The position numbers and the translations under genes are program-made. From the UHGV virus genome UHGV-0199318: a stretch of DNA of 37,852 bases; one strand, written 5' to 3'. This DNA comes from a virus. Numbering within the stretch: position 1 is the stretch's first letter; each line of letters begins with the position of its first letter. Shown here piece by piece: positions 1 to 37,852 of the stretch. The notes under the pieces were generated by a model that saw nothing but the letters and a program-made list of their open reading frames with translations, ran no database searches and had not been told where the DNA came from.

Positions 1-10253: not shown

Positions 10254-10340
10254 ATGAGTGAACAGAACGAATTTGGCAGAGTATCCGCAGAGGAACTGGA
10301 AAAAGTATTTGAGACAGAAGAGCAGGAGGAACAGGAGTAA
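10254..10340 (+). CDS. 28-aa acidic micro-ORF (MSEQNEFGRVSAEELEKVFETEEQEEQE) coupled to the endolysin
   Basis: Strong AGGAGGTG RBS at 10241-10248. Its stop overlaps the endolysin ATG by 1 nt. Too short for the ORF track, no known homology. Confidence 0.3.
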   Translation: MSEQNEFGRVSAEELEKVFETEEQEEQE

Positions 10341-11143
10341 TGAAAATTGGCTTAAGGGGAGGACACTCCCCGAATTGTAAAGGTGCAATCGGTCTGATCG
10401 ATGAGCAGGCAGAAGTGCGGAAAATCTACAATGAGCTTGCACCGATGTTGCAGGCTGTCGGTCATACTGTGGTTGATTGTAATTCCAACGCATCCAATGT
10501 GTCTGGTGAGCTGTCTGACGGCACAAATAAGGCGAATAGTGCGGGGTGCGATATCTATGTCACCTTGCACATGAATGCGGCAGGAGCGGCGTCAGCGGGC
10601 GGCACAGAGGTGTGGTTATACGATGCATCTAACCAGACCATGAATACGATCGCAAGTAATATCTGCAAAAATTTTGCTGGAAAAGGATTTGCGAATCGTG
10701 GAGTGAAATACAGTTCCGGCTATCACGATCTGAATGCATCTAATATGCCAGCTATGATCGTAGAGACATTATTTTGCACCGGAACAGATGATGTGGCCAG
10801 GTACCGGAGCTTAGGAGTTAAAGAAGTTGCAGAACTGATCGCAAAGGCGATCGACAGCAAAGCATCCGCAGGAAGTGGGCAGGGAAATAATCAAAATACA
10901 GGAGATCAGAAAGGAGAAGAGACTATGCAGTGTATGTTTACAGTAGAGGGAAAAGGATGTGTATATTGGTATCATGACGATAAGATTACGGCTTTGGGAC
11001 ATCCGGACGAGATGAAGATCCTGATGGATATTTACAAAGCGAACAATGGAAGAGATATGCCGTCTTATCATTGGACAAAAAAAGCGCCGTGGCACGCAAG
11101 ATTGCTTGCGGTTCTGAACAGAAAACCATCTACATCTATCTAA
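10340..11143 (+). CDS. N-acetylmuramoyl-L-alanine amidase endolysin (Amidase_3 catalytic domain plus C-terminal wall-binding region)
   Basis: GGHSPN..GA.G.IDE....R.I...L......GH.V.D...N......L.......N.....DIYVTLHMNA...A..GGTEVW and ETLFCTG match Amidase_3 motifs. 267 aa. Last gene of the lysis cassette. Confidence 0.9.
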   Translation: MKIGLRGGHSPNCKGAIGLIDEQAEVRKIYNELAPMLQAVGHTVVDCNSNASNVSGELSDGTNKANSAGCDIYVTLHMNAAGAASAGGTEVWLYDASNQTMNTIASNICKNFAGKGFANRGVKYSSGYHDLNASNMPAMIVETLFCTGTDDVARYRSLGVKEVAELIAKAIDSKASAGSGQGNNQNTGDQKGEETMQCMFTVEGKGCVYWYHDDKITALGHPDEMKILMDIYKANNGRDMPSYHWTKKAPWHARLLAVLNRKPSTSI

Positions 11144-11149
11144 TAAAAT

Positions 11150-11175
11150 CCCCTCGGAGATCGTTCTCTGAGGGG
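11150..11175. terminator. Bidirectional hairpin between the convergent endolysin and recombinase genes
   Basis: cccctcggaga-tcgt-tctctgagggg (11-bp stem with one G-T pair). T/A-rich on both sides. Confidence 0.5.
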
Positions 11176-11195
11176 TGAATATTGTATCATTTGCT

Positions 11196-11241
11196 TTGTA
11201 CTAAGTATACATCCCCAAATGGGGCTAGATGTTTAGTACAA
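11196..11241. other. Candidate attP core for the adjacent serine integrase: 46-bp imperfect inverted repeat around a central AA
   Basis: ttgtactaagtatacatcccca|AA|tggggctagatgtttagtacaa. Outer 9 bp and inner 5 bp of the arms are perfectly symmetric and the middle is degenerate. Even length with a non-palindromic central dinucleotide. Lies 7 bp from the recombinase stop codon, between the lysis module and int, where attP sits in integrated prophages. Confidence 0.4.
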
Positions 11242-11247
11242 GACGCA

Positions 11248-12642
11248 CTAAATAAAATCAACACCTTTAATCGTATTGTCTTCGTTTAGATAAATTTCCT
11301 GGATTGTAGATCTCCAAAAAGAACGTCTATTTTCCAAAGACAGCGTATCATACATTTGCCGAAAGTCAGTTTCTAATAGTTCTTCCACATAGTGCAGGCT
11401 TCTCGTCTCTTCCTCCTCTGGAAAAGCGGCAGAAGCGGAATGTTCTTCTTCCAATCTCTGGTACTCCTTATCGTAGTAATCGTAAGAAATCCTCCCTTTT
11501 TGAAATAACAAATTTAATCGTTCCATTTCTTTTCTCAGTTTTTCCGGATCTTTCGTTTTCTTTTGCTTTTTTAGCTCTTCGCTGATCTGGTTGCTGCGTA
11601 CTTTATACTTTTCGTATTCTCTTTCGAGATTTTCGAGCAAATATTTTTCGACAAGGTTCTGGCTCACCCTATGCCTATACGTGCAAATATGATCGATAAG
11701 TGCTCTATTGCAACGGTAGTAGCAGTACGTTCTTTTTTCCCGTGTTTCACGGTTTATAATGGACGAGCATCCTGTACCGACTAATTTCTGTCCGCATACA
11801 GGGCAACGAATCAAACCCGTAAATAGGTATACTCTGCCAGATGGTGTGCTTTTTATATTTCTTTTCGAGATAGTTTGCATCTCATTCCATTCTTTTTCTG
11901 ACAGGTAGGCGGGGCAATAAGGATACCCTCTGTATGTCCCTTTATAAAATTCGCTGGATAACATCGTCCGTAACATGCCATAGCTAAAATCAATTCCATA
12001 GGTTTCCTGCATGTACCGGATAGCGCCCTTCTTGGAGTTATGATTTCTAAAATATTCAAAAAAATCTTCCACCATGTGCTCTGTTTCCGAATCTTTAACC
12101 ATGCATTTCTTTCCATCTACAACACCTGTTTTATAACCAAAAGGCATATTTGCATCTCCAAATATTAGCTTTTTCTGTCTTATAGATGCTTCATTCACAA
12201 ATTTAATTCGCTCGGATGTGGTGTCTACTTCGTTTTGACCGATCGACAGCACTACATTTAACTGCAATCGTCCATCTCTTGTCTCCATGTTTATACCGGG
12301 CTCTGATACGGAAATCCAGCGAACACCATGATCATCAAGCACATCTTGCACCTTATAAAAATCAGAAAGATTTCGAAACCATCTGTCGAGTCTCCAGAAA
12401 ATTATCACATCAATTTTATCCCTTTTTACGTCCTCTACAAGAGCGTGTATGGCTTTTCTTTTCTTCAATTCTTTTCTGGCAGTCTTTCCCTCGTCCGCAT
12501 AGACGCCTACTATAGACATATTGTTGTCTGTTGCGTATTGCTCCAGGCATTCTTTCTGTGCTTGCAGAGACTTGCCATGCACGCTCTGCTCAAATGTGGA
12601 GACGCGGATATATATGGCACACCGCAGTATTTTTTCTGGCAT
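11248..12642 (-). CDS. Large serine recombinase (phage integrase of the resolvase/invertase superfamily)
   Basis: N-terminal resolvase catalytic domain (AIYIRVSTFEQ....SL.AQ with nucleophile Ser; D..DVIIFWRLDRWFRN), followed by a recombinase domain, a Cys-rich zinc ribbon (C..C....C...C) and a coiled coil. 464 aa from the ATG at 12642, which has an AAGGAGAG RBS. Confidence 0.9.
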   Translation of the reverse strand: MPEKILRCAIYIRVSTFEQSVHGKSLQAQKECLEQYATDNNMSIVGVYADEGKTARKELKKRKAIHALVEDVKRDKIDVIIFWRLDRWFRNLSDFYKVQDVLDDHGVRWISVSEPGINMETRDGRLQLNVVLSIGQNEVDTTSERIKFVNEASIRQKKLIFGDANMPFGYKTGVVDGKKCMVKDSETEHMVEDFFEYFRNHNSKKGAIRYMQETYGIDFSYGMLRTMLSSEFYKGTYRGYPYCPAYLSEKEWNEMQTISKRNIKSTPSGRVYLFTGLIRCPVCGQKLVGTGCSSIINRETREKRTYCYYRCNRALIDHICTYRHRVSQNLVEKYLLENLEREYEKYKVRSNQISEELKKQKKTKDPEKLRKEMERLNLLFQKGRISYDYYDKEYQRLEEEHSASAAFPEEEETRSLHYVEELLETDFRQMYDTLSLENRRSFWRSTIQEIYLNEDNTIKGVDFI

Positions 12643-12819
12643 TTGCATCACTCTCCTTTTGTAAAATATATTTAAAATTTGTACAAAAATAACAGCCAGC
12701 GTACGAACTGATGTTCCGCTTGCGTGACTGCCCCGAAGATGATACAATATTCGTGGATTTCAATCGCATATCTTCGGATATGTATACCGTCTCTGTTGGC
12801 GCAGGGGCGGTTTTTTATT

Positions 12820-13350
12820 TTATTGTACGGCGATTTTTTGAGTGTCTTTTTTGTTGTCAAACGATATCATATCAGATGCTTCAATCGTGAGTTCTGTGTC
12901 ACTCTTTAATTTATACACCTGACACACTTCAACGGTTCCACCTGGCTGTACTTCGTTCAAGGCGTAGTTGTTCATAGAGTCGTTCTGTTCAGTCATGATT
13001 CCTATTTCACACTCACTGCCATCTTGGAAACACTGCACGTTTGCTGTAATTCCAGCTGTTGCATTTTCATCAGAATTGTTCGTGAAAGTGTAGTAGTAAA
13101 GCAAACATTTATTTCCTTCATAATCGTTTGCAAATTCATGTCTTACATATTTTACATTAAATTTTTCTGTTGTAAAATCTATAATTCCATCGTCTGCTGG
13201 CTGCGCATCCTCTGTCTTTGTTTCGTTCTGATCTGTCGCAGTTTCCGTATTTGTCTTGTTGTCTTTTCCAGAGTCCGTATTCCCACCACATGCTGTAACG
13301 GACAACACAATAGCTCCAGTTAATAACATAGCTACAATTTTCTTTTTCAT
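12820..13350 (-). CDS. Phage-encoded lipoprotein of unknown function (moron; superinfection-exclusion candidate)
   Basis: MKKKIVAMLLTGAIVLSVTAC has a lipobox (VTAC) and a type II signal peptide, then a Thr/Asp/Asn-rich linker and a beta-rich domain. Own RBS (gaggaaaagagga). Located between int and the repressor, the classic lysogenic-conversion slot. Confidence 0.7.
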   Translation of the reverse strand: MKKKIVAMLLTGAIVLSVTACGGNTDSGKDNKTNTETATDQNETKTEDAQPADDGIIDFTTEKFNVKYVRHEFANDYEGNKCLLYYYTFTNNSDENATAGITANVQCFQDGSECEIGIMTEQNDSMNNYALNEVQPGGTVEVCQVYKLKSDTELTIEASDMISFDNKKDTQKIAVQ

Positions 13351-13476
13351 GTTTTTCCTCTTTTCCTCTGTACTTTTCCACAATTTATATATAAACGCCG
13401 AAGCGGTTATACCATATTAAATTAAAATCTTCCATCAATCCTTATAAAATATAAGAACAAATGTTCGAATAAAATG

Positions 13477-13505
13477 TTGATTTTTGTTCCCTGAGATAGT
13501 ATTAT
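13477..13505 (+). promoter_or_regulatory. Sigma-70-type promoter (TTGATT-17-TATTAT) with an overlapping operator-like inverted repeat
   Basis: -35 at 13477-13482, -10 at 13500-13505, spacer exactly 17 nt. ccctga(N15)tcaggg dyad spans the -10. Confidence 0.45.
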
Positions 13506-13552
13506 ATGTTCAGGGATTTCGAACATGTGTTTTGCAGTTAGGGGGATCGCGA

Positions 13553-13651
13553 ATGGACTACAAAAAACTTATCATTGAATTGGTTAACAAGTCCAACAAC
13601 ATTGAGATGTTGGAACTTGTATACCGATTCTGCAAAAAACTTTTAGACTAG
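13553..13651 (+). CDS. 32-aa micro-ORF (MDYKKLIIELVNKSNNIEMLELVYRFCKKLLD) convergent with the repressor gene
   Basis: AGGGGGA RBS 6 nt upstream of the ATG. Preceded by a consensus-like promoter and ending inside the bidirectional terminator. Predicted amphipathic helix, no known homology. Confidence 0.3.
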   Translation: MDYKKLIIELVNKSNNIEMLELVYRFCKKLLD

Positions 13652-13671
13652 GGAAAACCCTAGTCTTTTTT
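13645..13671. terminator. Perfect bidirectional rho-independent terminator shared by the micro-ORF and the repressor gene
   Basis: agactaggg-aaaa-ccctagtct (9-bp perfect stem) flanked by A-run / T-run. Each stem half contains the gac-tag stop of one of the convergent ORFs. Confidence 0.7.
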
Positions 13672-14040
13672 AATTAAGCTCTCTGCGAGCTTTTCTAGAA
13701 CATCCCATTCACTTTCATCCAGCTTTGAAAGAGCTTCTACTAATCTCTTTTTAAATGTATCGTTTTCCATTATAAGATCGGCAGCGAAGTCCGTGATCAA
13801 CTGGTCTCTTGTCAACGGGATAAACATTTCACCGTTTCCGGTTCTTAACCATTCTTCGTTTACATTGAATTTTTCGCACATCAACCTATAAATCGGTTCC
13901 TGTTTCTCTGGATTTTTCAAACGGTTATTTTCAATATTATTTATAACGTCTCTTTTTACTCCAAGAGCTTCACCGAATTCGGTCTGTGTCATATGTAATT
14001 GTTCAGTCCGGAGGAGTTTTATTCGCTCGAACATTTCCAT
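13660..14040 (-). CDS. CI-like HTH (XRE family) repressor; non-cleavable, lacking an S24 peptidase domain
   Basis: N-terminal HTH (LRTEQLHMTQTEFGEALGVKRDVINNIENNR). 127 aa from the ATG at 14040 with AAGGAGGTGA RBS. Divergently oriented to the early operon. No LexA-like C-terminal domain. Confidence 0.85.
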   Translation of the reverse strand: MEMFERIKLLRTEQLHMTQTEFGEALGVKRDVINNIENNRLKNPEKQEPIYRLMCEKFNVNEEWLRTGNGEMFIPLTRDQLITDFAADLIMENDTFKKRLVEALSKLDESEWDVLEKLAESLIKKD

Positions 14041-14063
14041 TCTATCACCTCCTTGCAAAGTAC

Positions 14064-14092
14064 ATTATATCATAACTGCATGAGTTTATCAA
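14064..14092 (-). promoter_or_regulatory. PRM-like promoter for the repressor (TTGATA-17-TATAAT on the minus strand)
   Basis: Minus-strand -10 TATAAT = plus 14064-14069. -35 TTGATA = plus 14087-14092, embedded in operator O1. Spacer 17 nt. Confidence 0.5.
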
Positions 14093-14096
14093 CTCA
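14081..14096. promoter_or_regulatory. Operator O1: 16-bp palindrome tgagtttatcaactca
   Basis: Half-sites TGAGTT/AACTCA. Overlaps the -35 of the PRM-like promoter. Confidence 0.55.
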
Positions 14097-14125
14097 AAAA
14101 ACGAATAAATTTTTAAAAAATAGGG

Positions 14126-14154
14126 TTGACAAGCTCTAAAAACGGATGTATTAT
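14126..14154 (+). promoter_or_regulatory. PR-like early promoter (TTGACA-17-TATTAT)
   Basis: -35 at 14126-14131, -10 at 14149-14154, 17-nt spacer. Points into the rightward early operon. Confidence 0.65.
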
Positions 14155-14169
14155 GAGTTTACAAACTCA
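14154..14169. promoter_or_regulatory. Operator O2: 16-bp palindrome tgagtttacaaactca
   Basis: Same half-sites as O1 (14 of 16 identical). Begins at the last base of the PR -10 and covers the predicted transcription start. Confidence 0.55.
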
Positions 14170-14200
14170 AACAACACAAACAAAAACTGAAAGTGAGGAA

Positions 14201-14539
14201 ATGGAAATGAAAATAAAAGAAGAATTTGGATTTTACATTAGAAAGACAGTTATAAAAAATCTGCTATCAGCTCACAGGAAGATAGCAGATCGTGGGAATG
14301 TGAAATCTCTTATTATTTTAACAAAATTTATTTTAAAGATTTCCAATCAATTCAATGATATGTTGATTGATCTTGGGCTTGAAGAAAATGACAACAGCTC
14401 TGATAAACCGCCGGATACGTCCCGACACTGCAATGCAGCCGAAGCCGGTTCCAAGCCCGGAAGATGCAGAGGACAGAATATAAGGAAAGGAGGAGTGAAG
14501 AGATGCATGAAATTTTTTGCACACGCAAAACATTTTTAG
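14201..14539 (+). CDS. Hypothetical first early-operon protein (no recognisable Cro-type HTH)
   Basis: 112 aa from ATG 14201 with GAGGAAA RBS. Contains a 10-bp perfect inverted repeat (14259-14290). Coding status uncertain. Confidence 0.35.
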   Translation: MEMKIKEEFGFYIRKTVIKNLLSAHRKIADRGNVKSLIILTKFILKISNQFNDMLIDLGLEENDNSSDKPPDTSRHCNAAEAGSKPGRCRGQNIRKGGVKRCMKFFAHAKHF

Positions 14540-14859
14540 GAGGAAAATCCATCGCAGCAATATCTTTTGAGCTTCCCGAAAAAGAGTGGGAAGAATTGAA
14601 AGAAACACAAGGATGGCAATTCGTAGAAAGATTTTTAAATCGAAAGAGAAAAGGGGTTGTAAATAATTTCGAACTTTTAAAAGCGATTAGTGCTGAACGA
14701 GAATTCAGTGAGATGATCATTGCGTTGGCAGAAGAATTTAAAACGCCTGAAAAGCTGGAAGAGGCTTTAAAAAAGGAAATTTCAGAGGAAGAGCTGCGAC
14801 ATACATTAGAAGCAGCTCAAGAAAGTGATTATCCTCTATTCTTTTCAGGCATGCAGTAA
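14503..14859 (+). CDS. Hypothetical acidic protein
   Basis: 118 aa from ATG 14503, strong AGGAGGAG RBS. Overlaps the previous ORF out of frame. Confidence 0.5.
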   Translation: MHEIFCTRKTFLGGKSIAAISFELPEKEWEELKETQGWQFVERFLNRKRKGVVNNFELLKAISAEREFSEMIIALAEEFKTPEKLEEALKKEISEEELRHTLEAAQESDYPLFFSGMQ

Positions 14860-15056
14860 GCACAGCCGTTTCTGTTTACAGCAAGCATGGAAGCAAAAAT
14901 CACAGCTTCTGTATAAGTGTCGCAGTTAAAAACATGTTCTGGTTTTATTTCATCGATTTGACATTGCGGTGTTTCGCGGTCTAGATCGTGAATTTCTCCA
15001 GTGTTTTTGTTTAAAACAAATTGCTTTCCGTTAAAAGGTGAATTACAACGTCTCAT
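14829..15056 (-). CDS. Small cysteine-motif protein (75 aa) on the opposite strand inside the early operon
   Basis: MRRCNSPF...PQCQ...FNCD...GCAYC (5 Cys, including CxxC). AAAGGAG RBS 7 nt upstream. Own putative promoter TTGCTT-17-TATACT on the minus strand (~15095-15130). Converges on the preceding gene with a 31-nt overlap. Confidence 0.45.
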   Translation of the reverse strand: MRRCNSPFNGKQFVLNKNTGEIHDLDRETPQCQIDEIKPEHVFNCDTYTEAVIFASMLAVNRNGCAYCMPEKNRG

Positions 15057-15185
15057 AAGATTGCTCCTTTCGTAATACTCAGGCATGGCAGTGCCCTGTA
15101 TTTACAGTATAGGAGATAAACAAAAAGAAAGCAATCCCGCCACGGAGGTTACGATGGCAATAAAAGAATTAGGAGGTAAAAAGTA

Positions 15186-15938
15186 TTGAACGAGTTAATC
15201 AAAATCAATTACGAAACAGAACAGCCGACAGTCTCGGCAAAAGATTTACACGAACAACTAAATATCGAAACACCATTTAAAAAATGGATTGATCGCATGT
15301 GTGATTACGGTTTTGAAGAGTCGAAAGACTTTTGGACAAAAATGTCTAAAAGTACAGGAGGTCGCCCATCAAAGGAATACAACCTTTCAGTTGATATGGC
15401 AAAGCAGATCTGTATGATTCAAAGATCACCAGAAGGAAAGCAGATTCGCCAGTATTTCCTTGATCTCGAAAAAGCATGGAATACACCAGAACAGGTAATG
15501 GCCAGAGCCTTAAAGATGGCAGGCAAGACCATTGACAGCCTGAAAGACAGATGCAAATTCCTTGGAGGGCAGGTTGTAGAACAACAGAAATTGATCGAGG
15601 AAATGACGCCGAAAGCGAACTATGTTGACCATATTCTGGAATCAAAATCACTGGTAGCCACTACGCAGATCGCCAAGGACTATGGAATGTCAGCTGTGAG
15701 ACTTAACCGGATTCTGAATGACATGAAAATTCAATACAAAGTCAATAAACAGTGGGTGCTCTACTCAAAATATCAGAATTGCGGCTATGTGCATAGTAAA
15801 ACAATCGATATTACAAGGAGCAACGGAGATCCGGATGTAACAATGCAGACGCAGTGGACACAGAAAGGGCGCTTGTTTTTATACGAGGAGCTTAAGAAAA
15901 ACGGCATCTATCCAGTAATTGAGCTGAACGCAGCATAA
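15186..15938 (+). CDS. ant: Phage antirepressor (AntA N-domain plus KilA-C/ANT C-domain)
   Basis: N-terminus TVSAKDLHEQLNIETPFKKWIDRM...GFEE..DF is AntA-like. C-terminus QIAKDYGMSAVRLNRILNDMKI...QWVLYSKYQNCGYV is KilA-C-like. TTG start with AGGAGGT RBS. Confidence 0.85.
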   Translation: MNELIKINYETEQPTVSAKDLHEQLNIETPFKKWIDRMCDYGFEESKDFWTKMSKSTGGRPSKEYNLSVDMAKQICMIQRSPEGKQIRQYFLDLEKAWNTPEQVMARALKMAGKTIDSLKDRCKFLGGQVVEQQKLIEEMTPKANYVDHILESKSLVATTQIAKDYGMSAVRLNRILNDMKIQYKVNKQWVLYSKYQNCGYVHSKTIDITRSNGDPDVTMQTQWTQKGRLFLYEELKKNGIYPVIELNAA

Positions 15939-15948
15939 GGAGGTACGC

Positions 15949-16104
15949 ATGAGCGAGAAAGAGAAAGAAATCATCAGAAAAGTGGCACAAACACTGCCAG
16001 ATATGTCCGACATGAATAAAGGATATTTTCTCGGATTTGCAGAAGCTATGGCATCCCAGAAGAGCCAGAAGAACGAAGAAAATAAAGAAAAAGAGGATAA
16101 CTAG
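15949..16104 (+). CDS. Hypothetical 51-aa protein
   Basis: AAGGAGGT RBS and ATG at 15949. Below the ORF-track size cutoff. Confidence 0.4.
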   Translation: MSEKEKEIIRKVAQTLPDMSDMNKGYFLGFAEAMASQKSQKNEENKEKEDN

Positions 16105-16157
16105 GACAACATATCTCGGACAATCCATCCGTCATACATATTAGAGAGGTGGTGCAA

Positions 16158-16289
16158 GTGACTATAAAAAACATCGTAGTAATCAACGGCAAAGAGGTAG
16201 AAATCAAGGACTTGCCGGACGCTGAACTGTTTGCAGAAAAGCTAAACCGGAAAGCTCTGACCGCAAGAAACTATGAGGAAGATAGGTGA
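16158..16289 (+). CDS. Hypothetical 43-aa protein (GTG start)
   Basis: AGAGAGGTGG RBS then GTG. Product VTIKNIVVINGKEVEIKDLPDAELFAEKLNRKALTARNYEEDR. Confidence 0.3.
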   Translation: MTIKNIVVINGKEVEIKDLPDAELFAEKLNRKALTARNYEEDR

Positions 16290-16293
16290 TGAC

Positions 16294-16407
16294 ATGAAGC
16301 CAGATATGGAAAAAATCATACAAGTGTTGATATCTCTAATTGAAGAGCAAGAACATGTGAAAATTGATTACACACTCGAAAAGAGGACAGAAGAGAAAAC
16401 CGCCTAG
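16294..16407 (+). CDS. Hypothetical 37-aa protein
   Basis: AGGAAGATAGGTGA RBS followed by ATG. Product MKPDMEKIIQVLISLIEEQEHVKIDYTLEKRTEEKTA. Confidence 0.3.
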   Translation: MKPDMEKIIQVLISLIEEQEHVKIDYTLEKRTEEKTA

Positions 16408-16429
16408 GCGGTAGAAGGGAGGACAAGCT

Positions 16430-16615
16430 GTGAAAAGGCTGACAGTGAATCAGATCAAGAAATTCATCCAAGCCCTAGAATCCACGGAAAGAGTGGATGG
16501 TTATTCCGAACAGCAGAAACTTCATGCGATTGCCTGTCTGGAAAATTACAGGATGGCTTTGGAAATGAAAGGCATAAAATCCGAGAAATTAAAGGAGGAA
16601 GAACATGGAAATTAA
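16430..16615 (+). CDS. Hypothetical 61-aa protein (GTG start)
   Basis: GGGAGGA RBS. Its end overlaps the start of the next ORF. Confidence 0.4.
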   Translation: MKRLTVNQIKKFIQALESTERVDGYSEQQKLHAIACLENYRMALEMKGIKSEKLKEEEHGN

Positions 16616-16793
16616 AGGAACCTACCACTGCCAGACCACTCAGCAACCCAACACATTAAACAGCTGGGACATCCGGTCAGTCTCTGTAGATCTGCCGGAA
16701 GAAGAGGATAAGCCTTATTGGATCAGAGCTGGTGCGATGGTGATCGGGTTTATCTTGGTGATGCTGGCGTGGTATCTGGTGTTTGGGTATTAA
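16605..16793 (+). CDS. Small membrane protein (62 aa)
   Basis: AAAGGAGGAAG RBS. C-terminal TM helix AMVIGFILVMLAWYLVFGY. Confidence 0.45.
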   Translation: MEIKGTYHCQTTQQPNTLNSWDIRSVSVDLPEEEDKPYWIRAGAMVIGFILVMLAWYLVFGY

Positions 16794-16878
16794 AAAGAGT
16801 GCTGTCACAGGGCGGCAACCCTCGAGCACTCAAGAAATTAAATCATTTAAATTGTAGACGAAAAGGAGAAGTTTGTAA

Positions 16879-18309
16879 ATGAAAATTACGAAAATTAAGA
16901 TCAAAAATCTTTATGGAATTACAGAATATGAAGGAGACGGAAAGAGTGTAGAGCTTTCCGGAACAAATGGAGCAGGCAAATCTTCCGTGATTGATGCGAT
17001 TCGGTACGCACTTACAAATAAGTCAAATCGCAAGTATGTTGTGAGAAACGGAGAAACAGAGGGGGAAATTCTGATTGAAACAGATAACGGATTGAGAATC
17101 AATCGGAAGGCAAGAACGAATCAAGCGGATTACAAGAGCGTGAAGCAGAACGGTCATGAGGTGGGGAGTCCGGAAACATTTTTGAAAGATATTTTTACTC
17201 CACTGCAGCTGTCGCCAGTTGAATTTATGGAGAAATCCGAAAAAGAGCAGAATGCAATTTTGCTTGATATGATCCAGTATGACTGGTCATTGCAGACAAT
17301 TCGTGAATGGTTTGGTGAAATTCCAGATTGGGTATCTTACGATCAGAATATTTTACAAGTTTTGAATGATATACAGTCGGAAAACGGCATGTATTACAGG
17401 AATCGGCAGGATGTGAATAGAGATATTCGGAATAAAAAATCATTTGTTGAGGATATCGCAGATGCTATCCCGTCTGGATACGATGCAGAAAAATGGGAAA
17501 ATGAAAATCTTGGACAGCTGTATCAGGAAATCGAGCGCATTAGAAAAGAAAATGAACAGATTGAGAAAGCAAAGCGATTCATTGAGCAGAGGGACAACAA
17601 AGTCCGATCATTTGAAGCGGATAAAGAGATTAAATTATCCGCATTGGAAAGGTCGTTTACTGCAGAGCGCGAACGTCTTTTGAAAGAAAATGAAAGGCTG
17701 CAGGCTCAGTTGAGAGAAAATCAAACAATGCTTGCTGGTATGGAAGAGAGAAAAGCGGACAAAGCAGAAGTGATCGTAAAAGAATATGAAGCGAATGTTG
17801 CGAAATATGACAGCTCTGTAGAAGAGTATAAAGAATTGTCAGAAAAAGAAGTGCAGGATTATTCGGAATTGCAGAATCAGGCATCTTATGCGGAAGAGAT
17901 GAAATCCCACTTGAATGAATATCGTCGAATGGTTGATCTACAGAACGAAGTGGAGCGATTAAAAGCAGAATCCGAAGATTTTACGCAGAAAATCGAAAAG
18001 GCACGGTCTCTTCCGGGAGAAATCTTAGAAACTGCAACTATTCCGATTTCCGGTCTTACAGTTGTAAACGGTGTTCCGCTGATTCACGGACTCCCAATCA
18101 GTAATCTATCAGATGGAGAAAAACTTGATCTGTGTATCGATGTGGCGATTCAGAAGCCTAATGGACTGCAGATCATCCTGATTGATGGAGTGGAGAAAAT
18201 GTCTACAAAAATGCGGACAGACCTGTATCAGAAGTGCAAAGATAAAGGATTACAGTTTATTGCAACAAGGACAACAGATGAAGAAGATCTGACAGTGATT
18301 GAATTATAA
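16879..18309 (+). CDS. SbcC/Rad50/RecF-like AAA ATPase with a long coiled coil (recombination-associated)
   Basis: Walker A GTNGAGKSS near the N-terminus, ~200-aa coiled coil, ABC-type signature LSDGEK and Walker B-like IILIDGVE at the C-terminus. Immediately upstream of the RecT-like and nuclease genes. Confidence 0.75.
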   Translation: MKITKIKIKNLYGITEYEGDGKSVELSGTNGAGKSSVIDAIRYALTNKSNRKYVVRNGETEGEILIETDNGLRINRKARTNQADYKSVKQNGHEVGSPETFLKDIFTPLQLSPVEFMEKSEKEQNAILLDMIQYDWSLQTIREWFGEIPDWVSYDQNILQVLNDIQSENGMYYRNRQDVNRDIRNKKSFVEDIADAIPSGYDAEKWENENLGQLYQEIERIRKENEQIEKAKRFIEQRDNKVRSFEADKEIKLSALERSFTAERERLLKENERLQAQLRENQTMLAGMEERKADKAEVIVKEYEANVAKYDSSVEEYKELSEKEVQDYSELQNQASYAEEMKSHLNEYRRMVDLQNEVERLKAESEDFTQKIEKARSLPGEILETATIPISGLTVVNGVPLIHGLPISNLSDGEKLDLCIDVAIQKPNGLQIILIDGVEKMSTKMRTDLYQKCKDKGLQFIATRTTDEEDLTVIEL

Positions 18310-18320
18310 GGAGAATCGAT

Positions 18321-18956
18321 ATGGAAGAAATGATTGTAAAAGAGGAAAAACACGAATTGAGTCCATTTGCGGACAGCCAGAGTTTTCAAAAGATTTTTGA
18401 TATCGGAAAAATGTTTGCTACATCGCAGCTGGTGCCACAGAATTACCAAGGCAAGCCGATGGATTGCACGATTGCAGTAGATATGGCGAATCGGATGGGG
18501 GTATCCCCTATGATGGTCATGCAGAACCTGTATGTTGTAAAAGGCAAGCCTACATGGAGTGGACAGGCTTGTATGAGTATGATCCGGGCGAATACAGAAT
18601 TTAAAAATGTCCGTCCGGTGTACGATGGAACACCTCATACAGATAATTGGGGATGCAGAATTGAAGCAGAATATAAAGATAGTGGAGAGAAAATCAAAGG
18701 AACTACAGTGACGATCGAAATGGCTAAAAAAGAGGGATGGTATGAAAAAACAGGAAGTAAATGGAAAACCATGCCGGAGCAGATGCTTGCATATCGTGCG
18801 GCTGCGTTCTTTGCTCGGGTATATACTCCAAATTCTCTTATGGGGGTTTATGTCGAGGGTGAAGCAGAGGACATATCCAAAAGCGATACAAGAGTAGCGG
18901 AAAACCCGTTTGATTTTGAAGCTGCAGTGCAAGAAGCAGAGGAGGTATTTGAATGA
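18321..18956 (+). CDS. RecT-like single-strand annealing protein (tentative family assignment)
   Basis: 211 aa. C-terminal KTMPEQMLAYRAAAFFARVYTP resembles the conserved RecT motif. Positioned between the ATPase and the nuclease, as in phage recombination modules. Shorter than typical RecT. Confidence 0.5.
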   Translation: MEEMIVKEEKHELSPFADSQSFQKIFDIGKMFATSQLVPQNYQGKPMDCTIAVDMANRMGVSPMMVMQNLYVVKGKPTWSGQACMSMIRANTEFKNVRPVYDGTPHTDNWGCRIEAEYKDSGEKIKGTTVTIEMAKKEGWYEKTGSKWKTMPEQMLAYRAAAFFARVYTPNSLMGVYVEGEAEDISKSDTRVAENPFDFEAAVQEAEEVFE

Positions 18957-19750
18957 TTTTAACGCAGGAAAATTATTACAGCAAAGAAGCAAATCAGGAG
19001 TATCTCAGTGTCTCGCAGTATAAGGATTTCTGCGGAACAATCGGACGTGTTGGGTGTGAGGAACAGGCACTTGCAAAGTTGAATGGTGACTGGGAAATGG
19101 AGAAAACAACAGCACTTCTGGTTGGGTCTTATGTGGATTCTCATTTCGAGGGAACGCTTGATTTGTTTAAGGCTCATAACACAGAGATATTTACAAAAAA
19201 AGGAGAGTTAAAGGCAGAGTACCGAAAAGCAGAAGAAATCATAAACCGAATCGAAAGAGATCCTTTATTCATGATGTTTATGAGCGGAGAGAAGCAGAAA
19301 ATCTTTACAGCCGATCTATTTGGAGCGAAATGGAAAGTAAAGCTTGACAGCTATTTGCCCGGTAAATGCATCGTTGATTTGAAAGTAATGAAATCCCTGA
19401 GAGAAGCGCATTATGCGAAAGACATGGGACTGATGGACTTTGTGAGGTTTTGGGGCTATGACATACAGGCTGCCGTATACCAAGAGGTAGTGAGGATCAA
19501 TACAGGGGAGCGGTTGCCGTTTTATATCGCAGCAGCCAGCAAGGAGAAAGTGCCAGATATCGAGATTATCCAGATCCCGCAGGAATGGATGAATGATTGC
19601 TTGTCTGGAATGGAGATGAATGTGTCAAAGATTCTCTCTCTGAAAAATGGAGAAATCGATCCAATCCGTTGTGAAGTTTGCGACTGGTGCAAGCACACCA
19701 AAATACTAAAAGCACCAATCTGGCCAGATAATTTGATAGGAGAGGTATAG
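18953..19750 (+). CDS. PD-(D/E)XK family nuclease with a C-terminal Cys cluster (Cas4/YqaJ-like phage exonuclease)
   Basis: D...DLK motif (IVDLKVMKS) and C-terminal C..C..C (CEVCDWCKH). ATGA overlap with the RecT-like gene. Confidence 0.65.
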   Translation: MILTQENYYSKEANQEYLSVSQYKDFCGTIGRVGCEEQALAKLNGDWEMEKTTALLVGSYVDSHFEGTLDLFKAHNTEIFTKKGELKAEYRKAEEIINRIERDPLFMMFMSGEKQKIFTADLFGAKWKVKLDSYLPGKCIVDLKVMKSLREAHYAKDMGLMDFVRFWGYDIQAAVYQEVVRINTGERLPFYIAAASKEKVPDIEIIQIPQEWMNDCLSGMEMNVSKILSLKNGEIDPIRCEVCDWCKHTKILKAPIWPDNLIGEV

Positions 19751-20030
19751 ATGAAAAAGTCAGACACTGTGGTTACGGAATACGTTGAGTTTTGCTTGAT
19801 ATGCGGGAAACCATACAACATCGAGGGGCATCACCTGATCTGTGGAAAAGGAAGAAGGCAAAAAAGGAACGGAGGACAAGCTACTCCTGCCTGTATGTAG
19901 TGATTGCCACAAAAGGATACATGGAGATGGTGTAAGCATGGCACTGTCGAAGATGGTAGGGCAGGCAATCTATGAGCAGAACCATACACGAGAGGAATTT
20001 AGGGAACGATATGGACAATCATATTTTTGA
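19751..20030 (+). pseudogene. HNH endonuclease split into two frames at an A6 homopolymer (frameshifted gene, or sequencing error)
   Basis: Frame A (19751-19900) encodes CLICGKPYNIEGHHLICGKGRRQK then terminates. Frame B (open from 19842) continues GKKGTEDKLLLPVCSDCHKRIHGD. Deleting one A from the A6 run at 19860-19865 gives a canonical C..C...HH...(13)...C..CH..H HNH motif of ~93 aa. Confidence 0.6.
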
Positions 20031-20415
20031 AATCAGAGGGAAATTTTACAAAGGACATTGTTTCCCGGGTCTGAATGATTACATACATGAGATCGGGAAG
20101 AACCCGAAAGCAGGAAATCGAATGAAGCAACAGTATCAGATGATAGCCTGTAACGCCGTCAGGCTTGGTTTAAAGCGTTTTAAAACAGATAAGCCTATCA
20201 TTCTGCACTATATGTTTAAAGAGCCGAAAAAAGGCAATAAACGGGATAGAATGAATGTTTTTAGTTTTGCGGACAAGGTGATTGAGGACGCATTGCAGAA
20301 ATGCGATGTGATTGTTAATGATGATCCGGCTCATGTCGTGAATACAACGCATGAGTTTGAGTATACAAGTGGAATCCCGTCAATCATTGTCCGGATTGAA
20401 GAGGTAATGAGGTAG
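20011..20415 (+). CDS. RusA-family Holliday junction resolvase paralog (diverged)
   Basis: 134 aa. KRDRMNVFSFADKVIEDALQKCDVIVNDDPAHVV matches the RusA catalytic region pattern (D..N......K.I.DAL.....I.NDD..V). N-terminal HIFEIRGKFYKG resembles the RusA first strand. Confidence 0.5.
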   Translation: MDNHIFEIRGKFYKGHCFPGLNDYIHEIGKNPKAGNRMKQQYQMIACNAVRLGLKRFKTDKPIILHYMFKEPKKGNKRDRMNVFSFADKVIEDALQKCDVIVNDDPAHVVNTTHEFEYTSGIPSIIVRIEEVMR

Positions 20416-20530
20416 AGAGCCTTGTTATAAATTGTAACCCGTTCATGGCTGCTGCACAGTACGTCACAAATACCTTAAGTAAGCCAGATTCATTGTCTCC
20501 CGGTAATTCCGGGAGCAGAAAGGAGAATAA

Positions 20531-20941
20531 ATGGTAATTACAATTCCGGGCAAACCGGTTGGAAAAGCAAGACCGAGATTCCGCAGAGCCGGATTTAAGG
20601 TCATTACATATACACCAGACGAAAGCAAAAAATACGAAAAGGAAGTTGCAAGGATTTACAAGCAGAGCATAGGCGTGCTTTACACGGACATCACTCTGAG
20701 AGTTCGAATTTTAGCGAAATTTCCGATTCCAGAGAGCTGGTCTAAGAAGAATAAGGATAGGGCTTTAAAAGGAGAAATAAAGCCGAATAAGAAGCCTGAC
20801 TTAGACAACATTGCAAAAATCATTTTGGATGGACTGAATGGAGTTGCATATACGGATGATAAGCAGGTGACCAGTCTGGAGATTGAAAAGGTATATTCGG
20901 ACACACCTTGCGTGGTGGTCTATATTGCGGAGGATGAGTGA
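20531..20941 (+). CDS. rusA: RusA Holliday junction resolvase
   Basis: ITIPGKPVGKARPRF...KKPDLDNIAKIILDGLNGVAYTDDKQVTSL is the canonical RusA signature. 136 aa. Confidence 0.8.
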   Translation: MVITIPGKPVGKARPRFRRAGFKVITYTPDESKKYEKEVARIYKQSIGVLYTDITLRVRILAKFPIPESWSKKNKDRALKGEIKPNKKPDLDNIAKIILDGLNGVAYTDDKQVTSLEIEKVYSDTPCVVVYIAEDE

Positions 20942-21810
20942 TGGCAGAAGTAAAGTGGATAAAGATAGCAACGGATATCTTTGATGATGAAAAGATATTG
21001 CTGATAGAGGCTTTGCCAGATGCTTATGCAATTATAACAGTCTGGTTCAAGCTACTATGCCTTGCCGGGAAAAAGAATAACGGTGGTGTATTCCTGATGA
21101 ATGACAAGATTCCCTACACAGACAAGATGCTGGCTACAATCTTTAGAATGAATGAATCCACTGTAAAGTTGGCTCTGAACGCGTTTGAGCAATTTAAAAT
21201 GATTGAGATAGTGGAGGGAATAATCACGATCCCGAACTGGAATAAGCACCAGACATTGGATGCTTATGAACGGAAAAAAGAGCGTGACAGGCTGTACCAA
21301 GAGGAAAGAAGAGCCAAACAAAGAGCTTTGATCGAAAAATCGTCTGACAAGTCGTCTGAAAGAACGTCTGACGTCGCTGTTTCAGATATAGATAAAGAAG
21401 AAGATAAAGAAAAAGATAATAATATATATGTCCCGTACAAAGAGATCATAACTTACCTGAATGAAAAGACAGGCAAGAAACTAAGGTGGGATGTTAAGAG
21501 TAACCAGAAGGAAATAAAAGCCAGATTCAATGAAGGATACACTCTGGATGACTTTAAGACGGTGATTGATAAAAAATACCATGAGTGGGGCAGAAAGCCT
21601 ACAAAAGAGGAATTACAGCGCGGAGTTAATGATATGAGGATATATCTAAGACCAAAAACCCTGTTCGGCAGTAATTTCGATGTTTATCTTAACCAAGAGC
21701 AGACGGAAAAAATGCCAGCAAAACCGCCAGTAAGCAGAAACTTAAATAACTTCGAACGCAGAGGATACGACATGGACTCTCTGGAAGAGCAGCTGTTGAA
21801 TTCAAATTAA
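20938..21810 (+). CDS. Phage replisome organizer (N-terminal replisome-organizer domain plus conserved phage C-terminal domain)
   Basis: N-terminus WIKIATDIFDDEKILLIEALPDAYAIITVWFKLLCLAGK is characteristic of the replisome organizer. C-terminus YLNEKTGKKLRW...EIKARFNEGYTLDDFKTVIDKKYHEW matches the conserved phage C-terminus family. Confidence 0.75.
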   Translation: MMAEVKWIKIATDIFDDEKILLIEALPDAYAIITVWFKLLCLAGKKNNGGVFLMNDKIPYTDKMLATIFRMNESTVKLALNAFEQFKMIEIVEGIITIPNWNKHQTLDAYERKKERDRLYQEERRAKQRALIEKSSDKSSERTSDVAVSDIDKEEDKEKDNNIYVPYKEIITYLNEKTGKKLRWDVKSNQKEIKARFNEGYTLDDFKTVIDKKYHEWGRKPTKEELQRGVNDMRIYLRPKTLFGSNFDVYLNQEQTEKMPAKPPVSRNLNNFERRGYDMDSLEEQLLNSN

Positions 21811-21819
21811 GGAGGAATT

Positions 21820-22398
21820 ATGGAACCAAAGAAAGTAACGATAAATTACGCTCTGCTCTGTAAGGAACTAGAAAAGCAGGGCAAGACGAAAGAGAAATTC
21901 TCGGCAGAACTCGGGAGAAGCAAGTCTTTTGTCTGCAATATGGCAAAGAACCCGGAACAGACAGAAGATTTTGAAAGAACCATGTGCTTGCTTCTCGGAC
22001 TTGAACCGGGAAGTCTGGTGAAAGAGCCAGAAAAGAAAGGGATGACCGCAGCACAGGCTCTTACAGTAATCAGAGATGAGATTTTAGAGAATCGCAGAAT
22101 CATGCAGGAGAATTTTGAGAAAATCTGGAACAAGCTGAACACCAACACTGTCCAACTGGAAAAGATTAAGGACAAGGTCAACGAGGTATCTAAGACCGAT
22201 TATGACAAGGCGGTGGAATGGTTAAAAGATAAAATGGCAGGTGGGCGATATGACGGAGCGAAGCTGCTCATGGAGTCGGATGCCGCGGGAATCAAACGGT
22301 CAGATGTCATGAAAGCGAGAAACGAGTTGAAAATAAAGATACAGACAACCGGATATGGAAAGAACGCGAAAGCATGGTGGAGCTTAGAAAGGGAGTAA
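21820..22398 (+). CDS. Hypothetical protein with an N-terminal HTH-like segment
   Basis: 192 aa. N-terminus INYALLCKELEKQGKTKEKFSAELGRSKSFVCNMAKN is XRE-HTH-like. Follows the replisome organizer. Confidence 0.5.
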   Translation: MEPKKVTINYALLCKELEKQGKTKEKFSAELGRSKSFVCNMAKNPEQTEDFERTMCLLLGLEPGSLVKEPEKKGMTAAQALTVIRDEILENRRIMQENFEKIWNKLNTNTVQLEKIKDKVNEVSKTDYDKAVEWLKDKMAGGRYDGAKLLMESDAAGIKRSDVMKARNELKIKIQTTGYGKNAKAWWSLERE

Positions 22399-22400
22399 AC

Positions 22401-22529
22401 ATGAACAGAAAAAGATACGGCTTTAGAGTCTACAGGAAACAGCCTATCGGATTGAGACACGGAAATATGGATTTGTTTACGCGCGGCATCACAAAGCGGA
22501 AGAGAAAGAATAGGGTGAGAGGGAAATGA
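22401..22529 (+). CDS. Small Arg/Lys-rich basic protein (42 aa)
   Basis: MNRKRYGFRVYRKQPIGLRHGNMDLFTRGITKRKRKNRVRGK. Start overlaps the previous stop region and its stop overlaps the next ATG (ATGA). Confidence 0.3.
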   Translation: MNRKRYGFRVYRKQPIGLRHGNMDLFTRGITKRKRKNRVRGK

Positions 22530-22717
22530 CGAACAATGATCATTTGAACAACATAACAGGAGAAATTGATACACCAGAAATCTCCGCAGTCAAGATGATA
22601 CTTACAAGAATAGATGAGGATTTAGAAAACGATCTGTACGAAGAAAACCGTGATAAATACCTGAATTTGTACAAGAGCCAAAAAGAGTGGCTGGAAAGAG
22701 AGGTTGAAAATGAGTAG
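22526..22717 (+). CDS. Hypothetical acidic protein (63 aa)
   Basis: ORF with AGAGGGAAA RBS; translationally coupled to its neighbours. Confidence 0.4.
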   Translation: MTNNDHLNNITGEIDTPEISAVKMILTRIDEDLENDLYEENRDKYLNLYKSQKEWLEREVENE

Positions 22718-23192
22718 ACCAGCACACTTTCTGGATCCGTACAAATTCCAGATCGAAGAGATGGTAAAACTCGGATGCACGGATGAGCATATCTGCAGAG
22801 TGCTTGAGGATATTACCGGAAAAGAAGTGAAAAAGAGGGTAATAGCAAACAAGAGGATGTGGTTAAGAAAGATGGAAAATAAAAGAAAACAATACGAACC
22901 GTACAAGGGAGAAATTAAGTACATGATCGAATACGGACTTACGATCCAGAACATCTATGCAGCAATAAGCGAAGAGAGCGGAATCGATGCAAGTATTGAA
23001 ACGTTCAAAAACTTTTTAAAAGACAATGATATGCTGCCTGAGTCAAAGAAACAGGAAGCTTCGGTCAAGGATATCTTTGGAAACATTGCAAATTACATGG
23101 AGTTTCACGAGGGCTGGGTGCGGACCAGTTGCCGGCTCAACAGGGCGATGTCGAATCCAAACCGGATATTAATGCGGAGGTATTTACAGTAG
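22704..23192 (+). CDS. Hypothetical protein (162 aa) with two HTH-like segments
   Basis: Overlaps the previous ORF by 14 nt. No confident family assignment. Confidence 0.45.
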   Translation: MKMSRPAHFLDPYKFQIEEMVKLGCTDEHICRVLEDITGKEVKKRVIANKRMWLRKMENKRKQYEPYKGEIKYMIEYGLTIQNIYAAISEESGIDASIETFKNFLKDNDMLPESKKQEASVKDIFGNIANYMEFHEGWVRTSCRLNRAMSNPNRILMRRYLQ

Positions 23193-23269
23193 GTTATAAA
23201 AAATAAGCGAAAAATAGAAAGGAGCCAGCCTCCGGCCGGGGCAAGGGTATACCGGGCTTCTGAGAAAAA

Positions 23270-24580
23270 ATGAAATTTATAGATTTTTTTGCTGGAATAG
23301 GTGGATTTAGAAGAGGGCTTGAGCTTGCGGGACATGAGTGTGTTGGATTCTGTGAGTGGGATAAGTACGCAACTGCAAGCTATACATCCATGCATTTAAT
23401 CACTGACAAACAAAGAGAATATTTAAACACTCTAACGCTCAAGCAAAGACAAAAGGAGATTTTAAAAAATGAATACAGAAACGGAGAATGGTACTCAGAT
23501 GACATTAGAACAGTGGATGCCAGAAGCTTGCCCGAAGCAGACTGTTGGACATTCGGCGCACCATGCCAAGATTTCAGTGTTGCCGGAAAGAGAGCAGGAC
23601 TGGACGGAGATAGATCAAGACTTGTACGAGAAATTTTTAGAATCTTGGAAGAACAAGAAGAAAAAGACAGACCTGAATGGATTATCTATGAGAATGTTAA
23701 GGGAATGCTTTCTAGCAACCGAGGACTCGACTATCTGTCAATCCTCTCTGAAATGGACAGGCTTGGGTACGACATCGAATGGCAGAATATCAACAGCAAA
23801 TGGTTCGTGCCACAAAACAGGGAGCGCATTTATACTATCGGACGTCTTAGAAGATACGGTTCCAGAAAAGTACTTCCTGTCACGGGAACAGTTGGAGAAA
23901 ATAGTGTTTCAATAATTGGTCATAGGGATGGATATAGAAGAAATACACAGTCTTTTTCTCCATACGGAATAACAGAAGCCCTCTCTACGGCACAAGGTGG
24001 AGGAAGAGGACATCATGTCGTAATTCCTGTTCTCACGCCAGTTAGAGCAGAGAAACGTCAGAACGGACGGAGATTCAAGGAAAATGGAGACGAAATGTTT
24101 ACTATTACAGCGCAGGATAGACACGGAATAGCAATAGGAATTTTGAGAAAAGTAAGAACAGAATACGGCAAGAGCATAAGAAAAAAGTACGAATCGGGAG
24201 AAATAAAAATAAGTCGACATAAGTTTATTGCTTATGAAATAAGGGAAGATGGAATAAGTAACACAATTTCGACGGTAACAAAAGATAATATGATTACTGT
24301 CTTTGCAGGACTATCAAAAAAAGAAAACGGAATGTATATCGAAATGCCAGGAGGCTTCTATGCTTACTGCGTGTGGCATGAAAAATATCAATGTTACATA
24401 GCAATCAGAAAGCTGACTCCAAAAGAATGCTTTAGACTACAAGGGTGGACGGATGATTATTTTGAGAAGGCTAAGTTTGTAAATTCGGACAGTCAACTTT
24501 ACAAACAGGCTGGAAATGGAGTTACGGTAAATGTTGTAAGAGCAATTGGAGATAAAATGACGATACGGAGGAATGGCTAA
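23270..24580 (+). CDS. Orphan DNA (cytosine-5)-methyltransferase
   Basis: All C5-MTase motifs are in order: I FFAGIGG, IV GAPCQDFS (catalytic Cys), VI ENVKGM, VIII QNRERIY, then a ~200-aa variable target-recognition region and X GNGVTVNV. No adjacent restriction endonuclease gene. Confidence 0.9.
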   Translation: MKFIDFFAGIGGFRRGLELAGHECVGFCEWDKYATASYTSMHLITDKQREYLNTLTLKQRQKEILKNEYRNGEWYSDDIRTVDARSLPEADCWTFGAPCQDFSVAGKRAGLDGDRSRLVREIFRILEEQEEKDRPEWIIYENVKGMLSSNRGLDYLSILSEMDRLGYDIEWQNINSKWFVPQNRERIYTIGRLRRYGSRKVLPVTGTVGENSVSIIGHRDGYRRNTQSFSPYGITEALSTAQGGGRGHHVVIPVLTPVRAEKRQNGRRFKENGDEMFTITAQDRHGIAIGILRKVRTEYGKSIRKKYESGEIKISRHKFIAYEIREDGISNTISTVTKDNMITVFAGLSKKENGMYIEMPGGFYAYCVWHEKYQCYIAIRKLTPKECFRLQGWTDDYFEKAKFVNSDSQLYKQAGNGVTVNVVRAIGDKMTIRRNG

Positions 24581-24996
24581 TGACGAAAACAGAAGAAACA
24601 TGGATGGACGGGATCACAACGGAAACGATGGAACATATCTGCGACAACCTGTGCAAGTATCCAGATCAGCTAAGTGAAATGGAACTGGAAGATAAATGCG
24701 CAGAGTGCAAGATGGGACGGTTTGTGTGCGATATATTGAACCAATATAACAATTGCGCAAAGCTGCTGGAGCAGATGCAGGAACTGAAAGAGCGAGATAC
24801 GGCGAAGAAGCCGAAAAAATACGGAGTGACAGACAGCCAAGGTGTATTCCATCCATTTGTTGGAGTTGATGGAGTACCGTATGACTTATGTCCGAATTGT
24901 GATAGTAATTTATGTACAACTGGTATGTTTGGAAGAAGCAAAAAAAGAATGAAGTATTGTGAGAAGTGCGGCCAGAGATTAGATTGGAGTGAGTAA
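24580..24996 (+). CDS. Cysteine-rich hypothetical protein (138 aa, several CxxC pairs)
   Basis: CDNLC, CAECK, CPNCDSNLC and CEKCG zinc-ribbon-like motifs. ATGA-coupled to the methyltransferase stop. Confidence 0.5.
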   Translation: MTKTEETWMDGITTETMEHICDNLCKYPDQLSEMELEDKCAECKMGRFVCDILNQYNNCAKLLEQMQELKERDTAKKPKKYGVTDSQGVFHPFVGVDGVPYDLCPNCDSNLCTTGMFGRSKKRMKYCEKCGQRLDWSE

Positions 24997-24997
24997 C

Positions 24998-25174
24998 ATG
25001 GAAGAATTAAAGAAATGCCCGTTTTGTGGCGGAGAAGCAATGCTGAAAATCAATTACGGATTTGATGAAAAGGTTATTTCGTCTTTTGTGTACTGCGAAG
25101 AATGCGGAGTCGCAACGCGAAGATGTACTTTAGAAACAACTGCTATAGGGAAATGGAACAGGAGGGTGAAATAG
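24998..25174 (+). CDS. Lar-family restriction-alleviation-like zinc-ribbon protein
   Basis: MEELKKCPFCGGEAMLKI...CEECG matches the Lar family N-terminal signature (..LKPCPFCGG.A.L). 58 aa. GGAGTGAG RBS. Confidence 0.6.
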   Translation: MEELKKCPFCGGEAMLKINYGFDEKVISSFVYCEECGVATRRCTLETTAIGKWNRRVK

Positions 25175-25176
25175 CT

Positions 25177-25326
25177 ATGATGGGAAAATGTAAATTAACA
25201 AGTATATGCGGACACGATTATTGCTGCATAGAATGTCCGGACAACGATATTTGTAATATACAGTGTGCAGATAAGGACATGTATGAGTATTGTGCGGAGT
25301 GTCCGGAATATGAGGAGGTGGAGTGA
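25177..25326 (+). CDS. Small Cys-rich protein (49 aa, 10 Cys)
   Basis: MMGKCKLTSICGHDYCCIECPDNDICNIQCADKDMYEYCAECPEYEEVE. GGAGGGTGA RBS. Confidence 0.4.
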   Translation: MMGKCKLTSICGHDYCCIECPDNDICNIQCADKDMYEYCAECPEYEEVE

Positions 25327-25499
25327 TGATTTTATTTTGCCCTGATTTAGTCGGAAAAGAAGAGGTAAAAGCAATGCTTATTGGGAATGGAGATTTTATC
25401 AGACCAGTGTTGCATCCGTGCATTAAAGAGAAATGCATAGCGTACAAGGATGGAAAGTGCCTGAAATACGACAATGAAGTGGAGGTAAAAGATGAATAG
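25326..25499 (+). CDS. Small Cys-containing protein (57 aa)
   Basis: Start overlaps the previous stop (TGATG). C..C pairs present. Below the ORF-track cutoff. Confidence 0.3.
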   Translation: MILFCPDLVGKEEVKAMLIGNGDFIRPVLHPCIKEKCIAYKDGKCLKYDNEVEVKDE

Positions 25500-26010
25500 A
25501 GAAATCCTTTTTAAAGCAAAGAGAAAAGATTGGGAAGAGCTCCCAAAAGATCAGTGGTGGGTGGAAGGTGATTTGTTGCACATGAGGTATGGTGATATAG
25601 TTCTGATAAACAATTTCGAAGACCAATTATTTAGATGTGACGGTAATATGGTCTGCCAGTTCACAGGATTACATGACAATACAAAATGGAGAGATCTTAC
25701 CGAAGCAGAAAAAGAATCATTTCTTTCCGATTGGAATTATAGAAAAGACAGAAAAAATAAGATTGAAGATTGGAGTGGTCGGAAGATTTGGGAGAATGAT
25801 ATTGTTGAATGTAATAAAAGAAAAGAAGAATGTGGATTATATAAAGTCATTTGGAGAAAAGAGTATGCTGATTTTGGGGTTGTGCCTATAAGCAATACAT
25901 GCATAGGACAATATCCAATAGGGTTTAGCTACGGAAAGACATTACATGGGAGAGATTATAAATCGGTCGGAAACATTTTTGATAATCCAGAGTTGTTGGA
26001 GGTGGAATAA
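25492..26010 (+). CDS. YopX-family protein
   Basis: ILFKAKRKD...W.EG.L.........HG....VGNIFDNPELLE is the YopX C-terminal signature (GNI.ENPELL). 172 aa. Confidence 0.75.
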   Translation: MNREILFKAKRKDWEELPKDQWWVEGDLLHMRYGDIVLINNFEDQLFRCDGNMVCQFTGLHDNTKWRDLTEAEKESFLSDWNYRKDRKNKIEDWSGRKIWENDIVECNKRKEECGLYKVIWRKEYADFGVVPISNTCIGQYPIGFSYGKTLHGRDYKSVGNIFDNPELLEVE

Positions 26011-26123
26011 TGAAAAAAGAGTGCATAAAATGCAAATATTATAAAAACTACTATAAATCAACAGAATGTTATTGTGAAAAAGGTTATTGCGTTATGGATA
26101 AGAAATATAGGAGACGGAGTAAA
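26010..26123 (+). CDS. Small Cys-rich protein (37 aa)
   Basis: MKKECIKCKYYKNYYKSTECYCEKGYCVMDKKYRRRSK. Coupled on both sides by 1-nt overlaps. Confidence 0.3.
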
Positions 26124-26494
26124 TGAACGTACTAGAGAAGATTTTAGAAGAGATTGAAGAACGTGTGAACATGGTTAAAAACATTCCAGTCAATGAAGAT
26201 GATGATTTTCTGGATGGTGAGGAATGTTATGAAGCCGGAAGAATACAAGGTCGATATGAAGAGCTAGTATGGTGCAGAAATATAATTCGTTCCCACATGG
26301 ACGAAGTTCTGGATAATAATGACGGTTGGATCCCGGTGGGAGAGAGGCTGCCGGAGGATGGAAAAGAAGTTTTATGCACAGATGGGAAATACATCTATTT
26401 AGTAGAGTATGATGCGGACTTAGACGCAGCGTTCGGAGAAGCGGATGGAATTATAGCATGGCAGCCACTTCCAAAACCATACAAGGAGGAATAA
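26123..26494 (+). CDS. DUF551-domain phage protein
   Basis: C-terminus WIPVGERLPEDGKEVLCTDG...GIIAWQPLPKPYKE matches the DUF551 signature (W....RLPE...V......W.PLP.P). Confidence 0.65.
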   Translation: MNVLEKILEEIEERVNMVKNIPVNEDDDFLDGEECYEAGRIQGRYEELVWCRNIIRSHMDEVLDNNDGWIPVGERLPEDGKEVLCTDGKYIYLVEYDADLDAAFGEADGIIAWQPLPKPYKEE

Positions 26495-26495
26495 C

Positions 26496-26687
26496 ATGGA
26501 CATTTTAATCACAATCGCATTCCTGGCCATTTACTACATATTGGTGCTGGGAACCGTGATTACTTTAAAGACAGGATTGGAAGAGGATGTAAAACTAGAA
26601 GGTGCGGATTACCTGATGGCTGCGGGATTCCCGATACTGTTATTTGTGGTGTTTTTGGATTGGATTGTGCGAAAGATAGTGAGGTAG
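26496..26687 (+). CDS. Small membrane protein (63 aa, two TM helices)
   Basis: ILITIAFLAIYYILVLGTVI and AAGFPILLFVVFLDWIV hydrophobic segments. Confidence 0.45.
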   Translation: MDILITIAFLAIYYILVLGTVITLKTGLEEDVKLEGADYLMAAGFPILLFVVFLDWIVRKIVR

Positions 26688-26691
26688 GAAG

Positions 26692-27285
26692 ATGAAAAAG
26701 TTTAAATGGAAAGAATTTAAAAATAAATACAATAAGATTGCGGTGCACTGTAAGACTGAGGAAGAAGCGAAAGACTTCTGCAAGCAGATGCACAAACATA
26801 GGATGAAGTGGTGTAACGGAAAAAGTTATTTGAAAAATACAAAATATGATGCGCACAACGAAAGAACATGTTATTACGGTTATGGAGAATATTCATCTTT
26901 AGATTTTGCAGAAAAGTACAATTATAAAATCCTGGAATGGAGTGATTACATGCAGAAAGAATTTACCAAGGCAGATCTGAAAGATGGGATGGTAGTGAAA
27001 CATCGAAATGGTGACAAGAGAATGGTGATAAGCGAAGCATTAATCGGAGAAAATGGATATGCGGATCAAAACTGCTTTCGAGAAGATTTGACACACAGAT
27101 ATTTTAAAGATCTCGATATTGTTGGTGTCTACGCAATCCAAGAATATAACAACTTTGCAGATATGCTTTCGGACTATAACTTAGAACTCATTTGGGAACG
27201 CACCGAATCGAAGAAAATGACTGTGGAAGAAATGAAACAGAAGTTGGAAGAGCTGACAGGAGAACAGATCGAGGTGACGGCATGA
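26692..27285 (+). CDS. Hypothetical protein (197 aa)
   Basis: ORF with Lys-rich N-terminus, no recognised domain. Confidence 0.5.
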   Translation: MKKFKWKEFKNKYNKIAVHCKTEEEAKDFCKQMHKHRMKWCNGKSYLKNTKYDAHNERTCYYGYGEYSSLDFAEKYNYKILEWSDYMQKEFTKADLKDGMVVKHRNGDKRMVISEALIGENGYADQNCFREDLTHRYFKDLDIVGVYAIQEYNNFADMLSDYNLELIWERTESKKMTVEEMKQKLEELTGEQIEVTA

Positions 27286-27536
27286 CCAGAGAGAGCATGA
27301 AACGTAGAAAGGAGATAGCAGGAGTTATCCGAAAGATTGAAGCGTACACTATGGCAACGAGGAAGCCCTGTGAGACAGCTTTAAAGCAACAGGAGCATAA
27401 AGCCTTTGCCTGTGATTTTAAAGGCGGCGAGAGGGCGAATAAGGACGCTGTGGAGTACATAGCAGAGAAATACAACATAAAAGAGCCAATTCCTGGAGGT
27501 GATAGAGTTGGACAAGAAAACACTGAAAAAGTATAA
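27282..27536 (+). CDS. Hypothetical protein (84 aa)
   Basis: ATGA-coupled to the previous gene. The longer ORF-track version (from 27192) lacks an RBS. Confidence 0.4.
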   Translation: MTRESMKRRKEIAGVIRKIEAYTMATRKPCETALKQQEHKAFACDFKGGERANKDAVEYIAEKYNIKEPIPGGDRVGQENTEKV

Positions 27537-27936
27537 GCCAAACAAAGATAGACTTATCCGGATTGAGAACCAGATACAAGAACTCTGTGAACGGGAATCG
27601 ACTGTTGTCATGGGGAAGGTAACGGGATCCAGCGCAGATTTTCCGTACACCGAAGTGAGAACATCTGTACAAATGTATGATCCTTACGAGGAAGAGAATA
27701 TAAGACGTCAGATCAGAAGAAAAGAAGCGGACAGGCTGCAGATCCTAAAAGAGCAAAGAGAGATTGAGGAATACATAAATGGGATTGGTGATCCGGAGAT
27801 TAAGGAGATATTCGAATTATCGTTTATAGAGGGAAAGAAGCAGAGAGAGGTTGCAGATATAATATCCATTGATAGAAGTAGAATATCTCGAAAGGTTAGC
27901 ACTTATTTAGAAAACGCACACAAAGCACAAAAATAA
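27508..27936 (+). CDS. ArpU-family phage late transcriptional regulator (sigma-70 region-4-like HTH)
   Basis: ~142 aa. C-terminus REVADIISIDRSRISRKVSTYLE is a region-4-type HTH. Positioned immediately upstream of the packaging/late genes. TTG at 27508 follows GGAGGTGA; GTG at 27499 is an alternative start. Confidence 0.65.
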   Translation: MDKKTLKKYKPNKDRLIRIENQIQELCERESTVVMGKVTGSSADFPYTEVRTSVQMYDPYEEENIRRQIRRKEADRLQILKEQREIEEYINGIGDPEIKEIFELSFIEGKKQREVADIISIDRSRISRKVSTYLENAHKAQK

Positions 27937-27938
27937 TA

Positions 27939-27947
27939 TGCTATAAT
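27939..27947 (+). promoter_or_regulatory. Extended -10 element (TGcTATAAT) at the head of the structured non-coding region
   Basis: tgctataat directly after the ArpU stop. Followed by the dyad tagaac(N11)gttcta at 27953-27975, a possible activator site. Confidence 0.35.
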
Positions 27948-28043
27948 TATTCTAGAACGATTGTATATTGTTCTAAAACAATCTTTCCAAACATTCGGAA
28001 CACCGCCGGACTTCTCCCCTTTCTTGTCTGGCGGTGTTTCTAT

Positions 28044-28087
28044 GCCGTGGTCAGTTGGGACAAGCGGGTTCGATCCCTGCACACGGT
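28044..28087 (+). other. tRNA-like fragment (acceptor-like stem, D-loop-like AGTTGGGA and a canonical T-arm, but no anticodon arm)
   Basis: gccgtgg-tcagttggga-caa-GCGGG-TTCGATC-CCTGC-acacggt. The T-stem/loop is canonical (GGTTCGATCC) and ccgtg/cacgg could pair as an acceptor-like stem. Confidence 0.3.
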
Positions 28088-28159
28088 TTTGTGATGTGAG
28101 TATACAGGCTGCACAGCTGAGGTCTGTTCTGGGAGTGCACACCGGCTTTACATCACAAA
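28088..28159 (+). other. Long perfect hairpin (10-bp outer stem tttgtgatgt / acatcacaaa with structured interior); candidate small RNA or regulatory structure
   Basis: Outer stem 28088-28097 pairs with 28150-28159. Inner tgcac...gtgca pairing is present. Non-coding context between ArpU and TerS. Confidence 0.35.
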
Positions 28160-28283
28160 TGGTACCAAAACGCAGATATCCGCAGATCTGCAAAAACAAA
28201 CAAAAAATAGATTCAGCGATCTATATTTAGTGTCAGTACCCGATTGCGGATAGGGTAAAGGATGTCAATAAAGGGCATCCTAT

Positions 28284-28356
28284 GGGTGTATAGCTCAGTA
28301 GGTAGAGCAATCGGCTGTTAACCGATGTGTCGTAGGTTCGAGTCCTGCTATACCCG
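28284..28356 (+). tRNA. tRNA-Asn (anticodon GUU)
   Basis: 73-nt cloverleaf: acceptor GGGTGTA/TATACCC, D-arm GCTC-AGTAGGTA-GAGC, anticodon arm ATCGG-CTGTTAA-CCGAT (U33, GUU, A37), variable GTGTC, T-arm GTAGG-TTCGAGT-CCTGC, discriminator G. Confidence 0.9.
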
Positions 28357-28501
28357 TTGTGGACTACTGCAAGGTTTCTCCTTTACTTATATATTTTTGA
28401 TTGTGTTTTTTGTAGTCGTATTCAAGCGTATTAGCAGTAGTCCTAAATTCTTAGCATCCAGAGATGGATACTTTTATTATGTTTTAAAGGTGGTGGGTCG
28501 G

Positions 28502-28957
28502 ATGGCAAAAGGTAAATATCAGGAATGGCTAGAGCCGGAAGGCTTGCTAAAGATAGAGGGATGGGCGAGAGACGGTCTGACGGATGAACAGATTGCAGAT
28601 AATATCGGGATTTCCAGAAGCACATTAAATAGCTGGAAAGACAAGTATTCGGACATTTCGGACACCCTAAAAAGAGGGAAAGAGGTCGTTGATCGTCAAG
28701 TCGAGAATACTCTGTTAAAACGTGCGCTCGGATATGAGTACACGGAAACAACCAGAGAATACATACCGGAACTTGATGAGATGAAAACTACGAAAAAGGT
28801 CACAAAGCAAGTAGTACCAGACACAACAGCCCAGATCTTTTGGCTGAAGAACCGGAAACCAGACAAGTGGAGAGATAAGCAGGAATACGAGGACAGAACA
28901 GCAATTGAAAAGCTTGATGAAATCTTGAAAGGATTGCATGACAATGCAGCTAAGTAA
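28502..28957 (+). CDS. terS: Terminase small subunit (HTH-containing)
   Basis: 151 aa from ATG 28502 with AAGGTGGTGGG RBS. HTH LTDEQIADNIGISRSTLNSW. Immediately upstream of and overlapping TerL. The ORF-track 5' extension overlaps the tRNA and is rejected. Confidence 0.75.
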   Translation: MAKGKYQEWLEPEGLLKIEGWARDGLTDEQIADNIGISRSTLNSWKDKYSDISDTLKRGKEVVDRQVENTLLKRALGYEYTETTREYIPELDEMKTTKKVTKQVVPDTTAQIFWLKNRKPDKWRDKQEYEDRTAIEKLDEILKGLHDNAAK

Positions 28958-30185
28958 AAAACAGAATGAATACATCATAAACGCAACTCATAGATGGAAT
29001 ATCAAGTCCGGAGCGGTTCGTTCTGGAAAGTCTTTTGTAGACACTGCTTATATCGTGCCTAAAAGAATCCGAGAGAGAGCTGGACTTCCCGGCTTAAATG
29101 TAATCATGGGTGTCTCCAAAGAATCCATAGAGCGAAACGTACTCCAACCGATGAGAGAGATCTATACCAGTGATCTAATCGGGAACATTAACAACCGGAA
29201 TGTGGCAAGAGTATGCGGAGAGGATGTTTATTGTCTCGGTGCAGAAAAGGTCAGTCAGGTCGCGAAGATACAGGGAGCGTCCATTAAGTACTGTTACGGC
29301 GATGAGATAGCAAAATGGAACAAAGAGGTGTTCCAGATGCTTAAATCCCGTCTCGATAAGACGTATTCCTGTTTTGATGGAGCTTGCAACCCGGAGAATC
29401 CGACACATTGGCTAAAAGAATTTCTCGACAATAAAAAATTAGATATCTATTTGCAGAGATACACGATTTTCGACAATCCGTTTCTGGCTCCAGATTTCGT
29501 GGAGAAGCTCTGCATCGAATATGACGGTACCGTTTATTATGACCGGTTGATTCTTGGTCTATGGAAACGAGCAGAGGGAGCGATTTACCGCAAATTTGCA
29601 GATCATCCGAAAGATTTTGTCAAAGAGCCGACTGCATCCGATCTGACAGAGATTGTCATTGGCGTGGACTTTGGTGGTAATAAGTCTGGTCATTCTTTCG
29701 TGGCAAGAGGGTATGACCGAGACAATAATGTATACGGATTGAAGAGTATCCGATACATGAATACGGACACGAAAAGGTTTAAAGAGGGAATTGATTCAAA
29801 CATTCTGAATGATCTTCTTATTCAATTTGTTGATGAGGTGCAAGAAAAGTATGGAAAGGTTGATTTTATTTACTGGGATAACGCGGAGACTACGCTCGGC
29901 CATAGTATACGGAATGCCATGATGAAAGCGCATCCGAATGTAATTGTGAGACCGGCTAAGAAAATTAGGATAAAAGACCGGATTGAGTGCGTCTTAAAGC
30001 TCATGGGAGCTGGGCGCTTTTTTATTACAGAGGATTGCGAAACATTATCGATAGCATTACAAGAAGCGGTGTGGGATGAAAAAGCATTAAAAGACGATCG
30101 TCTGGATGACGGAAGTAGTGATATTGATACACTGGATGCATTTGAGTACACGATAGAACGCGACATTAAAATGCTGACAGAGTGA
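28938..30185 (+). CDS. terL: Terminase large subunit (PBSX-type)
   Basis: N-terminal Walker A GAVRSGKS in the context KSGAVRSGKSF. 415 aa. ATPase and nuclease halves are both present. Sits in the TerS-TerL-portal order. Confidence 0.9.
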   Translation: MTMQLSKKQNEYIINATHRWNIKSGAVRSGKSFVDTAYIVPKRIRERAGLPGLNVIMGVSKESIERNVLQPMREIYTSDLIGNINNRNVARVCGEDVYCLGAEKVSQVAKIQGASIKYCYGDEIAKWNKEVFQMLKSRLDKTYSCFDGACNPENPTHWLKEFLDNKKLDIYLQRYTIFDNPFLAPDFVEKLCIEYDGTVYYDRLILGLWKRAEGAIYRKFADHPKDFVKEPTASDLTEIVIGVDFGGNKSGHSFVARGYDRDNNVYGLKSIRYMNTDTKRFKEGIDSNILNDLLIQFVDEVQEKYGKVDFIYWDNAETTLGHSIRNAMMKAHPNVIVRPAKKIRIKDRIECVLKLMGAGRFFITEDCETLSIALQEAVWDEKALKDDRLDDGSSDIDTLDAFEYTIERDIKMLTE

Positions 30186-30193
30186 GGTGCAAG

Positions 30194-31528
30194 ATGTTTA
30201 AGTTTATTAACAAGGTTATTACAGGAGTGTTTAACATGATAAGCAGAACCACGATGAAGCAGGTGTTGAGAGAATCTCCTGCAATTACAAGCACAATGGT
30301 GCAGAAAATAAATGAATGGAACAGCATGCTCTCTGGGAATGCAGACTGGTGCAAGGATTATGTGAAGTCCCTGAGGATTGAACAGGGGATATGTAGAGAG
30401 TTTGCAGATGTTGTGCTGTCGGAAATGGAAATAAAAATATCGAACGATAAGCTCTTAAAACTGTTTGAGAAAACCACAGAGAGCCTGAATGAGAATCTAC
30501 AGGACGGTCTTGGACTTGGTTCGTTCTGCCTAAAACCCCTTGGAAATGAACAGGCAGAGTTCGTGACAGCAGATAAGTTCATCCCGGTGAGCTTTGGAAA
30601 TGATGAGAAGCCGAACGATATAGTCTTTCTGGACTTCCGAGACATAGACGATGCAAAGTATTATGTTCGCCTGGAGCGGCACAGTATCAAAAACGGATTC
30701 CTCGAGATCACAAACGAAGCCTATTGCTCATCCACAAGATATGGATTTGACCGGAAAATCTCTCTGGAAAGCTTAGAAGCATGGGCTGGACTGCCGGAGC
30801 ATGTAGCGTATCCGGGAGTAAGGGAGATGGATTTTGGGTACTACAGAAATCCGATAAAAAACAGGGTTGACGACACGCCATGCGGTGTGTCTATTTTTGA
30901 TTCCGCGATCAACCTTATTGAGAGAGCTGATGTGCAGGGAGCAAGGATAGACTGGGAATTTGAATCCGGAGAGAGGGCAATCCACGTGGACGCTGCAGCC
31001 ATTAAGAGAGAGCCAGATGGACGGAATGGAGTATCTAAGCTAAGCAAGCGCTTATATGTTGGAATCGACAGCGAGGAAGGGTTTTACAAAGAGTTCTCGC
31101 CGGAATTCCGGGAAGAGAATCTAATAAACGGTCTAGATAACTACCTCAGACAGATCGAGCTTGTAGTCGGACTTGCATTCGGAGATTTAAGCAATCCGCA
31201 GAGCATCGACAAGACAGCCACAGAAGTAAAAGTATCCAAAAACCGGAAGTACAACCGAGTAAAGGCGATTCAAGATAATTTAAGGGACTGCTTAGAGGAT
31301 TTTGTAAGAGGTATGGCGTTCCACGAGGGGATGCTTCATTCCGGATATGAGTTTATCTGCAGTTTTAAAGATTCGATCCTGACAGACGAGGAAACGGACA
31401 GACAACTGATGCTAAATGAGATAGCAGCCGGAATCAGATCACACTGGGAGTACAGGGTTCGATTCCTCGGGGAGGATGAAGAAACTGCAAAAGCGAATGT
31501 GCCGGATCAAGGTGGAGTAATGGAGTGA
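30194..31528 (+). CDS. Portal protein (SPP1 gp6-like)
   Basis: 444 aa from ATG 30194 with GAGGTG RBS. Directly follows TerL and precedes a MuF-like gene. Size and position are typical. Confidence 0.85.
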   Translation: MFKFINKVITGVFNMISRTTMKQVLRESPAITSTMVQKINEWNSMLSGNADWCKDYVKSLRIEQGICREFADVVLSEMEIKISNDKLLKLFEKTTESLNENLQDGLGLGSFCLKPLGNEQAEFVTADKFIPVSFGNDEKPNDIVFLDFRDIDDAKYYVRLERHSIKNGFLEITNEAYCSSTRYGFDRKISLESLEAWAGLPEHVAYPGVREMDFGYYRNPIKNRVDDTPCGVSIFDSAINLIERADVQGARIDWEFESGERAIHVDAAAIKREPDGRNGVSKLSKRLYVGIDSEEGFYKEFSPEFREENLINGLDNYLRQIELVVGLAFGDLSNPQSIDKTATEVKVSKNRKYNRVKAIQDNLRDCLEDFVRGMAFHEGMLHSGYEFICSFKDSILTDEETDRQLMLNEIAAGIRSHWEYRVRFLGEDEETAKANVPDQGGVME

Positions 31529-31534
31529 TAGGTA

Positions 31535-32692
31535 ATGGATAAGCCAGATGTCGTAAAAACGTCTCTCAGAATGGAATCTATCTGGATGGATGCTGAGAAC
31601 CGGATCATACAGGATATCGTTCGCAGGATACGCAAGACCGGAAAGATCACATCCACTGCAGATTACCAGATTAACAGACTGGTAGAGATGGGGAAGAGCA
31701 CCGAAGAGGTGGAAAAAATCCTAAAAGATGCTCTGAAAGCTACGTACCCGGAGATGTTTAAACTTTATGACGATATAGCAGAGTGGCAGTACGTGCGAGA
31801 TAAAAGCATATATGAGCAGGTTAATAGAGAATTTATACCAGCAGAGGAAAATGAACAGCTCAAGCAGGTGTCACAGGCTGTCAGAAAGCAGACACAGGAC
31901 GAGTTGCATAACCTTGCAAGGTCTTATGGATTCTCGGTCTTAATGGGTAATCGTCGCGTATTTATGCCGTTTTCGGAGTATTACCAGCGATATGTCGATA
32001 TGGCAATCACAGACGTGATAAGCGGTGCCTTTGATTACAACACGGTCATCCGTAGAGTTGTCACACAGATGACGAACAGTGGGTTAAGAACCGTGGACTA
32101 CGCTACAGGATACAGCAACAGAGTACATGTGGCAGTGCGAAGAAGCGTATTGACTGGAGTATCGCAGATCACAGGAGAAATGAACAGGATCAATGCTGAC
32201 AAGCTTGGCACGAATTATTACGAGGTAGACTGGCATCCAGGAGCCAGACCGGAACACCGCAAGTGGCAAGGAAAAGTGTACAGCAAAGAAGAACTGGTGT
32301 CTGTATGCGGTCTTGGAACTGCTACTGGTCTACAAGGAGCTAACTGCTACCATGACTATTACCCATTTGTAAAAGGCGTGTCTGAGCGGCAGTGGTCGGA
32401 CGAATGGCTAAGAAAGCAGAATGCCATAGAAAGCAAGATAAAGCGGTGGCAAGGAAAAGAGCTGGATGTCTATGGAATCACACAGCAACAGCGAAGAATG
32501 GAAACCGCAATGAGAGCGCAGCGGTCTAAAATCGTGGCACTAAAGACTGCCAGAGCGGATGCGGATCAGATCTTAAACATGCGAGTGAAATACAGAGCAC
32601 AGCTGTACGAGTACACCAAATTCTGCCGGCAAATGGGCGTAGAGCAACAAAGAGAACGGATATACATGGATATGTTAGGGAGAGTCGCATAG
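31535..32692 (+). CDS. Head morphogenesis protein (Mu F / SPP1 gp7 family minor capsid protein)
   Basis: 385 aa following the portal. Mu F-like conserved core (...DWHPGARPEHRKWQGKVY...). Confidence 0.8.
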   Translation: MDKPDVVKTSLRMESIWMDAENRIIQDIVRRIRKTGKITSTADYQINRLVEMGKSTEEVEKILKDALKATYPEMFKLYDDIAEWQYVRDKSIYEQVNREFIPAEENEQLKQVSQAVRKQTQDELHNLARSYGFSVLMGNRRVFMPFSEYYQRYVDMAITDVISGAFDYNTVIRRVVTQMTNSGLRTVDYATGYSNRVHVAVRRSVLTGVSQITGEMNRINADKLGTNYYEVDWHPGARPEHRKWQGKVYSKEELVSVCGLGTATGLQGANCYHDYYPFVKGVSERQWSDEWLRKQNAIESKIKRWQGKELDVYGITQQQRRMETAMRAQRSKIVALKTARADADQILNMRVKYRAQLYEYTKFCRQMGVEQQRERIYMDMLGRVA

Positions 32693-32794
32693 GCGGCTCT
32701 TTTATTTTGTCCTGCCAAATGACGAGAAACTGGGTACTTACTTGAGACATGTGGTGCGACCACGAGAAAAAGCGAAGCGAAAGGAAGATGAAGC

Positions 32795-33343
32795 ATGAAA
32801 AGAGAGTTTTTAGAAGAAATGGGATTGGAAAAAGAACAGATTGACAAGATTCTGGATGCCAATTCCGCAGATGTCGGAAAAGCAAGAAGAGATTACGACA
32901 ACATCAAATCTGAGCTTGATACGACAAAACAGCAGCTTGCAGACGCAAACACGGCTATCGAGGGGTTCGGAGATTACGAAGAAATTAAAGGACAGGTGGC
33001 TGATTACAAGCAGAAGTATGAAGCATCAGAGGCAGAGAAAGTGCAGATCAAACAGGATTATGAGTTTAATGGAAAACTTGAATCCGCAGCGAAAAAGCAT
33101 GGTGCGAGAGCGTTAAAAGCAGTGCTCCCGTTTCTGAAAACAGATGATCTAAAAGCGTCTAAAAATCAAGATACAGACATCGAGAACGCTTTTAAAGAGC
33201 TGAAAGAGAACGAAGAAAGCAAGTTTCTATTTGCAGACGATGAACCAATTAAGAATCCGGTTCTTGGCGGCGGAGCAGAGAAACCGGGTGCTTTTGATGC
33301 GGTAGCAGCTGCTATGGGACTCACAGAAAAAGATTTTAAATGA
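32795..33343 (+). CDS. Scaffolding protein
   Basis: 182 aa, highly charged and helical (coiled-coil prone), immediately upstream of the capsid gene. Confidence 0.65.
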   Translation: MKREFLEEMGLEKEQIDKILDANSADVGKARRDYDNIKSELDTTKQQLADANTAIEGFGDYEEIKGQVADYKQKYEASEAEKVQIKQDYEFNGKLESAAKKHGARALKAVLPFLKTDDLKASKNQDTDIENAFKELKENEESKFLFADDEPIKNPVLGGGAEKPGAFDAVAAAMGLTEKDFK

Positions 33344-33357
33344 TAAGGAGATAAGAT

Positions 33358-34215
33358 ATGGCAAATTCAATTACGCTTAGAAAACAGTATTCCACAATGC
33401 TCGACCTCGTGTACAAGAAAAGCTCACTCACATCCGTTTTGGATGGTCCGAGTGATCTGATCCGCGAGGGAGCAAACGCGAATGAGATTTTAATTCCAAA
33501 AATGTCCATGCAGGGACTTGCAAATTATGACAAGTCTGCTGGATATGTAAATGGTGATGTAACTCTCGATTACGAGACTGTTAAATGTACCTATGACAGA
33601 GGACGTAAATTTAACGTTGATGCTATGGATAACATCGAGAGTGCTGGTGTTGCATTCGGACGTCTGGCTGGAGAATTTATCCGTACACAGGTAGTTCCAG
33701 AGCTGGACGCATGGAGATTTTCACAGTACGCACAGATTTCCGGTATTACATCTGCAAACGGCGCACTTGCAGATGGCAAAGCCACTCTCGCAGCATTAAG
33801 AGCAGCGAGAAACGCGATCGAAGATGCAGAGGGAGATGTATCTACATGCTATCTGTTTATTAACCCGGCTCTTGTAGGCATGGTTGAAGATCTGGATACG
33901 ACAGCATCTAAGAGAGCACTGGATGGATGGGCTGGCATTATTAGAGTTCCATCCGCAAGATTCTACACAAAAATCGATCTGACCGCAAACGGTGCCGGTG
34001 GTTTTGCGAAGAACACACAGGGTAAAGCGATTAACTTTATGGCGATTGACAGAAACGCTGCTATCCAGTACCAGAAACACACTGTTCCGAAGATTATTTC
34101 TCCGGATCAGAACCAGTCTGCTGATGCTTATATGTACGCATACAGAACGGTTGGAATGTGCGATGCATACGAAAACAAGCTGAAAGGAATCTACTGCCAC
34201 CACGTGGGGGAATAA
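33358..34215 (+). CDS. Major capsid protein
   Basis: 285 aa following the scaffold with a GGAGATAAGAT RBS. Position and size are consistent with a major capsid protein. Family not verified. Confidence 0.65.
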   Translation: MANSITLRKQYSTMLDLVYKKSSLTSVLDGPSDLIREGANANEILIPKMSMQGLANYDKSAGYVNGDVTLDYETVKCTYDRGRKFNVDAMDNIESAGVAFGRLAGEFIRTQVVPELDAWRFSQYAQISGITSANGALADGKATLAALRAARNAIEDAEGDVSTCYLFINPALVGMVEDLDTTASKRALDGWAGIIRVPSARFYTKIDLTANGAGGFAKNTQGKAINFMAIDRNAAIQYQKHTVPKIISPDQNQSADAYMYAYRTVGMCDAYENKLKGIYCHHVGE

Positions 34216-34305
34216 TTCCCTCTGACGATGTAGCCTTAGTTGGCAGAGGGAAAGTAGGCAAGGCAAAAGTAGGTAAAGCAAAATAGTATAATGGAGGTAT
34301 TCAAA

Positions 34306-34629
34306 ATGGCATACGAACCAACTACATGGAATAATGATGACGTTATTACAGCGGAGAAACTGAATAAGTTAGAGCAGGGCGTGAAGAATGAGCAGGTTGG
34401 ACCAGCAGGGCCAGCAGGGCCAGCAGGGCCAGCAGGCCCAAAAGGCGATCCGGGTGCGCAGGGACCTGCGGGACCAAGTTACACTCTTCCAGCAGCAAGC
34501 AAAACAACACTGGGCGGTGTGAAACAGGCTGCGCTTGTAGCAGAAGCGGCAGGAGAGAATGTGGCAAAGGCAGAATTCAAAGCACTTCTTGACGCATTAA
34601 AGGCAGCCGGACAGATGGCAAGAGAGTAA
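34306..34629 (+). CDS. Collagen-like repeat protein (head fiber/decoration candidate)
   Basis: 107 aa from ATG 34306 (AATGGAGGT RBS). N-terminus MAYEPTTWNNDDVITAEKLNKLEQG, then GPAGPAGPAGPAGPKGDPGAQGPAGP, then an Ala-rich helical tail. Confidence 0.6.
   Translation: MAYEPTTWNNDDVITAEKLNKLEQGVKNEQVGPAGPAGPAGPAGPKGDPGAQGPAGPSYTLPAASKTTLGGVKQAALVAEAAGENVAKAEFKALLDALKAAGQMARE
34401..34436 (+). repeat. 4 x 9-bp perfect tandem repeat (gccagcagg) encoding (GPA)n
   Basis: accagcagg gccagcagg gccagcagg gccagcagg, seen directly in the sequence. Confidence 0.85.
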
Positions 34630-34640
34630 AAGGAGCACCT

Positions 34641-35015
34641 ATGTTAGTAGACTACAGTTACTACATTGAGGATTTCGGGGGAGAGAAAATCTCCTCTGAG
34701 TCCGATTTTAAAAGAATCAGAAATTTGGCAGAAACGCATCTTTGCAACTTTACGTTTAACAGAATTAAAAATGATGTAGAGAATGAGCATTTGATTAAAT
34801 CGTGTATTTGTGAAATGTGCGATACAATCTATGACATGACCTTAAAAGACGGCGGGAAAGTTAAAAAGTCCGAAAATACAGACGGGTACTCTGTGTCTTA
34901 TGTAACAGAGCGTATTGACGGACAGGACACAGAAAAAGCGCTTGAGAATAAGCTGTACCGGATTGCGAAAGTCTATCTCGGTAATACTGGCTTACTGTAT
35001 CGCGGAGTATGCTAA
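34641..35015 (+). CDS. Head-tail connector/adaptor protein (gp6-like)
   Basis: 124 aa, first gene after the capsid/decoration genes. Tight coupling to neighbours. Confidence 0.5.
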   Translation: MLVDYSYYIEDFGGEKISSESDFKRIRNLAETHLCNFTFNRIKNDVENEHLIKSCICEMCDTIYDMTLKDGGKVKKSENTDGYSVSYVTERIDGQDTEKALENKLYRIAKVYLGNTGLLYRGVC

Positions 35016-35344
35016 TAAATTCAGACGCCACCCTGTACAGCCGGAAGTATAACCCGTCTACTCGGCTGGATGAGTGGGAACGAACCTACATCCCGGAAGT
35101 GTGGTGGTACAAAAACGAAAAGTCGCAGATCACGACAGATGGATTAAAGCAAGCAGACACCTACACCGTCAGAATCCCGGACACGAGCGTGGCTGTCAAA
35201 AAAGATGATTATCTTGTAAAAGGAGATTGTAAGGTTGACATGCAGACCATCAAGGATTTGGATGGGCTGGATAAGACCAGAGTCACATCTGCAAACTACA
35301 ATACTTTTGGCGGCAATCCGCATATTAAGGTGGTGGGAATATAA
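35009..35344 (+). CDS. Head closure / head-tail joining protein
   Basis: 111 aa, overlaps neighbours by 7 nt (5') and 1 nt (3'). Position in the connector module. Confidence 0.45.
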   Translation: MLINSDATLYSRKYNPSTRLDEWERTYIPEVWWYKNEKSQITTDGLKQADTYTVRIPDTSVAVKKDDYLVKGDCKVDMQTIKDLDGLDKTRVTSANYNTFGGNPHIKVVGI

Positions 35345-35745
35345 TGGCAAAAGGAAAGAAAAAATTCCAGATTGAGACGCCGAGAGGTAAGATATCAACT
35401 TACACGATTTCCAAGGGAAATTTGAAAGGAAGGACAATAGCGAGACTCGACTGGAATCCGAACTTTAGACCGAATATGGAATCCGGTTTCGCAAACGCAC
35501 AGGAGTTTGTTGATTCTGAGTGCATCCGGCGCATGAAACCGGAGACTCCAAGACGGACAGGTGCACTGGATAAGTCAGCGACTCTTGGCAGCGTGATCGG
35601 CAGTGGTGAGATCAACCAGATTGCGCCTTATGCACGTAGACATTATTACGAGCATAAGGAAAAATCACGATGGTTTGAGCGCATGAAGAACCGGCACAAG
35701 GACTCCATATTGAAAGGAGCAGCGAACTATGTCAAATCTCACTGA
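35344..35745 (+). CDS. Tail completion / neck protein (HK97 gp10-like position)
   Basis: 133 aa. Assignment from synteny only. Confidence 0.4.
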   Translation: MAKGKKKFQIETPRGKISTYTISKGNLKGRTIARLDWNPNFRPNMESGFANAQEFVDSECIRRMKPETPRRTGALDKSATLGSVIGSGEINQIAPYARRHYYEHKEKSRWFERMKNRHKDSILKGAANYVKSH

Positions 35746-36148
35746 CAGTGTCAGATCGTACATCCTCATGTGCCCGTTTTTAAGTGATGGGCGTGTAAAT
35801 GTGGACTATATCGGAACAGATATGGGATATTCAATCGACCCTCTTCCGTGTGATCCAATTATCCAGAGATATATGGATGGTGGAGCAAAAAAGCAGTTCC
35901 AGTTTGCATTTACAAGCCAAGAGGAATACGATCAGGACGCAAGGATAAATATTGAGAACAGCGGATTCTTCCAAAGTTTTGAGGAATGGCTGGAACAGCA
36001 GAGTTTTAATGGGAATCTGCCGGAACTCGGAGAAAAGAAGAATCCAATATCAATCGAAACTTTAAACAGCGGCTACCTGTATGATATGAACGGAGAAAAT
36101 GCCAAGTATCGCATAGAGTGCCGCTTAATTTATGCACAGGAGGTATAA
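35729..36148 (+). CDS. Tail terminator / tail-to-head joining protein
   Basis: 139 aa, directly upstream of the major tail protein. Assignment from synteny only. Confidence 0.4.
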   Translation: MSNLTDSVRSYILMCPFLSDGRVNVDYIGTDMGYSIDPLPCDPIIQRYMDGGAKKQFQFAFTSQEEYDQDARINIENSGFFQSFEEWLEQQSFNGNLPELGEKKNPISIETLNSGYLYDMNGENAKYRIECRLIYAQEV

Positions 36149-36150
36149 AT

Positions 36151-36675
36151 ATGGCAGAGAAAAAGTCTGAATTAGTTGGACGCCACAAACGGGTGGCATA
36201 CATGAACACGGACGCTACTGGAAGCTCACCAAAATTCGAACGCATGACGAATTTTACAACCATGACAAACGGAAAAAACCCGAAAGAGTATTCCAGACAG
36301 TACGTGGATGAGATCGCGGAGCGTGCAGACGTTGTGGGGTACGCGCCGGCAATTGAATATTCGTTTGACCGGTACACAAACAACCCGGTACACGAAAAAA
36401 TCGCAACAATCCACGATGGTGAAAAACTTGGAGATGACGCACATGTAGAGGTTGTAGTTGTCGATTTCTTCAAGAAAAGTGACAAGGGCGATAAGTGTTA
36501 CGCTACAAAAAGAACCTATGCGGTTATCCCGGATTCGGACGGAGACGGAACGGATGCGCTTGTGTATAGCGGATCTCTTAAATCTGTGTCCGACATCGAG
36601 GAAGGATACGTTACAGAAACTGATTTTACAAGCAAGACGGTTACTTACACAAAAGGTGATTACGCAGAAACTTAA
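36151..36675 (+). CDS. Major tail protein
   Basis: 174 aa from ATG 36151 with strong AGGAGGT RBS. Immediately upstream of the chaperone pair and TMP. Confidence 0.7.
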   Translation: MAEKKSELVGRHKRVAYMNTDATGSSPKFERMTNFTTMTNGKNPKEYSRQYVDEIAERADVVGYAPAIEYSFDRYTNNPVHEKIATIHDGEKLGDDAHVEVVVVDFFKKSDKGDKCYATKRTYAVIPDSDGDGTDALVYSGSLKSVSDIEEGYVTETDFTSKTVTYTKGDYAET

Positions 36676-36698
36676 TGAAAGAAAAGGAGAGTGAGCCA

Positions 36699-37064
36699 AT
36701 GAGCCAGTGGAAATGGAATGACGTAGAGCTTGAAATCGATATGGACGATGTAGAGTTTTTGGAAAGGTATGAAAAGGTATTTGAAAACATCGAGCCGAGG
36801 GAGAAGAATCTTGAAAAGGTTGGAAAAATATCTGAAATAACCAGAGAATATTGTTTGCTGTTTTATGATATTTTTGACGGAATTTTCGGAGAAGGTACTT
36901 CTGAAAAACTTTTTGATGGGAAAATGAATTTGAGAGTTTGCGAAGAGTGCTATGATTCGTTCATTGCTGTATGTGAAAAAGAAATCAATGCCGTAAACAA
37001 AAGAAGAAATTCTGTTGTTAGCAAATATGCTCCGAATAGAGCTCAGAGACGTGCAAAGAAATAA
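36699..37064 (+). CDS. Tail assembly chaperone (gpG analog)
   Basis: 121 aa acidic protein from ATG 36699 (AAAGGAGAG RBS), between the major tail protein and TMP. Confidence 0.6.
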   Translation: MSQWKWNDVELEIDMDDVEFLERYEKVFENIEPREKNLEKVGKISEITREYCLLFYDIFDGIFGEGTSEKLFDGKMNLRVCEECYDSFIAVCEKEINAVNKRRNSVVSKYAPNRAQRRAKK

Positions 37065-37065
37065 C

Positions 37066-37638
37066 ATGAATTTTTTCTATGAAGAGTTACCAAACACGGT
37101 AAATGTGAAAGGTGAAAACATCAAGATCATTACGGATTTCCGTGAATACATCAGACTTTTGGATATGTTAAAAGACCAAGAGCTTGATGCTCTTCAAAAA
37201 TTTGCAATCATACAGCAGTATTTTCTTGATGACATAGTCGCAGACGAAGAAGCTATAAGTGCATTGTCCTGCTTTATAACGATGGATGCAAATTGCGTAG
37301 AGGCTGCGGAGACAGGTGATTGTGGGAGACCGCAAGAAAAGCCGAAGAAAAATTTGTTCTCGTACTCCATTGATTATCCATATATATTATCCGGCTTTCT
37401 CAGAGATTATGGGATTGATTTAATCGACATTAAATATATGCACTGGTGGAAATTCCGGATGCTTTTCGATGGTCTGTCTGACGATACGGAAATCAAGCAG
37501 CGAATAATGTACCGCAGCGTTGATTTATCGGAAATCAAAGACAAAGAAGAGAGAAAACGAATTAAAAAGATCCAGAAATCAATTCAATTGCCATCTGAGA
37601 GTCTGACGGATTATGATATCGGAAACGCTTTCATGTGA
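37066..37638 (+). CDS. Gp15-like tail assembly protein (gpT analog; possibly expressed as a +1 frameshift fusion with the chaperone)
   Basis: 190 aa from ATG 37066 (weak RBS). Its reading frame is already open from 37015, i.e. +1 relative to the chaperone over the last 50 nt. Confidence 0.55.
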   Translation: MNFFYEELPNTVNVKGENIKIITDFREYIRLLDMLKDQELDALQKFAIIQQYFLDDIVADEEAISALSCFITMDANCVEAAETGDCGRPQEKPKKNLFSYSIDYPYILSGFLRDYGIDLIDIKYMHWWKFRMLFDGLSDDTEIKQRIMYRSVDLSEIKDKEERKRIKKIQKSIQLPSESLTDYDIGNAFM

Positions 37639-37648
37639 GGTGATGAAG

Positions 37649-37801
37649 ATGGACAAAATAAAGAAACCGCAACTGATAAGAAAGTGGTATAGATGTCCGG
37701 TGTGCGGGTGCAAACTCTTGATTTATGATAATACAACTGTCTGTACCAATGTATTTATTAAGTGCCGGACATGTAAAAAAGAAGTAGAGATTAAGATTTA
37801 A
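37649..37801 (+). CDS. Small zinc-ribbon protein (CPVCG...CRTC) between the tail chaperones and TMP
   Basis: 50 aa from ATG 37649 (GAGGTGA RBS). Two CxxC pairs. Confidence 0.45.
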   Translation: MDKIKKPQLIRKWYRCPVCGCKLLIYDNTTVCTNVFIKCRTCKKEVEIKI

Positions 37802-37852
37802 GCACTTTAAATTGAGCCATTGAGCCTGTGCTATCCATAAAGGAGGGATAGT

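What the first reader, a model, noticed from the sequence alone, without database searches (positions are those of the whole stretch)
11196..11241. Candidate attP of the serine integrase: 46-bp imperfect palindrome with central AA, 7 bp from the int stop codon
Large serine recombinases act on ~40-50 bp attP sites with imperfect dyad symmetry around a non-palindromic central dinucleotide. The sequence ttgtactaa gtatacat cccca AA tgggg ctagatgt ttagtacaa has perfectly symmetric outer 9-mers and inner 5-mers, a degenerate middle and an even length centred on AA. It lies between the lysis module and int, where prophage ends normally sit. If correct, it also predicts the host attB (a site with partial similarity around an AA/TT core).
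Basis: partly seen in the sequence, partly recalled or inferred. Interest (0 to 1): 0.55.

Follow-up and report, generated by a model that had tools for sequence, protein, structure and literature searches.

The report
Phage attachment site (attP), confirmed
The 46-bp palindrome next to the serine integrase gene is the site where this gut-bacterium phage recombines with its host chromosome, crossing over at the central AA; this is an ordinary mechanism, but the site pair had not been mapped for this phage group.

Summary
The observation and the interpretation both hold. Window 11196-11241 is a 22+2+22 imperfect palindrome with 17 of 22 positions symmetric. It is the best such palindrome in the window, and one this good appeared in 1% of random windows. 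It lies 6 nt beyond the stop of a 464-aa large serine integrase.

- **Phage and lysogen forms.** Public contigs encoding exactly this integrase occur in phage form, with the intact palindrome, and in lysogen form.
- **Junctions.** In lysogens, identity to the window stops at 11215 on the int side and at 11220 on the lysin side. The shared core is CCAAAT, which contains the central AA.
- **attB.** Joining the two host flanks restores one ORF, an NMT1/SsuA-like ABC-transporter binding lipoprotein, across its Gly-Phe-Gly codons. The predicted empty attB 29-mer occurs exactly in 61 human-gut metagenome contigs.
- **Crossover.** Two secondary-site junctions, plus the intact secondary target gene, leave only AA (11218-11219) shared with attP. 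This fixes the crossover in silico.
- **Relatives.** Integrases 54-98% identical keep the bipartite symmetric half-site and change it symmetrically. Most of their lysogen junctions lie in the orthologous gene.
- **Tyrosine-integrase sister phages.** They lack the palindrome.
- **Terminator rival.** The palindrome is not the terminator. A separate hairpin at 11150-11177 fits that role.

This is a new member of a known kind, of modest interest.

The parts
11196..11241 (.). attP: 46-bp imperfect palindrome (22 + AA + 22) recognised by the adjacent large serine integrase
   Evidence: Sequence read. Best palindrome in the window. Split at its centre in lysogens. Conserved with symmetric changes in relatives.
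11218..11219 (+). Crossover dinucleotide 5'-AA-3' (TT on the int-sense strand)
   Evidence: Primary junctions limit the exchange to 11215-11220. Secondary-site junctions L169 and L182 break between 11217 and 11218. The intact secondary target reads ...CCAG AA GAGG..., sharing only AA with attP.
11215..11220 (+). 6-bp core CCAAAT identical in attP and the primary attB (ATTTGG on the host gene's sense strand, spanning the Gly-Phe-Gly codons GGA TTT GGA)
11196..11204 (.). Left outer arm TTGTACTAA, probably the motif read by the zinc-ribbon domain
   Evidence: Half-site positions 14-22 (TTAGTACAA) are invariant or change symmetrically in 10 attP variants. The assignment to a protein domain is inference from the published LSR model.
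11233..11241 (.). Right outer arm TTAGTACAA
11213..11224 (.). Inner arms CCCCA / TGGGG flanking AA (half-site positions 1-5: T G G g G), probably read by the recombinase domain
   Evidence: Positions 1, 2, 3 and 5 are nearly invariant in 20 half-sites. The domain assignment is inferred.
11248..12642 (-). Large serine integrase, 464 aa (start MPEKILRCAIYIRVSTFEQ...)
   Evidence: Pfam Resolvase 7.7e-27 and Zn_ribbon_recom 1.5e-7. Translation. The exact protein is on record in 298 collection blocks, in both phage and lysogen contexts.
11150..11177 (.). GC-rich hairpin CCCCTCGGAG...CTCTGAGGGG, the likely two-way terminator for lysin (+) and int (-). It is not part of attP. It stays on the lysin side after integration.
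   Evidence: Fold, followed by AUUUUAUU on the - strand. Conserved in tyrosine-integrase phages.
10340..11143 (+). Endolysin (Amidase_3), the last gene of the lysis module and the other neighbour of attP
   Evidence: The lysin-side junction contig is L019.

Best explanation
Window 11196-11241 is the attP site of the phage's large serine integrase (11248-12642, - strand). By analogy with studied serine integrases, an integrase dimer binds the two 22-bp half-sites. The inner TGGgG motif and the outer TTAGTACAA motif would be read by the recombinase and zinc-ribbon domains. This complex pairs with a dimer bound at attB, inside a host gene for an NMT1/SsuA-like ABC-transporter binding lipoprotein. 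All four strands are cut with a 2-nt stagger at the central AA, and the half-sites are swapped and rejoined.

The result is a prophage of about 37 kb with int at one end and lysin at the other. It splits the host gene between its Gly-Phe-Gly codons.

Shown here by sequence comparison: the site, both junctions, the empty attB, the position of the crossover, and conservation across the integrase family. Inferred from the known mechanism of the enzyme class: dimer binding, domain-to-motif assignment, the 2-nt staggered cut, and the need for a directionality factor for excision.
For: - **Integrase and palindrome.** The integrase is identified. The palindrome is the best in the window and is rare by chance.
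- **Both forms in nature.** The exact integrase protein is found in phage-form contigs with the intact palindrome (L007, L008, L017, L018). It is also found in lysogen contigs where host DNA begins within the palindrome (L009-L016).
- **Int-side junction.** Identity to the window ends at 11215.
- **Lysin-side junction.** Identity ends at 11220 in L019 and in 14 IMG/VR prophage contigs.
- **Host gene.** The joined host flanks give one 343-aa ORF reading ...ELELVTGFGADKTMTAV.... Intact orthologues exist in 80 Lachnospiraceae genomes.
- **Empty attB.** The predicted junction-spanning 29-mer is found exactly in 61 gut metagenome contigs. Most of these match both flanks at about 249/250.
- **Crossover.** Secondary-site junctions L169 and L182 break right after ...CCCCATT. 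The intact secondary target shares only AA with attP.
- **Relatives.** Ten attP variants from integrases 54-100% identical keep 16-19 of 22 positions symmetric. Arm changes are mirrored: TTGTATTAA/TTAATACAA in L189, and TGTTACTAA/TTAGTAACA in L196-198.
- **Module linkage.** The palindrome travels with the serine-int cassette (11190-12671) and is absent from tyrosine-integrase sister phages.
- **Geometry.** A118 attP needs 22 bp on each side of a 2-bp crossover, the same layout as here (PMC3556126).
Against: - No experiment was done. All evidence is comparative, and much of it comes from metagenome assemblies.
- The empty secondary target (L242/L243) comes from a slightly different allele than the L182 host. 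The base after AA is therefore inferred from conserved Glu-Glu codons in 6 of the 7 homologues fetched (the seventh ends at the first Glu).
- L182's integrase is only 78% identical to the window's. L169, at 95%, breaks at the same base.
- The primary sites alone cannot narrow the exchange below 6 bp.
- The expected 5-bp inward shift of the outer motif in attB was not clearly seen.
- Pfam did not report the 'Recombinase' middle domain at E<=0.001.
- PDB sequence hits cover little beyond the catalytic domain.
Confidence: 0.93

Rival explanations
1. The palindrome is mainly an RNA element: a terminator or a 3' stabilising or processing hairpin for int mRNA, in the manner of lambda sib. Any role in recombination would be secondary or absent.
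For: On the - strand the region folds with a 9-bp outer stem and a 4-bp inner stem, and the 111-nt region has z = -4.8. It lies in the int 3' UTR. Symmetric changes in relatives would also preserve an RNA stem.
Against: No U-run follows it, and the terminator scan does not call it. A canonical GC hairpin with a U-run lies 20 nt further on (11150-11177). The arms are conserved in sequence, not just in pairing, and the middle 8 nt do not pair. Lysogens keep only half of it next to int. An added RNA role in the phage form is not excluded.
Confidence: 0.04
2. The palindrome is the true attP, but strand exchange occurs at AT (11219-11220) rather than at AA (11218-11219).
For: The primary junctions allow any dinucleotide within 11215-11220. 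The int-side secondary junctions alone allow 11218-19 or 11219-20.
Against: The intact secondary target reads G-AA-G, so no AT is available there. AT is not at the dyad centre. A palindromic dinucleotide would lose orientation control, as shown for A118 (PMC3556126).
Confidence: 0.03
3. attP lies elsewhere, for example at the 12733-12777 inverted repeat upstream of int or at the tRNA-Asn gene (28283-28357). On this reading the palindrome is incidental.
For: 12733-12777 is an 8-bp-stem inverted repeat next to int. tRNA genes are common targets of tyrosine integrases.
Against: In all lysogen contigs the stretch from 12815/12826 down to 11215 is collinear with the window, so 12733-12777 is internal to the prophage. 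The region 12672-12825 is conserved in tyrosine-integrase phages. Every junction found maps to 11215-11220.
Confidence: 0.01

Closest known systems
Listeria phage A118 integrase attP/attB (attB inside comK)
   Same: A large serine integrase. attP is an imperfect palindrome needing 22 bp on each side of a 2-bp non-palindromic crossover. attB lies inside a coding region, is nearly asymmetric and is otherwise unrelated to attP. Only a few bases are shared at the centre (PMC3556126). Here attB has 5/22 self-symmetry, and about a third of its positions match attP.
   Different: The site sequences are unrelated. The crossover is GG in A118 and AA here. The shared core is 3 bp in A118 and 6 bp here. 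The host gene differs. No A118-type chain appeared among the PDB sequence hits.
TP901-1 integrase (Lactococcus phage), the closest named phage integrase with a solved domain by sequence
   Same: The catalytic domain matches at E = 1.1e-11 (3bvp). Both are serine integrases of Firmicutes siphophages, with attP next to int (the second point is from my own knowledge).
   Different: Only residues 7-138 align. The C-terminal DNA-binding part, which sets site specificity, shows no detectable sequence match. The att sequences are therefore not transferable.
Ruminococcus phage phiRgPS_6 tyrosine integrase and its mapped 21-bp attP
   Same: A sister phage with about 82% nt identity in the lysin and in the flanks of the integration module. 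Its attP sits in the same slot between lysin and int.
   Different: It uses a tyrosine recombinase. A 21-bp identity segment is shared with an intergenic attB. There is no 46-bp palindrome. The whole cassette 11190-12671 is replaced.
Ruminococcus phage RG-TP1 (PQ571303) and the RgGU serine-integrase phages
   Same: RG-TP1's int region is 91% identical in nt. It carries the same site with the same arms, TTGTACTAA...CTCCAAATGGGG...TTAGTACAA.
   Different: Neither paper read here that mentions RG-TP1 reports an att site for it. The 2026 RgGU paper states that integration sites were not identified for its own serine-integrase RgGU phages (PMC13435783). RG-TP1 has an extra 265 bp with a small ORF between the terminator and attP.

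Membership tests
attP of a large serine recombinase (phage serine integrase) | The adjacent gene encodes a large serine recombinase: a resolvase-type catalytic domain with a Ser nucleophile, plus a large C-terminal DNA-binding region with a zinc ribbon and a coiled coil | tested here: met
   Pfam Resolvase 7.7e-27 (residues 11-150) and Zn_ribbon_recom 1.5e-7 (275-341). The YIRVSTFEQ motif and the CPVCG...CYYRC cysteines are seen. The catalytic domain matches TP901-1 Int. The Pfam 'Recombinase' middle domain was not reported at E<=0.001.
attP of a large serine recombinase (phage serine integrase) | A site of about 40-50 bp with imperfect dyad symmetry about a 2-bp centre | tested here: met
   46 bp with 17/22 symmetric positions, unique in the window. 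Relatives show 16-19/22.
attP of a large serine recombinase (phage serine integrase) | Lysogens carry hybrid attL/attR sites, each with one attP half-site, and an empty attB exists in non-lysogens | tested here: met
   Int-side junctions L009-L016, L161 and others. Lysin-side junctions L019 and 14 IMG/VR contigs. Empty attB in 61 metagenome contigs.
attP of a large serine recombinase (phage serine integrase) | Exchange at a non-palindromic central dinucleotide that is identical in attP and attB | tested here: met
   The exchange is bounded to 11215-11220 by the primary sites. It is bounded to AA 11218-11219 by secondary junctions L169 and L182 plus the intact secondary target L242/L243. This is in silico only.
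attP of a large serine recombinase (phage serine integrase) | attB is otherwise unrelated to attP, with the outer (zinc-ribbon) motif displaced about 5 bp towards the centre | tested here: inconclusive
   attB matches attP at about a third of positions and has 5/22 self-symmetry. The shift scan gave 4/9 and 5/9 matches at -5, but equal totals at +1.
attP of a large serine recombinase (phage serine integrase) | Integrase alone recombines attP x attB in one direction, and excision needs a directionality factor | not testable with these tools
   This needs purified protein or an in vivo reporter. No directionality factor was sought.
Intrinsic (rho-independent) terminator | A GC-rich stem-loop followed directly by a U-run on the transcribed strand | tested here: not met
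   On the - strand the palindrome is followed by AGCAAAUGAUAC. The scan does not call it, and the hairpin at 11150-11177 fits instead.
Tyrosine-integrase attP (core with identical overlap plus arm-type sites) | An adjacent tyrosine recombinase and a longer identity segment shared with attB | tested here: not met
   The neighbour is a serine recombinase. The sister phages with tyrosine integrases lack the palindrome and use a 21-bp identity segment.

The most novel reading that the evidence does not exclude
Integration and excision could act as a reversible switch of the host's NMT1/SsuA-like ABC-transporter binding-protein gene ('active lysogeny'). The whole integrase family, down to 57% identity, has locked onto the invariant Gly-Phe-Gly-Ala-Asp-Lys codons of this gene across many Lachnospiraceae. 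On this reading the phage would control a nutrient-uptake function of a gut commensal linked to inflammatory bowel disease. The int+attP cassette, bracketed by a conserved 14-nt inverted repeat, would be a portable module swapped with tyrosine-integrase cassettes.
Probability: 0.1. Interest if true: 0.55.

Novelty: new member of a known kind. Interest (0 to 1): 0.35.

Why it matters
It supplies attP, attB, the crossover and the target gene for the serine-integrase phages of Mediterraneibacter (Ruminococcus) gnavus. This is a gut species associated with inflammatory bowel disease. The 2026 phage-library paper states that integration sites were not identified for its serine-integrase phages.

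Three practical uses follow:
- Lysogens can be scored by junction PCR or directly from metagenome reads.
- Lysogeny is predicted to disrupt one ABC-transporter binding-protein gene.
- A compact integrase/att pair becomes available for single-copy integration vectors in Lachnospiraceae, or as one more orthogonal recombinase.

The mechanism itself is textbook.

Tried and rejected
- **Wrong int start.** Looking up the integrase from the ATG at 12648 (MQMPEK...) found nothing on record. The start at 12642 did.
- **attB in reference genomes.** The exact attB 29-mer gave 0 hits in the species-representative genomes. A protein-guided scan then found only orthologues at 67-80% identity, with no M. gnavus copy among the best 80. 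One possible reason is a resident prophage in the representative genome. IMG/VR contigs from one isolate genome (640963057_000005 and _000008) carry both junction types. I did not verify that isolate's identity.
- **Secondary lysin-side junctions.** The scan of viral contigs for secondary-site lysin-side junctions found only primary-site junctions and chance hits. I therefore used the host flank of L182 to recover the intact secondary target.
- **Outer-motif shift in attB.** This was inconclusive.
- **PDB sequence search.** Little beyond the catalytic domain matched, so no structural template supports the half-site assignment.
- **Literature search on att sequences.** No paper was found.
- **Rfam.** Only the tRNA was found.
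- **Rival attP locations.** The 12733-12777 repeat and the tRNA were rejected as attP because they are internal to the prophage.

Full report
**1. What is in the sequence**

Window 11196-11241 reads TTGTACTAA GTATACAT CCCCA AA TGGGG CTAGATGT TTAGTACAA. The outer 9-mers and the inner 5-mers are perfect reverse complements. The middle 8-mers match at 3 of 8 positions, so 17 of 22 positions are symmetric around AA 11218-11219.

It is the only 22+2+22 palindrome of that quality in the window. Of 300 Markov-1 random windows, 1% contained one.

The int stop codon (TAG, - strand) is at 11248-11250. The spacer is therefore 6 nt, not 7.

**2. Surroundings**

- ORF 11248-12642 (-) is a 464-aa serine recombinase with Resolvase and Zn_ribbon_recom domains. 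It has an RVST catalytic motif and a Cys4 cluster.
- Upstream on the + strand is an Amidase_3 endolysin, 10340-11143.
- Between the lysin and the palindrome lies a GC-rich hairpin, 11150-11177. On the - strand it is followed by AUUUUAUU. It is the better candidate for the shared terminator. The palindrome has no U-run after it and is not called by the terminator scan.
- The window as a whole is a temperate siphophage of Mediterraneibacter (Ruminococcus) gnavus in its phage (circular) arrangement. Its closest records are RG-TP1, an unverified faecal phage scaffold, and the phiRg phages.

**3. The palindrome belongs to the serine-integrase module**

The phiRg phages encode tyrosine integrases (PMC10072058). 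They share the lysin and terminator up to window 11189, and the region from 12672 onward. Everything between is replaced. Their sequence at the palindrome's position is unrelated.

RG-TP1's int region is 91% identical in nt. It keeps the site with identical outer arms and a nearly identical centre, while the middle has diverged.

**4. Junctions in lysogens**

The exact 464-aa integrase is on record in 298 blocks of public assemblies. Contigs L007 and L008, and also L017 and L018, are in phage form with the intact palindrome. In L009-L016, int is followed after 46 nt by a truncated NMT1-family gene and then by ordinary bacterial genes.

- **Int side.** These lysogens are identical to the window down to 11215 and unrelated beyond.
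- **Lysin side.** A contig carrying the exact lysin (L019) gives the other junction. Identity runs up to 11220 and then changes to bacterial sequence. Fourteen IMG/VR prophage contigs show the same lysin-side junction.
- **Both ends on one contig.** Two IMG/VR contigs of about 38 kb carry the int-side junction at one end and the lysin-side junction at the other (L174 with L211, L193 with L224).
- **Other candidate sites.** The stretch 11215-12815, which includes the 12733-12777 repeat, is collinear with the window in all lysogens. That repeat is therefore not the att site.

**5. attB**

Joining the two host flanks through the shared CCAAAT gives one uninterrupted 343-aa ORF. It has a lipoprotein signal peptide and NMT1/NMT1_2 domains. 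It reads ...ELELVTG-F-GADKTMTAV... across the join.

The junction-spanning 29-mer exists in neither the phage nor the lysogens. It was absent from the species-representative genomes. It occurs exactly in 61 human-gut metagenome contigs, and most match both flanks at about 249/250.

Intact orthologues of the gene, at 67-80% aa identity, exist in 80 Lachnospiraceae genomes. In the 78 of the 80 loci where the site could be located, the two T's of the Phe codon that form the crossover are invariant.

In window orientation, attB is AGTCATCGTTTTGTCGGCTCCA-AA-TCCTGTGACGAGTTCCAGTTCA. It matches attP at about a third of positions, six of them the contiguous core. It has only 5/22 self-symmetry.

**6. 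Position of the crossover**

The primary site limits the exchange to 11215-11220.

Two contigs carry related integrases integrated elsewhere: L169 (95% identical) and L182 (78%). Both lose identity to attP immediately after ...CCCCATT, that is between window 11217 and 11218. Together with the lysin-side limit at 11220, this leaves AA (11218-19) or AT (11219-20).

The L182 flank encodes the N-terminus of a small GGACT-like protein. Six of the seven homologues fetched read ...ATILPEEGS...; the seventh ends at the first Glu. The intact gene reads ...CTGCCAG AA GAGGGA....

At this secondary target, only AA is shared with attP (A-AA-T). The crossover is therefore AA 11218-11219, the exact dyad centre.

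Caveats:
- The intact gene recovered is a near-identical allele, not the L182 host itself.
- The inference assumes the relatives cut at the same position. Their attP centres are identical.

**7. Family evidence**

Forty-five IMG/VR loci encode relatives. Ten distinct attP variants, from integrases 54-100% identical, keep 16-19 of 22 positions symmetric.

The half-site consensus, read outward from the centre, is T G G g G n t n n A t A n T T A G T A C A A. The conservation is in two parts: positions 1-5 and positions 14-22.

Changes in the outer arm are mirrored on both sides: TTGTATTAA/TTAATACAA in L189, and TGTTACTAA/TTAGTAACA in L196-198.

Apart from the two secondary-site junctions (L169, L182), the lysogen junctions of relatives, down to 57% identity, lie at the same Gly-Phe-Gly codons of the orthologous gene in other host species.

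**8. How it most likely works**

The geometry matches studied serine integrases. A118 attP needs 22 bp on each side of a 2-bp crossover. Its attB is intragenic, nearly asymmetric and otherwise unrelated to attP. The asymmetric dinucleotide alone sets orientation (PMC3556126).

By inference, an integrase dimer binds the two half-sites and pairs with a dimer on attB. It cuts at AA with a 2-nt stagger and exchanges the half-sites. Integration splits the binding-protein gene into an 88-aa N-terminal ORF and a 259-aa C-terminal ORF, as gene callers report them.

Integration also separates int from the terminator hairpin at 11150-11177. Excision should need a directionality factor, which I did not look for.

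The assignment of motifs to protein domains is untested. A scan for the expected 5-bp shift of the outer motif in attB was inconclusive. PDB sequence hits cover little beyond the catalytic domain.

**9. Novelty**

The kind of element is well known. For this phage group the sites appear unreported:
- The 2023 paper mapped only the tyrosine-integrase phage phiRgPS6.
- The 2026 library paper says integration sites of its serine-integrase phages were not identified.
- No held paper contains the att sequences. Supplementary tables of large recombinase-mining studies were not searched.

This is a new member of a known kind, of modest interest.

Noticed in passing
window 8374-9642 (-): An IS110-family transposase ORF of 422 aa (DEDD_Tnp_IS110 + Transposase_20) sits inside the lysis module, between holin-like genes and the lysin. 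It is also present in L008, L017 and L018. It is absent from RG-TP1 and the phiRg phages. It looks like an insertion sequence carried by a viable phage lineage.
   Followed up: partly
window 11177-11190 and 12739-12752: A perfect 14-nt inverted repeat, GAATATTGTATCAT / ATGATACAATATTC, brackets the integrase cassette. Both copies, or an 11-nt core of them, are conserved in RG-TP1 and in the tyrosine-integrase phiRg phages. The left copy ends exactly where homology to those phages stops. It could be a landmark for module exchange or a regulator binding site.
   Followed up: partly
window 12733-12821 (+): The right repeat copy contains TGATACAAT, which resembles an extended -10 on the + strand. 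It lies within an 8-bp-stem hairpin (12733-12777). A + strand terminator-like hairpin with a T-run follows at 12786-12821. Both neighbouring genes are on the - strand. The segment is conserved in tyrosine-integrase phages. A small + strand RNA is possible. There was no Rfam hit.
   Followed up: no
window 11190-12671 versus L002, L004-L006: The whole integration module is swapped. A serine-int + attP cassette here is replaced by a tyrosine-int cassette in the phiRg phages, between conserved flanks. The experimentally mapped 21-bp attP of phiRgPS6 sits in the same slot.
   Followed up: yes
L007 (ENA ERZ28660363 scaffold_563), L009-L016: The identical integrase and attP occur in phages with different neighbours: an Amidase_2 lysin, a SIR2_2 gene or an HNH gene next to int. 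The cassette therefore moves between otherwise mosaic phage backbones.
   Followed up: no
L001 3890-4154 (RG-TP1): RG-TP1 carries an extra ~265 bp with a small ORF (gp41, 59 aa) between the lysin terminator and attP. The insert sits next to a partial repeat of GAATATTGTATCAT.
   Followed up: no
L003 6786-7817 (MT836489), equivalent to window 12778/12782: A ~1-kb insert encoding a 297-aa protein on the - strand lies between int and the DUF5067 gene. This appears to be a cargo-gene slot. The protein was not identified.
   Followed up: no
L169 and L182 (IMG/VR): Two prophages with related integrases are integrated at secondary sites. The L182 site lies in a GGACT-like gene of about 97 aa. This shows natural off-target integration that needs little beyond the AA dinucleotide.
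   Followed up: yes
window 28283-28357 (+): A tRNA-Asn (GTT) gene lies just upstream of the packaging genes. It is internal to the prophage and is not an att site.
   Followed up: partly
window 12820-13383 (-): A DUF5067 protein of 187 aa is encoded next to int. The equivalent genes in phiRg phages are annotated as beta-sandwich or superinfection-exclusion proteins.
   Followed up: no

Follow-up and report, generated by a model that had tools for sequence, protein, structure and literature searches.

The lysogeny module of a phage related to the temperate siphophages of Ruminococcus (Mediterraneibacter) gnavus contains a small transcription unit that is probably a LexA-repressed gene for a putative 32-aa, two-helix, SinI/AimX-like antirepressor of the phage's own CI-like repressor. 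We refer to the whole stretch of DNA analysed (37,852 nt, UHGV virus genome UHGV-0199318), which is a mosaic relative of these siphophages, as the window. The antirepressor reading is built on two predicted LexA boxes and their recurrence, the coding constraint on the ORF, its short XRE partner, and the co-variation of the peptide with the repressor's C-terminal domain together with its apparent mimicry of that domain. The alternative device found in phage phiRgPS_6, the mitomycin C origin of the relative RG-TP1, and the precedent of AimX add to the argument.

A self-contained unit convergent with the repressor gene

The unit runs from a promoter through a Shine-Dalgarno sequence and a 32-codon ORF to a terminator shared with the convergent repressor gene, and its upstream neighbors are genes for a DUF5067 lipoprotein and a serine integrase. 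The first-pass annotation had described a self-contained unit of this kind in the lysogeny module, convergent with the repressor gene, and everything in its inventory (promoter, dyad, ribosome-binding site, 32-aa ORF, and terminator) is indeed in place. The features are as follows.

13454-13467: putative LexA (Cheo-type SOS) box 1, AGAACAAATGTTCG, with core GAACAAATGTTC at 13455-13466; one mismatch to CGAACN4GTTCG
13477-13505, plus strand: sigma-70-type promoter TTGATT-17-TATTAT (-35 at 13477-13482, -10 at 13500-13505), matching 9/12 consensus positions and kept in relatives
13488-13516: dyad TCCCTGA-N15-TCAGGGA of the first-pass annotation, an inverted repeat with 7 perfect bp around the -10; unlikely to be an operator
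Near 13512, plus strand: predicted transcription start
13520-13533: putative LexA box 2, CGAACATGTGTTTT, with core GAACATGTGTTT at 13521-13532; about +9 to +22 of the transcript
13540-13546, plus strand: Shine-Dalgarno sequence AGGGGGA, with a 6-nt gap to the start codon; in heteroimmune relatives conservation extends to the ATG
13553-13651 including the stop codon, plus strand: micro-ORF, 32 aa, MDYKKLIIELVNKSNNIEMLELVYRFCKKLLD, proposed small antirepressor; conserved peptide family
Hairpin 13645-13666, element to 13672: bidirectional intrinsic terminator, AGACTAGGG-AAAA-CCCTAGTCT, with a perfect 9-bp stem, a 4-nt loop, and U-runs on both strands
13660-14040, minus strand: XRE/CI-type repressor, 126 aa; Pfam HTH_3 and HTH_19 only, no peptidase domain
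14064-14168: divergent switch region, with the repressor promoter (14092-14064, minus strand) and the lytic promoter TTGACA-17-TATTAT (14126-14154, plus strand)
14082-14095 and 14155-14168, in the switch region: candidate palindromic operators GAGTTTATCAACTC and GAGTTTACAAACTC, perfect GAGTT-N4-AACTC

The micro-ORF is a real 32-codon gene that has gone unannotated, as in five of the six R. gnavus phage records from 2020; the sixth, phiRgPS_6, lacks it. Its product is a member of a peptide family missing from the catalogues (MDYKK.IIEL...L..IY.F), of which 111 fetched loci contain 178 copies and 1.84 billion representative proteins contain 24 clusters at 50% identity. Pattern scanning used an alignment of five peptide types. 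A homologue search with the 55-aa upstream-extended frame returned close relatives only. Pfam, PHROG, and NCBIfam offered no covering family for the peptide, only sporadic weak matches and none to Pfam SinI, and among PDB sequences there was no similar chain, the only matches being to designed helical repeats (E 0.03 or worse). The earlier statement that nothing comparable is annotated therefore holds for the gene and its family, but functionally comparable units, AimX/AimC and Sar/SroF, have been described in Bacillus phages.

The micro-ORF is under purifying selection. Compared with the ORF of locus L018, that of the window differs at 23 of 96 nt with a dN of 0.088 and a saturated dS, so that dN is far below dS, and variable sites are distributed 16/8/24 over the three codon positions. 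An ORF of 32-36 codons is kept at the same ATG in three unrelated nucleotide sequences, and conservation shows that ORF, ribosome-binding site, and terminator all exceed chance.

Two predicted LexA boxes flank the promoter

No inverted repeat in the region is stronger than AACAAATGTTCGAA (13456-13469) with TTCGAACATGTGTT (13518-13531), which consists of two LexA-type boxes flanking the core promoter. Both agree with the LexA operator of clostridia, GAACnnnnGTTC/T, known from the C. difficile genes lexA, recA, ruvC, and uvrB (PMC4234289), a consensus that may not be R. gnavus's own. A Cheo-type box GAAC-N4-GTTC/T at or near the promoter, as in the LexA regulons of Firmicutes and Clostridia, is present twice. 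Box 1, which ends 10 nt upstream of the -35, is invariant in all 18 promoter variants; so are the half-sites GAAC and GTTT of box 2, where the N4 spacer alone varies (ATGT or AAGT). Both boxes had been overlooked in the first-pass annotation.

The association extends beyond this promoter. Seven of 11 independent promoter classes of the peptide family have a perfect box within 110 nt, against a background of 0.0156 per 110 nt (binomial P 7e-11), and in an eighth class AGAACAGATGTTCT lies directly after TGATATAAT, 310 nt upstream. The box is found inside the consensus promoter in several classes, for example TTGACAtgcaaGAACAGATGTTCTATAAT (L034) and TTGACAatcGAACAAATGTTTGAtaatat (L046); in the window the boxes lie to either side of the -35 and -10 without covering them, which makes the efficiency of repression uncertain. 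In RG-TP1, a relative with the same promoter that was obtained via mitomycin C treatment (PMC13435783), a circumstantial sign of a response to DNA damage, the upstream gene differs and homology to the window starts at box 1.

A short repressor without a cleavage domain

The AF2 model of the repressor (pLDDT 86.6) has a five-helix HTH domain (residues 3-67), resembling in fold those of the 434 and P22 c2 repressors, and a three-helix C-terminal domain (78-91, 94-105, and 109-124). It has 677 homologues, the named ones from Mediterraneibacter gnavus. A Peptidase_S24 domain, as in RecA-cleavable CI/LexA-like proteins, is absent from the window repressor and from four other partner types, in which HTH families alone were found, and the partner repressors of every type tested are short XRE proteins of 113-141 aa with HTH domains only. 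A divergent cro-like gene accompanies the repressor. The repressor and lytic promoters each match 11/12 consensus positions, and the only two perfect GAGTT-N4-AACTC sites of the window are both in the switch region that contains these promoters.

Protease-repressor pairs such as ImmA/ImmR of ICEBs1 and those of the IrrE/DdrO type are an alternative means of inactivating an XRE repressor that has no cleavage domain of its own, and the sister phage phiRgPS_6 carries a Peptidase_M78 (ImmA/IrrE-type) gene beside its repressor, in exactly the slot of the micro-ORF. Unlike the unit described here, such pairs are proteolytic, with an effector of ~140 aa that is co-transcribed with the repressor and has no LexA-box promoter.

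Peptide type follows the repressor C-terminal domain

In every peptide type except one, single-copy members of the family are arranged tail-to-tail with a short XRE repressor, and we have shown that peptide type follows the C-terminal domain of that repressor and not its DNA-binding domain. [quoted passage not shown] The window and L009 illustrate this, with peptides identical at 31/32 positions and repressors that are 97% identical from FNVNEE onward but 49% before it, and with different operators; conversely, the tandem modules of L077 have HTH domains that are 80% identical, with C-terminal domains at 42% and peptides at 58%. Part of this co-variation could be simple linkage, since the repressor gene and the peptide gene adjoin at their 3' ends. 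Of the functions that had been put forward for the unit, a small regulatory protein is the one that fits both this pattern and the purifying selection.

To judge from profile alignment and structure prediction, the peptide also appears to resemble the last two helices of the repressor C-terminal domain. It is predicted to fold as a two-helix hairpin (H3-13 and H17-31, pLDDT 87), and the predicted helices measure 11 and 15 residues in the peptide and 12 and 16 in the repressor, with a 3-residue loop in each. With hhalign, peptide residues 3-19 (YKKxIIELxxK) align with repressor residues 96-112 (FKKRLxxxLxxLxE) at a probability of 29-38% (P 3e-4 to 6e-4) over just 16-17 columns. The score of this short alignment, 19.0, was reached in 0/300 column shuffles (7.4 +/- 1.8, max 15.3).

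A LexA-controlled peptide could instead act on a target other than the repressor, in the host or the phage, and we regard this as unlikely though deserving of weight. Examples would be a LexA/RecA modulator like gp7 of GIL01, a recombination directionality factor, or a superinfection or host-takeover function, and the LexA boxes and coding signal hold whatever the target. Tandem arrays of family members adjoin integrases, usually without a LexA box; they lie directly upstream of tyrosine integrases, a frequent position for excisionases, with no adjacent XRE repressor, so the family may have another or broader target. The window itself also encodes a large AntA/KilAC protein (15186-15938), which we counted against the antirepressor reading. 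However, peptides of the type MDYK[S/N]KIIELING... occur both with a tyrosine integrase (phiRgIBDN1) and with a serine integrase (RG-TP1), which disfavors an integrase-specific factor, and the idea of an excisionase or directionality factor was dropped on these grounds. A host-directed factor, moreover, need not diversify with each immunity type, and the peptide type tracks the repressor C-terminal domain and appears to resemble it.

The arrays admit a more speculative extension of the antirepressor reading, which we consider rather improbable: MDYKK peptides would be diversifying "keys", each derived from and matched to one C-terminal "lock", and the integrase arrays a key-ring. These arrays comprise 2-5 different paralogues arranged like cassettes directly upstream of the integrase, in small integrative elements of Blautia and Ruminococcus sp. 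If so, such elements might relieve repression in several heteroimmune resident prophages at a time, or sense or hijack them, which would be a satellite-like or cross-induction strategy so far undescribed for gut Clostridia.

The terminator separates the convergent transcripts

The terminator is, as first reported, perfect and bidirectional, and it holds the stop codons of both convergent genes: the GAC-TAG of the micro-ORF (13646-13651) is in its left arm and that of the repressor (complement of 13660-13665) in its right arm. Each peptide/repressor type has a hairpin of its own at this position.

Given the convergent orientation, it could be the RNA or the act of transcription that is functional, through an antisense or convergent effect on the repressor gene or as a small structured RNA, and the ORF could be incidental. 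The predicted transcript has a better fold than shuffled sequences (z = -4.65) and contains an internal hairpin (13577-13630), and aimX was itself initially proposed to be an antisense RNA, a model that has been experimentally excluded (bioRxiv 10.1101/2025.11.23.689978). The terminator, however, parts the two genes, so that the convergent transcripts share its hairpin alone, and the pattern of a cis-antisense (OOP-like) RNA, substantial overlap together with RNA structure over coding constraint, was not found. Covariation does not support the internal hairpin (term +0.35, a single compensatory pair), which divergent types do not preserve, and a search of 13300-14200 against Rfam gave chance matches only. 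Substitutions are overwhelmingly synonymous, and the ORF is kept in nucleotide sequences that are unrelated to one another. In the comparison that had been suggested to separate the two, conservation of peptide versus RNA in relatives (dN/dS), it is the peptide that is conserved, and the antisense RNA put forward at first pass is not supported; an RNA function for the unit is very unlikely.

The dyad around the -10 is not conserved

The promoter is present and kept in relatives, although calling it near-consensus was too strong: the window contains 13 matches of 9/12 quality, with 13.8 expected from shuffled sequence. Its -10 is enclosed, as claimed, by the two arms TCCCTGA (13488-13494) and TCAGGGA (13510-13516), and this perfect repeat might be taken for the operator of the phage repressor or of another phage regulator, the GAAC-N4-GTTY sites then being incidental. 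The operator role did not survive comparison. Across the 18 variants of the promoter, the repeat is perfect in 3, matches at 5/7 in 10, and at no more than 4/7 in 4, its changes being one-sided only and without compensation; other promoter classes lack it; and ~5% of 60-nt stretches in the window hold a 7-bp inverted repeat of this kind by chance. The phages that share this promoter, in addition, have at least five different DNA-binding domains in their repressors, and their operators differ, and the candidate operators of the window repressor are unrelated to the dyad. An operator function here is thus hardly credible, and the conserved control elements of the promoter, as read from its sequence, are the two predicted LexA boxes. 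Binding of the phage repressor to TTCGAA motifs of the promoter was also considered, the operators of phiRgIBDN1 containing TTCGAA, and was dropped because heteroimmune phages share the promoter and unrelated promoters keep GAAC-N4-GTTY and not TTCGAA.

A toxin or signal peptide, also among the original suggestions, is the least plausible reading of all, whether as an SOS-induced toxin or lysis peptide like TisB or DinQ or as a secreted signal like AimP or Phr. The product is small, phage-borne, and predicted to be SOS-controlled, and TisB and DinQ are peptides of similar size under LexA control, but 11 of its 32 residues are charged, its longest apolar run is 3 residues, it has no signal sequence or membrane helix and is predicted to be a soluble amphipathic helical hairpin, and no AimR-like or Rap-like receptor gene was found among the ORFs next to the unit.

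Relationship to known antirepressors

The closest parallel is AimX-AimC of the "extended arbitrium" Bacillus phages phi106, phiW23, and BMBtp14 (bioRxiv 10.1101/2025.11.23.689978; PDB 9iaq, 9sf2). [quoted passage not shown] In phi106-type phages a LexA site immediately precedes such a tiny ORF (29-80 aa), and as there, the micro-ORF here converges on and abuts (there it may also overlap) the 3' end of the gene for a short XRE repressor (80-140 aa in those phages). In both cases the repressor lacks a cleavage domain, has a helical C-terminal domain (for oligomerization there and presumably here), and is accompanied by a divergent cro-like gene. In both, antirepressor type tracks repressor type, and by analogy the peptide may likewise take the place of its partner's C-terminal domain. 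The unit is not downstream of aimR-aimP and lacks both genes, with control predicted to be by LexA alone and not dependent on AimR; the hosts are gut Lachnospiraceae (Clostridia), not Bacillus; and homology in sequence or fold to AimX or AimC was not found, the peptide having no similarity to PDB chains, a set that should include the AimX of 9sf2, and the repressor matching 9iaq and 9sf2 weakly (E 0.1-0.2) through its HTH domain.

SinI-SinR of Bacillus subtilis (PDB 1b0n) is similar to the arrangement proposed here in that a small helical antagonist resembles the helical C-terminal oligomerization domain of an XRE repressor. SinR ranks eighth among the full-length fold matches of the window repressor, and the peptide aligns with the penultimate helix of the C-terminal domain. 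SinI-SinR, however, is a chromosomal biofilm switch and not a phage switch, and the peptide has no match to the SinI family. SinI is also longer, at 57 aa, and is developmentally controlled, not LexA-controlled.

LexA-controlled antirepressors include Sar/SroF of SPbeta-like phages (bioRxiv 10.1101/2025.11.27.690993), the Gifsy antirepressors (PMC3121763), and Tum of coliphage 186. As proposed here, the repressor is not open to cleavage by RecA, and a second phage protein with an SOS-box promoter inactivates it, in specific antirepressor-repressor pairs, but Sar mimics DNA and targets an integrase-fold repressor (bioRxiv 10.1101/2025.11.27.690993). These proteins are larger than the peptide and unrelated to it in sequence (Sar of SPbeta, YopT, has 72 aa), and their genes are not convergent micro-ORFs sharing the terminator of the repressor gene. 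Tum has ~146 aa.

A proposed route to induction

The antirepressor reading suggests the following sequence of events. In a lysogen, host LexA would occupy both SOS boxes and silence the gene, as the motif and its conservation imply, while the repressor, which has no autocleavage domain, would hold the GAGTT-N4-AACTC operators, presumably as an oligomer formed through its C-terminal domain. Upon DNA damage, active RecA would promote LexA self-cleavage, allowing synthesis of an mRNA of ~160 nt with its 3' end at the shared terminator. The peptide might then, if SinI/SinR and AimX/AimC are a guide, bind the repressor C-terminal domain as a dominant-negative mimic, break the oligomer, and so free the operators for lytic growth.

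Implications

[quoted passage not shown] Switches based on tiny antirepressors are a recent finding in Bacillus phages and have not yet been described for gut Clostridia. If the proposal is correct, it would extend the concept embodied by AimX and Sar from Bacillus to Clostridia, without arbitrium signalling, and would provide a concrete route from DNA damage, including that caused by antibiotics and possibly by inflammation-related stress, to lysis, by way of a gene that annotation pipelines skip. The design appears modular, with one C-terminal domain and its peptide joined to various DNA-binding domains by recombination at a conserved junction, so immunity specificity would be separate from induction specificity, and it could be predicted which co-resident prophages should cross-induce. 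Deletion or expression of 96 nt could then lock or trigger these prophages.

A coding micro-ORF in the lysogeny module

The window, 37.9 kb long, is related in mosaic fashion to the temperate siphophages that infect Ruminococcus (Mediterraneibacter) gnavus, namely phiRgIBDN1, phiRg507T2_2/3, phiRgPS_6, phiRM10, phiRg519T2 and RG-TP1; R. gnavus siphophages cover ~30% of it at 88-93% identity. Candidate operators of its repressor, GAGTTTATCAACTC (14082-14095) and GAGTTTACAAACTC (14155-14168), lie one on each of the divergent promoters.

Features of the lysogeny module
11248-12645, minus: serine integrase gene
12820-13350, minus: DUF5067 lipoprotein gene
Between the lipoprotein and repressor genes: promoter-micro-ORF-terminator unit
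13660-14040, minus: XRE-type repressor gene
14064-14154: divergent promoters, followed by the early genes

The early operon also encodes a 250-aa protein of the AntA/KilAC 'antirepressor' family (15186-15938, plus; Pfam ANT E = 3e-35, AntA E = 9e-25). In some relatives, a 65-67-aa Cro/C1-type HTH gene (plus strand; Pfam HTH_26 and HTH_3) that is absent from the window lies between the lipoprotein gene and the first LexA-type box (RG-TP1, locus L002, 2607-2804; L010 589-786; L018 2599-2802).

Every element that the first-pass annotation described in this unit is present. The 32-codon ORF (13553-13651) has a good ribosome-binding site (AGGGGGA, 6 nt 5' of the ATG), and the convergent genes each end in a GAC-TAG that lies in one arm of a perfect 9-bp hairpin with a 4-nt loop (13645-13666), which scores as a terminator on both strands. 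The promoter is present (TTGATT, 13477-13482; 17 nt; TATTAT, 13500-13505), but to call it near-consensus overstates its quality: it matches 9/12 consensus positions, and 13 matches of that quality were observed against 13.8 expected from shuffled sequence.

The micro-ORF is a real protein-coding gene. Both ORF and promoter are kept in relatives: phiRgIBDN1, RG-TP1 and phiRg507T2_2 are >90% identical to the window through promoter, leader and Shine-Dalgarno as far as the ATG, beyond which the DNA is unrelated and yet encodes a 33-36-codon ORF of the same pattern, with a hairpin and the convergent gene of another XRE repressor behind it. Between the window and a relative at locus L018, 23/96 nt of the micro-ORF differ, with a dN of 0.088 against a saturated dS, as expected for a conserved peptide rather than a conserved RNA. 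Variable sites fall 16/8/24 across the three codon positions. An HMM search, run after scans of viral, genome and metagenome collections, yielded 178 copies at 111 loci, with the pattern MDYKK.IIEL...L..IY.F and lengths of 25-39 aa (mostly 32-38); organisms named in the genome scan were mostly Lachnospiraceae (Blautia, Acetatifactor, Eubacterium, Ruminococcus sp.). Among 1.84 billion representative proteins, the family forms 24 clusters at 50% identity, short proteins throughout. The peptide falls outside the families of Pfam, NCBIfam and PHROG and is annotated in the RG-TP1 record only, as a hypothetical protein. Its predicted fold is a hairpin of two helices (H3-13 and H17-31; pLDDT 87).

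LexA-type boxes flank the promoter

The best inverted repeat of the region, missed in the first pass, is not the dyad around the -10 but AACAAATGTTCGAA (13456-13469) paired with TTCGAACATGTGTT (13518-13531). Its arms hold GAACAAATGTTC (box 1), whose 3' end lies 10 nt upstream of the -35, and GAACATGTGTTT (box 2), at about +9 to +20. Both exactly match the LexA operator GAACnnnnGTTC or GAACnnnnGTTT, known from other Clostridia and documented at C. difficile lexA, recA, ruvC and uvrB and also for C. acetobutylicum and C. perfringens (PMC4234289). Across 18 distinct variants of the R. gnavus promoter class, box 1 is unchanged in every one, and box 2 always keeps both half-sites, the N4 spacer alone varying. 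In RG-TP1, where the upstream gene is a different one, homology to the window begins at box 1.

Boxes recur beyond this class. Of the 11 unrelated classes of peptide-family promoter, seven have a perfect box no more than 110 nt away, where the background rate is 0.0156 per stretch of that length (binomial P = 7e-11). In several, a consensus promoter has the box as its spacer: TTGACAtgcaaGAACAGATGTTCTATAAT (L034 group), TTGACAatcGAACAAATGTTTGAtaatat (L046 and L047) and TTGACAatcGAACATATGTTTGAtataat (L049). The L032 class has AGAACAGATGTTCT directly 3' of TGATATAAT, 310 nt upstream, and the L030 class has a box with one mismatch, GAACATACATTC. Identical boxes occur in phages whose repressors have at least five different DNA-binding domains, and so it is not the phage repressor that uses them as operators. 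LexA is predicted to bind them and to make the promoter damage-inducible; that the unit both encodes a peptide and is LexA-controlled is, judged from sequence, very probable.

A third LexA-type box, CGAACTGATGTTCC (12704-12717), precedes a plus-strand block whose flanking genes, integrase and lipoprotein, are both on the minus strand.

Features downstream of the third box
12740-12748, plus: extended -10, TGaTACAAT
12766-12783, plus: UUCG-loop hairpin
12786-12811, plus: intrinsic terminator, U-run to 12821

The block (12704-12821) is kept, with closely similar sequence, in phiRgIBDN1, phiRg507T2_2, phiRgPS_6 and two further loci (L006, L029), whether the integrase is of serine or tyrosine type; the GAAC and GTTC half-sites are retained and the N4 spacer varies. 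No Rfam family matches it; it may encode an SOS-controlled small RNA of ~65 nt, transcribed away from the integrase gene. In phiRgPS_6, a GAACGAATGTTC box lies upstream of the tyrosine integrase gene.

The peptide follows the repressor C-terminal domain

In all but one of the single-copy types, the micro-ORF lies tail-to-tail with a 113-141-aa XRE repressor, at a gap of -3 to about +70 nt. The AF2 model of the window repressor (pLDDT 86.6) combines an HTH domain of five helices, similar to those of the 434 and P22 c2 repressors, with a three-helix C-terminal domain (residues 78-91, 94-105 and 109-124); weak full-length fold matches include SinR (1b0n), DdrO and the AimC structures 9iaq and 9sf2. 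Five repressor types scanned against Pfam contained HTH domains only and no S24 peptidase. A repressor of this kind is incapable of self-cleavage, so that a separate effector is needed for SOS induction. The sister phage phiRgPS_6 lacks both micro-ORF and LexA-box promoter, and in their slot (locus L112, 2783-3648) has a Peptidase_M78 gene (ImmA/IrrE-type, E = 5e-16) co-oriented with the adjoining XRE repressor. Peptidases of this type are the other well-known means of inactivating a repressor without self-cleavage, and this natural replacement supports the functional assignment of the micro-ORF. Mitomycin C treatment yielded RG-TP1, a phage that has this promoter and a peptide of the family (PMC13435783).

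Among 45 unique combinations of a peptide with its repressor's HTH and C-terminal domains, 231 peptide pairs were >=80% identical; their C-terminal domains were >=80% identical in 221 and never <50%, and their HTH domains were <50% identical in 58. No pair combined a peptide identity of <50% with a C-terminal identity of >=80%. The peptide thus follows the C-terminal domain; linkage accounts for part of the co-variation, since the 3' end of the repressor gene adjoins the peptide gene. At a conserved EFNVNEEWLRTGNGEMF, three different HTH domains are each fused to the C-terminal domain that comes with a window-type peptide, and therefore DNA-binding specificity and the C-terminal domain plus peptide reassort as separate modules. 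Relative to locus L009, the window peptide is 31/32 identical and the repressor 97% identical from FNVNEE on and 49% before it, and the operators differ. The recombination junction is the conserved (C)xxFNVNEEWLRTGNGEMF at repressor residues 55-72 (window 13825-13878; alignment A4).

Locus L077 (917-2036; also L080 and L081) holds two complete consecutive modules, in each of which a LexA-box promoter and micro-ORF face an XRE repressor gene in convergent orientation. Between the two modules, identity is 80% for the HTH domains, 42% for the C-terminal domains and 58% for the peptides, the latter two having diverged together.

The predicted peptide hairpin has the dimensions of the repressor's last two helices, and in an hhalign comparison peptide residues 3-19 (YKKxIIELxxK) match repressor residues 96-112 (FKKRLxxxLxxLxE) at a score of 19.0, against 7.4 +/- 1.8 (maximum 15.3) in 300 column shuffles. 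This resemblance is suggestive, not conclusive.

Tandem arrays of 2-5 different micro-ORF paralogues occur on the same strand as a tyrosine integrase gene, 55-57 nt upstream of it (L043 2889-3214; L045 3001-3214; L074 1501-2053; L083-L103), with a copy composition that varies like cassettes. They have no adjoining XRE repressor and, except in L073, no LexA box within 200 nt. The carriers look like small integrative elements; named genome loci are from Blautia and Ruminococcus sp., the others metagenomic, mostly from human gut.

Discussion

We consider it likely that the peptide is an antirepressor acting on the repressor C-terminal domain. In the lysogen, LexA would keep the micro-ORF promoter shut; upon DNA damage, LexA cleavage would release a short mRNA ending at the shared terminator, and its peptide, mimicking the repressor's own helices, would bind the C-terminal domain and block oligomerization, freeing the operators so that the lytic promoter could fire.

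A LexA-controlled peptide with another target is improbable, given how the peptide follows the C-terminal domain; as to an integrase-specific factor, the same peptide occurs with both serine and tyrosine integrases, which makes that unlikely. An RNA or transcription-interference role is most unlikely: a long imperfect hairpin inside the micro-ORF mRNA (13577-13630, plus) folds well in the window (transcript z-score -4.65), but covariation does not support it and divergent peptide types do not keep it intact, and the region has no Rfam match. Slightly less credible still is the first-pass proposal that the dyad is the operator. Its arms, TCCCTGA and TCAGGGA, are there, but 7-bp arms arise by chance in ~5% of 60-nt stretches of the window, and among the 18 promoter variants the dyad is perfect in 3, 5/7 in 10 and <=4/7 in 4, with one-sided changes only. 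The LexA boxes, not the dyad, are the conserved feature; the unit is genuine and of greater interest than a generic small ORF, though the first pass picked the wrong operator. Least probable of all is a toxin or signal peptide, 11/32 residues being charged.

Among known systems, the closest is AimX-AimC from Bacillus phages of the 'extended arbitrium' type, in which a 29-aa ORF just 3' of a LexA site is convergent with, and overlaps, the short XRE repressor gene aimC; by binding the AimC C-terminal domain, AimX prevents oligomerization and DNA binding, and an antisense-RNA role was ruled out by experiment (bioRxiv 10.1101/2025.11.23.689978). The present unit is built in the same way and probably shares the logic, but it lacks aimR/aimP, occurs in Clostridia and, in a PDB sequence search, shows no sequence relationship to AimX; we therefore infer that it acts as AimX does but is not of the AimX family. 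Relatives in logic are SinI/SinR and the LexA-controlled antirepressors Sar (bioRxiv 10.1101/2025.11.27.690993), Tum and those of Gifsy prophages (PMC3121763). The R. gnavus phage papers that we examined neither mention LexA nor give an induction mechanism, and our search of the literature on Lachnospiraceae phages found no report of such a system. The unit is best placed, as an uncatalogued new member, among the emerging LexA-controlled small antirepressors, and would be the first candidate of this kind in phages of gut Clostridia.

What the first reader, a model, noticed from the sequence alone, without database searches (positions are those of the whole stretch)
23193..26123. Putative anti-restriction island: orphan C5 cytosine methyltransferase, Lar-like protein and four or more tiny cysteine-rich proteins
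A full-length Dcm-type MTase (all motifs, long TRD) has no cognate endonuclease. It is followed in tight translational coupling by a 138-aa multi-CxxC protein, a 58-aa protein with the Lar restriction-alleviation signature (KKCPFCGGEA...CEECG), a 49-aa protein with 10 Cys, a 57-aa Cys-containing protein, YopX and a 37-aa CxxC protein. The density of small zinc-ribbon-like ORFs next to a self-protective methylase suggests a multi-target counter-defence locus, and most of the small proteins have no assignable family. A GC-rich element with CCGGCCGG (about 23232-23258) sits just upstream of the MTase start and could be a regulatory or target-related site.
Basis: partly seen in the sequence, partly recalled or inferred. 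Interest (0 to 1): 0.65.

Follow-up and report, generated by a model that had tools for sequence, protein, structure and literature searches.

The report
Phage methylase slot plus small accessory genes
This is the ordinary, highly shuffled accessory-gene stretch of a gut Lachnospiraceae temperate phage, holding an intact self-protective DNA methylase and a Lar-type protein; the unusual part is a 45-base invariant leader that marks a swap-in slot for many kinds of DNA-modification genes.

Summary
Window 23270-26126 encodes an intact C5 cytosine methyltransferase, a 138-aa multi-Cys protein, a Lar/RalR-family protein, tiny Cys-rich proteins of 49, 57 and 38 aa, and YopX, all tightly packed. No restriction endonuclease family was found in the window. 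The small ORFs are real genes: each recurs in 15-34 related loci with dN/dS 0.08-0.5.

The "island" reading is only partly supported. In relatives each gene assorts independently, and the closest methylase relatives lack the 138-aa and Lar genes. Methylase plus Lar as anti-restriction accessories of Ruminococcus gnavus phages is already published. The small Cys proteins match no informative family or fold.

Two additions. The methylase belongs to the multispecific SPR/phi3T/H2 phage lineage. It has three TRD-like cores; one is 62-67% identical to the TRD those enzymes share, which I infer targets GGCC.

The GC-rich element is a discrete 45-nt module (23215-23259). Its 25-mer core is exact in at least 120 viral contigs and 26 genomes of at least 7 Lachnospiraceae genera. 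It always lies just 5' of an interchangeable modification gene: C5, N4/N6 or Dam methylase, or PAPS-reductase-like. Most of those cassette proteins, but not this one, end in a clamp-binding-like Q[LM]Sx(x)DF tail. The element's mechanism is unresolved.

The parts
22704..23192 (+). 162-aa protein of unknown function immediately upstream of the leader. Its C-terminal part is shared with gp45 'putative DNA binding protein' of phiRg507T2_2.
   Evidence: ORF list. No Pfam or PHROG hit. Window 22921-23203 is 96% identical to L001. It is one of 35 unrelated upstream contexts of the element.
23215..23259 (+). 45-nt invariant leader GAAAGGAGCCAGCCTCCGGCCGGGGCAAGGGTATACCGGGCTTCT. It starts with a consensus Shine-Dalgarno-like GAAAGGAG, contains the palindromes CCGGCCGG and GGTATACC, and ends in CUUCU, which can pair with the SD. 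It marks the 5' edge of the DNA-modification gene slot.
   Evidence: Sequence. Its 25-mer core is exact in at least 120 viral contigs and 26 bacterial genome contigs. Conservation stops sharply on both sides. 35 upstream flank types combine with at least 10 cassette classes. No Rfam match. Fold -17 kcal/mol, z about -0.3 to -0.45.
23270..24580 (+). Orphan C5 cytosine DNA methyltransferase, 436 aa, of the SPR/phi3T/H2 phage lineage. It has three TRD-like cores near aa 233, 277 and 328. It has no proximal SD; the only GGAG lies 46 nt upstream, inside the leader.
   Evidence: PF00145 1.2e-56, phrog_116 5.7e-94. Motif alignment to M.HhaI. 43-45% identity to phi3T, H2 and SPR MTases; aa 251-292 are 62-67% identical. 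TRD swap against the 460-aa sibling. RBS context.
24580..24996 (+). 138-aa two-domain Cys-rich protein. It has an N-terminal Cys-containing helical part, a linker ELKERDTAKKP, and a C-terminal zinc ribbon CPxC...CxxCGQRLDWSE. Function unknown.
   Evidence: About 190 unnamed homologues. Invariant C104, C107, C127, C130, G131, Q132. Weak match to phrog_16351 'DNA binding protein', 1.1e-5. AF2 pLDDT 62 and no Foldseek hit. dN/dS 0.30.
24998..25174 (+). Lar/RalR-family zinc-ribbon protein, 58 aa.
   Evidence: PF14354 4.4e-14, phrog_599 7e-12. 29% identical to E. coli Rac RalR/Lar, E 8e-6. dN/dS 0.17.
25177..25326 (+). 49-aa protein with 9 conserved Cys, probably metal binding. It belongs to a narrow family of stand-alone tiny proteins.
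   Evidence: 18 clusters at 90% identity. 32 representatives among 1.84 billion, all 40-108 aa. Cys conservation. dN/dS 0.34. Fused in frame to a weak SAM-methyltransferase domain in L016.
25326..25499 (+). 57-aa protein with 4 Cys. Function unknown.
   Evidence: 18 related loci and 10 variants. No family match. dN/dS 0.51.
25492..26010 (+). YopX-family protein, 172 aa.
   Evidence: PF09643 1.9e-9, phrog_8684 and phrog_98.
26010..26126 (+). 38-aa Cys5 protein with a basic tail (KKYRRRSK). Function unknown.
   Evidence: 16 related loci and 4 variants. dN/dS 0.08. No family match.
26123..26494 (+). DUF551 protein, 123 aa. It is the next member of the same accessory array, just outside the finding's range.
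   Evidence: PF04448 1.5e-5, phrog_15198 5e-17.

Best explanation
The region is the hypervariable accessory-gene array that lies between the replication/recombination module and the late-gene activator of a temperate siphophage of the Ruminococcus (Mediterraneibacter) gnavus / Lachnospiraceae group.

The array begins with a DNA-modification slot. Its 5' edge is a 45-nt invariant leader (23215-23259). In this phage the slot holds an intact orphan C5 methyltransferase of the SPR/phi3T/H2 multispecific lineage.

Inferred: the enzyme methylates replicating phage DNA at more than one short target, most likely including GGCC, and so protects it from host Type II restriction.

The genes after it (138-aa zinc-ribbon protein, Lar/RalR-family protein, 49-, 57- and 38-aa Cys proteins, YopX, DUF551) are separate cassettes. 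They are translationally coupled and are exchanged one by one between related phages by recombination at short conserved gene-boundary sequences. Only Lar has a family-level link to restriction alleviation. The others are real genes of unknown role.

Shown here: gene content, intactness, orphan status, purifying selection, independent assortment, the modular leader, and homology to the multispecific enzymes.

Inferred only: enzyme activity, target sequences, Lar activity, and any role of the leader.
For: - Context. RecT, DUF3799, RusA and a replisome organiser lie upstream. A sigma-r4/DUF1492 late activator, tRNA-Asn and terminase lie downstream.
- Relatives. The window is a mosaic relative of R. 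gnavus phages.
- Exact replacement. In RG-TP1 and MT835606 the MTase is replaced by a 118-aa ORF, with breakpoints at 23275 and 24565.
- Assortment. The matrix of 57 loci shows independent assortment.
- MTase. Motifs are intact and dN/dS is 0.20.
- TRD modularity. Identity to the 460-aa sibling is 97% in the catalytic parts but 19% over aa 301-377, with a 41-aa insert.
- Lineage. Identity to phi3T, H2 and SPR MTases is 43-45%. Within that, aa 251-292 are 62-67% identical to the TRD common to all three.
- Site usage. GGCC is the most avoided 4-bp palindrome in the window, 16 observed against 43 expected.
- Lar. Membership of the Lar family is confirmed.
- Small genes. They are conserved and constrained and each has its own SD.
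- Literature. Published work already treats MTase and Lar as variable anti-R-M accessories in these phages.
Against: - No expression or activity data exist for any of these genes.
- The GGCC assignment rests on my recollection that GGCC is the only target shared by SPR, phi3T and H2, and on TRD homology. It is not a measurement.
- Strong GGCC avoidance could equally mean the phage is usually not protected at GGCC.
- The MTase lacks a proximal SD and sits behind a GC-rich leader, so it may be poorly translated.
- E. coli Lar/RalR is now annotated as a DNase toxin of a type I toxin-antitoxin pair (PMC4041452). The 'restriction alleviation' label may therefore not describe what family members do.
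- Independent assortment does not exclude that several of the small proteins are individually anti-defence proteins.
Confidence: 0.72

Rival explanations
1. First reader's model. The MTase, Lar and the small Cys-rich proteins together form a dedicated multi-target counter-defence island. Each small zinc-ribbon protein would inhibit a different host defence (R-M, BREX, CRISPR and so on).
For: - Two members have family-level links to anti-restriction.
- The genes are tightly coupled and co-oriented.
- The small proteins are conserved and constrained.
- Early accessory regions of temperate phages are a common home of anti-defence genes (general knowledge).
- In phiRM10 a methylase and a Lar gene also lie about 1 kb apart.
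Against: - The members do not co-occur beyond what the shared genomic position gives.
- The closest MTase relatives lack the 138-aa and Lar genes.
- There is no family, PHROG or fold hit tying the 138-, 49-, 57- or 38-aa proteins to any anti-defence protein.
- The same array also holds YopX and DUF551, generic phage genes of unknown role.
Confidence: 0.2
2. The 45-nt leader is a cis-acting RNA element that sets the expression of whichever modification gene follows. Three versions are possible:
- (a) an SD-sequestering hairpin (AGGAGCC paired with GGCUUCU) that keeps translation low or conditional;
- (b) a split ribosome-binding site, in which the folded insert brings the distal SD next to the AUG, as in T4 gene 38 (from memory);
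- (c) a STAB-SD-type 5' stabiliser, as in Bacillus cryIIIA mRNA (from memory), where a ribosome bound at GAAAGGAG shields the downstream mRNA from 5' exonuclease.
For: - The element is always in one orientation and ends 2-11 nt before the start codon.
- It begins with a consensus SD that has no start codon within reach. The MTase is the only gene of the array without a proximal SD.
- The closing helix is predicted in the canonical element and in the diverged B-type variants found before other MTases.
- The + strand folds better than the - strand (-17.0 against -13.7 kcal/mol), because its G-U pairs become A-C mismatches on the other strand.
- Its boundaries are sharp against 35 unrelated upstream flanks.
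Against: - Folding energy is no better than for shuffled sequences (z -0.3 to -0.45).
- The element is nearly invariant, so no covariation test is possible. B-type variants are rare: 5 viral hits.
- It matches no Rfam family.
- The inner part consists of perfect DNA palindromes (CCGGCCGG and GGTATACC; TCCGGA or TTCCCGGGAA and GCTGCAGC in the B type), which suits a DNA-binding dimer as well as an RNA fold.
Confidence: 0.45
3. The 45-nt element and the conserved start of the next gene (ATG ACT AAA ACA GAA GAA ACA TGG ATG GA, encoding MTKTEETWMDG) have no expression role. They are short homology arms (boundary sequences) that persist because the phage single-strand-annealing recombinases (RecT or Erf) use them to swap cassettes. 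Alternatively, the element is an operator for a DNA-binding protein.
For: - MTase replacement breakpoints lie exactly at these sequences.
- 68 different upstream/cassette combinations share only the element.
- The MTKTEETW leader heads unrelated proteins, including an I-HmuI-like HNH homing endonuclease in L003.
- These phages encode RecT or Erf recombinases.
- The element contains palindromes.
Against: - Neutral homology arms should drift. The 25-mer core is identical in prophages of at least 7 genera, while the adjacent spacer and flanks vary.
- The fixed orientation and distance to the start codon are not required for a recombination site.
- There is no second copy elsewhere in the window or the loci.
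- No candidate binding protein is consistently linked to it.
Confidence: 0.3
4. The Lar-like protein is not a restriction-alleviation factor. It would be a small DNase or toxin like E. coli RalR, or simply a zinc-ribbon DNA-binding protein.
For: - The founding member is now annotated as 'endodeoxyribonuclease toxin RalR', with an RalA antitoxin sRNA (PMC4041452).
- The window protein scores the same on PF14354 as RalR does.
Against: - No antisense sRNA partner was looked for or seen.
- The gene is translationally coupled inside an operon of early genes, unlike a type I toxin-antitoxin locus.
- Restriction alleviation by Rac Lar is also documented (King and Murray 1995, from memory).
Confidence: 0.25

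Closest known systems
Multispecific orphan C5 methyltransferases of Bacillus temperate phages (M.SPRI, M.Phi3TI, M.H2I, SPbeta MtbP)
   Same: - Phage-borne and orphan, with all C5 motifs.
- 43-45% identity over the whole protein.
- A long variable region built of TRD-like cores.
- aa 251-292 are 62-67% identical to the TRD shared by SPR, phi3T and H2.
- TRD modules are exchanged between near-identical siblings, as described for that family.
   Different: - The host clade is Lachnospiraceae.
- There is a 25-30 aa insertion between motifs II and III, and an 85-aa window-specific insert carrying a third TL-type core.
- The second core is only 32-36% identical to the phi3T/H2 TRD.
- Multispecific activity was not measured.
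Lar/RalR of the E. coli Rac prophage (PF14354)
   Same: - Same Pfam family with an equal score.
- About 60 aa.
- Shares the CPFCG...C..C zinc ribbon and the WN(K/R)R tail.
   Different: - Only 29% identical.
- Firmicute phage host, and no RalA-like partner examined.
- The founding member's function is itself disputed between restriction alleviation and DNase toxin.
Published accessory genes of R. gnavus phages (phiRg/phiRM10 series; RgGU series)
   Same: Those papers list a DNA methyltransferase and a Lar-family PF14354 protein as non-universal anti-R-M accessory genes. phiRM10 carries the same 45-nt leader in front of its gp48 methylase.
   Different: - The window shares only 7-21% of its sequence with them at 86-91% identity.
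- Its methylase is a C5 enzyme of another lineage.
- The leader, the slot and the C-terminal tails were not among the passages my term searches of those two papers returned. The papers were not read in full.
Mosaic boundary or linker sequences of temperate phages, and hotspots for defence or anti-defence cassettes
   Same: - Short conserved sequences at gene boundaries flank interchangeable genes.
- Replacement breakpoints lie at those sequences.
   Different: - Here one 45-nt module is invariant across at least 7 host genera.
- It is tied to one functional class of cargo, DNA-modification enzymes.
- It sits in a fixed position relative to the start codon.
Beta-clamp-binding motif QL(S/D)LF and PIP box Qxx[IL]xxFF (PMC9690074)
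   Same: Cassette proteins in relatives end in QLSLF, QMSLF, Q[ML]S[IL]xDF[IL] or QLRFA. One starts MKGQLSLFEP.
   Different: - The window's own MTase has no such motif.
- Binding to DnaN is untested.
- The same tail on an Erf-like recombinase would also fit an SSB or other replisome partner.

Membership tests
C5 cytosine DNA methyltransferase (PF00145) | Profile match above the curated cut-off | tested here: met
   192.9 bits against a cut-off of 22, E 1.2e-56. phrog_116 5.7e-94.
C5 cytosine DNA methyltransferase (PF00145) | Catalytic motifs I (FxGxG), IV (PCQ with catalytic Cys), VI (ENV), VIII (QxRxR), IX and X (GN) are intact | tested here: met
   FAGIGG, GAPCQDFS, YENVKG, QNRERIY, RKLTPKECFRLQG and QAGNGVTVN align with M.HhaI and with SPR, phi3T and H2.
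C5 cytosine DNA methyltransferase (PF00145) | Transfers methyl to C5 of cytosine in a defined target | not testable with these tools
   Needs methylome sequencing or restriction protection assays.
Orphan (solitary) phage methyltransferase | No cognate restriction endonuclease in the element | tested here: met
   No endonuclease family among the neighbours or the other ORFs of 90 aa or more in the 37.8-kb window. ORFs without any family hit cannot be excluded.
Multispecific phage C5 methyltransferases (SPR/phi3T/H2 type) | Homologous catalytic core | tested here: met
   43-45% identity over the full length.
Multispecific phage C5 methyltransferases (SPR/phi3T/H2 type) | Two or more contiguous TRDs in the variable region | tested here: inconclusive
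   Three TRD-like cores at aa 233, 277 and 328. aa 251-292 are 62-67% identical to the shared Bacillus TRD. aa 212-250 are only 32-36% identical. The third core has no characterised counterpart. TRD boundaries in the reference enzymes are taken from memory.
Multispecific phage C5 methyltransferases (SPR/phi3T/H2 type) | Methylates two or more unrelated targets | not testable with these tools
   Only indirect hints: GGCC is strongly avoided, while CCGG and GCNGC are not.
Lar/RalR (PF14354) | Profile match above the cut-off and a zinc ribbon with CPFCG...CxxC | tested here: met
   52.9 bits against a cut-off of 28.6. E. coli RalR scores 53.5. Pairwise E 8e-6.
Lar/RalR (PF14354) | Alleviates Type I restriction (or acts as a DNase toxin with an sRNA antitoxin) | not testable with these tools
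   Function in the founding member is itself dual (PMC4041452). No antisense partner was searched for.
Co-inherited anti-restriction island | Member genes co-occur in relatives more than their position alone explains | tested here: not met
   The 57-locus matrix shows each gene present or absent independently. The five closest MTase relatives lack the 138-aa and Lar genes.
YopX (PF09643) | Profile match above the cut-off | tested here: met
   38 bits against a cut-off of 22.4.
Known structured RNA family (Rfam 15) for the 45-nt leader | Covariance-model match | tested here: not met
   Nothing at the gathering threshold in the window. Only a chance hit at E 3.3 in 23100-23400.
Structured cis-regulatory RNA (generic) | Fold more stable than shuffles, and compensatory changes in helices | tested here: inconclusive
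   z -0.3 to -0.45. The element is invariant, so there is no covariation. The closing helix recurs in 5 B-type variants, but only through G-C to G-U changes.
STAB-SD type 5' mRNA stabiliser | SD-like sequence in a leader that is not followed by a start codon at initiation distance | tested here: met
   GAAAGGAG at 23215-23222. There is no ATG, GTG or TTG until 23270.
STAB-SD type 5' mRNA stabiliser | Lies near a transcript 5' end and prolongs mRNA half-life | not testable with these tools
   Needs 5' end mapping and decay measurements. No promoter-like site was found just upstream.
Beta-clamp-binding proteins | Terminal QL(S/D)LF-like motif | tested here: not met
   No window protein has it. 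It is present in 72 of 97 distinct slot proteins of relatives, against 28 of 1113 other ORFs.

The most novel reading that the evidence does not exclude
Lachnospiraceae temperate phages carry a dedicated, recombination-exchangeable expression slot for DNA-modification enzymes. Its 5' edge is a 45-nt invariant cis element (SD-like sequence, palindrome-rich insert, anti-SD) that controls the translation or stability of whichever cassette is installed.

Most cassette enzymes use a shared terminal Q[LM]Sx(x)DF / QLSLF peptide to dock on the host sliding clamp or another replisome protein. This holds for C5, N4/N6 and Dam methylases and for PAPS-reductase-like proteins. Phage DNA would then be modified at the fork, before restriction enzymes can reach it.

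The window's SPR-type multispecific MTase would be a cassette that uses the leader but not the tail.
Probability: 0.3. Interest if true: 0.75.

Novelty: new member of a known kind. Interest (0 to 1): 0.42.

Why it matters
As posed, the finding is ordinary. An orphan protective methylase and a Lar-family gene in the variable early region of a gut temperate phage are already reported for this phage group.

Three things could still be useful.

1. The MTase extends the classical multispecific SPR/phi3T/H2 lineage to abundant human-gut Lachnospiraceae phages. It shows TRD swapping between 97%-identical siblings, so it offers ready material for specificity engineering and for explaining the host range of R. 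gnavus phages.
2. The 45-nt leader gives a simple sequence tag. It finds the anti-restriction modification gene in hundreds of gut phage and prophage genomes, and it may be a new cis-regulatory element.
3. A terminal clamp-binding-like peptide is shared by four unrelated classes of phage DNA-modification enzymes. If it is real, it would make replication-coupled methylation in bacteria directly testable.

Tried and rejected
- Target-related site. I tested whether the GC-rich element is specific to this MTase. It is not: the identical element precedes unrelated MTase classes and PAPS-reductase-like genes.
- Known RNA family or unusually stable fold. Rfam gave nothing. z-scores are near zero on both strands.
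- uORF or coding element. There is no start codon after the SD, and the frame is not conserved because spacer length varies.
- Plus-strand terminator or sigma-70 promoter at the element. There is no U-tract after the hairpin and no promoter hit. The only terminator-like call is on the minus strand, where no gene needs it.
- Further or diverged copies. nhmmer found only the canonical copies, one per locus. A regex search of all 1.76 Mb held found 4 loci with B-type variants; a looser search turned up one more, in L180. A collection scan for the B type gave 5 hits. That is too few for covariation, so no covariance model was built.
- Fold of the 138-aa protein. The AF2 model has pLDDT 62. The best Foldseek hit against the PDB has E 1.1, which is meaningless.
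- Families for the 49-, 57- and 38-aa proteins. Pfam and PHROGs gave nothing. A profile search of 1.84 billion representatives with the 49-aa family found only 32 tiny proteins.
- TRD map of SPR and phi3T. The EMBO J paper is not held, so TRD assignments rest on alignment logic and memory.
- Clamp-binding tail in window proteins. None was found.

Full report
**What the window is.**
The 37.8-kb window is a complete or near-complete temperate siphophage genome. It holds the following:
- tail genes, then an IS-type transposase on the minus strand at 8374-9642;
- an endolysin, a serine integrase and a repressor;
- an anti-repressor, an AAA ATPase, RecT, a DUF3799 nuclease, RusA and a replisome organiser (20938-21810);
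- the region of the finding;
- a sigma-region-4/DUF1492 late activator (27499-27936), tRNA-Asn (28283-28357), terminase and head genes.

At the DNA level it is a mosaic relative of Ruminococcus (Mediterraneibacter) gnavus phages. It shares 7-21% of its sequence with them at 86-91% identity.

**Check of the observation.**
- The MTase (23270-24580, 436 aa) matches PF00145 at 1.2e-56. It aligns with M.HhaI through motifs I, IV (PCQ), VI (ENV), VIII, IX and X. It carries an insertion at aa 39-69 and a variable region of about 187 aa, against about 100 aa in M.HhaI.
- The Lar-like protein (24998-25174) passes the PF14354 cut-off.
- YopX passes PF09643.
- Minor corrections: the 49-aa protein has 9 Cys, not 10, and the last small protein is 38 aa, not 37.
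- Successive genes are separated by -8 to +2 nt. Each small gene has its own GGAGG-type SD.
- No endonuclease family was found anywhere in the window.

**Are the small ORFs real?**
Yes. Homologues occur in 34 loci (138 aa), 15 (Lar), 25 (49 aa), 18 (57 aa) and 16 (38 aa), with their Cys residues conserved. Median dN/dS is 0.08-0.51, like the MTase and YopX.

Their families are narrow and unnamed:
- The 138-aa protein has about 190 homologues, all hypothetical.
- The 49-aa protein has 18 clusters at 90% identity. It has only 32 representatives among 1.84 billion proteins, all of them tiny.
- The 138-aa protein is a two-part protein. Its N-terminal domain is swappable. Its C-terminal zinc ribbon is invariant (CPxC...CxxCGQ).
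- Its AF2 model is weak (pLDDT 62) and has no structural neighbour.

**Is it an island?**
No. The comparison with relatives shows cassette-by-cassette mosaicism.
- In RG-TP1 and MT835606 the MTase is replaced exactly by a 118-aa ORF. The breakpoints are at 23275 and 24565.
- In phiRg507T2_2 the 138-aa and Lar homologues are present without an MTase.
- I examined 57 loci that have at least 4 kb downstream of the slot. The 138-aa, Lar, 49-aa, 57-aa, YopX and 38-aa genes are present or absent independently. The five closest MTase relatives have neither the 138-aa nor the Lar gene.
- Gene-boundary sequences are reused. The start MTKTEETWMDG heads the 138-aa family. It also heads proteins with different N-terminal domains, and an I-HmuI-like HNH homing endonuclease in L003.

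Two papers on R. gnavus phages already list a DNA methyltransferase and a Lar-family PF14354 protein as non-universal anti-R-M accessories (PMC10072058 and PMC13435783).

**Lar.**
The window protein and E. coli Rac Lar/RalR score equally on PF14354 (52.9 and 53.5 bits). They align at 29% identity, E 8e-6. Family membership is therefore met. RalR is now annotated as a DNase toxin of a type I toxin-antitoxin pair (PMC4041452). The functional label is therefore weak.

**The MTase in more detail.**
- A 460-aa sibling in related contigs is 97% identical in aa 1-190 and 378-436. It is only 19% identical in aa 301-377, and it has an extra 41-aa insert. That is a TRD-module swap.
- The variable region finds the classical multispecific Bacillus phage enzymes in tblastn.
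- Overall identity to phi3T, H2 and SPR is 43-45%.
- Segment aa 251-292 (VIPVLTPVRAEKRQNGRRFKENGDEMFTITAQDRHGIAIG) is 62-67% identical to the C-terminal-most TRD shared by all three. This is higher than the identity in the catalytic core.
- From established knowledge (recalled, not re-read): SPR methylates GGCC, CCGG and CCWGG. phi3T methylates GGCC and GCNGC. H2 methylates GGCC, GCNGC and a third site. The shared TRD should therefore be the GGCC one, so I infer GGCC as one target.
- A second core (aa 212-250) is 32-36% identical to the phi3T/H2 TRD. A third TL-type core (aa 328) lies in a window-specific 85-aa insert.
- In the window, GGCC is the most avoided 4-bp palindrome: 16 observed against 43 expected. 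GGNCC and CCWGG are also rare, while CCGG and GCNGC are not. This fits pressure from GGCC-type restriction but does not prove which sites the enzyme protects.

**The GC-rich element.**
This is the most unexpected result.
- It also occurs in 26 bacterial genome contigs. These come from Blautia, Mediterraneibacter, Lacrimispora, Sellimonas, Oliverpabstia, Roseburia and Merdimonas, plus unclassified Lachnospiraceae.
- The conserved block is 45 nt, GAAAGGAGCC...GGGCTTCT (window 23215-23259). Sequence conservation stops abruptly on both sides.
- 152 loci had enough flank to analyse; some contigs were fetched twice. Among them there are 35 unrelated upstream flank clusters and 68 different upstream/downstream combinations.
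- There is one copy per locus.
- The element always ends 2-11 nt before the ATG of the next gene.
- That gene falls into these classes:
  - a C5 MTase of at least three kinds;
  - an N6_N4 MTase;
  - a D12 Dam MTase;
  - a PAPS-reductase-like protein of three kinds;
  - less often, a 118-120-aa or 136-aa protein of unknown function.
- The published phage phiRM10 has the element in front of gp48 'DNA methylase'.
- More distant homologues of the window's MTase (62% identity or less) lack the element and have ordinary RBSs. The exception is a diverged B-type version. It occurs before three MTases, and again before a second MTase in two prophages. The B type is rare.

**What the element might do.**
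- In the window the MTase is the only gene of the array without a proximal SD. The only GGAG is the element's first 8 nt, 46 nt before the ATG.
- The predicted fold pairs AGGAGCC with GGCUUCU around two small hairpins. The same closing helix is predicted in B-type variants.
- The + strand folds better than the - strand.
- None of the folds beats shuffled controls. There is no Rfam match. The element is too invariant for a covariation test.
- The inner part is made of perfect palindromes in both types, which would also suit a DNA-binding dimer.
- My ranking is as follows. The three readings are not mutually exclusive.
  - An RNA-level expression role, about 0.45. This could be SD sequestration, a split RBS or a STAB-SD-like stabiliser.
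  - A recombination junction or operator, about 0.3.
  - The remaining probability I leave unassigned.

**A second observation in the relatives.**
- 72 of 97 distinct proteins encoded right after the element end in Q[LM]S[IL]xDF..., QLSLF/QMSLF or QLRFA. Only 28 of 1113 other ORFs in the same loci do. Those 28 are mostly second-position modification enzymes, plus an Erf-like recombinase.
- Codons differ between cassettes (CAA/CAG; AGC/AGT/TCA), so the conservation is at the peptide level.
- One PAPS-reductase-like protein instead starts MKGQLSLFEP.
- This matches the bacterial clamp-binding consensus QL(S/D)LF, and loosely the PIP box Qxx[IL]xxFF (PMC9690074).
- The window's own MTase and all other window proteins lack it.

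**Verdict.**
- The 'anti-restriction island' interpretation is partly supported. The MTase and Lar are real. The rest is unproven, and there is no co-inheritance.
- The locus is a new member of a known kind.
- The leader, the slot and the tail peptide are leads worth an experiment. Their mechanism is inferred, not shown.

Noticed in passing
L004-L123 and L169-L194, at the C-termini of the ORF following the 45-nt element: Unrelated DNA-modification enzymes share a terminal peptide: Q[LM]S[IL]xDF..., QLSLF/QMSLF or QLRFA. They include Dam, N6_N4 and C5 MTases, three kinds of PAPS-reductase-like protein and a 118-aa protein. The peptide occurs in 72 of 97 slot proteins against 28 of 1113 other ORFs. 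Codons differ, so conservation is at the peptide level. It resembles the beta-clamp-binding motif. An Erf-like recombinase carries it too.
   Followed up: partly
L153, L154, L156 (about 4940-5000); L175 4426-4490; L180: A diverged 'B-type' leader (AAAGGAGC(C)GAAGC..TCCGGA/TTCCCGGGAA..GCTGCAGCGGCTTC) sits before C5 MTase genes. In L175 it lies directly after a Dam cassette and precedes a second MTase; L180 carries a near-identical copy. It has the same SD/anti-SD frame as the canonical element but different internal palindromes. It is rare: 5 viral hits.
   Followed up: partly
window 24565-24610; L002 2105-2150; L003 4433-4481: The start of the gene after the slot (ATGACTAAAACAGAAGAAACATGGATGGA, encoding MTKTEETWMDG) is a conserved right-hand junction. 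It is shared by unrelated proteins: the 138-aa family, variants with other N-terminal domains, and an I-HmuI-like HNH/NUMOD homing endonuclease in L003.
   Followed up: partly
L016, homologue of window 25177-25326: In one relative the 49-aa Cys9 protein is fused in frame, between ...CPEYEE and VE, to a 160-aa domain with SAM-methyltransferase motifs (ILDATCGSK, FDPPH). The Pfam match to Methyltransf_11 is only just above threshold.
   Followed up: partly
window, whole sequence: Short-palindrome usage is skewed. GGCC occurs 16 times against 43 expected, GGNCC 18 against 69, and CCWGG 14 against 40. CTAG is also low. By contrast CCGG (150) and TCCGGA (23 against 6) are over-represented.
   Followed up: partly
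window 8374-9642 (-): A 422-aa IS-type transposase (phrog_2199, 1.7e-70) lies on the minus strand between the tail genes and the lysis genes. It is probably an insertion sequence inside the phage genome.
   Followed up: no
window 28283-28357 (+): A tRNA-Asn (GTT) lies between the late activator and the small terminase. It overlaps the start of the mechanically listed ORF 28325-28957, whose real start is probably further downstream (about 28514). Relatives carry tRNA-Ala plus tRNA-Asn, or tRNA-Asn alone, at this position.
   Followed up: no
L094 and L145, siblings of the window MTase: Two relatives carry truncated copies of the same MTase (341 and 211 aa). The cassette therefore decays in some lineages.
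   Followed up: no
L181, ORF after the element: In one prophage the slot holds a 176-aa protein whose sequence, by eye, resembles an HNH/NUMOD homing endonuclease (MVNVEIWRDTYIYGEQYQVSNTG...) rather than a modification enzyme. It was not scanned against any family library.
   Followed up: no

What the first reader, a model, noticed from the sequence alone, without database searches (positions are those of the whole stretch)
27937..28360. Structured 420-bp non-coding region between the late activator and TerS: extended -10, dyad, tRNA-like fragment, 72-nt hairpin and tRNA-Asn(GUU)
After the ArpU stop there is a TGcTATAAT element and a tagaac(N11)gttcta dyad. Next comes a tRNA-like piece with a canonical T-arm (GCGGG-TTCGATC-CCTGC), a D-loop-like AGTTGGGA and an acceptor-like pairing but no anticodon arm (28044-28087). 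A long perfect-stem hairpin follows (28088-28159), and finally a bona fide 73-nt tRNA-Asn. The tRNA-like fragment could be a relic of an ancestral tRNA-targeting attP, a tRNA-derived small RNA, or a processing signal. The intact tRNA-Asn probably supports translation of the AAU/AAC-rich structural genes. The whole region is positioned to be the late-operon leader.
Basis: partly seen in the sequence, partly recalled or inferred. Interest (0 to 1): 0.55.

Follow-up and report, generated by a model that had tools for sequence, protein, structure and literature searches.

The report
Anticodon-less mini-tRNA in phage late leader
The spacer between the late-gene activator and the small terminase of this Ruminococcus gnavus phage is a chain of conserved RNA hairpins containing a real tRNA-Asn and a 44-base "top-half" tRNA mimic with no anticodon arm, which most likely acts as a cutting signal for the host's tRNA-processing enzymes rather than as a relic or a decoder.

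Summary
TGcTATAAT (27939-47), the dyad (27953-75), the 44-nt tRNA-like piece (28044-87), the hairpin (28088-28159) and tRNA-Asn(GUU) (28284-28356) are all present.

The window is a temperate R. gnavus siphophage. In 169 related loci the mini-tRNA occurs 124 times in 22 variants. It is 99.3% paired, and 5 of 13 pairs show compensatory changes. G.U intermediates work only on the + strand.

The same slot in other relatives holds a 70-72-nt non-canonical tRNA whose anticodon arm is often degenerate. Only the acceptor/T-arm half therefore seems to matter.

Every tRNA(-like) unit has a hairpin just upstream and a stem just downstream. This fits RNase P/RNase Z punctuation that releases hairpin-capped RNAs: a ~90-nt leader, a nearly invariant ~195-nt structured RNA and the late mRNA.

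The attP-relic idea fails. Both acceptor strands are present, no host tRNA matches, and the serine integrase lies 16 kb away.

There is no Rfam match. Transcription and cleavage are inferred, not shown. I rate it a new variant of a known kind (tRNA-like processing elements), of moderate interest.

The parts
27499..27936 (+).
   Evidence: ORF. Only weak Sigma70_r4 (E 4e-4) and DUF1492 (E 2e-3) hits, and no ArpU hit. Homologous position to the 'RinA family' genes of phiRg phages.
27915..27929 (+). Two direct repeats CGCACA / AGCACA (period 9), the presumed activator-binding site
   Evidence: Read. Relatives carry other repeats at the same place: TTTCACA x2, ATTTATA x2, ATTAACA x2, TTGTCC x3, TTTTTCG x3, GTTCTAA x2. 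In six repeat variants read the last repeat ends 12 nt before the -10; the TTGTCC (18 nt) and GTTCTAA (29 nt) types differ. Function inferred from PMC3753634.
27939..27947 (+). Extended -10 TGcTATAAT of the presumed late promoter
   Evidence: Conserved as TGnTAyAAT in window-type relatives and as TATAAC/TATATC in others. No -35, which fits activator dependence (inference).
27953..27975 (+). Dyad, read as the 5'-terminal stem-loop of the leader RNA
   Evidence: 9-bp stem, dG -8.4, z -4.4. At least four unrelated sequences in relatives all form a hairpin at this position, with G.U-compatible changes (my reading).
27976..27999 (+). Conserved single-stranded stretch AAAACAAUCUUUCCAAACAUUCGG
   Evidence: Unpaired in the MFE fold. 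CUUUCCAAAC is conserved across promoter types. Role unknown.
28000..28043 (+). Terminator-type hairpin (12 bp, 14-nt C/U-rich loop) plus tail UUUCUAU
   Evidence: dG -21.8, z -6.7. Conserved in all 9 phages. The terminator scan did not call it because the loop exceeds 8 nt. Other contexts place a different hairpin plus U-rich tail before the mini.
28044..28088 (+). Mini-tRNA: acceptor 28044-49/28082-87, D-like stem-loop 28050-61, T arm 28064-80, discriminator U 28088. No anticodon arm.
   Evidence: 124 copies and 22 variants in 169 loci. 99.3% paired, 5 of 13 pairs with double compensatory changes, 0 of 500 shuffles reach the score. tRNA-like fold equals the MFE. No Rfam or ARAGORN call.
28088..28159 (+). 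Slot-B hairpin: outer stem P1 (28088-28100 / 28147-28159), inner branch P3 (CUGG / CCGG) with loop GAGUGCACA, and CAGCUG in the other branch
   Evidence: P1 and P3 are 96.4% paired with 3 pairs showing double changes. At least 7 sequence versions exist in relatives, all hairpins.
28160..28283 (+). Nearly invariant 3' domain: palindrome UGGUACCA 28160-67, H1 28172-91, A-rich linker, H2 28207-24, H3 28237-57, H4 28260-80. Possible loop-loop pairing 28178-84 with 28245-51.
   Evidence: 97.5% paired but too conserved for covariation. There are single compensatory cases in H2 and H3. + strand z -2.4, - strand z -1.3.
28284..28356 (+). tRNA-Asn(GUU), 73 nt, no encoded CCA
   Evidence: Rfam 69.9 bits. 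ARAGORN. Replaced by Ile(UAU), Trp(CCA) or a UUU-anticodon variant in relatives.
28361..28443 (+). 10-bp long-range stem GGACUACUGC / GCAGUAGUCC around a U-rich loop, starting 4 nt after the tRNA
   Evidence: Covariation in relatives: one U-A to C-G double change and several G.U variants.
28451..28485 (+). Conserved element just before terS: promoter-like TTAGCA-18-TATTAT that overlaps a short hairpin plus U-tract
   Evidence: Not resolved whether it is a promoter or a terminator.
28502..28957 (+). Small terminase gene (terS), followed by terL at 28938-30185
   Evidence: HTH_23 and GP3_package hits for terS, Terminase_6N for terL.

Best explanation
The 27.94-28.50 kb spacer is the transcribed, structured leader of the late (packaging and head-tail) operon.

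**Start of the transcript.** It starts at an activator-dependent promoter that abuts the activator gene: direct repeats plus an extended -10.

**Layout.** The leader is an array of modules:
1. a 5' stem-loop;
2. a short leader that ends in a terminator-type hairpin;
3. a 44-nt 'top-half' tRNA mimic;
4. a ~195-nt structured RNA;
5. a true tRNA;
6. a long-range stem in front of terS.

**The mimic.** It keeps what RNase P, RNase Z and the CCA-adding enzyme read on a tRNA. That is an acceptor helix stacked on a T arm, plus the elbow nucleotides (the GG of a D-like loop and UUCGAUC). It has no anticodon arm, so it cannot decode.

**Proposed mechanism.** Host RNase P cuts at its 5' end and RNase Z cuts after its discriminator, and the same happens at tRNA-Asn. 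The two tRNA-shaped units would then act as punctuation marks. They would release:
- (a) a ~90-nt leader RNA capped by hairpins at both ends;
- (b) the ~195-nt RNA 28089-28283, capped by hairpin B at its 5' end and by H4 at its 3' end;
- (c) the late mRNA with a protective 5' stem.

**Shown.** The sequences, the conservation, the strand-specific covariation of the mimic and of several stems, the modular exchange, and the hairpin capping.

**Inferred.** Transcription from that promoter, read-through of the 28000-37 hairpin, the two cleavages, and the stability of the products.
For: **1. Structure is under selection.**
- 22 variants from 124 copies are 99.3% paired.
- Compensatory double changes occur in the acceptor pair 2-71, in both D-like pairs and in two T-stem pairs.
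- G.U intermediates are tolerated only on the + strand.

**2. Only the top half matters.**
- In 41 of 127 loci the same slot holds a 70-72-nt tRNA-shaped RNA. It scores below the Rfam tRNA threshold and has an 8-bp acceptor.
- In 11 of those 41 the anticodon loop is non-canonical, and ARAGORN no longer calls the element.

**3. Flanks are constant in kind, not in sequence.**
- Four different upstream contexts all place a hairpin plus a U-rich tail 6-10 nt before the mini.
- The stem of slot B starts 0-4 nt after the discriminator in all B versions.
- tRNA-Asn has H4 3 nt upstream and a covarying 10-bp stem 4 nt downstream.

**4. The tRNA slot is interchangeable.** It holds Asn, Ile, Trp or a UUU-anticodon variant.

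**5. The promoter reading fits published work.** Repeats that differ by activator type sit next to a -10, as for Ltr activators (PMC3753634).

**6. The leader and the central RNA fold better than shuffles on the + strand.** z is -7.6 and -2.4, against -1.3 for the - strand.

**7. General knowledge (not tested here).** Acceptor/T-arm minihelices are substrates of RNase P and RNase Z. CCA-less tRNAs of Firmicutes are matured by RNase Z.
Against: - No RNA data exist. Neither transcription nor any cleavage has been seen.
- The 28000-37 hairpin would have to be read through. In staphylococcal phages the mapped terS start lies 23 bp before the ATG, far downstream of the activator site (PMC3152322). 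A promoter-like element sits in the same place here (28451-80). The late mRNA may therefore not start at 27954.
- Two relatives (L110, L218) have deleted everything from the mini's T loop to the tRNA's T loop. Two others have almost no slot B (L198/199). The array is therefore not essential, if those contigs are live phages.
- The sequences are closely related (85% mean column identity). The covariation rests on few independent events.
- The acceptor has only 6 pairs plus a G-A or G-G mismatch.
- The folding energy of the mini alone is ordinary (z -0.8).
Confidence: 0.5

Rival explanations
1. The mini-tRNA is itself the functional product. Once excised (and perhaps given CCA), it acts as a tRNA top-half mimic. 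It could titrate or decoy a tRNA-binding protein, such as a host defence toxin aimed at the acceptor end, the CCA-adding enzyme, EF-Tu, a synthetase or a modification enzyme.
For: The same structural conservation applies as for the main explanation. The elbow-forming nucleotides are invariant: G16, G17 and the T loop in A4. It occurs in about 120 gut-phage contigs. It is placed directly after strong promoters in some relatives, for example TTGACA-17-TATACT in L217.
Against: No partner is known. There is no G3:U70 or other obvious identity element (read). This reading does not explain why a full-length tRNA-shaped RNA can replace the mini, nor the hairpin capping of the neighbours. It does not exclude the processing model.
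Confidence: 0.2
2. The mini-tRNA is a decaying tRNA pseudogene. An internal deletion removed the D stem and the anticodon arm, and the remnant is carried along passively in a recombination-prone phage tRNA island.
For: - The tRNA slots are in flux. Slot A holds the mini, the 72-nt form or the 70-nt degenerate form. Slot C holds Asn, Ile, Trp or the UUU variant.
- Deletions between T arms occur (L110, L218).
- The relatives are close.
- ARAGORN and Rfam give no call.
Against: - Two sequence types of 44 and 45 nt differ at many positions yet keep every helix.
- 5 pairs show double compensatory changes, and only 2 of 286 pair cells are unpaired.
- No intermediate lengths were seen.
- The position relative to flanking hairpins is fixed across four contexts.
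Confidence: 0.15
3. The region works mainly as DNA: an attP relic, a pac/cos packaging site or a set of protein-binding palindromes next to terS. On this reading the RNA folds are incidental.
For: 6-bp palindromes are enriched: 6 in 196 bp, or 30.6 per kb, against 12.2 per kb in the window. They include TGGTACCA and GCAGATCTGC. The region lies upstream of terS. 28160-28283 is nearly invariant.
Against: - The substitution patterns pass through G.U, which pairs only in + strand RNA.
- The mini has both acceptor strands, and no host tRNA matches it.
- The integrase is a serine recombinase at 11248-12747.
- In several relatives 2-3 genes lie between this region and terS.
Confidence: 0.07

Closest known systems
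Plant mitochondrial t-elements; MALAT1/mascRNA; MHV68 TMER vtRNA-pre-miRNA units (tRNA-like processing signals)
   Same: These are acceptor/T-arm tRNA mimics embedded in longer transcripts, and their role is to recruit RNase P and/or RNase Z so that neighbouring RNAs get defined ends (t-elements: PMC1920247). In the TMERs a hairpin follows the tRNA-like unit directly, as slot B does here (my knowledge).
   Different: Those are eukaryotic, organellar or herpesviral. This one is in a bacterial DNA phage and is smaller (44-45 nt). It keeps a 2-3-bp D-like stem and sits in a late-operon leader next to a real tRNA. No cleavage has been shown here.
Phage and bacterial non-tRNA substrates of RNase P and tRNA-mRNA co-transcripts (P1/P7 C4 RNA precursor, phi80 M3 RNA, T4 tRNA-cluster stable RNAs, secG-leuU; tRNA genes downstream of PR' in Stx phages)
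   Same: Phage small RNAs or mRNAs get their ends from tRNA-processing enzymes. In the Stx phages tRNA genes are placed in a late-operon leader (my knowledge, not tested here).
   Different: None of these is an anticodon-less mini-tRNA with a canonical T loop. No sequence or Rfam relation was found.
tRNA-like domain of tmRNA
   Same: An acceptor stem, a T arm and a D-loop analogue without an anticodon arm.
   Different: In tmRNA the two halves are separated by the mRNA-like domain and pseudoknots, and G3:U70 gives alanine identity. Here the element is contiguous and has C3-G70. ARAGORN finds no tmRNA.
Ltr (RinA/ArpU/LtrA-C) late-promoter regions of Gram-positive temperate phages
   Same: Short direct repeats lie immediately at or after the activator gene, and a terminator lies in the activator-terS spacer (PMC3753634, PMC3152322).
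   Different: The spacer here is ~565 nt and carries tRNA(-like) genes and conserved hairpins. An extended -10 lies 12 nt from the last repeat.
ROOL and GOLLD RNAs (large phage RNAs near tRNA islands)
   Same: Structured non-coding RNA of Firmicute phages or prophages next to tRNA genes. GOLLD rises during lysis (PMC12286853). Exposed self-complementary loops occur here too.
   Different: No Rfam match. The RNA here is ~195 nt, against 580-800 nt. No oligomerisation evidence exists.

Membership tests
Canonical tRNA (Rfam RF00005 / ARAGORN) | Cloverleaf with an anticodon stem-loop; recognised by tRNA covariance model or ARAGORN | tested here: not met
   No call for 28044-87 by ARAGORN or by Rfam even at E<=10 on 58 nt; only an 11.7-bit partial tRNA-Sec hit. 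There is no room for an anticodon arm in 44 nt.
Canonical tRNA (Rfam RF00005 / ARAGORN) | T arm of 5 bp with loop UUCRANY, and an acceptor stem pairing the 5' and 3' ends | tested here: met
   GCGGG-UUCGAUC-CCUGC and GCCGUG/CACGGU. Both helices covary. The acceptor has 6 bp rather than 7.
tRNA-like processing element (t-element / mascRNA type) | Conserved acceptor + T-arm mimic lying at the boundary of other RNAs in one transcript | tested here: met
   Covariation. Fixed position between a hairpin-ended leader and hairpin B in four contexts.
tRNA-like processing element (t-element / mascRNA type) | Cleavage by RNase P at the 5' end and RNase Z at the 3' end | not testable with these tools
   Needs RNA end mapping or in vitro cleavage.
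att-site tRNA fragment (attP/attB relic) | Colinear 3' (or 5') piece of a host tRNA gene with one acceptor strand, identical to a host tRNA, next to the integrase | tested here: not met
   Both acceptor strands are present. In 185,579 species genomes the 3'-half pattern hits only true tRNAs of other taxa, chance sites and two Lachnospiraceae prophage copies. The serine integrase is at 11248-12747.
tmRNA | tRNA-like domain split by a tag-encoding mRNA-like domain; G3:U70 | tested here: not met
   ARAGORN finds no tmRNA. The element is contiguous, and position 3-70 is C-G.
Ltr-dependent late promoter region | Short direct repeats at or immediately distal to the activator gene, specific for the activator type | tested here: met
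   CGCACA/AGCACA here. At least 7 other repeat sets co-occur with other activator gene ends. Binding itself was not tested.
Ltr-dependent late promoter region | Activator belongs to ArpU/RinA/LtrA-C families | tested here: inconclusive
   Only sub-threshold Sigma70_r4 (20.3 bits) and DUF1492 (18.9 bits) hits.
Intrinsic terminator (28000-28043) | G+C-rich stem followed by a U-tract | tested here: inconclusive
   The stem is strong. The tail is only UUUCUAU here, and UUUUUAU or UUUUCAU in relatives.
ROOL / GOLLD / Y RNA-like and other Rfam families | Match to the family covariance model | tested here: not met
   No hit other than tRNA-Asn at gathering score. Nothing meaningful at E<=10 over 27850-28550.

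The most novel reading that the evidence does not exclude
The tRNA mimic and the tRNA may be the two 'scissor marks' that excise a new phage non-coding RNA of about 195 nt (28089-28283), made together with the late genes.

This RNA would have two parts:
- an exchangeable Y-shaped 5' domain whose loops expose self-complementary hexamers. These are GUGCAC and CAGCUG here, and GCGCGC/CGAUCG, UCCGGA or CCGG in other versions;
- an almost invariant 3' domain with a possible 7-bp loop-loop kiss (AUCCGCA with UGCGGAU).

It could be a small cousin of the tRNA-island RNAs ROOL and GOLLD, and it might pair with itself through the palindromic loops.

A second strand of this reading concerns the promoter. 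The activator-bound promoter would sit upstream of a terminator-type hairpin. Late transcription would then need read-through. This bears on the unexplained >155-bp gap between the RinA site and the terS start in staphylococcal phages.
Probability: 0.25. Interest if true: 0.75.

Novelty: new variant of a known kind. Interest (0 to 1): 0.58.

Why it matters
tRNA-shaped processing signals are well known in organelles, mammalian nuclei and a herpesvirus. I found no description of an anticodon-less mini-tRNA kept by selection in a bacterial phage (no Rfam family).

If the model is right, three things follow:
- Some "tRNA genes" and "tRNA fragments" in phage tRNA islands are there to shape RNAs, not to decode.
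- There would be a natural counterpart of engineered tRNA-guide RNA arrays.
- There would be a defined, testable ~195-nt late RNA in prophages of a gut bacterium linked to inflammatory bowel disease.

It would also give a concrete system for asking how Ltr-type activators drive late transcription across a terminator.

If the model is wrong, the region is still a usefully annotated late-operon leader with one ordinary tRNA.

Tried and rejected
- **Rfam.** The whole window at gathering score and the region at E<=10 gave nothing except tRNA-Asn. The remaining low hits (Plastid-ycf2, XIST repeat, RefA5, glycine aptamer) are noise.
- **Single-sequence folding energy of the mini and of hairpin B.** Not significant (z -0.8 to -1.6), so I relied on comparison instead.
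- **RNA-RNA target search.** I tested the leader, the terminator loop and hairpin B against 40 translation-initiation regions of the window. The best hit (14464 region) is a G+C-rich coincidence. No complementary site for the GAGUGCACA loop exists elsewhere in the window.
- **Third GGTTCGATTCC at 31456.** It lies inside the portal gene and has no T stem, so it is chance.
- **Covariation in 28160-28283.** Compatible but uninformative, because the region is almost invariant.
- **Inner fold of hairpin B.** RNAalifold and my own P2 proposal disagree between versions. Only P1 and P3 are claimed.
- **Coding potential.** The ORFs across the region (89 aa on +, 98 aa on -) and the 48-aa gene annotated in RG-TP1 are not credible. 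Relatives differ by many frame-breaking indels and by whole-module swaps.
- **Asn codon bias.** Late and early genes differ little, and no host reference was available.
- **Literature.** The paper on the related phages mentions only 'one or two tRNA genes'.
Full report
**What the window is**

The region lies between a 145-aa late-activator gene (27499-27936) and terS (28502-28957) and terL. BLAST against phage records finds the same spacer in temperate Ruminococcus (Mediterraneibacter) gnavus siphophages. RG-TP1 is 88% identical. The others are phiRg507T2_2/_3, phiRgIBDN1, phiRg519T2, phiRM10, phiRgPS_6 and a faecal contig. In these phages the upstream gene is annotated as a 'RinA family transcriptional activator'. 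The paper on these phages mentions only one or two tRNA genes (PMC10072058).

**Checking the observation**

- TGcTATAAT at 27939-47.
- The dyad at 27953-75.
- The tRNA-like piece at 28044-87.
- The hairpin at 28088-28159.
- tRNA-Asn(GUU) at 28284-28356 (69.9 bits).

This is a 12-bp hairpin at 28000-37 followed by UUUCUAU (dG -21.8, z -6.7). Four further hairpins between 28172 and 28280 were also missed. The 'perfect-stem' hairpin is perfect only in its outer 10-13 bp. The mini is not called by ARAGORN or Rfam.

**The spacer is modular**

An alignment of nine phages and three pattern scans of viral contigs gave 169 related loci.

*Slot A, right after the first hairpin, holds one of three things*:
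- The 44/45-nt mini: 124 copies in 22 intact variants of two sequence types.
- A 72-nt tRNA-shaped RNA. ARAGORN calls it Ala(CGC), but it scores below the Rfam tRNA threshold and has an 8-bp acceptor.
- A 70-nt form whose anticodon loop is non-canonical. ARAGORN no longer calls this one.

All fold as hairpins.

*The next ~125 nt* are almost invariant.

*The final tRNA* is Asn(GUU), Ile(UAU), Trp(CCA) or the Asn backbone with a UUU anticodon.

**The mini-tRNA is kept by selection on structure**

On the 22 variants, the fold has a 6-bp acceptor, a 2-bp (3-bp in the window) D-like stem and a 5-bp T stem.
- It is 99.3% paired.
- Five of its 13 pairs show changes on both sides: acceptor 2-71 (C-G, U.G, U-A), both D-like pairs, and T-stem pairs 49-65 and 51-63.
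- No shuffle out of 500 reaches the covariation score.
- Slid controls fall to 24-56% paired.

G.U intermediates are frequent, which fits RNA of the + strand only. The loop nucleotides that form a tRNA elbow (GG in the D-like loop, UUCGA in the T loop) are invariant. The tRNA-like fold is energetically as good as the MFE. The limits of this evidence are that the sequences are close relatives and the independent events are few.

**Why I favour a punctuation role**

First, slot A tolerates loss or decay of the anticodon arm but not of the acceptor/T-arm half.

Second, the flanks are constant in kind but not in sequence. The mini is always preceded, 6-10 nt upstream, by a hairpin plus a U-rich tail. 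This holds in four different contexts:
- the activator-promoter leader;
- the terminator of an inserted two-gene cassette that I read as hicAB-like (not tested);
- a short leader behind a TTGACA-17-TATACT promoter;
- a gene-end terminator.

It is followed within 0-4 nt by the outer stem of slot B. tRNA-Asn shows the same pattern. Hairpin H4 ends 3 nt upstream. A 10-bp stem (28361-70 with 28434-43) starts 4 nt downstream and covaries (U-A to C-G, several G.U).

If RNase P and RNase Z cut at both tRNA-shaped units, every product would carry a hairpin at each new end. The products would be a ~90-nt leader (z -7.6), a ~195-nt central RNA (z -2.4 on +, -1.3 on -) and the late mRNA with a 5' stem. 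That minihelices are substrates for these enzymes, and that end hairpins protect RNAs in Firmicutes, is general knowledge and was not tested here.

**The promoter**

All relatives carry two or three direct 6-7-nt repeats at or just after the end of the activator gene. The repeats differ with the activator type. In six repeat variants read they end 12 nt before TGnTAyAAT. In another type, the third repeat (TTGTCC) sits 18 nt before TATAAC.

Quiles-Puchalt et al. showed that such repeats are the binding sites of Ltr activators, and that a terminator lies in the activator-terS spacer (PMC3753634). Ferrer et al. mapped the phi11 terS start 23 bp before the ATG, more than 155 bp from the RinA site, and called this unexplained (PMC3152322). 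Here a promoter-like element (28451-80) lies at the equivalent place. I cannot decide whether the late mRNA starts at ~27954 and reads through the hairpin, or starts near terS.

**Other structures**

The slot-B outer stem and an inner stem closing the loop GAGUGCACA are supported by wobble and compensatory variation.

The invariant domain is compatible with four hairpins and with a 7-bp pairing between the H1 loop and the H3 loop. It varies too little to test this. Single compensatory cases exist for H2 and H3.

Six-base palindromes are 2.5 times enriched. They sit in loops of every slot-B version. I have no tested explanation for this.

**Rejected readings**

*attP relic.* The element has both acceptor strands. 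No host tRNA matches it. A scan of 185,579 species genomes returned true tRNAs of other taxa (Thr(CGU) of Companilactobacillus, Ser(UGA) of Clostridia, archaeal Asn, Glu), a few chance sites and two Lachnospiraceae prophage copies of the mini. The integrase is a serine recombinase 16 kb away.

*tmRNA, Y RNA, ROOL and GOLLD.* No model match.

*Coding.* Relatives differ by frame-breaking indels and module swaps.

**Verdict**

The leader and processing readings are favoured, the attP reading is rejected, and the codon-supply reading is untested.

The mini-tRNA is best described as a new bacterial-phage variant of the known class of tRNA-like processing elements. I put about 0.5 confidence on the mechanism, because no RNA data exist.

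Noticed in passing
window 8374-9642 (- strand): A 421-aa IS110-family transposase (DEDD_Tnp_IS110 1e-28, Transposase_20 2e-15) sits inside the phage genome, between the end of the tail genes (~8258) and the amidase (10340-11143) and lysogeny genes. Its non-coding flank (bridge RNA) and insertion site were not examined.
   Followed up: no
L001 1565-1637, L006, L007, L008 and 37 further loci (slot homologous to window 28044-87): The 'tRNA-Ala(CGC)' annotated in related phages is atypical. It has an 8-bp acceptor, a 5-bp D stem and a 3-nt variable region, and scores below the Rfam tRNA threshold (28.3 bits to the tRNA-Sec model). G3 pairs with C70, so alanine identity is doubtful. In 11 of 41 loci the anticodon arm is shortened or degenerate: 10 carry a 4-bp stem with loop GGUAUCG, and the two tested (L064, L071) are not called by ARAGORN.
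   Followed up: partly
L217 5058-5132; also L019, L084, L116 (slot homologous to window 28284-28356): The tRNA-Asn backbone occurs with anticodon UUU (ARAGORN: Lys) through a single G-to-U change in the anticodon. Other relatives carry Ile(UAU) or Trp(CCA) in the same slot.
   Followed up: partly
L044, L046, L086, L101, L107, L226, L236: An ~800-bp cassette is inserted exactly between the leader hairpin and the mini-tRNA. It has its own TTGACA-17-TATAAT promoter, two small genes (the first begins MKRRELVKMLEKNGWY, HicA-like by eye) and its own terminator. The protein family was not tested.
   Followed up: no
L110 and L218: Deletion chimeras: the 5' part of the mini-tRNA is fused in the T loop to the 3' end of the downstream tRNA (Asn or Ile). 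Everything in between is removed. This looks like recombination between the two T arms.
   Followed up: no
window 28361-28370 with 28434-28443: A 10-bp long-range stem encloses a U-rich ~63-nt loop directly after tRNA-Asn. It is conserved in about 118 loci, with one compensatory U-A to C-G change and several G.U variants.
   Followed up: yes
window 28451-28485: A conserved element lies ~20 nt before the terS start codon. It reads both as a promoter (TTAGCA-18-TATTAT) and, in relatives, as a hairpin GCAUCC...GGGUGC plus UUUUAUUAU. Its position matches the mapped phi11 terS start (PMC3152322).
   Followed up: partly
window 28088-28283: Six 6-bp palindromes lie in 196 bp: GTATAC, CAGCTG, GTGCAC, GGTACC, GATATC and AGATCT. 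Two extend to TGGTACCA and GCAGATCTGC. That is 30.6 per kb against 12.2 per kb in the window. Other slot-B versions also expose palindromes in loops (UCCGGA, UUCCGGAA, GCGCGC/CGAUCG). Unexplained.
   Followed up: partly
window 28178-28184 and 28245-28251: The loop of hairpin H1 (AUCCGCA) is perfectly complementary to the loop of hairpin H3 (UGCGGAU). Both are invariant, apart from one C-to-U change (giving a U.G wobble) and one U-to-C change that unpairs the terminal position. This could be an intramolecular kissing interaction.
   Followed up: partly
window 28012-28025: The 14-nt loop of the leader hairpin is C/U-rich (UUCUCCCCUUUCUU), like the anti-Shine-Dalgarno loops of some Firmicute small RNAs. 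A duplex search against the window's start regions gave no outstanding target.
   Followed up: partly
window 11248-12747 (- strand): The integrase of this phage is a large serine recombinase (Resolvase + Zn_ribbon_recom). The paper on the six related isolates reports a tyrosine integrase (PMC10072058). The lysogeny modules therefore differ.
   Followed up: no
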